A DNA stretch of 34,089 nucleotides from Minisyncoccota bacterium (GTDB lineage: Bacteria > Patescibacteriota > Minisyncoccia > Phycocordibacterales > CAIJYI01). The stretch spans positions 1-34,089 of the forward strand of contig JBAYGK010000001.1 of NCBI GenBank assembly GCA_041666665.1. The letters are read 5' to 3'. Shown here in pieces: positions 1 through 34,089 of this stretch. Made by a program: the position numbers and the translations under genes. The notes under the pieces are model-generated. The model was given only the letters and a program-made list of their open reading frames with translations, did no database searches and was not told where the DNA came from. How positions within the stretch are numbered: position 1 is the stretch's first letter; every line of letters begins with the position of its first letter.

Positions 1-89
1 GATGCAAGAATAACGCTCGCAAGCAAGGTGATAAGAGCGATAACCACCATAAGCTCAATCAAAGTAAAACCTTGTTTTTTGTTATTCAT
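1..89 (-). CDS. Type IV pilin-like protein, N-terminal fragment (C-terminus outside window)
   Basis: The reverse complement of 1-89 reads MNNKKQGFTLIELMVVIALITLLASVILA. This is a short basic leader, a G|FTLIE prepilin cleavage/methylation motif, then a hydrophobic helix. Confidence 0.75.
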   Translation of the reverse strand, partial: MNNKKQGFTLIELMVVIALITLLASVILA

Positions 90-99
90 ATGAGTTTTA

Positions 100-360
100 T
101 TATTTTGCCACAATAGGTGTCCTTGATTGAGAAGGAACCTTGGGACTTGAGCTGATAACAAAAAACGCGGAGAGGACGAACATCAACGCAACTAACGCCC
201 ATAAAAACATGGTCGCTTGTTTTGAACTCTTTATATATCCGCGGGAATGTTCCACTACAAAGAGAACCATTTTGGAAGGCCTTCCGGCATAATTTACGAT
301 TTTCTCCTCGTCAAAACCGACGCCGGAAACGATATTTTGCTGATTTTGTTCTTCGTTCAT
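100..360 (-). CDS. Hypothetical small membrane protein (86 aa)
   Basis: ATG-initiated ORF with one clear hydrophobic helix (MFLWALVALMFVLSAFFVI). It ends 10 nt upstream of the pilin start. I recognise no family. Confidence 0.5.
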   Translation of the reverse strand: MNEEQNQQNIVSGVGFDEEKIVNYAGRPSKMVLFVVEHSRGYIKSSKQATMFLWALVALMFVLSAFFVISSSPKVPSQSRTPIVAK

Positions 361-482
361 AAAAAATAGTAAAAATTTTTAAATAAAATGACCTTTTATT
401 TTTGGGAAGATTCCCCCAAGCTCTTTTTATTATCGCTTTATAAAAGATAAAGCGCAAGTGGAAAAAACAACCGGAAAAAAAC

Positions 483-511
483 TTGCAATTTATAATAAAA
501 TGTGTTATACT
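483..511 (+). promoter_or_regulatory. Sigma70-like promoter: TTGCAA, 17 nt spacer, TATACT with TG extension
   Basis: TTGCAA at 483-488 and TATACT at 506-511, preceded by TGT, with exactly 17 nt between them. It lies about 36 nt upstream of the small ORF at 548. Confidence 0.5.
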
Positions 512-547
512 GTAACCGGATTTGATTTACATTAAAAGGAATATACC

Positions 548-685
548 ATGAAAAACAGATACGATTGGCCGATAAGCGACCGCAAGCCGGGATCTCGCGG
601 AAATGAATTCTACGAAGAATCTTTCGCGATAGCGATGGATAAACGCCAAAAAGCACGCGAAGAAAGCAAACGGAAACCCGCATAG
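548..685 (+). CDS. Small basic hypothetical protein (45 aa)
   Basis: ATG at 548 preceded by AAAGGA. It translates MKNRYDWPISDRKPGSRGNEFYEESFAIAMDKRQKAREESKRKPA, stops at TAG 683-685, and is framed by a near-consensus promoter and an intrinsic terminator. It is below the 60-aa cutoff of the ORF track. The opposite-strand ORF 438-683 looks spurious. Confidence 0.45.
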   Translation: MKNRYDWPISDRKPGSRGNEFYEESFAIAMDKRQKAREESKRKPA

Positions 686-694
686 GAAAAAGAG

Positions 695-723
695 AAAGTC
701 CGCCAATTCAGGCGGACTTTTTT
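695..723 (+). terminator. Rho-independent terminator
   Basis: AAAGTCCGCC-AATTCA-GGCGGACTTT followed by a T-run (718-723). Confidence 0.8.
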
Positions 724-812
724 AAAAGTTTAATAAACAAGACCTTATCTCAACACATGAGACGGGATTTTTGGATGACCCTCCTTCGCTAAAGCTACGG
801 AAGGGCAAGGAT

Positions 813-888
813 TCGTTTTTATTTTCAAAAAAATTAGCGGGGCTGTACAAAAGTACTGTCCCGCTAATTTTTTTGAAAATAAAAACGA
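813..888. terminator. Long AT-rich palindrome with GC core; probable bidirectional terminator between convergent units
   Basis: TCGTTTTTATTTTCAAAAAAATTAGCGGG (813-841) pairs with CCCGCTAATTTTTTTGAAAATAAAAACGA (860-888). The GC core is flanked by T-runs on both strands. It lies 25 nt downstream of the hydrogenase large-subunit stop. Confidence 0.55.
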
Positions 889-913
889 AGATCGCCAAAA
901 AGACGGCTCTACT

Positions 914-2206
914 CTATATCCAGTTAACCTTCAAAAAATGCGCTCCGCAGGACATGCACGGGTCATAGGCGCGGATCAGTTTTTCAATTTCCATGGGGAT
1001 TTTGTCTTCCGTCATTCCTTCCGCGAGCAATTTTTCAACCAATCTTCCGATATCTTCCTCAATATTCACTTGATTCTGTCCCGTTGGAACAATCACCTCC
1101 CCTTCCTTGATAAGCCCGTCCGCACCGAGAACGATTTTGTGATAGAGTGTTCCTCTCGGGGCCTCAACGACGCCGACGCCGACCGCATCACGGAACGGTT
1201 TTTTCACAATCGGCTCCGGAACGAAGGTGTTGTTTTTGAGCAAATCAATCGCCTCGTCAATGGAGTGTAAAATTTCTATCGCTTGGGCGAGGTTGTTGTG
1301 AAATACGTCGGTTGACGGGAAGAGAGCCAGCGCTTCTTTCGCTGATTCTTTGGTTTTCGGGTGAAGGTTGTCTTTCGCGATGTTTAAACGCGCAAGAGAG
1401 CCGACCAGATAGCTTTCTCCTTGGTATTTATAGGCGCTTGCCGTGGAATACGGCATGACCGTGTGCTCCAAATGCGCGCGATATTCCGACTCGGGATACA
1501 CTTCTCCGCGGCTCGTATGTATTTTCCCGTTGATATATCCGAATCCTTCGTCGGCGATAAGCGCCATGTAGCTCGTTTTCCTGTCAAAATGATCCGGCGC
1601 GTCCTGAAATACTTTTATCAAACGAAGCGCCGCCGGGCGGATGGCTTCCAGTTTTTGCACCGCCTCGTCTACTCCCTCTTTGGAAGGAAAGTGCAAAAAA
1701 CCGCCGATGACCGGATACATGGCGTGCACGGAACGCCCCGCGATAAGCGTCGCGAGATAATTTCCCGCCGCTTTTATATCAAATCCATCGTGGAGCATCT
1801 GATGCTGTACCTCGTCGTTCTCGTCAAAATCCAAAAATGCGTCTTTTCCGAAAAGGTCCGGCATGCAAAAGAGATACAAATGAAGAGCGTGGTCTCGGAC
1901 GATAAGCCCGTGCATCGTGAGGGCGCGCAAAATTTCGGTCTGCTTCGTCGGCTGTATGTCCAAAGCGTTTTCGCACGCTTCAATCGCCGCCATGATATGA
2001 GCGTTGGAACATGTTCCGCAAATGCGCGAGAGATGCGAAGGTATCGCCATTATCGGCTTCCCTTTCATCGCTTCGGTAAAGAAACGCTTGTATTCGGTGA
2101 TTCCGAAATGTACTTCGGTTACTTTTCCGTCCTCGGCATGAATGGAAAGCTTGGCATCACCCTCTATTTTGGTGATATGATCCATTGATAGGTCTACTTT
2201 GTGCAT
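914..2206 (-). CDS. [NiFe]-hydrogenase large (catalytic) subunit, group-3-like
   Basis: The N-terminal Ni-binding motif is RICGTCSNAH (RxCGxCxxxH). The C-terminal motif is DPCMSCGAH (DPCxxCxxH), followed by only 7 residues. At 430 aa it matches the size of cytoplasmic group 3 alpha subunits. Confidence 0.9.
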   Translation of the reverse strand: MHKVDLSMDHITKIEGDAKLSIHAEDGKVTEVHFGITEYKRFFTEAMKGKPIMAIPSHLSRICGTCSNAHIMAAIEACENALDIQPTKQTEILRALTMHGLIVRDHALHLYLFCMPDLFGKDAFLDFDENDEVQHQMLHDGFDIKAAGNYLATLIAGRSVHAMYPVIGGFLHFPSKEGVDEAVQKLEAIRPAALRLIKVFQDAPDHFDRKTSYMALIADEGFGYINGKIHTSRGEVYPESEYRAHLEHTVMPYSTASAYKYQGESYLVGSLARLNIAKDNLHPKTKESAKEALALFPSTDVFHNNLAQAIEILHSIDEAIDLLKNNTFVPEPIVKKPFRDAVGVGVVEAPRGTLYHKIVLGADGLIKEGEVIVPTGQNQVNIEEDIGRLVEKLLAEGMTEDKIPMEIEKLIRAYDPCMSCGAHFLKVNWI

Positions 2207-2225
2207 AATTTTCGGGTATTATTTG

Positions 2226-4253
2226 TTAATTTGTTAATGTTTTGGTTGCTTCCGCGGCAATTTTTATTTTCCACTTCTCCTGCGTCTCGTCCGCCCTGGA
2301 TAAAAAGTTTCTGTATGCGGAATCGGCTTCGGCTATTCTTCCCTCTTTTTCCAATTGTTGCGCCAAATAAAAATAAGCTTCGGCGAGACGATCGTTTAAA
2401 GAAATGGCTTTCCGAAATTCATTCTCCGCCTCGGTTCCGTCGTTTTCCGATAGCTGAAGAACGCGACCGAGCCCGATATGCGCGCGCAGGTCGTTCGGAT
2501 ACAAAGAGATTTCTTTTTCAAAAGTTTTTCTTGCTCCGGAAATATCGCCGAGATTAAAAAGCGCTTCTCCTATCCCGTCATAAGCCAGAGAATACTCCGG
2601 ATCAAAGGCAATTACTTTTTTATACTCGGCAATCGCCTCCTCGTTGCGGTTAAGTTTAAGGAGGGCATATCCCAAATTATTATATATATTGGGATGTTTA
2701 GGCGACAAAATCATCGCTTGCTTGCAAGTTTCAATGGCTTCTTCATATCTTTCGTTTTTTATAAAAAAACCCGATGTATTGCCCAGCAACTGCAATTGAC
2801 CTCCTTCTTTCGGGGAAAAAAGAGTGATGTAATTTTCTTTCCTCTCAACATCAAAGGGCATTTTTTCCTGAAACATATCCCTGTCAATATCAAACGTTAT
2901 CCCGTCTTGAGATGGCTTTTTTGAAAAAGCGATAATATCGGAAACGCGGCGCCGATTTTCGTTTTTTGCCGGTTTCGCTAACGCATCGTCCGTCAATTCC
3001 TCGTTCATCTCCGGATAGAGCATATCAAACCAGATGATTTTATCATCGGAAGTAAGCAAGAAAAGAAAGGAGTGCTCCGGTACGGAACCGACCAAATAGG
3101 TAAGACCGACTTCCGAAAAAAGAGACCCTCCGAGAATGGAAGCGCCGACGCAATTGATGTATTTTTTCGTGATTATATCCTCGGGATTGTTCATGCCCTG
3201 ATGAAAAGAAAAAGAGCTGGTTGCCTGTTGTATTTTCGCGGCAATTTCTCTTTCTTTTTCTGCGATTTCCGCCAAATCTCCCTTTTTTCTGATTTCTTCC
3301 AAGTCTTTTTTAAGGTCGGGAAGGCGAAGCGCTTCTACCAATTTCTTCTGCTCTCCGAAAATTGAGGAGGCAATTTCTTTTCCAAATAACTTTTCCGCGT
3401 AATATTCAAACGATGAAACAAGCTCGCGGCTTAACGGACGTTCCAAATTCTTTAAAAGTCCTTCCGTTCCCCGGCGAAATATCGCGCCGCCGAACTCCCA
3501 TTTGGGCTTTTCCGCTTCTCCGCGTATAGACTGCTTAACTTTCCGCAAAAAGGCGGAGTGAATGGGGGTGGTATCTTTCCACGGTTCTTGTTTTCTCAAC
3601 TGCTTCAAATCGGTGTTTTCCAAAATAAACGCTTTCTCGGTTACGCGGAAAAATTGCGCGAGCGTTTCCATTCTTCTTTTTTCTCTTTCTTCTTTGTTTT
3701 CTATTGTTTGCAAACGGGAATCGGCGATATTTTCACCAAGAAGCCAGCGATCTATTTCCTTATTTTCTTCTTCCGAAAGCTCTGTTTCTTGGCTTTCTTT
3801 TTTTCCATGCGCCAGCAATTTTTCATACGCAAAAAATTCGTCCGCCATCGCATGCGCGATTTCTTTTCCTTCACCAATACCGTGAATTCGTTCGGAAATG
3901 TATTTCGCGGTATTCGCAATCATTTTTCCAAGCGCCTCCATTTCTTCCTTTTTTTCTTTCGCTTTTTCCGGTTTTTCCGTAAAAGTGTCCCGATCAATTT
4001 CTTCCATGATGCCGACCATTTCCCATAAATGCAGATTATCGGGGAGAGAAAGAACCGCCTCTTCGCCGATTTTTTCATAAAAAGAACCTTTTTCTTTCTT
4101 CTCCTCCCATTTCTCGCGATCAAGAAATTGTATTTTCATTCCATCATTTATTTCCGCCCATTTCCGAAGAAAAGCCTGCGCTGAAACCGAATCAAACGGA
4201 GTTTGATGTATCGTTTCTTTAATATTAAATGTTTCTTTTTCTGTTTTATCCAT
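2226..4253 (-). CDS. Large charged protein with a putative transglutaminase-fold (SirB1-like) core and C-terminal TPR repeats
   Basis: Long ORF. The track start at 4262 is a TTG; the first ATG is at 4253 (MDKTEKE), 8 nt after a CATAAT box. The segment YINCVGASILGGSLFSEVGLTYLVGSVPEHSFLFLLTSDDKIIWFD has a Cys...His...Asp spacing like transglutaminase-like cores. The C-terminal ~170 aa are clear TPRs (NLGYALLKLNRNEEAIAEYKKVIAFDPEY and following). The N-terminal ~370 aa are Glu/Lys-rich and unassigned. Confidence 0.8.
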   Translation of the reverse strand: MDKTEKETFNIKETIHQTPFDSVSAQAFLRKWAEINDGMKIQFLDREKWEEKKEKGSFYEKIGEEAVLSLPDNLHLWEMVGIMEEIDRDTFTEKPEKAKEKKEEMEALGKMIANTAKYISERIHGIGEGKEIAHAMADEFFAYEKLLAHGKKESQETELSEEENKEIDRWLLGENIADSRLQTIENKEEREKRRMETLAQFFRVTEKAFILENTDLKQLRKQEPWKDTTPIHSAFLRKVKQSIRGEAEKPKWEFGGAIFRRGTEGLLKNLERPLSRELVSSFEYYAEKLFGKEIASSIFGEQKKLVEALRLPDLKKDLEEIRKKGDLAEIAEKEREIAAKIQQATSSFSFHQGMNNPEDIITKKYINCVGASILGGSLFSEVGLTYLVGSVPEHSFLFLLTSDDKIIWFDMLYPEMNEELTDDALAKPAKNENRRRVSDIIAFSKKPSQDGITFDIDRDMFQEKMPFDVERKENYITLFSPKEGGQLQLLGNTSGFFIKNERYEEAIETCKQAMILSPKHPNIYNNLGYALLKLNRNEEAIAEYKKVIAFDPEYSLAYDGIGEALFNLGDISGARKTFEKEISLYPNDLRAHIGLGRVLQLSENDGTEAENEFRKAISLNDRLAEAYFYLAQQLEKEGRIAEADSAYRNFLSRADETQEKWKIKIAAEATKTLTN

Positions 4254-4387
4254 AAAATTCAATTATGCATTCGGCCGAAGTTCTTTTATAAGCTTGGTGT
4301 CGTCATCTTATCTTGATGACATAATCCATTAATAAGTCCGCTTTGCGCATAAAATATCAGATAATTAACGGTTAACCGGTTACATTG

Positions 4388-5239
4388 TTATTTTTTGAGC
4401 CTCTTAACGAAACTGTCCGACAAAAAATTTTCGGCAGTCACAACCGATTTTCCGGTTTTGGCTTCCAATGATTTTCTGGCGATTTTTGCGATTTTCCCGC
4501 CCGCTTTTGCGGGAATTTTGTTTTGTTCCAATCCTTGCGTTTGCATGGTTTCGGCGATTTGTCTCACGGAAAGTTCGGCAAGCGCGGTAAAGATGAGTTC
4601 CGCCTCGCTCATGTGGTCGCGAAGATTTTGCGTTTTCAGTCCCTTTATTTCTTTGTGTGTTTTTACCGAAACACCGCTCCATTCTTCATGAATTATGTTG
4701 GTGAGAATGGCGAATTCCTCTCCCTTTTTCACTTCGTGCTCGCTCCAATAATCCGTCAATTTGTTTCTCGTTTCCTGCCCCGTCATTCTCTGTTCAATCC
4801 ATTTCTTGCTCCTGCCACGTTTCAGCCAATTTTCTCTCGCGCGATTAAGCGACAAAGCGGGATCAGCTATTTCCTGCATGCGTTCATACCCCGTTTTTGC
4901 CAGCCACATTTTTATCGGCTCGGCTTTTTTGCTCGGAACGGACTGAATGATGCGCAAAAGCGTTTCGGGGTCGGCAACGTCGGTTTCGCGCATCTTTCCG
5001 TCTTGGGCAACCATTTTCAACCGGTCACATTTTGTGACCACTTGACTTCCTTCATTTTTTAAGCGATTTTTAAGAGTCGTCCAATATGTTTTTGCCAATT
5101 GATAATCATTTTGTTCCGTAAGTACCGCAACGATATCAATCACCGAAAAATACCATGTTTCGGTCGCCTCGTCGTAATGACGACGGATTTTATTTCCTTC
5201 AAAATTCGCGATATTCATTAGTTCTTTTTTCTTTTCCAT
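4388..5239 (-). CDS. Bro-N / DinD-like (phage antirepressor-type) protein
   Basis: The N-terminus FEGNKIRRHYDEATETWYFSVIDIVAVLT fits the Bro-N pattern (F..x.iR....e.WF...D....L). The middle (PSKKAEPIKMWLAKTGYERMQEI) and the C-terminus (RDHMSEAELIFTALAE...AGGKIAKIARKSLE) resemble the BRO/DinD family as I recall it. It starts 18 nt after the small-subunit stop. Confidence 0.75.
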   Translation of the reverse strand: MEKKKELMNIANFEGNKIRRHYDEATETWYFSVIDIVAVLTEQNDYQLAKTYWTTLKNRLKNEGSQVVTKCDRLKMVAQDGKMRETDVADPETLLRIIQSVPSKKAEPIKMWLAKTGYERMQEIADPALSLNRARENWLKRGRSKKWIEQRMTGQETRNKLTDYWSEHEVKKGEEFAILTNIIHEEWSGVSVKTHKEIKGLKTQNLRDHMSEAELIFTALAELSVRQIAETMQTQGLEQNKIPAKAGGKIAKIARKSLEAKTGKSVVTAENFLSDSFVKRLKK

Positions 5240-5257
5240 TTTTGTAAAACTTTATCT

Positions 5258-5749
5258 TTATTGATTTGTCGGTCGCAGTTCCTTCACCAACCCGTCCACC
5301 GCTTTCAAAAAGGCATCCGGATTCATTGGACAGCCGGGCAATTCCGCGTCAACTTTTACCACATCGGAAACTTTGAGCACTTTCGGAAGAGCGCCGAAAC
5401 GATCTATGAGAAATTGGATTTCCGCCATTTGCGCTTCGGTAAACGTATTTCTCTGCCCCGCGGGAAGTCCGACGCACGCGCACGCTCCGACGGCCACCAG
5501 CTTTTTCGCCTTGCTCCGAATTTCTTTGACCTTTTCTTCCTGATCCGGACCGGCGATAGCGCCCTCAATGAACGCAATATCAAATTCGTCCATGATATTA
5601 TGGGATTTCAACACCCGCGCATGCCGGAAATCAAACAACTTTTTCCAATCCTGCCAATGCTCGTTCATAATCTCCGTCATTACGATGGTGCTGTCTTCGC
5701 AACAAGAGAACGAAAACCACCCGATTTTTATTTTTTCTTGATTTTCCAT
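5258..5749 (-). CDS. [NiFe]-hydrogenase small subunit, minimal form (proximal-cluster domain only)
   Basis: IKIGWFSFSCCEDS, DIAFIEGA, VKEIRSKAKKLVAVGACACVG and KVDAELPGCP align by eye with the N-terminal half of group 3 delta/small subunits. At 163 aa it has no C-terminal ferredoxin-like extension. Confidence 0.8.
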   Translation of the reverse strand: MENQEKIKIGWFSFSCCEDSTIVMTEIMNEHWQDWKKLFDFRHARVLKSHNIMDEFDIAFIEGAIAGPDQEEKVKEIRSKAKKLVAVGACACVGLPAGQRNTFTEAQMAEIQFLIDRFGALPKVLKVSDVVKVDAELPGCPMNPDAFLKAVDGLVKELRPTNQ

Positions 5750-5996
5750 GGTTTTTTAAATGAAAAAATATAAAAACAGAAAGATAGAAAGATAAAAAAA
5801 TATCGCCGTAAGAATTTTTTTTATTATCCCATTATGCTATTTTTTATTTTTATTTATGGTTTATTAACATTGCCATTATATCAAAAAAAAACCTTTTGGC
5901 ACAATGTAAGAGATGCCAATGTGCAAATGCGTACAAATATACGTCTGTCTCCGCCTGTTGGCGGATGGTGGAGGCAACGAATACGACGACAAAAAC

Positions 5997-6030
5997 AAAA
6001 CCCTCTCCGTTATCCGTCGGAGAGGGTTTT
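5997..6030 (-). terminator. Intrinsic terminator after the permease (bidirectional shape)
   Basis: CCCTCTCCG-TTATCCGT-CGGAGAGGG (6001-6026), with TTTT on the plus strand and TTTTGTTTTTG on the minus strand. It lies 27 nt downstream of the permease stop. Confidence 0.7.
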
Positions 6031-6056
6031 AAATACACATAATTTGCCTGCAAATC

Positions 6057-8381
6057 CTACTTAAAGAATTTTATGATTTTATCAAATGCCACTTCAACTC
6101 TTCCTTGGTGCCCGCGAACGATCATTACGGAGGCGTCCACGTGTTTTGCAAGAAGTTCGGGAATGTTTCCCATGCGAATCTGGTCCAGTATGTGCGGGGC
6201 CGAAGCGTTAATAATCACCAGTTTTCCTTCTTTTTGGAAATTCGCTTCCTTGACAATCGCCATAACGACGGATTTCGCACGGAGAATTTTTATTTCCTCA
6301 AAATCGGATTCTTTGCATTCAACGGCATCCAATAATTTTTTCGTCGTATTGATTCCCGGACCTGCGTGTTCCATCGGAATAACCGAAAGAAGTTTCATTT
6401 TCGGCCGAAAATGCACTTTTAAAGCGGAAAGAACCTCCGCCGTCAAAGGAAGATATGGGTTGTCGCCGTGATATTCTTCCGCGAGAAGGATGGAACGCAC
6501 CGGCTGAGGATTTTTAACCAAAAGAAGGTCAATTTTCGTTTCCCGAAGAATCCTGTCAATTTTACTTCCAAACACGACTCCTTTTGTTTTTGTAAAACCG
6601 TCCCAAGACACCAAAAGTTTGTCGCAGTCTTCCATTTTTATCACCTCAAGCAAACTGTCAACCGTATCGCGCCCGACCATGGACAGACTGTGGAGATTAA
6701 TATCTTTTTCATTGACCATCTTCCGGTTGAATTCTTGCACCCACTGTTTCAGCAATTCAAAAATATGCTGGTCATGTATCATTGTCGCTCCGTCAAGAAG
6801 CGTCAGCACTTGCGGAACGGTATGCACTTTTACCGCCAAAATTTCTCCGCCGTATCTGCTGGCGAGAGCAAAACCGATCTCGGAAAGATTCTTTAATTCT
6901 TCGGCGGTTATTTGCGGAGGAATCGGCATTAAAATGCGATTTTCGGTTTTTGGAACAACGCGCATCGTTTGTTCATAGACGACATCTTCCTCAAAACTTT
7001 CGCGCCCCTGGTCTTGCGCATAACTGAAATAATTCACCATACCGATGAGAGACCAGAAAATGGTGACGATCCACGCGACGGGATTCACGTTGAGCATGGT
7101 AAGCGCCAAGAGAAAATAAAGGAACGTCGCCAAGATGGGAATCAACGGAAACATCGGTATTTTGTAATTCCACTTTGTTTTCGGGTATTTGTAGTGGATC
7201 ACGATTCCCGCGATATTGAGTTGCAGAAACAGCAAAACAAAAAGAAGAGAAGCGGCAGACGCAACATCAAACAAAGGAAGCGTTAAAACCATAATGGAAA
7301 TCAAAATCACGGAAACGACAACGGCAAAGTGAGGCGTGAAATTTTTCGTGTGAATTTGGGAAAGACGCCTCCAGAAATTTTTGTCGCGCGCGAGAGCAAA
7401 AACGACATGACTGGACGAAAAAATGGTGGTGTTCAATGCGGCAAGGTTTGCAAACAACCCGCCTACCGCAAGGACAACGGCCCCAAAAGGCATGAATAAT
7501 CTTGCGGATTCCACAATCGCTCCTTCTTTAAAACCGCCAAGCATTTTCCATACGGGTATGCCCGAAGAAGTCGTCGCTCCAATGATAATAATGCTGAGAA
7601 TAATATAAATGGAAGAGACAACCGCCCATGAGGTAAAAAGGCCGATCTTTATGTCGTGTGCCGGGTTTTTCGTTTCCTCTCCCGCTTGAACCTGAATTTC
7701 AGAACCTTCAAAGGCAATATAATAAAAACATGTTGCCGCAAAAACGCCGACAATTCCATTTGGCAGGAAGGGGTGGAAATTCACGAACGGATTCGTCATA
7801 CCGGTCATTTGCTTGAGTCCGAAATAGACATAACCGGCCAAAATGGCCAAAAGGATAACCGTGATATAATTTCCGGTGCTTCCCGTGGTTTTTGTCCCGC
7901 GCCAATTGATATATCCGAATATTATAATCATAATGAGCGCGGCCATTTTTTCGCCGGAAAAGAATCCCGATGTCGCAAAAAAATTGATGTGATACATCTC
8001 CAAAAGCCATATGGCGTAGTATCCAAAAGAAAGAGCGTACACCCCGCAGGCGGCCGCATGGGCAAACCAAGAAAGCCAGCCGGCGAAAAAACCTTGAAAA
8101 TTCCCCAGTCCTTTCCGCACCCAAAGATACCCGCCCCCCGCTTCGGGGAAAGTGGTGCCGAGAGCGACATACATTTGCAAGTTGAGAAACGCTATAAACG
8201 CCCCAAGAATCATTGAAAGAAAAAGTCCCGGACCCACAAGGTTGATTGTCGGACCCAACAAAGAAAAAATTCCTCCGCCAAGGAGCGAACCGATGCCTAT
8301 GAAAATGATGGATGTCGGACCAAGGGTACGGGCCATTTTGACCTCATACACCTTGCCTTCCCCTTGATGATTTGTTGTCAT
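6057..8381 (-). CDS. APC-family amino acid permease fused to C-terminal tandem UspA-like domains
   Basis: About 480 aa of polytopic permease (GIGSLLGGGIFSLLGP near the N-terminus) followed by ~300 aa of soluble alpha/beta-type sequence resembling two Usp domains. I prefer the start at ATG 8381 (MTTNHQ) because TGGTATAAT lies 7 nt upstream. Alternatives are 8438 (track) and 8336 (MARTLGP, preceded by GAGG). Confidence 0.85.
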   Translation of the reverse strand: MTTNHQGEGKVYEVKMARTLGPTSIIFIGIGSLLGGGIFSLLGPTINLVGPGLFLSMILGAFIAFLNLQMYVALGTTFPEAGGGYLWVRKGLGNFQGFFAGWLSWFAHAAACGVYALSFGYYAIWLLEMYHINFFATSGFFSGEKMAALIMIIIFGYINWRGTKTTGSTGNYITVILLAILAGYVYFGLKQMTGMTNPFVNFHPFLPNGIVGVFAATCFYYIAFEGSEIQVQAGEETKNPAHDIKIGLFTSWAVVSSIYIILSIIIIGATTSSGIPVWKMLGGFKEGAIVESARLFMPFGAVVLAVGGLFANLAALNTTIFSSSHVVFALARDKNFWRRLSQIHTKNFTPHFAVVVSVILISIMVLTLPLFDVASAASLLFVLLFLQLNIAGIVIHYKYPKTKWNYKIPMFPLIPILATFLYFLLALTMLNVNPVAWIVTIFWSLIGMVNYFSYAQDQGRESFEEDVVYEQTMRVVPKTENRILMPIPPQITAEELKNLSEIGFALASRYGGEILAVKVHTVPQVLTLLDGATMIHDQHIFELLKQWVQEFNRKMVNEKDINLHSLSMVGRDTVDSLLEVIKMEDCDKLLVSWDGFTKTKGVVFGSKIDRILRETKIDLLLVKNPQPVRSILLAEEYHGDNPYLPLTAEVLSALKVHFRPKMKLLSVIPMEHAGPGINTTKKLLDAVECKESDFEEIKILRAKSVVMAIVKEANFQKEGKLVIINASAPHILDQIRMGNIPELLAKHVDASVMIVRGHQGRVEVAFDKIIKFFK

Positions 8382-8388
8382 GCAAAAT

Positions 8389-8397
8389 ATTATACCA
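8389..8397 (-). promoter_or_regulatory. Extended -10 box (TGGTATAAT) 7 nt upstream of the permease ATG
   Basis: The minus strand reads TGGTATAAT-ATTTTGC-ATG. Confidence 0.45.
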
Positions 8398-8452
8398 GTA
8401 AATAAAGACAAAAGGAAAGGAGATTTCCCCCTCTCCATAATATAAAAAATCT

Positions 8453-8636
8453 TTAGGCGTCTTCCGTCAATAACTTGATATGGTTCGGTTTCAGATTTTC
8501 GTAAGATTTGATTTTTACGATTGAGTAAATGTTGAGCCGTAGCGAGCTACGGTGAAAGATTTGCGATTGAGTAAAAATCAAAGATTGCGGAAATCTGGAA
8601 GCGAAACGAGCAAGCTATTGACGGAAGACGCCTTAG
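8453..8636. repeat. Long-hairpin repeat family A, copy 1 (~184 nt imperfect palindrome)
   Basis: The outer stem 8455-8477 / 8611-8633 is 23 bp with one mismatch. The inner arms pair almost continuously to an apex CCGTAG-CGAG-CTACGG (8537-8552). The core 8484-8606 is repeated at 9587-9710. On the minus strand the hairpin is followed by AGATTTTTTATATT. Confidence 0.8.
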
Positions 8637-8779
8637 TTCGGCTCGTTCGTCGTGGCAAACATTTCCCGGTGCGTCTCAAAATAACGCGTTGAAAACACAA
8701 TGCTAAACAGCCCGAAAGCAATAATCCCCAAAAATCCGAAAAGAAACTTAAAAAACGTTTTATTGAAAAGGGGGGACAT
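8633..8779 (-). CDS. Hypothetical 48-aa hydrophobic peptide
   Basis: MSPLFNKTFFKFLFGFLGIIAFGLFSIVFSTRYFETHREMFATTNEPN, hand-translated, with a TAA stop at 8633-8635. TGTTATACT-ATAATC-ATG lies directly upstream. It is below the ORF-track cutoff and has no homology support. Confidence 0.4.
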   Translation of the reverse strand: MSPLFNKTFFKFLFGFLGIIAFGLFSIVFSTRYFETHREMFATTNEPN

Positions 8780-8827
8780 GATTATAGTATAACAAAGAAT
8801 GAGAAAGAAAGGGAGGGAAAGCCGTGC

Positions 8828-8971
8828 GACGAGTATAGGTATTTGGTATATGTATATGTATACGGACGAGTATCGTCATACCTATTACGAGTATAAGTAT
8901 TAGGTATATGTATATGTATACGGACGAGTATCGTCATACTTATACTTATACAAGATACATATACATCGTCC
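8828..8971. repeat. GTATA-rich repeat family B, copy 1 (58-bp unit in tandem x2 plus tail)
   Basis: Units 8830-8887 and 8888-8945 differ at about 5 positions (CGAGTATAGGTATTTGGTATATGTATATGTATACGGACGAGTATCGTCATACCTATTA). The tail runs 8946-8971. The imperfect terminal inverted repeats are GACGAGTATAGGTAT and ATACATATACATCGTCC. The element abuts the stop codon of the 195-aa gene. Confidence 0.8.
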
Positions 8972-9558
8972 TATATCATCTCAAACTCCCTGAACACATT
9001 TTCATAGAGTCTGACGACTTCTCTCGCTTGGTGCTTGGAGAGAAGAAACGATGATCCTTGGTGTGCGATGAAATTTCGGACTTTGTGCGCCTTCCATGCG
9101 TCGTCCAAAGTATTGAAATCGGAAATTTCCGCCTTTTTAAGCATCTCGCCGAGGGTCGCCCCCGAATACCCCATTTTTTTCACCATGGCCTCCAGCATCG
9201 CATCGGCTTCTATTATGGCAAGCTTCCACTCCGCCGGATTTTCGCTTTCCATGTATTTTTCCACCATTTGCCAGCGTTTTGATTTGACCTCTTCAAACCG
9301 GACACCGCGCGCGATGGTTTCTTTTTTTTGTTTCTTGCGGATTTCTCCCGTTTTCACCACCAGCATGACAATTCCGAAAAACAAAAGCGAGGAAATAAAA
9401 AATAGAAAAAATTGAAACATTAAAAAGAAATGGCTTGCGAGGAATTGGTGCCAAAAAGACGGCGGATTCTGAACAAAATCAGCAACACCTGAAATAACCG
9501 GCGAAAGATCGGCGTTTGACGAAGGCAAAGGAGAATATTGAAGAGTTGTTTGAGTCAT
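8971..9558 (-). CDS. Membrane-anchored protein with C-terminal HEPN-like (DUF4145-like) domain
   Basis: 195-aa ATG ORF with one TM helix (FFLMFQFFLFFISSLLFFGIVMLVV) followed by a basic stretch (KTGEIRKKQKK), which places the C-terminus in the cytoplasm. The C-terminal helical domain carries AWKAHKVRNFIAHQ, an R-x4-H motif with RN. Confidence 0.75.
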   Translation of the reverse strand: MTQTTLQYSPLPSSNADLSPVISGVADFVQNPPSFWHQFLASHFFLMFQFFLFFISSLLFFGIVMLVVKTGEIRKKQKKETIARGVRFEEVKSKRWQMVEKYMESENPAEWKLAIIEADAMLEAMVKKMGYSGATLGEMLKKAEISDFNTLDDAWKAHKVRNFIAHQGSSFLLSKHQAREVVRLYENVFREFEMI

Positions 9559-9559
9559 A

Positions 9560-9737
9560 AGGGGTTGGAAATAAATAAAGCATTCAGTTCGGTTTCAGAT
9601 TTTCGTAAGATTTGATTTTTACGATTGAGTAAATATTGAGGCATATCGGGATATGGTGAAAGATTTGCGATTGAGTAAAAATAAGAGATTGCGGAAAGAT
9701 GGAAGCGAAATGGATATTTTATTTATTTCCAACCCCT
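9560..9737. repeat. Long-hairpin repeat family A, copy 2
   Basis: The core 9587-9710 is nearly identical to 8484-8606. The outer stem AGGGGTTGGAAATAAATAAA (9560-9579) / TTTATTTATTTCCAACCCCT (9718-9737) is unrelated in sequence to the copy 1 stem but is again complementary. The apex is CATATC-GG-GATATG. Confidence 0.8.
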
Positions 9738-11175
9738 AACACCAAAAAAAACGCTTAGGATATATCCCGTCCGGCTTTGAATAATATTTCCTCAGCAAAA
9801 TGAGGGGCAATGAGGTGAAAGCCGAGGGGAAGTTCTTTTCCTCCTTCTGACACGGTGCCCGACGGAATGGAAATGGCGGGAAGGTCGGCAATGTTTGCGG
9901 TAACGGTAAAAATGTCCGCAAGATACATTTCCAGAGGGTCATTCGTTTTTCGCCGATTTTGAAAGCGGGCGAAGGCGTGGTCGGGGTGGCGATCAAATCA
10001 ACCTCTTTAAAAACCCGTTCAAAATCTTTTCGGATGAGCTTTCGCGCCTTCAAGGCATTTCGGTAATACGCATCGGCATATCCCGCGGAAAGCACGTATG
10101 TTCCGAGCAGAATGCGGCGCCGCGCCTCTTCTCCGAATCCTTGTGCCCTCGTTTTTTTGTATGAATCGCCCACATCGGAACCTTGGACGGAAAGACCGAA
10201 ACGAACCCCGTCAAAACGGGCGAGGTTGGAGGATACTTCCGCCGGCATGATGATGTAGTATGTGGCGAGAGAATATTTCATGTATGGAAGCGACACGTCA
10301 ACAATCTCATATCCGTTCTTTTTAAGTTTTTTGATCGTTTCTTCAAAATTCGCAAGTATGCGCGGATCAAGTCCTTTCATTTTGAGGAAATCGCGAGGAA
10401 CTCCGATCTTTATTTTTTTGTCCGCAGGGATGTTCGGGATAAGTTTTTCGGGCGTTGTCGTGCTGTCCATCGGATCGCATCCCCGGATAGCTTCAAATAC
10501 CGTTTTTGCGTCTTCAACCGTTTTGGTGAACGGTCCGATCTGATCAAGAGAAGAAGCCATCGCCATAAGACCGAAACGGGAAACGGCGCCGTAGGTCGGC
10601 TTCATTCCCACAATGCCGCAGAACGCCGCCGGCTGTCTGATGGAGCCGCCGGTATCCGAACCGAGCGCCGCGAGAGCCATATCTCCCGCAACCGCCGCCG
10701 CCGAACCGCCCGAGGAACCGCCCGGAACGCGACTGGTATCGCAAGGATTTTTCGTTTTTCCGTACGCGCTCGTTTCCGTGGAACTCCCCATCGCGAATTC
10801 GTCCATATTGGTGCGCCCGAGAAGCACCGCGCCCGCGGCTTTCAATTTGGCGATAACTGTCGCATCATAAGCGCCGAAATGTCCTTTTAGTATTTTTGAA
10901 GCGGAAGTGGATTCTTTGCCGAGGACAAGCATGTTGTCTTTCACCGCAATCGGAATTCCCGTCATCGCGCTTGCTTTTCCCGCCTGTATCATTTCATCCG
11001 CGCGCTTCGCCTGTTCCAACACGTCGTCAAAAACCTCAAGATATGCGAAAATCTCATCGTTCTTTTTCGCGATGTTGTCCAAATACGCTTGCGCGAGTTC
11101 AATTGCGGTGAAATCGCCCGCATCAAGATGTTTGCGAGCTTTGGCGATGGTAAGTTCTGTAAGATTTATATTCAT
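9736..11175 (-). CDS. gatA: Glu-tRNA(Gln)/Asp-tRNA(Asn) amidotransferase subunit A, with an apparent frameshift near the 3' end
   Basis: Amidase signature [12 protein letters not shown]. The start MNINLTELT is at 11175. After ...AFKIGEK the open frame becomes non-homologous junk. The -1 frame reads [63 protein letters not shown], a typical GatA C-terminus, ending at 9755-9757. Confidence 0.85.
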
Positions 11176-11180
11176 AAAAA

Positions 11181-11303
11181 TTCCAAATCCCAAATTACAA
11201 GTTCCAAATAAATTCCAAATAGTAAATTCAAAATTCCAAAGTTTGAGATTTTTTTATTTTTGAATTTAAAATTTATTTGGAACTTGAGATTTATTATTTG
11301 GTG
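11181..11303. repeat. Imperfect palindrome with TTCCAAA repeats filling the gatC-gatA spacer
   Basis: CAAGTTCCAAATAAATT (11198-11214) is the exact complement of 11270-11286. The inner stem is AAATTCAAAA (11224-11233) / TTTTGAATTT (11257-11266). TTCCAAA occurs at 11181, 11202, 11213 and 11234, and inverted at 11276. Confidence 0.6.
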
Positions 11304-11317
11304 CTTTAATTCAATGT

Positions 11318-11608
11318 TTATAAGATTTTTTTCACCTTGATATAATTCCCTTCTTTATCCGGAGCGTTGCGCATGATATTGCTCGTATATTTTTCTCCTT
11401 CGTGCGGTTCCGCATCTTCCCGAAGGACATTACGATTTTCACCGGCGTCGGGAACATCTTCGGGAGCGCCTTCTTTTGAAAGATTTTGCACTTCAGACAC
11501 GTAATCCAAAATTCCCTCCATCTTTTGGCGGATGCTTTCCATTTCATCATCTTTAACCTCTATGCGAGCCAAATTCGCCAAATTTTGAACATCTTCTTTG
11601 GTAATCAT
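11318..11608 (-). CDS. gatC: Glu-tRNA(Gln)/Asp-tRNA(Asn) amidotransferase subunit C
   Basis: MITKEDVQNLANLARIEVKDDEMES... matches the typical GatC N-terminus. It is 96 aa and sits upstream of gatA. I chose the start at 11608 because TATGAT-AAGGCA-ATG precedes it; the track ORF extends to 11677. Confidence 0.85.
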   Translation of the reverse strand: MITKEDVQNLANLARIEVKDDEMESIRQKMEGILDYVSEVQNLSKEGAPEDVPDAGENRNVLREDAEPHEGEKYTSNIMRNAPDKEGNYIKVKKIL

Positions 11609-11693
11609 TGCCTTATCATACCGCATTTTCAACGATTGCGCAAAAAAAATAATTGTGCTATTGTTTTTTCGGGACAAAAAAAGAGGAGGTTCT

Positions 11694-11873
11694 ATGTTTG
11701 ATTTTGTGAAAGAAGCATTCGGTAAACTTTTATGCGCGTTCGGATATCATGATCCGGAATATCTCAAAGCAATGCCGGGCTATGTTTATATATGGCCCCC
11801 GTATAAATGCAAAAGAAAAGGATGTGACCATGAAATAAGAGGAATGAAAATTCCGCCAAGACCGAAATATTAA
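11694..11873 (+). CDS. Small Cys-containing hypothetical protein (59 aa)
   Basis: A strong SD (AAGAGGAGG) lies 4 nt before ATG 11694. The protein is MFDFVKEAFGKLLCAFGYHDPEYLKAMPGYVYIWPPYKCKRKGCDHEIRGMKIPPRPKY, followed by a perfect terminator. Confidence 0.6.
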   Translation: MFDFVKEAFGKLLCAFGYHDPEYLKAMPGYVYIWPPYKCKRKGCDHEIRGMKIPPRPKY

Positions 11874-11879
11874 AAAACA

Positions 11880-11910
11880 CAAAAGCCCGGCATGCCGGGC
11901 TTTTTATTTT
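11880..11910. terminator. Bidirectional rho-independent terminator
   Basis: 16-nt perfect GC-rich palindrome GCCCGGCATGCCGGGC (11885-11900), flanked by AAAA and TTTTTATTTTT. Confidence 0.8.
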
Positions 11911-12035
11911 TATCTCTTGAGAAATTTCAAAAACTCGTCTTCGTCCAAAATCTCTACGCCGAGTTCTTGGGCTTTGTCGTATTCACCGCCGAGGTCAACG
12001 CCTGCCACGGTAAAACCTGTGTTTTTTGAAGATTC
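11910..12035 (-). pseudogene. Remnant of a ligA 3' end (last 41 codons, BRCT C-terminus)
   Basis: The minus strand translates [41 protein letters not shown], against the ligA end [42 protein letters not shown]. An in-frame TGA lies immediately upstream (12036-12038). Roughly 80% nucleotide identity by eye to 13600-13715. Confidence 0.75.
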
Positions 12036-12065
12036 TCAAGATTTATTTGTTTTTCTTTTTTATTC

Positions 12066-12119
12066 CGCAATATTCAATTCCCTATTAATCTTGCGACCGC
12101 AAAATTAATAGGGAATTGA
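12066..12119. repeat. Palindrome family C, copy 1
   Basis: CGCAAT-ATTCAATTCCCTATTAATCTTGCG-ACC-GCAAAATTAATAGGGAATTGA. The stem is about 21 bp with one mismatch, and no T-run follows on either strand. Confidence 0.85.
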
Positions 12120-12190
12120 GGCAAAAAGAAAATTAGCATGAAAATGCTATTCCTACCGCCTCCGCATAAGAAGCGGTTCCTTAAATAGGT

Positions 12191-12760
12191 TTAATCCAAT
12201 TCAAAATATTTTCGCAAAGATTCATCACCTTCAATGTGTTTTGCCACGATGTAGAGAACCTCTTTTCCGATTTCAAATTCCGCCTTAAGCAAAGCAATCA
12301 CGTCTTCGCAATCATACGGAAAAATCCAAACGCTGTTTTGAAGTTTGATAAAACCGAAATTTTGCAATTCGCGCCGAATGCCGTCCCTTGTTTCTTTTTT
12401 GTATTCTTTAATATCAAATGCCACCACCCGCCAGCATTTGTCCCATTTCTTTTTCGTTAAAAGTTTTTCTTTTATTTTATAGCGTAAAAGTTCACTCTCT
12501 CCCTTCGGGGTAATACGAACGTAAGATTTTCCGTCTATTTTTTCAAACGTTATGTACCCGCTTTTCCGAAGTCGTTCCGTAGCCTGATTCATATAGTAAG
12601 GGGTCCAATGCCGCTTCTTTTTTCCGGCAAAAAGAGTAAGCGCTTGCACCGCATTCGGAGCAAGAACTCCAAAAGCAAGAATTCCGGTAATCGCCAATGT
12701 GCCAAGAATAATTCGCCGTATTTCGTCACGATTAACGCTTTCTCCCGTTATTTTTGTCAT
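12191..12760 (-). CDS. Membrane-anchored PaaX-like protein (winged-helix-like segment plus Cas2-like fold segment)
   Basis: TM helix IILGTLAITGILAFGVLAP. A wHTH-like stretch ATERLRKSGYITFEKIDGKSYVRITPKGESEL. Then WDKCWRVVAFDIKEYKKETRDGIRRELQNFGFIKLQNSVWIFPYD, the W..W.lv.fdIpe..r..R..lr..L...GF..L..SVW..P pattern of PaaX-family central domains. I prefer the start at 12760 (TGCTAAAAT-GACAGGT-ATG); the track start is 12769. Confidence 0.75.
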   Translation of the reverse strand: MTKITGESVNRDEIRRIILGTLAITGILAFGVLAPNAVQALTLFAGKKKRHWTPYYMNQATERLRKSGYITFEKIDGKSYVRITPKGESELLRYKIKEKLLTKKKWDKCWRVVAFDIKEYKKETRDGIRRELQNFGFIKLQNSVWIFPYDCEDVIALLKAEFEIGKEVLYIVAKHIEGDESLRKYFELD

Positions 12761-12781
12761 ACCTGTCATTTTAGCACACCA

Positions 12782-12832
12782 CGCAATAATTCCCTATTAA
12801 TCTTGCGACCGCAAGATTAATAGGGAATTATT
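12782..12832. repeat. Palindrome family C, copy 2
   Basis: CGCAAT-AATTCCCTATTAATCTTGCG-ACC-GCAAGATTAATAGGGAATTATT. The 22-bp stem is perfect, and the centre has the same orientation as in copy 1. Confidence 0.85.
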
Positions 12833-12853
12833 GATATGAAAAACTCTAATTTT

Positions 12854-12905
12854 TTATGAAATCATTTTAAAAAACTCGTCCTTGTCCGGAATCTATGCGC
12901 CTCAT
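12854..12905 (-). pseudogene. Second, short and decayed ligA 3'-end remnant
   Basis: TTTTAAAAAACTCGTCCTTGTCCGGAATCT resembles ligA CTTCAAAAACTCGTCTTCGTCCAGAATTTC. The minus strand reads IPDKDEFFKMIS* against lig[15 protein letters not shown], with an in-frame TAG just upstream. The match is short and could be chance. Confidence 0.4.
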
Positions 12906-12907
12906 TC

Positions 12908-13579
12908 TTACGCCGTTGGCATTTCTATTTTCCTTTTTACGTTTCTCCGCCCGTACCAAACCAAAAAAAACAAAAAGGAAAACAACAGAAACAGTATTGA
13001 TCCGTATTTTGGGCTATCAACGAAAGTCTGCCAAATTATGAAATAGAATATTATTCCCAAAGAGTACAGAGAATTAACCCAGAGTGAAAATTTTAAAAAC
13101 CACCAATCAAGTGAAAAAGTAATCGGCTTTTTCATGTCAAAAAATCGCCATGCGATACCGGCGCATGCTATTGCCGCAAAAAAGAGGGCAAAGATCAAGA
13201 AAACCCTGTCTGCGCCGACAAACACCACTTGAGTGAGAGAAACAACCCACCATTCACATCCGGCGCACATGCGAGATTCTATTGCAACCAACTCCCTTGC
13301 ACTATCTCCGCCCCAAATATTAAGTGCCGCAAAAACAAGATTCATAACGGTATATCCCAACAACAAGAGGTGTGCCCACAAAATCCTTTTTTTCATATTA
13401 AGGTAAATAAAGACCGCCGATATTCCGAAGATGATATATCCGGCGATTGCCGTGCGAAGCAAGTAGAAACTTGAGTATCCCCCAACGAACAATGCCGCGA
13501 AAAAGAAAATGGCAAAGAAAAGCCCCGTGTAACCGACAAGCGTCTTTTTTTGATCAACGTGCTTGTTTAATTTATCCAT
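12908..13579 (-). CDS. Hypothetical polytopic membrane protein (223 aa)
   Basis: About 6 hydrophobic helices. The ATG lies 6 nt after the ligA stop. I recognise no family. Confidence 0.7.
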   Translation of the reverse strand: MDKLNKHVDQKKTLVGYTGLFFAIFFFAALFVGGYSSFYLLRTAIAGYIIFGISAVFIYLNMKKRILWAHLLLLGYTVMNLVFAALNIWGGDSARELVAIESRMCAGCEWWVVSLTQVVFVGADRVFLIFALFFAAIACAGIAWRFFDMKKPITFSLDWWFLKFSLWVNSLYSLGIIFYFIIWQTFVDSPKYGSILFLLFSFLFFLVWYGRRNVKRKIEMPTA

Positions 13580-13585
13580 AAAAAA

Positions 13586-15709
<2,124 letters not shown>

Positions 15710-15710
15710 T

Positions 15711-15750
15711 TACAGAGGGCATCCCTCTGTACATAGGGATGCCCTCTGTA
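15711..15750 (-). terminator. Hairpin downstream of pilD (probable terminator)
   Basis: TACAGAGGGCATCCC (15711-15725) / GGGATGCCCTCTGTA (15736-15750), a 15-bp stem. On the minus strand it is followed by AAATTTTCTC, a weak T tract. Confidence 0.55.
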
Positions 15751-15764
15751 TTGTTTATTCTGCG

Positions 15765-16616
15765 TTAAAAGAGAAAGAGTGTGCCGACTGTTTCCATTAT
15801 TGACGGCACAAAAAATACCAGAAGAAGTCCTAAAATGAGGAAAGGGGCGAAGGGCAATTCGCTTTTCATGCTCACGCGGCTTTTAAAGAGAGGATATTTT
15901 TCCAACTTTCCCGCAAGAATCAGTGTAACGCCGAAAATCGCTCCGATCCAAAAAGCCAGAACAACAGCCGTAAATCCCGCCCCAAGACCGAGAAACCAAC
16001 CGATTCCCAAAACGAGCTTCGCGTCGCCGAGCCCCATCCACCTTCCTTCCGAAATAAGCCACAAAAGAGCGAAAGGAGCCGCAAGAATAACTCCCGCAAA
16101 AAGATCCCACGCGGTCAACAAGAAAGGAAAAGTTCCGGGAAGAAAAAGGAGTTTCAAGAAGGCAAGACCGGCAAACAAATACGAGAAAGTGTCGGGAATT
16201 ATTTTATGTTTCAAATCGTATACCGCAATCAAAAGAAGTATTCCCAAAAGAACGAGAAATACCATTGAAGAAAAAAGCCATAACCAATCAACGCTATCGC
16301 CCAAAATCACTTCGTGTGCGAATGCCGCAAAACCGCCGAGCTTCCAAAAAAGCAAGATGGAAAGAAAACCCATCGCCGCTTCAACGATTGAGTACTGCCA
16401 TGATATTTTGCTTTTGCAAAAACGGCATTTTCCGCGGAGCGCGAGAAAACTCGCTATCGGAAAAAGTTCCCGCCATGTGAGCTGTTTGTTGCAAGAAAAA
16501 CAAAAAGACCGTCCGAGAAGGGTCATTTCCGTATTATGGCGATAAATGACGACATTCAAAAAACTGCCGATGATGGCGCCGAGTATAAAAACAAAAAAAT
16601 AAAAAAAGTATTCCAT
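15765..16616 (-). CDS. pilD: Prepilin peptidase / N-methyltransferase (A24 family)
   Basis: N-terminal IGSFLNVVIYR, a CxxC...CxxC pair (CFSCNKQ...CRFCKSK), the GLGDAKL aspartate motif, and a polytopic 283-aa protein. Confidence 0.9.
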   Translation of the reverse strand: MEYFFYFFVFILGAIIGSFLNVVIYRHNTEMTLLGRSFCFSCNKQLTWRELFPIASFLALRGKCRFCKSKISWQYSIVEAAMGFLSILLFWKLGGFAAFAHEVILGDSVDWLWLFSSMVFLVLLGILLLIAVYDLKHKIIPDTFSYLFAGLAFLKLLFLPGTFPFLLTAWDLFAGVILAAPFALLWLISEGRWMGLGDAKLVLGIGWFLGLGAGFTAVVLAFWIGAIFGVTLILAGKLEKYPLFKSRVSMKSELPFAPFLILGLLLVFFVPSIMETVGTLFLF

Positions 16617-16662
16617 ATCCTTTCATTTTAACGCAGAGAGAGAAAACGGACAAAGGATAACC

Positions 16663-16687
16663 AAAACCCCGCAGGGTGCGGGGTTTT
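16663..16687 (-). terminator. Rho-independent terminator after the pilin gene
   Basis: AAAACCCCGCAGGGTGCGGGGTTTT; on the minus strand the stem is followed by TTTTGGTT. Confidence 0.8.
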
Positions 16688-16716
16688 GAAAACGGATTTT
16701 ATTTTTTGGATGTGCG

Positions 16717-17229
16717 TTAAGGAGCCGCCTGAAAACCGCTCGGAGTAGCGACATAATTTCCCGCGGCAAGATCGCCGGCGGCATTTTCAATGTTGAATGT
16801 AATTTGATAACTGACCGATTCAGTATCATCGCAAGATGCGGCGCCAACGGCCGCGCCATCGGCGGTACTGCAATACATATAGGGATTGCCGTTTGGCAGT
16901 ACGACTGAAGGGAGAGAGCTCATATAGCTTCCGAGAGAGTCAGTGGAACATCCGATATTGGTGGTGGTTTCCAATCCCCCGCTGACTCCGATACCGACAT
17001 AATTGTCTGGAGTACCGAGAGCCGGATACCCTCCGCATGAATCGTAATATAAATTGAGCGCTTTTTGCAATGATGTTATCTCCGAAAGGCGCTTGGCATC
17101 GCGTCCTCTCGCTCTCGCGCTGTTGTAGTTTGTCATGGCAACGGTGGAAAGGAGAGCAATGATGGCAATGACGACAAGAAGCTCAATCAAGGTAAAGCCC
17201 TTCATGTGATTTTTGTTGCCGTTTTTCAT
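16717..17229 (-). CDS. Type IV pilin
   Basis: MKNGNKNHMKG|FTLIELLVVIAIIALLST..., then RDAKRLSEITSLQKALNLYY. The C-terminal domain is Ser/Thr/Gly-rich with 4 Cys and ends ...ATPSGFQAAP. Confidence 0.9.
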   Translation of the reverse strand: MKNGNKNHMKGFTLIELLVVIAIIALLSTVAMTNYNSARARGRDAKRLSEITSLQKALNLYYDSCGGYPALGTPDNYVGIGVSGGLETTTNIGCSTDSLGSYMSSLPSVVLPNGNPYMYCSTADGAAVGAASCDDTESVSYQITFNIENAAGDLAAGNYVATPSGFQAAP

Positions 17230-17235
17230 ATTGTC

Positions 17236-17244
17236 ATTATATCA
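17236..17244 (-). promoter_or_regulatory. Extended -10 box (TGATATAAT) 6 nt upstream of the pilin ATG
   Basis: The minus strand reads TTGCGT, an 18-nt spacer, then TGATATAAT-GACAAT-ATG. Confidence 0.5.
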
Positions 17245-17278
17245 GAAATATGCTTTTTTACGCAAAGGAAAAATGTTT

Positions 17279-17680
17279 TTACCGGCGGAAAATGATGTTT
17301 TTGTACAAAAAATATGTTTCCAGAGAGAGGAGAATTGACGCAAGAGCTTGAGCCGCCAAGTACCATACATGCATCATCTCCACAAAAACAAAGATCAAAA
17401 ACGTGTTCAAAAGGAGATTTATGGCGGCAACCGCAAAAGTCAGCGTCATCTGTTTTGCTATCTTTGATTTGTCTTTTTCCCGGAATGTCCAGAATTTCTG
17501 CAAAAAGAAGGTTACAAAAAATCCGATGGAAAAAGATACCATTGCGGAATAAAGATAATGCACGCGGAAACATTCGGTGAGAAGAAACAGGAACGACAAA
17601 TTGGCCAAAACCGCCAACCCGCCGGAAATAACAAAACGGAAAATCCGGTTTTTTTGAATAAAAAAGGTGATGCGTTGCAT
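17279..17680 (-). CDS. GtrA-family membrane protein (polyprenyl-phosphate-sugar translocation type)
   Basis: 133 aa with 4 TM helices. FVISGGLAVLANLSFLFLL...FFLQKFWTFR is the characteristic GtrA pattern. Confidence 0.8.
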   Translation of the reverse strand: MQRITFFIQKNRIFRFVISGGLAVLANLSFLFLLTECFRVHYLYSAMVSFSIGFFVTFFLQKFWTFREKDKSKIAKQMTLTFAVAAINLLLNTFLIFVFVEMMHVWYLAAQALASILLSLETYFLYKNIIFRR

Positions 17681-17706
17681 AAAAAATATTATTATTTATA
17701 TAATTT

Positions 17707-19437
17707 TTATCGTTTTTCTAAAATGATAATAAAAGAGTTTTTGGGATCATATTCGGGAATGTCTCTTGTACAGGAATCTATAAATTCCACCGAAACTTCC
17801 TTGTATTGCGCCAGCAAAAAACCATTCATTTTGTTCAAAAATTCCTGTGTTCCGGGAAAATTACCGAATGGCGGAGCGATTATGACAAATTCCGGCTTTT
17901 CTTTTTGTACGCTTTTCAGAAATTCGTCTTGAAGTTTTGGCCGCAATTTTGTCGGACGAAGAATTTCAATTATGTAAATGAATTTACTTGCATTTTTCGT
18001 TTTTGTGTAAAAATATATTTCCGGCTCGTTCCCAAAAACCAAAATGCGACTATTCTCTTTTGCGTGTTTTGCCACACATTGCGAAACAATGTGCGTTTGA
18101 TAAAAAGTGTTCGGTTCTGCCGGATAAATTATCGCTAATCGCTCTTGAAACGAATACTCAAAAATATAAAAATAAAGTCCTGAAAACAAACCCAATATCA
18201 ATAAAAAATAATAAACAATTTTGCTCATATGAATTTCGGACAAACCAAAAGAAGCGCCGTTAAGAAAACCTATACCGAGAGCGATGCAAGGTAAAAGAAA
18301 TATAAAATAATGCTCACGAAAATAATACCCCGGCACTATTGCCAAAAAAGAAAAAAACAGCATCCCCAAAAGCAGAAAACGCTCTTTCTTCAGATAAAAA
18401 ATGGCTCGCAAAAATCCAGAAATTCCCAGAACCCACAAAATTTCGGTACAGTAAACAATATCCGGTATTTTAATGAAAAAGAACGGGAAACCTTCTTTAA
18501 AAGGAACAAAAGAGGCATATTCCACAGAATAAGTAAAACACCAAAAAACAAACGAATTCCATGCTTCGGAATAAAAGAAATATGTCGCGACAATCAGCAG
18601 TGGTAAAAAAGAACCCAGAAGAAACACCGCGCTCCTCTTGAAAAACATTTTAGTGGAATAAAACAAAGAGTGTTTATAATGGATTGCAAGCAAGCCAATG
18701 GGAAAAAAGACCAAAGAATGTTGTTTAATGAGAACAGCAAGACCAAAACATATTCCGGCTGTCAAATATTGAAAAAAATATCGTCCAACAGAAAAAAACG
18801 GATCATTTGTTTCGTCTGTTTTTCTTACCAGCAAATACATACCGGACAAAAAGAAGAGAACAATTGCTTGTTCCGGGTAAAAAGCCGTCCCCATTACCCC
18901 GATAGACGCGCTAAGCACGCTATATGATAATGCTGATATGAAAGAAGATATATTGCTCATAAATCGCCGAGCAAAAGCAAAAACAAGAAGAGAAGAAAGA
19001 AAGCGGACAACAATGAGACCAAGATGTATTCCTGCGATTGATGCGCCAAACAAAAACATGATAAGAGAATACAAAAATGCAGATCCCGGAAGCTTCATGG
19101 TGTACGTTTCATTATAAGGAATTATTCCATTAAGGATTTCCTGCCCCATTAAAGCGAATTCTCCTTCATCTCGATCTAAAGGAAGATAAAGTGTTTTTGC
19201 CTGAAGCACTGCCAATACCGCCAAAACAATCATAATCAAACACCAAAAAAAAGCGTTTTGATTGCTTTTTACAAATCTCTCGATTCGGTTTGCAACGCTC
19301 TTTAAGAATATTGTCAATTTTTTCAAAAAAATAAAAAACATTGAATACATACTTTCCTTTACACGTGGTGATGGCACCCACGGATACCACAAAAAGTTAA
19401 TATTTTTATAAAAGGCACCCATTTTACTAAATGCCAT
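17707..19437 (-). CDS. GT-C fold membrane glycosyltransferase (ArnT/PMT-like)
   Basis: 576 aa with more than 10 TM helices. The first extracytoplasmic loop has an acidic motif (LPLDRDEGEF). A soluble C-terminal domain of ~130 aa follows. Confidence 0.75.
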   Translation of the reverse strand: MAFSKMGAFYKNINFLWYPWVPSPRVKESMYSMFFIFLKKLTIFLKSVANRIERFVKSNQNAFFWCLIMIVLAVLAVLQAKTLYLPLDRDEGEFALMGQEILNGIIPYNETYTMKLPGSAFLYSLIMFLFGASIAGIHLGLIVVRFLSSLLVFAFARRFMSNISSFISALSYSVLSASIGVMGTAFYPEQAIVLFFLSGMYLLVRKTDETNDPFFSVGRYFFQYLTAGICFGLAVLIKQHSLVFFPIGLLAIHYKHSLFYSTKMFFKRSAVFLLGSFLPLLIVATYFFYSEAWNSFVFWCFTYSVEYASFVPFKEGFPFFFIKIPDIVYCTEILWVLGISGFLRAIFYLKKERFLLLGMLFFSFLAIVPGYYFREHYFIFLLPCIALGIGFLNGASFGLSEIHMSKIVYYFLLILGLFSGLYFYIFEYSFQERLAIIYPAEPNTFYQTHIVSQCVAKHAKENSRILVFGNEPEIYFYTKTKNASKFIYIIEILRPTKLRPKLQDEFLKSVQKEKPEFVIIAPPFGNFPGTQEFLNKMNGFLLAQYKEVSVEFIDSCTRDIPEYDPKNSFIIILEKR

Positions 19438-19541
19438 TTGCGCATCTGAAGTATATCATTTTTTATGTTGTTCCGCATGGTACTATCGGACAAGACTAAA
19501 ACTCGCCAAAGGACTCCTTTTTGTTGTACAATGGAATGATT

Positions 19542-20291
19542 ATGATTGTCGGAAAAAAAATTGCCGCCGTTGTGCTTGCGTACAATGCGGAGAAAACACT
19601 TGAACTCACTATAAATGCCATTCCGCCGAATATTGTTGACTTTCTTGTTATTGTTGATGACTACAGCACCGATAACACGCCGGAAGTGGCAAAAAAATTC
19701 ACCGCTACCGTTTTAACGCATAAGAAAAACCGCGGATACGGTGCGGCGCAAAAAACGGGCTATCGCGAGGCACTCAACAGAGGTGCCGATGTTGTCGTCA
19801 TGCTTCACGGTGATTTTCAGTATGACCCGACGCGTCTTCCGTCACTCGCCCGACCTCTTGCGGAGGACAAAGCGGATGTTTGTTTCGGTTCACGAATGCA
19901 ATCAAAAAGAAAAGCGTGGAAAGACGGGATGCCGTGGTGGCGTTTTGTCGCAAATGTTTCACTTTCAACGATTGAAGAATCAATTTTTCGTCTCGGTTTA
20001 TCCGAGTATCACACGGGATATCGTGCGTACAACCGGCACTTTCTCTTACATGTTCCATTTGAAAAAAACTCCGACGATTTTGTATTTGATACGGAAATAT
20101 TCGCAGAAACAAGCATTGGGAATTTTCGTGCTACAGAAGTGCCGATACCAACGCGATATTTACCCGGCAATCAGTCAATAAATTTCAGACGAAGCGTGAA
20201 ATATGGGGTGGAAACTCTCGGCATACTCGGAAAATGTATTCTTCATAGATCCGGAATGAAAAAATATCCCCAATTTATAATAAAAAAATAA
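19542..20291 (+). CDS. GT2 glycosyltransferase, polyprenyl-phosphate sugar synthase-like
   Basis: AAVVLAYNAEKTL, VIVDDYSTDNT, NRGYGAAQKTGY and MLHGDFQYDP. The start is ambiguous (19521 TTG, 19536 ATG or 19542 ATG). A TACAAT box at 19527-19532 favours 19542. Confidence 0.85.
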   Translation: MIVGKKIAAVVLAYNAEKTLELTINAIPPNIVDFLVIVDDYSTDNTPEVAKKFTATVLTHKKNRGYGAAQKTGYREALNRGADVVVMLHGDFQYDPTRLPSLARPLAEDKADVCFGSRMQSKRKAWKDGMPWWRFVANVSLSTIEESIFRLGLSEYHTGYRAYNRHFLLHVPFEKNSDDFVFDTEIFAETSIGNFRATEVPIPTRYLPGNQSINFRRSVKYGVETLGILGKCILHRSGMKKYPQFIIKK

Positions 20292-20295
20292 AAAG

Positions 20296-21513
20296 ATGTT
20301 TTTATCTCTCAGATCATTTAAAAAATCATTTCTGTGCTTGCTGTTACTGTCTTTCATAACATTTATATTGAGCGGGATAGCATTATCGGACAAACAACTG
20401 GTTGGTTATGACGAAACATATTACGGCAAATACACAAAGACACTAAACGAACAGGGTATTTCAGGTATTCGCGAAATTATAAGCGCTTTTCCCGAAGAAA
20501 AAGCAGCGGAGGCTCCGCCGACACCGCTCCGGATATTATTTATTTCCGCCAGCGCCGGGACATGCCGTATTCTTTCCGTTTGCGGAGTAGAAAATGCGGC
20601 AATCATTTCCTTCCTTTCAGGAATCGCGCTTGTTCTGGTTTCCTTTTTGTTTTTCAGAAAATTATTTACCGAAGAAACGGCTTTTTTCTCCGCCTCTCTC
20701 ATCGCAATATCCCCCCTTGTTCTCGCCTTATCGGCAAGAGCTTTGCAGGACACATTTTTTACGCTCATCGTAATGGGGTGCGTTCTTTCCTATCATCTTT
20801 GTTGGACAAGAAAAAAGACCATTGATCCAATAATTTTCGGTTTGCTTCTTTTTGCCGGTTTCCTTACCAAAGAAACAATGGCGTTATTTTATCCGTGTTT
20901 TCTTGTATTGGGAATGTATTACCGAAAGCAAAAAAATTCTCACTCTCCGCTCTTAAACATCGGCTTATCTTTGTTCTTTGCTCCGATGGCGTATTTTATC
21001 GCGATAAGCTGGATTGCCGGCGGGGCGCGAGTGTTTTTGAATTATTATCTTCTTTGGTCAGAACGAGTGGTGAATGTTCCCTATGTCATAAAATTTCAAC
21101 AGGGCGCATGGTTCCGATATCTTGTTGATTTTATGCTGATTTCTCCATTAACCTTCTTCCTCGCCATTATGGGGATTACCGTTCCCACAAACGATAAAAA
21201 AAATGCGAACGGCAGAAACATTTCCGTTTTGTATTTTTTCAGCATCCTTGCCGTTTTTAGTTCATTTTCCGCCGTATACAATTTACGGATGGTTATTTTT
21301 TTGGATGTATTCATACGGGCGCTTGCCGTAATAGGAGTCATCGGAGTTGTTTCAAAAATACAAAATATCCGCTATCGGTATTTTGCCGCGACGTTATTGT
21401 TTGCGTTCATCATAATCGTTGAATTTTTCCAATTCTCTCAATTATTCGTCATCTCAAGCGTCTACGATCCCGTTACGAGCGCTCTTGTTCATGCAAACGG
21501 ATTTATAAAATAA
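20296..21513 (+). CDS. Polytopic membrane protein, GT-C/PMT_2-like glycosyltransferase
   Basis: 405 aa, multi-TM, with an early loop motif LVGYDETYYG. It starts 4 nt after the preceding GT2 stop. Confidence 0.7.
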   Translation: MFLSLRSFKKSFLCLLLLSFITFILSGIALSDKQLVGYDETYYGKYTKTLNEQGISGIREIISAFPEEKAAEAPPTPLRILFISASAGTCRILSVCGVENAAIISFLSGIALVLVSFLFFRKLFTEETAFFSASLIAISPLVLALSARALQDTFFTLIVMGCVLSYHLCWTRKKTIDPIIFGLLLFAGFLTKETMALFYPCFLVLGMYYRKQKNSHSPLLNIGLSLFFAPMAYFIAISWIAGGARVFLNYYLLWSERVVNVPYVIKFQQGAWFRYLVDFMLISPLTFFLAIMGITVPTNDKKNANGRNISVLYFFSILAVFSSFSAVYNLRMVIFLDVFIRALAVIGVIGVVSKIQNIRYRYFAATLLFAFIIIVEFFQFSQLFVISSVYDPVTSALVHANGFIK

Positions 21514-21600
21514 TTTTTCAAGGAAACGACTGTTTTAGGGCATTTGTCCGATTGAAATGTCGTTTCTTTTTTGCCTTAATTTTGCTATAATATTCCCAAC

Positions 21601-23364
21601 ATGAATAAAATAAAAAACTTTTTTCTTAAAAACGGCGTTCAAACGGCTGTTGCTTCTCTTGTTATATTTTTGGCGGTGTGGATAGTCTATGCAAACAGCA
21701 TCGGAAATGAATTTCTTTGGGATGATGATGCGGGGATTATCTTTAACAACTACATTCACGACTGGCAATATTTTCTTAACTTCTTTTCTCAAAGCATGTA
21801 CAACGGCGCGGGAATCATCTCCGGTTATTGGCGACCGGCGGTTCTTACCGTTTTCGCGGTGGAATGGCACACCTTTCTTGTGTGGCCGGGAGGATACCAT
21901 ATCGTCAATATATTGTTGCATGGGATAAACGCTTTGCTTGTTTTTTATCTTTTTCGCCTTCTCTTTGGTCGTTTTTTTATTGCATTTATGACGGCATTGG
22001 TTTTTGGCGTTCATCCTCTCAACACGGAAGCCGTTACGTATATTTCGGGGATTGCCGACTCGCTTTGCGCTCTGTTTGTTCTTTTGGGTGTTATTTTCTA
22101 TGTTAAAGCGGGAAACGAAACGGAACATCGCCGGAAACGACTGTTTTTTCTCGCTGTTTTTCTTTGTTTTATCCTCGCTCTCATGTCCAGAGAGTCCGCC
22201 ATCATGATGCCGGGTCTTCTTTTTCTTGCGGATATATTTAGAAAAAGAAATGAAGTAAAAAATTGGCGCAACCTAAAGAATCCCCTCAAAACAGTTTTGC
22301 CTTTTCTTTTGTTTGACGGATCGTATATCATCTCGCGCCTTACAATACTCAATTTTACAAAAGAGTTTACCAGTTTACTATCGTTTAATCTGCCGCTTCA
22401 TGAAAGAATTTTTACCTTTTTTCACGCCCTCTTGCTGTATCTGCAACTTATGTTCGCCCCTCTCCATCTTCACATGGAGCGATTTCTCGTTGCAGAAAAA
22501 ACACTGATGAGTCCCCCCGTCCTAGCGGGAGGTCTTGCTCTTGGGCTTATATTCTTTCTTATTTTTAAGACATTTAAGAAAATACCGGAAGTAAGCTTCG
22601 GCCTGTCATGGTTTTTGATAGCGCTTTCACCAAGCGCCAATATTTTCATGCCGTCGGCGACAGCCCTTGCCGAACACTGGCTGTATCTTTCACTCCCGGG
22701 ATTTTTCTTCGCTCTGTTTGTTCTTGTTGATAAAATATCCCGCTCGTGGAGATACCGATCTATCATTTTTGTTTTTCTGACCGTGTGGATACTCTGGATT
22801 GGCAACCTTACCATACTTCGCAACCGCGATTGGGCGAATCCGATAGTACTATTCACAAGCACACTGCAAGAATCTCCCGAAAGTTCTCGCGCCAACACGA
22901 ATCTCGGGCTTGCTTACGAAAAAAAGAAAGAATACGACAAGGCTCTTTTATATCTTACGCGAGCTACGGAAATTGAACCGAACAACCCTCTCCCGTTTTA
23001 TCTTCGCGCTTTGGTATACGCAAAAATGGGGAAAAATACGGAATCAATGCGCGACCACGAACATTCCGTTTCCATCAACGTCAATAATACGCACTCCACC
23101 GCCTTTCTTTTGAGCCATTATTCAATGAGAAACGATTTTACAAAGGTTCGCGAGATACTGGAACAAGTACTTGAAAAAACAACTTCACCGATGAAATCTC
23201 AAGACATACTTTTAAAAATCATTTCCGTCGCGAAGGCGGAAAAAAATGACGCGCTTGTGGACAAATACGAAAAAATGCTTGCGGAAACAAGGTTAAAAGT
23301 ACAAGACGACCCCATAGTCAAAATCGGGAATTTTCTGAATAAGTATTTGGGCGAGATAGAATAA
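21601..23364 (+). CDS. TMTC-like GT-C glycosyltransferase with C-terminal TPR domain
   Basis: The first loop reads NEFLWDDDAGII (acidic DD motif). About 11 TM helices are followed by TPRs (ANTNLGLAYEKKKEYDKALLYLTRATEIEPNNPLPFYLRALVYAKMG). TGCTATAAT lies 9 nt upstream of the ATG. Confidence 0.75.
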   Translation: MNKIKNFFLKNGVQTAVASLVIFLAVWIVYANSIGNEFLWDDDAGIIFNNYIHDWQYFLNFFSQSMYNGAGIISGYWRPAVLTVFAVEWHTFLVWPGGYHIVNILLHGINALLVFYLFRLLFGRFFIAFMTALVFGVHPLNTEAVTYISGIADSLCALFVLLGVIFYVKAGNETEHRRKRLFFLAVFLCFILALMSRESAIMMPGLLFLADIFRKRNEVKNWRNLKNPLKTVLPFLLFDGSYIISRLTILNFTKEFTSLLSFNLPLHERIFTFFHALLLYLQLMFAPLHLHMERFLVAEKTLMSPPVLAGGLALGLIFFLIFKTFKKIPEVSFGLSWFLIALSPSANIFMPSATALAEHWLYLSLPGFFFALFVLVDKISRSWRYRSIIFVFLTVWILWIGNLTILRNRDWANPIVLFTSTLQESPESSRANTNLGLAYEKKKEYDKALLYLTRATEIEPNNPLPFYLRALVYAKMGKNTESMRDHEHSVSINVNNTHSTAFLLSHYSMRNDFTKVREILEQVLEKTTSPMKSQDILLKIISVAKAEKNDALVDKYEKMLAETRLKVQDDPIVKIGNFLNKYLGEIE

Positions 23365-24062
23365 TGAAAAAATTAAGCATTCTCATCCCCGCTTATAACG
23401 AAGAAAAAACCGTTGCGGAAGTTATCCGGCGCGTTTTCGCGGCGGATACTTTGGATTTTGAAAAAGAGGTAATCGTGGTTGATGACGGTTCAACCGACAA
23501 TACGCTCTCCGCTCTCAAAGAAATCTCCTCTTTCCCTTTCATTCTCATCTCTCATCCCAAAAACCTTGGAAAAGGCGCGGCAATACGAACGGCTCTTGGG
23601 CGGGCTTCCGGAGATGCGATATTGATACAGGATGCCGACCTTGAACTTGATGCGGACGATTATCCCGTTCTCCTAAAAGAATTGAATGAAACGACCCGCG
23701 TGGTATACGGTTCCAGAAATCTTCTGCCCCGCATAGACGGCAAAAGATATCCTCTGTACTCGCTCGGAGGAAAAATGCTTACAGGATTTTTCAATTTTCT
23801 TTACGGAACGCATTTGACCGATATAAATACGGCGTATAAACTTTTCTCCAAAGAAACCATGCGGGCGGAAGAACTGAAAAGCGATGGTTTTGAATTTTGC
23901 GAAGAAATAACGGCAAAATTAACACGCAAAGGATATAAAATAAAAGAGGTGCCGATTCGCTATACGCCGAGAACTTTCGCTGGCGGAAAAAAATTGCGCG
24001 CAAAAGACGGATTGATCGGACTGTGGACGATAGTGAAATACAGATTTTTTTCTGATAAATGA
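23364..24062 (+). CDS. GT2 glycosyltransferase
   Basis: LSILIPAYNEEKTV, VIVVDDGSTDNT, LIQDADLE. The start overlaps the upstream stop (TAATG). It stops at TGA. Confidence 0.85.
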   Translation: MKKLSILIPAYNEEKTVAEVIRRVFAADTLDFEKEVIVVDDGSTDNTLSALKEISSFPFILISHPKNLGKGAAIRTALGRASGDAILIQDADLELDADDYPVLLKELNETTRVVYGSRNLLPRIDGKRYPLYSLGGKMLTGFFNFLYGTHLTDINTAYKLFSKETMRAEELKSDGFEFCEEITAKLTRKGYKIKEVPIRYTPRTFAGGKKLRAKDGLIGLWTIVKYRFFSDK

Positions 24063-24112
24063 CGAATTGGGGGGTGGATTCATTACTATATCTACAACAG
24101 TGGAAGCAAAAC

Positions 24113-24146
24113 AAAATCTCCCGATGCAAATCGGGAGATTTTTTGA
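24113..24146. terminator. Bidirectional terminator between convergent GT2 and pilin genes
   Basis: AAAATCTCCCGAT-GCAA-ATCGGGAGATTTT, with T-runs on both strands. Confidence 0.8.
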
Positions 24147-24164
24147 AAAATTTCTTTGTCTGCC

Positions 24165-24560
24165 TTAAATGATTCCGGAAGGCGTCGCCGTGTGCGCTCC
24201 CAGTGGCAAGCTTCCTGATGGACCTTCAAGAGTGAATCCGACAGTGTAAGCTGACTGTGTCCCAGTATACGTATAAGTTGCTCCCCCGGGTGACGGATTA
24301 GACGGCAATGGGTTCATATAAGCAGTGAACAAAGTTGTGCTCAAAGCGGCCGCCCATGTCGCGGCTGACGGGTATCCGCTATTGGAATCATAATAGAGTT
24401 CAAGCGCGGCTTGGACTTGTTTGATGTCGCTCAAACGCTTTGCATCGCGGCCTTTTAATCTGGCACTGTTTAATCCCGCCATAACGACGGTGGATAATAT
24501 CGCGATAATGGCGATAACGACGAGGAGCTCAATCAACGTAAAACCTTTTTGTTTTTTCAT
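24165..24560 (-). CDS. Type IV pilin
   Basis: MKKQKG|FTLIELLVVIAIIAILST..., then RDAKRLSDIKQVQAALELYY. The C-terminus is Ser/Thr-rich and ends ...ATPSGII. The track ORF extends to 24734, but that extension is a read-through of repeat family B. Confidence 0.9.
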   Translation of the reverse strand: MKKQKGFTLIELLVVIAIIAILSTVVMAGLNSARLKGRDAKRLSDIKQVQAALELYYDSNSGYPSAATWAAALSTTLFTAYMNPLPSNPSPGGATYTYTGTQSAYTVGFTLEGPSGSLPLGAHTATPSGII

Positions 24561-24691
24561 AAAAAACTTGTGAAAAGTTAATAATTTTTTAATAAGTCGT
24601 TTAATCTTTAAACGCGGGGAAACGGAGTTGCCCTTATATAAAGAATAGCATAATTCGCATTCATGTACAAAAGAACTGTGGATAAACGGCC

Positions 24692-24791
24692 GGACGAGGT
24701 ATATGTATGAAGTATGGGTATAAGTATACGACACCGAATAATGACAATCCCGTATACATATACATATACATATACGAAATACCTATACTCA
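24692..24791. repeat. GTATA-rich repeat family B, copy 2 (inverted relative to copy 1, single unit)
   Basis: The reverse complement reads GAGTATAGGTATTTCGTATATGTATATGTATATGTATACGG...CGTATACTTATACCCATACTTCATACATATACCTCGTCC, colinear with 8831-8971. It has 4 GTATAT/GTATAC hexamers where copy 1 has 3. It ends 5 nt from the pilC stop. Confidence 0.75.
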
Positions 24792-24795
24792 TCTA

Positions 24796-26001
24796 CTATG
24801 CTATATTTGCGGTGATGTTGTAAATCGGGATGAGGACGGAGGCCAAAAGGAACCCGACGGCAACGGCAAGGGAAACAATCATGATCGGCTCTATCAATCC
24901 CACCAAAGTATCCACCGCCTGCTCGGCTTCTCTCTTGTAGAAGGTCGCCAAAGTTTTGAGAATGGTGGATAATTCTCCCGTTTCTTCGCCCACTTTGATC
25001 ATTTGTACCATGATGCCGGGAACCTCTTCCCTGTTTGAAAGAGCGTCCGAAAGGGAGCTTCCCGATTTCACTTTTTCGCCGACATCAAACATGATGGCGG
25101 AATACGTAAGATCGCCCACGACTTTTCCGGTAATTTCTATTGAACGAAGCATCGGAACGCCACTCGCAAGCATGGTATCAAGATTGTCCGCAATGCGAGA
25201 AAGATATGTTTTTTTGAAAAGACGTCCGAAAAACGGTATGTTGAGTTTGACGGAAGACCATCCCTTGTCCCCTCCGGGAAGACCGAATTTCCAAAGAATG
25301 AATCCGGCGATGACTAGAAAAATCACAAAGAAAATTCCGTAATGAATGATGAAATCGGAAATTCCCATGACTATTCTGGTGTACAGCGGCACTGCTTGTC
25401 CCGATTCCTTCAGAACTTCGGCGAGTTTCGGTATGACAAGAACGAGCATGAGAGCCAATACGCCGAAAAAAGTGAGAACGACAAATGCCGGATATACCAA
25501 AGCGTTTTTTGTCTTTGTTACCAGCGCGTGCTCTCTTTCCATATACGCGGCGAGATAAGAAAAAGTTTCCGAAAGTTTCCCCGACTCTTCTCCCGCCTTG
25601 ATCATGTTGACATAAAACTCGGAAAATACGGTCGGATGTTTCCCCATCGCGGAAGAAAGCGATTCTCCGCCCTGAATATCGTCTGAAATTTCGCTCAGCT
25701 TTCTTTGAAGCACCGGGTTTTCGGCGCCTTCCGCAAGAAGACGAAAAATGCGCAGAACGGACACGTGGGAATTGAACAGAATGGAAACCTGATTGGAAAG
25801 CATCACGATCTCCTTCAAGGAAATCGTTTCAAACATCGCGGAGAGTCTCGCCATGATGGATCCGCCGCCTTCGGGGGTGATAGCTTCAATGATGAAGCCG
25901 CGCCGCTGGAGAGAGCTTATGGCGACGTCAACATTTATGGCGTCAATGGATCCGTTTTCTTCGGAACCGCTTTGACTGAGAACTTTGTAGTTGAATAACA
26001 T
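24796..26001 (-). CDS. pilC: Type IV pilus platform protein (GspF/PilC family)
   Basis: 401 aa with two GspF-type repeats and 3 TM segments. The sequence style is typical (...LSDALSNREEVPGIMVQMIKVGEETGEL). Confidence 0.9.
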   Translation of the reverse strand: MLFNYKVLSQSGSEENGSIDAINVDVAISSLQRRGFIIEAITPEGGGSIMARLSAMFETISLKEIVMLSNQVSILFNSHVSVLRIFRLLAEGAENPVLQRKLSEISDDIQGGESLSSAMGKHPTVFSEFYVNMIKAGEESGKLSETFSYLAAYMEREHALVTKTKNALVYPAFVVLTFFGVLALMLVLVIPKLAEVLKESGQAVPLYTRIVMGISDFIIHYGIFFVIFLVIAGFILWKFGLPGGDKGWSSVKLNIPFFGRLFKKTYLSRIADNLDTMLASGVPMLRSIEITGKVVGDLTYSAIMFDVGEKVKSGSSLSDALSNREEVPGIMVQMIKVGEETGELSTILKTLATFYKREAEQAVDTLVGLIEPIMIVSLAVAVGFLLASVLIPIYNITANIA

Positions 26002-26076
26002 ATAATACGAAGATGAAAAAATAAGATAATAGAAAAATTAACAACGACAAATTTTTCTATTTTTTTTAAAAGACAT

Positions 26077-26208
26077 CTTTCAAAAGTCATTCCATTCTCA
26101 CTTTTTGTCATGCCGTCCGCCAGCCGGCGGATTGATCCGGCATCCACGAATTAACGACAACGTGGATTCTGAATCAAGTTCAGAATGACGACAAACGACT
26201 TTTGAAAG
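26077..26208. repeat. Nested palindrome cluster (REP/BIME-like) in the pilT-pilC spacer
   Basis: The closing stem is CTTTCAAAAGTC (26077-26088) / GACTTTTGAAAG (26197-26208), with a second stem TTTGTC/GACAAA. Three internal hairpins follow: ATGCCG[TCCGCC-AGCC-GGCGGA]TTGATC-CGGCAT (26110-26143), CCACG-12nt-CGTGG (26144-26165) and ATTCTGAA-TCAAG-TTCAGAAT (26166-26186). Confidence 0.6.
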
Positions 26209-26253
26209 AGGCCTAATGATTATTTTATTTTTCTATTTTTTTATTTTTCTATT

Positions 26254-27321
26254 TTATAAAAGTCGCTCCAAGCTCTTTGCGTTTGTTGAATACAGGGTCG
26301 CGTTTTCTTGCGTTATTTCGCCGTTGTGAACCAACTCGGCGAGCGACCGGTTGAAATCTATCATTCCGAATTCGGCGCCGGTTTCAATAACGCGGGGAAT
26401 TTCATGCGAGCGTTTTTCGCGGATAAGATTGGAAACGGCATTCGTGTTGATAAGAAGCTCATAGGCCGGTATCTGCCCTCCGGAAATGCGGGGAATCAAG
26501 CGCTGAGAAAACACGCCGATCAAGCTTTCCGCAAGCTGTGCGCTGATCTGATTTTGCTGTTCGGGAGGAAATGTATCAATGATACGGTCAATGGTCTGCG
26601 TCGCGTCGTTAGTATGCAGAGTGGAGAAAACAAGGTGTCCGGTTTCCGCGGCGGTAACGGCGACGGACATCGTTTCGTGGTCGCGCATTTCTCCAATCAT
26701 CACGACGTCAACGTCTTGCCGGAACATAGAATACAGTCCCGAGTGAAAATCCATCGTATCGGTGTGAATTTCGCGCTGGTCAATGATGGATTTCACCGGT
26801 TTGAACAAATACTCAACGGGATCTTCAATGGTAAGAATATGCTCGGTTCTCTCCATATTGATGAGCTGGATAAGCGCCGCGAGCGTGGTTGATTTTCCCT
26901 GTCCGATCGGTCCGACGACGAGAAAAAACCCTTGTTTTTTGCGGGCGAAAGTTTCCAATATCGGGGGAAGATTCAACTCTTCAACATTGCGCACGTATTC
27001 GGGAATAAGACGGAGGGCGATGGAAAGCAATCCTCTTTGAAAAAAAGCGTTGCCGCGGAAACGGGCCTTATTGCCGTAACTGTACGAAAAATCCACTTCG
27101 TAATCTTTGAAAAGTTTTTCTTTTCTGTCATCGGTAAGCATAAGCGACGCAAATTCCAGCATCCCCTCCTGCGTCAGGGGTTCTTTCTTTACGAGAGGAA
27201 CGAGCTCGCCGACTGCGCGAATATACGGTACGCGTCCCGCCGCAAGATGAAGGTCTGAACCGTTTTCCCGGATGACCGTCAAAATAAATTCCTCAAGTTC
27301 TCTTTTTGCGTCTAATGCCAT
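26254..27321 (-). CDS. pilT: Type IV pilus retraction ATPase
   Basis: 355 aa. Walker A is GPIGQGKSTT. AIRLIP-type, Asp-box and His-box regions are present (GHLVFSTLHTN). Confidence 0.9.
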   Translation of the reverse strand: MALDAKRELEEFILTVIRENGSDLHLAAGRVPYIRAVGELVPLVKKEPLTQEGMLEFASLMLTDDRKEKLFKDYEVDFSYSYGNKARFRGNAFFQRGLLSIALRLIPEYVRNVEELNLPPILETFARKKQGFFLVVGPIGQGKSTTLAALIQLINMERTEHILTIEDPVEYLFKPVKSIIDQREIHTDTMDFHSGLYSMFRQDVDVVMIGEMRDHETMSVAVTAAETGHLVFSTLHTNDATQTIDRIIDTFPPEQQNQISAQLAESLIGVFSQRLIPRISGGQIPAYELLINTNAVSNLIREKRSHEIPRVIETGAEFGMIDFNRSLAELVHNGEITQENATLYSTNAKSLERLL

Positions 27322-27334
27322 AATTTTTTATAAA

Positions 27335-27727
27335 TTATTCGGATTCAATTATTTTTAATACTTGGTTGACCACCTCGGTCGGCGTTGATGTCGCTTTGAC
27401 GATATATCCGCACGCCCCGAGTTCTTTTCCTTTGTCCAAATCTTCCTTTTGCCCGAGGTTGGAAAGAATGATGATATGCGCCCCTTGCGCGAATTTTCTT
27501 TTCTTGATTTCCGTCAAAAAATCAAAGCCGTCCATGATCGGCATGACGACATCGGTAAGGATGATTTCGGGGGCGTATCCCTCTTCAAGTTTTGATATCG
27601 CTTCCGTCGCTCCAAAAACGGCGGAGACTTCAAAGTTTCCTTCGCTGAACTTGGTGGCGTACATATCAAGCAAGAATTTGTCGTCATCAACGAGAAGTAT
27701 TTTATATATTTTATTTTTCTCTTTCAT
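27335..27727 (-). CDS. Stand-alone CheY-like response regulator receiver
   Basis: 130 aa: ILLVDDD, the phospho-acceptor context ILTDVVMPIMDG, IIILSNLG and GACGYIVKA. There is no output domain. Confidence 0.85.
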   Translation of the reverse strand: MKEKNKIYKILLVDDDKFLLDMYATKFSEGNFEVSAVFGATEAISKLEEGYAPEIILTDVVMPIMDGFDFLTEIKKRKFAQGAHIIILSNLGQKEDLDKGKELGACGYIVKATSTPTEVVNQVLKIIESE

Positions 27728-27809
27728 TTTTTTACGTTAGGCTCTGTAATTCAGTATTTGGGCGGAAAGCGGCAACATGCTCTTTCTTTTCCTTATACCT
27801 TTCTTTTGT

Positions 27810-27818
27810 ATTATAACA
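27810..27818 (-). promoter_or_regulatory. Extended -10 box (TGTTATAAT) upstream of the receiver-pilT-pilC unit
   Basis: The minus strand reads CCTGTTATAAT about 80 nt upstream of the receiver ATG. Unlike most genes here, this implies a real 5' UTR. Confidence 0.4.
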
Positions 27819-27926
27819 GGTATTAAAGAAAAAAGAAAAAAGTTAAAAGGGACAGTTCTTCCGATCTTTTTTCTTTTCCCGCTCGCTTGCGGGACCGCGC
27901 CTGAGGGTGACGGCAACTTTTTACTT

Positions 27927-29654
27927 TTATAACGCGTTCACCTCCACATACGCAATCTCACCGTTGAACGCCTTAATGAGCGCGTCTTCTTTGAGGGTAA
28001 TCATCCCTTTGTCGCGGGCGGCTTTAAATATCGCCATTTCATTCGGGTTTTTGAGAATAACGCTTTGTATGTCGGGATCAACATTGAAGAGTTCAAATAC
28101 CGCCATACGGCCTTTTGTCCCCGACGGGCAATCCGAGCTGGGGGCCGCCTCATACACGTGATTCGGAATTTTTATCGTCTTTCGGTACTCCAAAGGAAGG
28201 TCTTCAAGGTCTTTTTCAATGATAATCTTCATGGGTTCGGTTACGGGAATTTCTTTTTTGCCTTTTTGACAGAGCTTTGGAACCAACCGCTGTCCGATGG
28301 CCAAAAGCAGTGTCGGGGCGATAAGATACGGGTCAACCCCCATGTCCACAAGACGGGTAACCACGCCGGTGGAAGTGTTGGTATGAAGGGTGGAAAGCAC
28401 CAAGTGTCCGGTAAGCGCCGCCTGCACCGCAAGCTGTGCGGTTTCTTTGTCGCGAATTTCTCCGACCATTATGATATCCGGGTCTTGGCGCAAAATGGAG
28501 CGCAATCCGCTCGCAAACGTATAGCCGATATCGGGCTGAACCTGTGACTGGCTTACCCCCGGCATGCTGTACTCCACCGGGTCTTCAAGAGAAATGACGT
28601 TGTCGGTATCTCTGTTCATTTCGTTTAACATGGCGTACAGGGTCGTTGACTTTCCCGAACCGGTAGGACCGGAAAGAAGTATCATTCCGTAAGGGCGGGA
28701 TATCGCCTCCCGCACGGCGGCAAGATGTTCCGCCTTCATTCCGAGCGATGTCAGCGTCAACACTCCTTTTTCAGAATCAAGAATACGCAACACGACTTTC
28801 TCGCCGTAGTACGAGGGAAAAGTTGAAACGCGGAAGTCAATTTTTCGTCCGTCAATGCGGGCGGAAAAACGTCCGTCTTGAGGTTTTCTTTTTTCGTCAA
28901 GTTTCAAACTTGCGAGGATTTTCACGCGCGAAACGATGGCGGGATGAACCGCCGCAGGCAAAAGAAGCGATGTATACAACGTGCCGTCAACGCGGAAACG
29001 AACGCGGATTTTTTCTCCCATGTTTTCTATGTGAATGTCCGAGGCGTTTCCTTCCGTCGCGTGGCGAAGAATGACCGCGACCATTTTGGTTACCGGCGCA
29101 TCTTCAACAATCGTATTTTTAACGTCTCCCGGAATGGCTTTTGCTCCGGCGGCATCTTTGTTTTTGAGACCGGGAACGGCGGCCGTTTCTCCTCCCCCAA
29201 GCTCCGTAAGCGCCTGCCCGACTTCTCCGGTCAAACCGGTATAACTGTTTAAAACTCCTTTAAAATCTTCCTCTGAAACAAGAAAAAGTTTGAAAGGCAT
29301 TCCTATCTTGGAAGAAATAAACTGGACGGCATCCGTGGATTCCATGTTTTCGGGATCAACGATTCCGATTTCAAGGATTCCTTCCTCCACGCCAATGGGG
29401 ACAAACTGATAATGCCTTGCGGATTCTTCGGGTATGTATTTCAAAATCTCTCCCGTCACCTTGAATTCATCCGCCGCTCTTATCGGTATGCTGAGAAATT
29501 CGCCTTTGAGACGAAGAAGGTCTCCCGCGTTTATTCCATTTTTTACCAAAGCTTCGTCCACACTGCCGTTTCCGGAAGCAATATACTGTTCAACGACGGA
29601 AATGCTTTCCTCGGTGATTATTCCTTTTTGTGAAAGAAAGTGTAAAAAATTCAT
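27927..29654 (-). CDS. pilB: Type IV pilus assembly ATPase (GspE/PilB family)
   Basis: 575 aa with an N-terminal T2SSE_N-like domain and Walker A GPTGSGKSTT. The tetracysteine motif is absent or reduced, and GHLVLSTLHTN is present. Confidence 0.9.
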   Translation of the reverse strand: MNFLHFLSQKGIITEESISVVEQYIASGNGSVDEALVKNGINAGDLLRLKGEFLSIPIRAADEFKVTGEILKYIPEESARHYQFVPIGVEEGILEIGIVDPENMESTDAVQFISSKIGMPFKLFLVSEEDFKGVLNSYTGLTGEVGQALTELGGGETAAVPGLKNKDAAGAKAIPGDVKNTIVEDAPVTKMVAVILRHATEGNASDIHIENMGEKIRVRFRVDGTLYTSLLLPAAVHPAIVSRVKILASLKLDEKRKPQDGRFSARIDGRKIDFRVSTFPSYYGEKVVLRILDSEKGVLTLTSLGMKAEHLAAVREAISRPYGMILLSGPTGSGKSTTLYAMLNEMNRDTDNVISLEDPVEYSMPGVSQSQVQPDIGYTFASGLRSILRQDPDIIMVGEIRDKETAQLAVQAALTGHLVLSTLHTNTSTGVVTRLVDMGVDPYLIAPTLLLAIGQRLVPKLCQKGKKEIPVTEPMKIIIEKDLEDLPLEYRKTIKIPNHVYEAAPSSDCPSGTKGRMAVFELFNVDPDIQSVILKNPNEMAIFKAARDKGMITLKEDALIKAFNGEIAYVEVNAL

Positions 29655-29744
29655 ATAGTATGTTGGATATGAAGTTGCAAAAGGAGTCGCACGACCCGGT
29701 GAGAAACGCGAACTTCATTCATTGCGGACTTGTTGCCGAGAGGA

Positions 29745-30128
29745 TTACTCGCCGACGGGAGATTTCGGGGTTCTCGGATTGGAGGGAACCGTAGTCGGCG
29801 TCCCTTGGGTTTCTTCTATAATCACGTCTTGTCCGATGGGAGCAAACGGATTGTCTCTCTGTTTCGGCTCTTCGGTAAGGTCAACGTGGTAATCCTTCAA
29901 ACTCTGGAATACCGGATCGTCAAAAATGGAAACGTCAAGTTCCACTCTGGTCAATTCCTCCAAAAGCGCCAGTATTTGTTCCCCCGTTTCGTTGGAAGCG
30001 CCCGATGCGGTTTCAACGGATATCTGGTTTTCTTGAGCGAGGGAATTGCCCCCGGAAACAAACATGAAGCCGAGCGCCGCAAAAACAAAAAGACCGGTTA
30101 TGAGAAATATTTTTTTTGATTTTTTCAT
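29745..30128 (-). CDS. Secreted/anchored small protein, PilP-like position
   Basis: Signal/anchor sequence MKKSKKIFLITGLFVFAALGFMFV, an RDNPFAP motif reminiscent of PilP, and a Pro/Thr-rich tail. It sits directly after the pilO-like gene. Confidence 0.55.
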   Translation of the reverse strand: MKKSKKIFLITGLFVFAALGFMFVSGGNSLAQENQISVETASGASNETGEQILALLEELTRVELDVSIFDDPVFQSLKDYHVDLTEEPKQRDNPFAPIGQDVIIEETQGTPTTVPSNPRTPKSPVGE

Positions 30129-30146
30129 ACAGTAAACAAAATGTTT

Positions 30147-30713
30147 TTATTGTTTAAGCCAATAGGTGTTTAATGTTGTTTTATACATGTACACATTTTG
30201 AGAATCTTTGGCAGAAGGCGCCTGCGAAAGGGAAACATTCGTGATATTTATCAAACGGAGGCTCTGTTCAATATCTTTGAGAAAAGCGACGTATGCTTCA
30301 TATGTTCCAATAACGGCAAAATCAAGTTTGCCCGTGCCGTACATTTCCGGCGTATAGGCGGAAGCTTCTCCGATCGTTTGCGGCGCGTTTTCCCCCACGA
30401 GAACAACCTGCGCGTTGGAGAGAGTCATGTTGTATCTTCCCGCAACTTTGTCAATTTCAATGATGAGCCGGATGTTGTCTATGCTGTCGGGAAGAAACGC
30501 CTCCAACCGATTGAGGTTGGCGACCGGTATGTTATTGTGCTTCGTTTCAACGGCATCGCGAAGTCCAAGCGCTTCCTGCGAATGGTTTAACGCTTCATCA
30601 TATCCGCTCTTGACGACTTTGAGGGTTTTGATTTCCGCATACGTCGGTATGACGACAAAATAAAAGATACCGATGGATGCGAGAACGAGCCCCGCCGCTA
30701 TTAAATTCTTCAT
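30147..30713 (-). CDS. pilO: PilO-like pilus assembly protein
   Basis: 188 aa with an N-terminal TM helix, then a coiled segment and a ferredoxin-like domain. The call rests mainly on position after pilM-pilN. Confidence 0.65.
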   Translation of the reverse strand: MKNLIAAGLVLASIGIFYFVVIPTYAEIKTLKVVKSGYDEALNHSQEALGLRDAVETKHNNIPVANLNRLEAFLPDSIDNIRLIIEIDKVAGRYNMTLSNAQVVLVGENAPQTIGEASAYTPEMYGTGKLDFAVIGTYEAYVAFLKDIEQSLRLINITNVSLSQAPSAKDSQNVYMYKTTLNTYWLKQ

Positions 30714-30732
30714 AAATATCTGTTTTAAAAAA

Positions 30733-31338
30733 TTAGATTACCTCCTCTTGTTTAATGAAAGAAGTTTTATATAAAACCAACGACGGATCCACGGAACCTT
30801 TGAAGGAAAAATTCACGGTTCCGGTCGGGTTGAGAGCCAAATCCGAAAACAGCGGCTCTCTCCACCCTTTCTCCAGATTGAAAGAATCGGACAAAAGCGC
30901 TACTGAGGAATAGCTGTTCGCCTCCCCCTTCATTGATACGGCGGTAACACTGCCCGCTCCGGTGGAAAAATCAAAAGAGAGGAAACGCACCGTCTTTAAG
31001 GTTGACCTTTGAAGCATTTCAAAAACCGGAGTGACAACGGTGTGCGAGGCCAGCAGAGTACGAGAAGTTTTGAGCCGCAAATCAAGCCGCTTTACCTCGG
31101 CAATCCATTTCGGATCAACCAACGCGTCTCTCGCGGCAATCAGATCCGTCTTTTCTTGGTCTACCTGTTTTTGAAGCAATGCCCGATACAAGAACACGCC
31201 GGCGGCAACCGCAAGCGCCATGAAAAAAATTATTATCCCGAGAGAAACCAATGGGTTGATTGACGAACGCCCGCCGGCACCGCTTTTTGATGCCAGCGTC
31301 TTTTTGGGAACGAACGATGTTCTAAGTCTCGTGTCCAT
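30733..31338 (-). CDS. pilN: PilN-like pilus assembly protein
   Basis: 201 aa with a short cytoplasmic N-terminus, a single TM helix (LVSLGIIIFFMALAVAAGVFLY) and a coiled region. It sits immediately after pilM. Confidence 0.65.
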   Translation of the reverse strand: MDTRLRTSFVPKKTLASKSGAGGRSSINPLVSLGIIIFFMALAVAAGVFLYRALLQKQVDQEKTDLIAARDALVDPKWIAEVKRLDLRLKTSRTLLASHTVVTPVFEMLQRSTLKTVRFLSFDFSTGAGSVTAVSMKGEANSYSSVALLSDSFNLEKGWREPLFSDLALNPTGTVNFSFKGSVDPSLVLYKTSFIKQEEVI

Positions 31339-31389
31339 AATAATGTTACAATTTTAAAATACAAAAATTATCGCCGCGATATATTATTA

Positions 31390-32523
31390 TTATTTTAATT
31401 CCTGCAAACGCTTGAGAGCGAGCCCGATGGCAACGGAAAATTCGGGACCGGCATCGGTCAGCACCGCTTGAAGAAATGCGGGGGTTTCAATCTTGGAAAA
31501 AGAGTCTCCAAACACCACTTCCGCTTCCAGCCATTTTTTCGCATGTTCCGGCAATCCTTTGAGGAGAACGCCGCCGCCGGTCAGAACAATTTTGCTTACG
31601 GTTTTATTGTTCTTGTTTTGATACCCTAATAATACTCTGTTTGCTTCCGTAAAGATATAGCTGGTGACCGATTCTATTATCGCCGAAACTTTGCGCGACT
31701 CATCATCTCTTCCGGCAAGCCCCACTTCGCGTTTCATTTTCTCGGCCTTCGCAATGCTGATATTCAGAGCGCGCGAGAGAGCAATGGTTATTTCCTGAGA
31801 ACCGCGGCTTATAATATGGGCATTTTTGATGATTCCTTGTTCAACGAGAGCCAGCTTGGTGATTCCCGCCCCCATATCAATAAACATCATCGGGGAAAGA
31901 TCGCGTCCGATCGTGGCTCGTATGGAACTGTATACTTCAATTTCAAATGTCGTTCCTTCCGCGAGTCCGATCTTTTTCACGATATCTTCATACTTGCTCA
32001 AAACCTGATTGTGGATGGCGACGATCATGATCTGCAATTTGTCTTTCTTCGGATCGCCGGTAACCAAAGCCTCTTCCTCCGCGGATTTCGGAATAATGAT
32101 CCAATCAAGAGCGACTTCCGTAATGGGAACCGGAATATATTTTCTCGCTTCCACGGGAATCATTTTTGCGAGCTTGTCATCGTCAACCGCGGGAAGTTCA
32201 ATCATGGTGAGCAGTGCCGAAGAAAGGGGCAAAGAAACCGAACCGATTTTTGAAGTGACGTTCGCTTCGCGGAAAAGATCTTTCACCGCCTCAACGATTT
32301 TGTCCGCGGGAAGATTGGTCGCGCGCCCGACATCAAAACCGCCGTAAGGCCCGAGGGCGAGTTCGCCGTATGTTTCAAGCACGGCGCGTCCTTGTTCCTT
32401 CCTTACTTGAACGACTTTTATAACGGAAGAACCGATATCCAAACCGATAACGCTCGCTTCTTTCTTGAAGAGATTTTTGGCGGAATTCACCATTTGTTGA
32501 ACATCAAAAATTGGAAGAGGCAT
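31390..32523 (-). CDS. pilM: Type IV pilus assembly ATPase-fold protein PilM (actin-like)
   Basis: VIGLDIGSSVIKVVQV, FIDMGAGITKLALV and VLTGGGVLLKGL are actin/FtsA-like phosphate-binding motifs. Confidence 0.9.
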   Translation of the reverse strand: MPLPIFDVQQMVNSAKNLFKKEASVIGLDIGSSVIKVVQVRKEQGRAVLETYGELALGPYGGFDVGRATNLPADKIVEAVKDLFREANVTSKIGSVSLPLSSALLTMIELPAVDDDKLAKMIPVEARKYIPVPITEVALDWIIIPKSAEEEALVTGDPKKDKLQIMIVAIHNQVLSKYEDIVKKIGLAEGTTFEIEVYSSIRATIGRDLSPMMFIDMGAGITKLALVEQGIIKNAHIISRGSQEITIALSRALNISIAKAEKMKREVGLAGRDDESRKVSAIIESVTSYIFTEANRVLLGYQNKNNKTVSKIVLTGGGVLLKGLPEHAKKWLEAEVVFGDSFSKIETPAFLQAVLTDAGPEFSVAIGLALKRLQELK

Positions 32524-32640
32524 GAGTATGACAAATTATCAAGTTATGGACATAAAACGTATTTGTATTATAACATAGAAACAATTAACAATTCTAGGGA
32601 AAAGCGGCGTTTATCCACAGTTTTTATTTTTTTTGATATA

Positions 32641-33351
32641 ATGCAAAATGTTCGTATGAAAAATTCAATTATCATTGCCGCGCGCGAAGCAGGTAATTTT
32701 CTGCTGGACATCATCTTTCCGCGCCGATGCATTCTCTGCGGAAAAGAAGGGGCGAGTTTTTGCGCCGGATGCCGATCTAAAATGCCGCACGACACAACCC
32801 CCGTGATGCGCCATATCGTTTCCTTGTGGCGGTACGATAACGAAACCGTGCGAAGGGCGCTTTGGGAATTGAAATATCGCGGGAAACAAACTCTCGCGCG
32901 CGACATGGCGGAATCTCTGTACGATAAGATATTGGAAACGCTGGCGGAAAATGAATTATACCGGAATCCGGCGGGAAACGCGGAAAATGCATGCACATAC
33001 CTTGTCGTTCCGATACCGATTCATAAAAAACGCGAAAAAGAACGGGGGTATAATCAATCAGAACTTCTCGCCGAAGAACTCGCGCGCTTGGATCCTTCCC
33101 TTTTCATTCTTGAAAAAAATGCGCTGTTAAAAATAAAAGCGACCCCGAGCCAAGTTTCGGTGAAAGATCGGGATAAACGGCTAAAAAACATTCGCGGATC
33201 GTTCGGAATAAAAAATGAAAAAAGCGTTGAGGGAAAAAACGTGCTCGTTGTTGACGACATTACCACAACGGGAGCAACGCTTGAAGAAGCGAGAATCGCC
33301 CTTCTGAAAGCCGGAGCCAAGAGCGTTCTCTGCGCAACCGTGGCGCACTAA
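32641..33351 (+). CDS. comF: ComF-family phosphoribosyltransferase-like competence protein
   Basis: N-terminal Cys pairs (CILCGK...CAGCRSK) and the PRTase motif VLVVDDITTTGATL. The start is either 32641 or 32656. The upstream part of the track ORF (32392-32640) overlaps pilM and the promoter TATAAT at 32636. Confidence 0.85.
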   Translation: MQNVRMKNSIIIAAREAGNFLLDIIFPRRCILCGKEGASFCAGCRSKMPHDTTPVMRHIVSLWRYDNETVRRALWELKYRGKQTLARDMAESLYDKILETLAENELYRNPAGNAENACTYLVVPIPIHKKREKERGYNQSELLAEELARLDPSLFILEKNALLKIKATPSQVSVKDRDKRLKNIRGSFGIKNEKSVEGKNVLVVDDITTTGATLEEARIALLKAGAKSVLCATVAH

Positions 33352-33556
33352 GTTGCAAAGTTCCCTCCTTCGTCCGCCGGCTGACAGACTACGGCAGGGC
33401 AAGCATCAAGTTTATCAAGTTTATATCTTCGCTTCGCTACGATATAATTCCTGCTTTCGGGGAAAATATGAGCAAGCTCCTATTTTCTCCCTCTCTTGAA
33501 ATTATAAAGTACGACGGTTTGTCTATTTTGTTTTTCAAGAAATTGCGGACAAAGAT

Positions 33557-33629
33557 CTTTCCTTAAGGAGGAATATTTGGAGGTCGTTCCTCCCTTTGGA
33601 GGTGCGACCTCCAAATATTCCGGGGAAAG
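33557..33629. repeat. Palindrome rich in GGAGG/CCTCC upstream of tRNA-Ser
   Basis: GGAATATTTGGAGGTCG (33570-33586) / CGACCTCCAAATATTCC (33605-33621), with an inner CCTCC-CTTT-GGAGG. The outer pair is CTTTCC / GGAAAG. Confidence 0.6.
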
Positions 33630-33782
33630 GAGAGACCTTGGGTAGTAATTTCGGTCAGTGCAGGAAAATGAAGTAGTTTAATTAAAGATGGTATAAAGTT
33701 TATCAAGTTATAAAGAGTAACGTTGTCTATTTTGTTTTTTTCCTGTTTTGTGATAGATTGTTATTACAATTTGAACACAGCT

Positions 33783-33870
33783 GGAGAGGTGGGTGAGCTG
33801 GTCGAAACCACCACACTGCTAACGTGGCAGGGAGTAAAATCCCTCGAGGGTTCGAATCCCTCCCTCTCCG
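33783..33870 (+). tRNA. tRNA-Ser (anticodon GCU), type II with long variable arm; CCA not encoded
   Basis: Hand-folded. The acceptor is GGAGAGG/CCTCTCC and the D-arm has A14 and G18G19. The anticodon stem CCACA/CGTGG closes the loop CTGCTAA. The variable arm is AGGGA-GTAAAA-TCCCT, the T-arm GAGGG-TTCGAAT-CCCTC, and the discriminator is G. Confidence 0.9.
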
Positions 33871-33913
33871 CAAATACAAAAATAGCCTTCTTTTAAGGCT
33901 ATTTTTGTATTTG
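33871..33913 (+). terminator. Long hairpin immediately after the tRNA
   Basis: CAAATACAAAAATAGCCTT-CTTTT-AAGGCTATTTTTGTATTTG, a 19-bp stem with a T-rich descending arm. Confidence 0.55.
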
Positions 33914-33996
33914 ACGGAGAGGAGCGACTGAACTGCTTCAGTCGCGTGAGGGATTTGAAGGGGTTGAATAGACCTGCCCCACAATAACAAATCGCC

Positions 33997-34026
33997 AAAC
34001 ACCGCCACGATAGTGGCGGTGTTTTT
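33997..34026. terminator. Rho-independent terminator (bidirectional shape)
   Basis: AAACACCGCCAC-GATA-GTGGCGGTGTTTTT. Confidence 0.7.
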
Positions 34027-34089
34027 ACGTCATCTGAATATGAAAGTTCCACAACCCGGCGCAAACATTCACCAGTTCATCATCCCACC
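34025..34089 (-). CDS. Possible 3' end of an unidentified minus-strand CDS entering from beyond the window
   Basis: The open frame reads ...WDDELVNVCAGLWNFHIQMT*, with a TAA at 34025-34027 abutting the terminator. Only 21 codons are visible. Confidence 0.25.
   Translation of the reverse strand, partial: WDDELVNVCAGLWNFHIQMT

Follow-up and report, generated by a model that had tools for sequence, protein, structure and literature searches.

A short hairpin repeat in a CPR bacterium has the structural hallmarks of a MITE and keeps only one strand foldable

Two long hairpin repeats in a Paceibacterota (CPR) genome are probably copies of a non-autonomous DNA transposon (MITE) of 176-178 bp, inserted twice within the 34,089-nucleotide stretch of DNA analysed here, which is called the window throughout. 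Terminal inverted repeats (TIRs), 3-bp target-site duplications, empty sites in relatives and further copies at unrelated loci together lead to this reading. Structurally the element lacks none of the hallmarks of a MITE, an ordinary kind of mobile DNA, yet it matches no described one. A sequence-only reading of the window had named a match of the core to a known MITE or insertion-sequence end as a result that would count against its proposals; this has come about in spirit, through the hallmarks, but not in the letter, as no described MITE is matched. What is unusual, but real, is that only one strand of the element is kept foldable.

The two copies share a direct repeat of 124 nt (8483-8606 and 9587-9710), 91% identical between them, which is the core of an element that measures 177 bp in copy 1 (8456-8632) and 176 bp in copy 2 (9561-9736); each copy forms a hairpin of about 85 pairs. 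The internal direct repeats of the core, first pointed out along with the shared core from the window alone, stand as described: CGATTGAGTAAA occurs twice in each copy, and a 21-mer that includes it is confined within the window to these two sites, against a chance expectation of 0. Around the imperfectly palindromic core lie TIRs of 20-23 bp that open 5'-GG(G/C/A)G and whose two arms, in any one copy, are complementary at 95% or more of their positions; the outer inverted repeats extend over 23 nt in copy 1 (8455-8477 and 8611-8633, 96% complementary) and consist in copy 2 of GGGGTTGGAAATAAATAAAG and its complement. The element, 176-178 bp over the copies, has no coding capacity: no reading frame is open across its entire length in all copies, and the peptide of a stretch of about 44 codons that is open across the core in all copies is without match among 5.8 billion predicted proteins. 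The parts of the two window copies are as follows.

8453-8455: left target-site duplication of copy 1, TTA on the plus strand and TAA on the gene strand; same triplet at 8633-8635
8456-8477, plus strand: left TIR of copy 1, a B-type arm, GGCGTCTTCCGTCAATAACTTG, 96% complementary to 8611-8632
8483-8606, plus strand: core of copy 1, imperfectly palindromic, 91% identical to 9587-9710
8519-8524 and 8565-8570, plus strand: GATTGA strands of the symmetric loop of copy 1
8538-8551, plus strand: apex hairpin of copy 1
8611-8632, plus strand: right TIR of copy 1
8633-8635: right target-site duplication of copy 1, on the minus strand the TAA stop codon of a conserved 48-aa ORF (8633-8779)
8971-9558, minus strand: 195-aa gene, the A of whose ATG is overlapped by the left duplication of copy 2
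9558-9560: left target-site duplication of copy 2, TAA on the plus strand and TTA on the gene strand; same triplet at 9737-9739
9561-9580, plus strand: left TIR of copy 2, an A-type arm, GGGGTTGGAAATAAATAAAG, complementary to 9717-9736
9587-9710, plus strand: core of copy 2, with GATTGA loop strands at 9623-9628 and 9669-9674
9717-9736, plus strand: right TIR of copy 2
9737-9739: right target-site duplication of copy 2, TAA on the plus strand

Both window copies lie in very short intergenic spacers, copy 1 on the TAA stop of the 48-codon ORF and copy 2 inserted between the TT and the ATG of TTATG, the start of the 195-aa gene. Eight more copies are present at unrelated loci in another metagenome, six of them with matching TWA flanks, for a total of ten copies at ten loci; eight of the ten are full, and two contigs terminate inside the element. 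Every copy has GG at its 5' end. The direct repeat that flanks it is 3 bp long and reads TTA or TAA: in seven of the eight full copies the TWA triplets to left and right are identical, the exception being the copy in L019, which has D-type arms and no TWA duplication.

Filled and empty sites can be compared cleanly in two cases, and in both TAA is single when the site is empty. On the gene strand copy 1 reads AAC-TAA-[GGCGTC...GACGCC]-TAA-AGATTTT, and the empty site in L026, the closest relative, reads GAT-TAA-AGATTTC; L002 reads TAAGG-TAA-[GGAGTGG...CCACTCC]-TAA-TCAAAGGAGAG, and the empty site in L019 reads CAAGA-TAA-TCAAGGGAGAG. The empty sites of copy 2, GATGTATGG in L026 and AATTATGCC in L027, follow the same pattern with an ambiguity of 1 nt. 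Arms are absent from both sites in L026, and the 3-bp duplication encloses arms and core as one unit; the comparison of L002 with L019 likewise places the duplication outside the arms, none of which is found at the empty site. These observations bear directly on the suggestion, made from the window, that a core of about 123 nt is itself the mobile unit, its targets being the loops of hairpins already present in the host. The genome could offer such a unit many targets in the form of long perfect hairpins between genes, and the arms of the window copies share 42% ungapped identity against 91% for the cores. The suggestion is nevertheless highly improbable, being contradicted by the armless empty sites in L026 and L019, by the position of the TAA duplication outside the arms, by the occurrence of the same A-type arms (83-96% identical) in six copies at six different loci, by the mutual homology of all arm types, and by the absence of an arms-only hairpin of any type from the loci searched.

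The two copies had also been said to bracket a small gene module. The bracketing is coincidental, as the order gatA, 195-aa gene, 48-aa ORF, permease is kept in every syntenic relative, none of which has either copy. The syntenic relatives read comprise six variants of the 195-aa protein on 11 contigs, in which a covariance model of the element finds no copy and the gap from gatA to the 195-aa gene is 8-29 nt. A composite transposon with the 195-aa and 48-aa genes as its cargo is ruled out by this independence of gene order from the copies.

The arms of all ten copies sort into four homologous types, distinguished from one another by substitutions and by a mirrored indel of 4 nt.

Arm type A: GGGGTCGTAAATAAATAAAG
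Arm type B: GGCGTCTTCCGTCAATAACTTG
Arm type C: GGGGCCTTCCGTAAATAAATTCC
Arm type D: GGGGCTTATCCGTTAAAAACTTG

The A-type arm of copy 2 recurs in L002, L005, L007, L012 and L018. Between types, ungapped identity is 42-51%, against 85-93% for the core, a figure that is biased upward, above all for the GATTGA loops, because the copies outside the window were fetched by a pattern demanding both 12-mers intact. The outer stems had been taken as unrelated to each other, a view that did not survive the addition of the eight extra copies: judged by their sequences, they are the element's own diverged TIRs and not pre-existing hairpins. Since the two window copies have different arm types, they are independent insertions, and the lower conservation of the arms suggests that the main constraint is on the core. 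Arms that vary more than the core are the reverse of what is seen in most MITE families.

Pairing within the element is conserved by change on both sides of the helix. Compensated pairs number 18 of 69, and 98.7% of alignment cells are paired; none of 500 shuffles reaches the observed values, and when the 3' partners are slid by 1-3 columns pairing falls to 42-54%. The earlier claim that the fold is maintained by covariation is thereby borne out, including the two double compensatory changes that separate the window copies at the apex (alignment columns 90/101 and 93/98). In the consensus fold, each of the four T.G positions noted earlier in copy 1 forms a G.U pair (columns 32/159, 42/149, 50/141 and 53/138), and a fifth G.U pair lies at columns 77/114. 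The internal loops of the plus strand are GA/GA and GAUUGA/GAUUGA, the latter with two-fold symmetry.

As had been argued from copy 1, the non-Watson-Crick pairs point to the plus strand: G.U pairs occupy 58 cells at 19 positions on that strand, and A.C pairs 3 cells at 3 positions (binomial p = 8.6e-4). When both strands of both copies are folded as RNA, the plus-strand cores reach -60.6 kcal/mol in copy 1 (z = -11.2) and -38.1 kcal/mol in copy 2 (z = -6.5), the minus-strand cores -29.0 and -7.3 kcal/mol; for the whole elements the values are -96.7 vs -68.4 kcal/mol in copy 1 (8456-8632) and -71.6 vs -37.3 kcal/mol in copy 2. The plus strand is better by 28-38 kcal/mol in all eight full copies, and DNA energy parameters give the same asymmetry. 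The asymmetry is peculiar to this element: elsewhere in the window, long hairpins are perfect palindromes that are alike on both strands. Deamination, or another mutational origin of the G.U bias, was considered and rejected: the one-sided changes on the plus strand mix C>T and A>G, the negative GC skew of the window, with its genes on the minus strand, predicts the opposite bias, and the neighbouring hairpins are strand-symmetric. A further constraint, acting on one strand only, would keep the G/U-rich plus strand foldable, in RNA or in single-stranded DNA, as a near-continuous helix of about 85 pairs that makes use of G.U, U.U and tandem G.A pairs.

Strong covariation, an excess of G.U over A.C pairs, a plus strand that folds better in every full copy, conserved tandem GA/GA and symmetric GAUUGA/GAUUGA loops and a core conserved above its arms would all suit an element that is primarily a structured non-coding RNA gene, present in several copies on the plus strand, antisense to its neighbours, and mobile only incidentally or in the distant past. 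Such a gene is unlikely here, given the inverted repeats of the element, its target duplications and its empty sites, and given that no promoter-like site lies on the plus strand in or beside it and no U-tract follows the plus-strand hairpin, that no Rfam entry matches, and that the search pattern exaggerates how well the loops are conserved; the asymmetry obtained with DNA parameters also means that RNA is not required. An RNA role fits as a layer added to the MITE reading, not as a replacement for it. The strand asymmetry is likewise the one point in favour of an RNA-mediated, retro-mobile hairpin, whose plus-strand RNA intermediate would explain selection on pairing, and this is most improbable for an element of fixed length with exact inverted termini, no 3' tail and no 5' truncations, in a neighbourhood without a reverse transcriptase.

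A palindrome mobilised as a single strand, that is, a REPIN (RAYT) or an IS200/IS605-derived PATE on whose folded plus strand a Y1/HUH enzyme acts, would also account for a strand-specific, compensated fold that is better with DNA parameters too. REPINs are long, non-autonomous hairpin repeats of intergenic DNA in which compensatory changes preserve the stem (PMC3116915), and in this the present element is like them. It is very unlikely to be one, as REPIN and PATE families leave no target duplication, whereas here 3 bp are duplicated and the empty sites match; in REPINs the ends are conserved and the middle varies, contrary to the arrangement here; and REPINs depend on a Y1 transposase, no gene for which lies nearby.

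The MITE reading is most at home with a different group of transposases. GG termini with a TWA duplication are a signature of the short-duplication subgroups of IS5 and of the related PIF/Harbinger superfamily; the ISfinder family table gives duplication lengths and GG ends for the IS5 subgroups. GG ends, gene-adjacent insertion and a whole element that can fold as a hairpin are common to PIF/Harbinger-type MITEs and IS5 subgroups. The present element is likewise short and non-coding with GG TIRs, as are PIF/Harbinger MITEs (Tourist-like, mPing) and IS5 relatives (IS1031, IS427, ISL2), and like both groups it has a 3-bp TTA/TAA duplication. PIF/Harbinger elements are defined by TIRs and a 3-bp duplication (PMC2213677). 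The present element differs from both groups in having arms more variable than its core and a CPR bacterium as host. Its GG ends and TWA duplication, as expected for an IS5-family or PIF/Harbinger derivative, suggest that it may be mobilised by a DDE transposase of this type. Such a transposase, acting in trans, would cut TWA with a 3-nt stagger and then integrate the element, and the paired changes in the two arms may partly reflect the need of both ends to fit the same transposase. Pfam finds no transposase among the genes of the window, and none was found on the 43-kb source contig. In about 250 kb of fetched loci these inverted repeats bound neither a solo element nor a long one, and the fetched loci (about 250 kb by arm scan, about 420 kb by covariance model) yielded no autonomous partner.

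Comparison with other intergenic palindromes sets the element further apart. ERIC effects are orientation-dependent. Correia elements of Neisseria and ERIC/IRU of enterobacteria are MITE-like palindromes between genes, about 100-160 bp long, which like the present element combine inverted repeats with a conserved core; they are transcribed together with adjacent genes, and the hairpins formed in the RNA influence mRNA processing, in Correia elements through RNase III (PMC2649163). The present element has no sequence similarity to either, duplicates TWA where Correia elements duplicate TA, and has a markedly one-stranded fold, with G.U and G.A pairs throughout. Integron attC sites are also imperfect palindromes, acting strand-specifically as a folded single strand, but they have conserved outer boxes (R and L, at the stem base) around a variable centre, lie in cassette arrays beside an integrase and lack a 3-bp duplication; here the base of the stem is variable and the copies are isolated between housekeeping genes, so that the earlier judgement against attC holds.

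Searches for further copies and relatives returned little. A scan of a collection of genome contigs for CGATTGAGTAAA-N24-44-CGATTGAGTAAA gave one unrelated tandem repeat only; in viral contigs the 3'-arm pattern and the A-type inverted repeat each gave 0 matches and the 5'-arm pattern 9 chance matches, none of which fits the covariance model; plasmid and phage collections (blastn) gave no match; and the covariance model, run on the window with filters off, found no further copies, only unrelated perfect hairpins. No Rfam family matches the hairpins at gathering threshold, and permissive E-values bring up only long-hairpin microRNA precursor models, at 20-35 bits against thresholds of 60-195 bits. 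No description of a MITE in CPR bacteria was found in the literature searched.

For six copies (copies 1 and 2, L005, L018, L002 and L019) the flanking genes allow their place in a transcription unit to be inferred, and in each of the six the strand that folds strongly is antisense; over all ten copies orientation is 7 antisense vs 3 sense, which is not significant. A strong hairpin in a transcript would be selected against and such insertions lost, so that the surviving copies in operons and 16S would carry the weak, C/A-rich strand as sense. The L019 copy is apparently inside a 16S rRNA gene, in helix 44; as Rfam reports no SSU rRNA in L019, this context rests on two universal motifs recognised in the sequence. 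A further reading, which we regard as doubtful, is that the G/U-rich core is a functional single-stranded module carried by the transposon, a helix of about 85 pairs in RNA or single-stranded DNA. If it is true, the core would be selected more strongly than the ends and could be grafted onto diverged end pairs, the symmetric GAUUGA/GAUUGA loop with tandem G.A pairs could be recognised by a dimeric protein, and helix 44 of a 16S rRNA gene appears to have put up with one copy.

Genomes of CPR/Patescibacteria measure about 1 Mb, are tightly packed and contain little mobile DNA. The present family is polymorphic between co-occurring relatives and thus marks recent transposition in CPR; it also breaks assemblies, and could pass for a small-RNA gene or an attC-like site. 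It further shows how spacers of 8-30 nt can accommodate a 177-bp palindrome: insertions have hit a stop codon, a start codon, the space that separates toxin from antitoxin genes and, apparently, a 16S rRNA helix. Its one-stranded fold and the orientation of its copies offer a natural test between selection against hairpins in transcripts and an RNA or single-stranded DNA function in the interior of a MITE.

The two hairpin repeats reported by the sequence-only reading are real. A 124-nt direct repeat, 91% identical between its two sites in the window, is enclosed in both cases by a longer inverted repeat, and a 21-mer of its core (the conserved, imperfectly palindromic middle) occurs in the window only at these two sites, with a chance expectation of 0.

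8456-8632, strong fold on + strand: hairpin element, copy 1 (direct repeat 8483-8606)
9561-9736, strong fold on + strand: hairpin element, copy 2 (direct repeat 9587-9710)

Folded as RNA, the core of copy 1 reaches -60.6 kcal/mol on the + strand (z = -11.2) versus -29.0 on the - strand, and that of copy 2 reaches -38.1 kcal/mol (z = -6.5) versus -7.3; the asymmetry is the same with DNA parameters. For the entire copy 1 element the values are -96.7 kcal/mol (+ strand) and -68.4 kcal/mol (- strand).

Further copies, for which a search had been suggested, exist beyond the window. A metagenome collection searched with a pattern of two core 12-mers at their observed spacing yielded 22 loci, 8 of them true homologues from metagenome Ga0172379 (L002, L003, L005, L007, L012, L015, L018 and L019); in L003 and L015 the contig end truncates the element internally. 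No match to the element was found in Rfam, in viral contigs or in plasmid and phage collections. Alignment of eight full copies, from which a covariance model was built, gave a consensus hairpin of 69 pairs with compensatory changes at 18 and 98.7% of cells paired. None of 500 column shuffles reached the observed values on any of five measures, and sliding the 3' partners by 1-3 columns left only 42-54% paired. Covariation thus maintains the fold, as had been claimed, and the alignment and consensus structure confirm both the apex compensatory changes between the window copies and all four T.G positions assigned to copy 1. The remaining 14 loci are tandem repeats unrelated to the element. Five unrelated arrays of tandem repeats with periods of 39-43 nt (L001:8-60, L004, L011:3545-3807, L013 and L021), from metagenome and genome contigs, have CGA(T/C)TGAGTAAAA beside a small hairpin in every unit and no Rfam match; the search pattern may have picked them up by chance, or they may represent a tandem-repeat RNA not yet described.

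The host belongs to Candidatus Paceibacterota (CPR bacteria), and the source contig is 43 kb long (L024, L025). Contigs encoding homologues of the 195-aa protein that lies between the two copies all share the order gatC, gatA, 195-aa gene, 48-aa ORF, permease, the gap from gatA to the 195-aa gene is only 8-29 nt, and in none of them did the covariance model find a copy. The supposed module bracketed by the repeats is therefore ordinary conserved synteny, copy-free in relatives.

Filled and empty insertion sites, gene strand.
Copy 1, filled: GAGCCGAAC-TAA-[GGCGTC...GACGCC]-TAA-AGATTTT
Copy 1, empty (relative L026): GAGGCGGAT-TAA-AGATTTC
Copy 2, filled: GGTG-TTA-[GGGG...CCCC]-TTA-TGACT
Copy 2, empty (relatives L026; L027): GATGTATGGCT; GAATTATGCC
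L002, filled: CCCCTAAGG-TAA-[GGAGTGG...CCACTCC]-TAA-TCAAAGGAGAG
L002, empty (L019): CCCCCAAGA-TAA-TCAAGGGAGAG

The same T(T/A)A stands on both sides of 7 of the 8 full copies, and is a duplication rather than part of the stem because at the middle base the two sides are always identical, as in a direct repeat, and not complementary. At copy 1 the conserved 48-aa ORF terminates with the target TAA; copy 2 fits a TTA target overlapping the ATG of the 195-aa gene, with a 1-nt ambiguity relative to L026. From these sites and the duplication it follows that the mobile unit is arms plus core (177 bp for copy 1, 176 bp for copy 2), and that copies 1 and 2, whose arm types differ, are independent events. 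Insertion into pre-existing hairpins is contradicted, since the target sites contain none.

The element is very probably a new family of MITEs (small non-coding, non-autonomous transposons) in a CPR bacterium. It has every structural hallmark of one: its ends are inverted repeats, its flanking duplication has a fixed length of 3 bp, relatives have empty sites, and it is small, lacks coding capacity and occupies multiple unrelated loci. No reading frame stays open across the full element in every copy, and the single ~44-codon stretch that does stay open has no counterpart in the protein database. A TTA/TAA duplication next to GG termini is characteristic of PIF/Harbinger transposons (PMC2213677). 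No cognate transposase was found in the window, the 43-kb source contig or the fetched loci, and no description of MITEs in CPR bacteria was found in the literature. The same termini and duplication also fit the short-duplication subgroups of the related bacterial IS5 family (ISfinder family table).

The outer stems, which had been read as unrelated, resolve with the additional copies into four arm types with common blocks GG(G/C/A)G, CCGT and AATAA, distinguished by substitutions and a 4-nt indel mirrored in both arms.

Arm type A: GGGGTCGTAAATAAATAAAG
Arm type B: GGCGTCTTCCGTCAATAACTTG
Arm type C: GGGGCCTTCCGTAAATAAATTCC
Arm type D: GGGGCTTATCCGTTAAAAACTTG

Ungapped identity between types is 42-51% in the arms versus 85-93% in the core, a contrast that is partly ascertainment (the search pattern demanded both 12-mers intact) and that is also present between the two window copies, a pair not picked by that search. 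Arms that diverge faster than the core are the reverse of most MITE families. Matched changes at the two ends are expected if one transposase must fit both; this cannot explain the apex compensations.

Asymmetry between the strands extends to all eight full copies, the + strand fold being better by 28-38 kcal/mol in each. Among 552 pair cells, 487 are Watson-Crick and 58 are G.U on the + strand (19 pair positions), versus only 3 A.C (3 positions; binomial p = 8.6e-4). The + strand internal loops are purine-rich and stable, comprising an invariant GA/GA, a second GA/GA that alternates with Watson-Crick GA/UC, and a two-fold symmetric GAUUGA/GAUUGA; the same positions on the - strand are C.A, UC/UC and similar mismatches. 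One-sided changes are a mixture of C>T and A>G, window skew and gene orientation predict a mutational bias opposite to that observed, and other long hairpins of the window form perfect, strand-symmetric stems. This makes the asymmetry a property of the element itself, for which the simplest explanation is selection on one folded strand, be it RNA or ssDNA.

Those symmetric intergenic hairpins (812-889, 33858-33927, 15711-15750 and 5997-6030), with up to ~33 consecutive pairs, look like bidirectional terminators and differ in this symmetry from the MITE, whose fold favours one strand. Another hairpin repeat, unrelated to the element, consists of two near-identical perfect palindromes (12068-12125 and 12780-12837, core AATTCCCTATTAATCTTGCGACCGCAAGATTAATAGGGAATT) flanking a PaaX/Cas2-like-domain gene (12191-12769). 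A hypervariable spacer separates the 195-aa gene from the 48-aa ORF (window 8829-8943; L026:10652-10752; L027:1046-1170): in the window a 57-nt unit rich in GTATATGTATAC palindromes occurs twice in tandem, close relatives have a different inverted repeat of ~100 nt with units AATTTCTAATTTCCAAT, and more distant relatives have only ~35-50 nt. At 9945 the window has a 1-nt deletion relative to the otherwise 99.985% identical L024 and L025; it breaks gatA, which those contigs carry as a complete 473-aa ORF, into two frames (9736-11193 and 9755-9928, - strand) and probably stems from assembly or from a difference between strains.

For 6 copies the flanking genes allow a position inside a transcription unit to be inferred, and in every one of them the strongly folding strand runs antisense to transcription: both window copies and L005, each with co-directional genes on either side, L018 with an AbiEi-like gene on one side and an AbiEii toxin gene on the other, L002 within an rRNA-gene insertion, and L019 within a 16S rRNA gene. 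At transcription-unit edges the picture is mixed (L015 sense just after atpC, L012 and L007 sense upstream of genes, L003 antisense), and the total of 7 antisense versus 3 sense is not significant. In L018 (1031-1218) the copy has taken the place of the final few codons of the upstream gene, and that gene now stops at a TAA within the inverted repeat; stop codons in all three frames are supplied by TAAATAAATAAA, the A-type repeat. The D-type copy of L019 (reverse strand, ~1290-1565), which lies in the weak-fold orientation and lacks a TWA (TTA or TAA) duplication, is flanked by CGCCCGTCAC and GAAGTCGTAACAAGG, which we take to be universal 16S rRNA motifs and which would therefore place it inside helix 44; Rfam gave no SSU rRNA match on this contig, whose ends overlap, making it either circularised or a collapsed repeat. 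After ...AACAAGG, both L019 and L002 (1-150) have an intron-like insertion coding for proteins of 199-201 aa and 85-87 aa, within which the L002 copy is located.

The duplication and termini suggest that a DDE transposase acting in trans would insert the element into TWA sites, with a stagger of 3 nt, and the element would survive where harm is small. Where the strong G/U-rich hairpin ended up in mRNA or rRNA, the insertion would be purged, for example because transcription terminates, RNase III cuts the transcript or translation is blocked, so that the weak strand would be the one present in transcripts. ERIC elements act on transcripts in like manner. Such hairpin effects on transcripts are described for Correia elements (PMC2649163), a parallel to the purging proposed here. 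The strand-specific fold and conserved core of this MITE are real; the strong strand may be kept foldable because it takes part in transposition, because it works as a terminator or stabiliser where transcription units end, or because it has an RNA function of its own.
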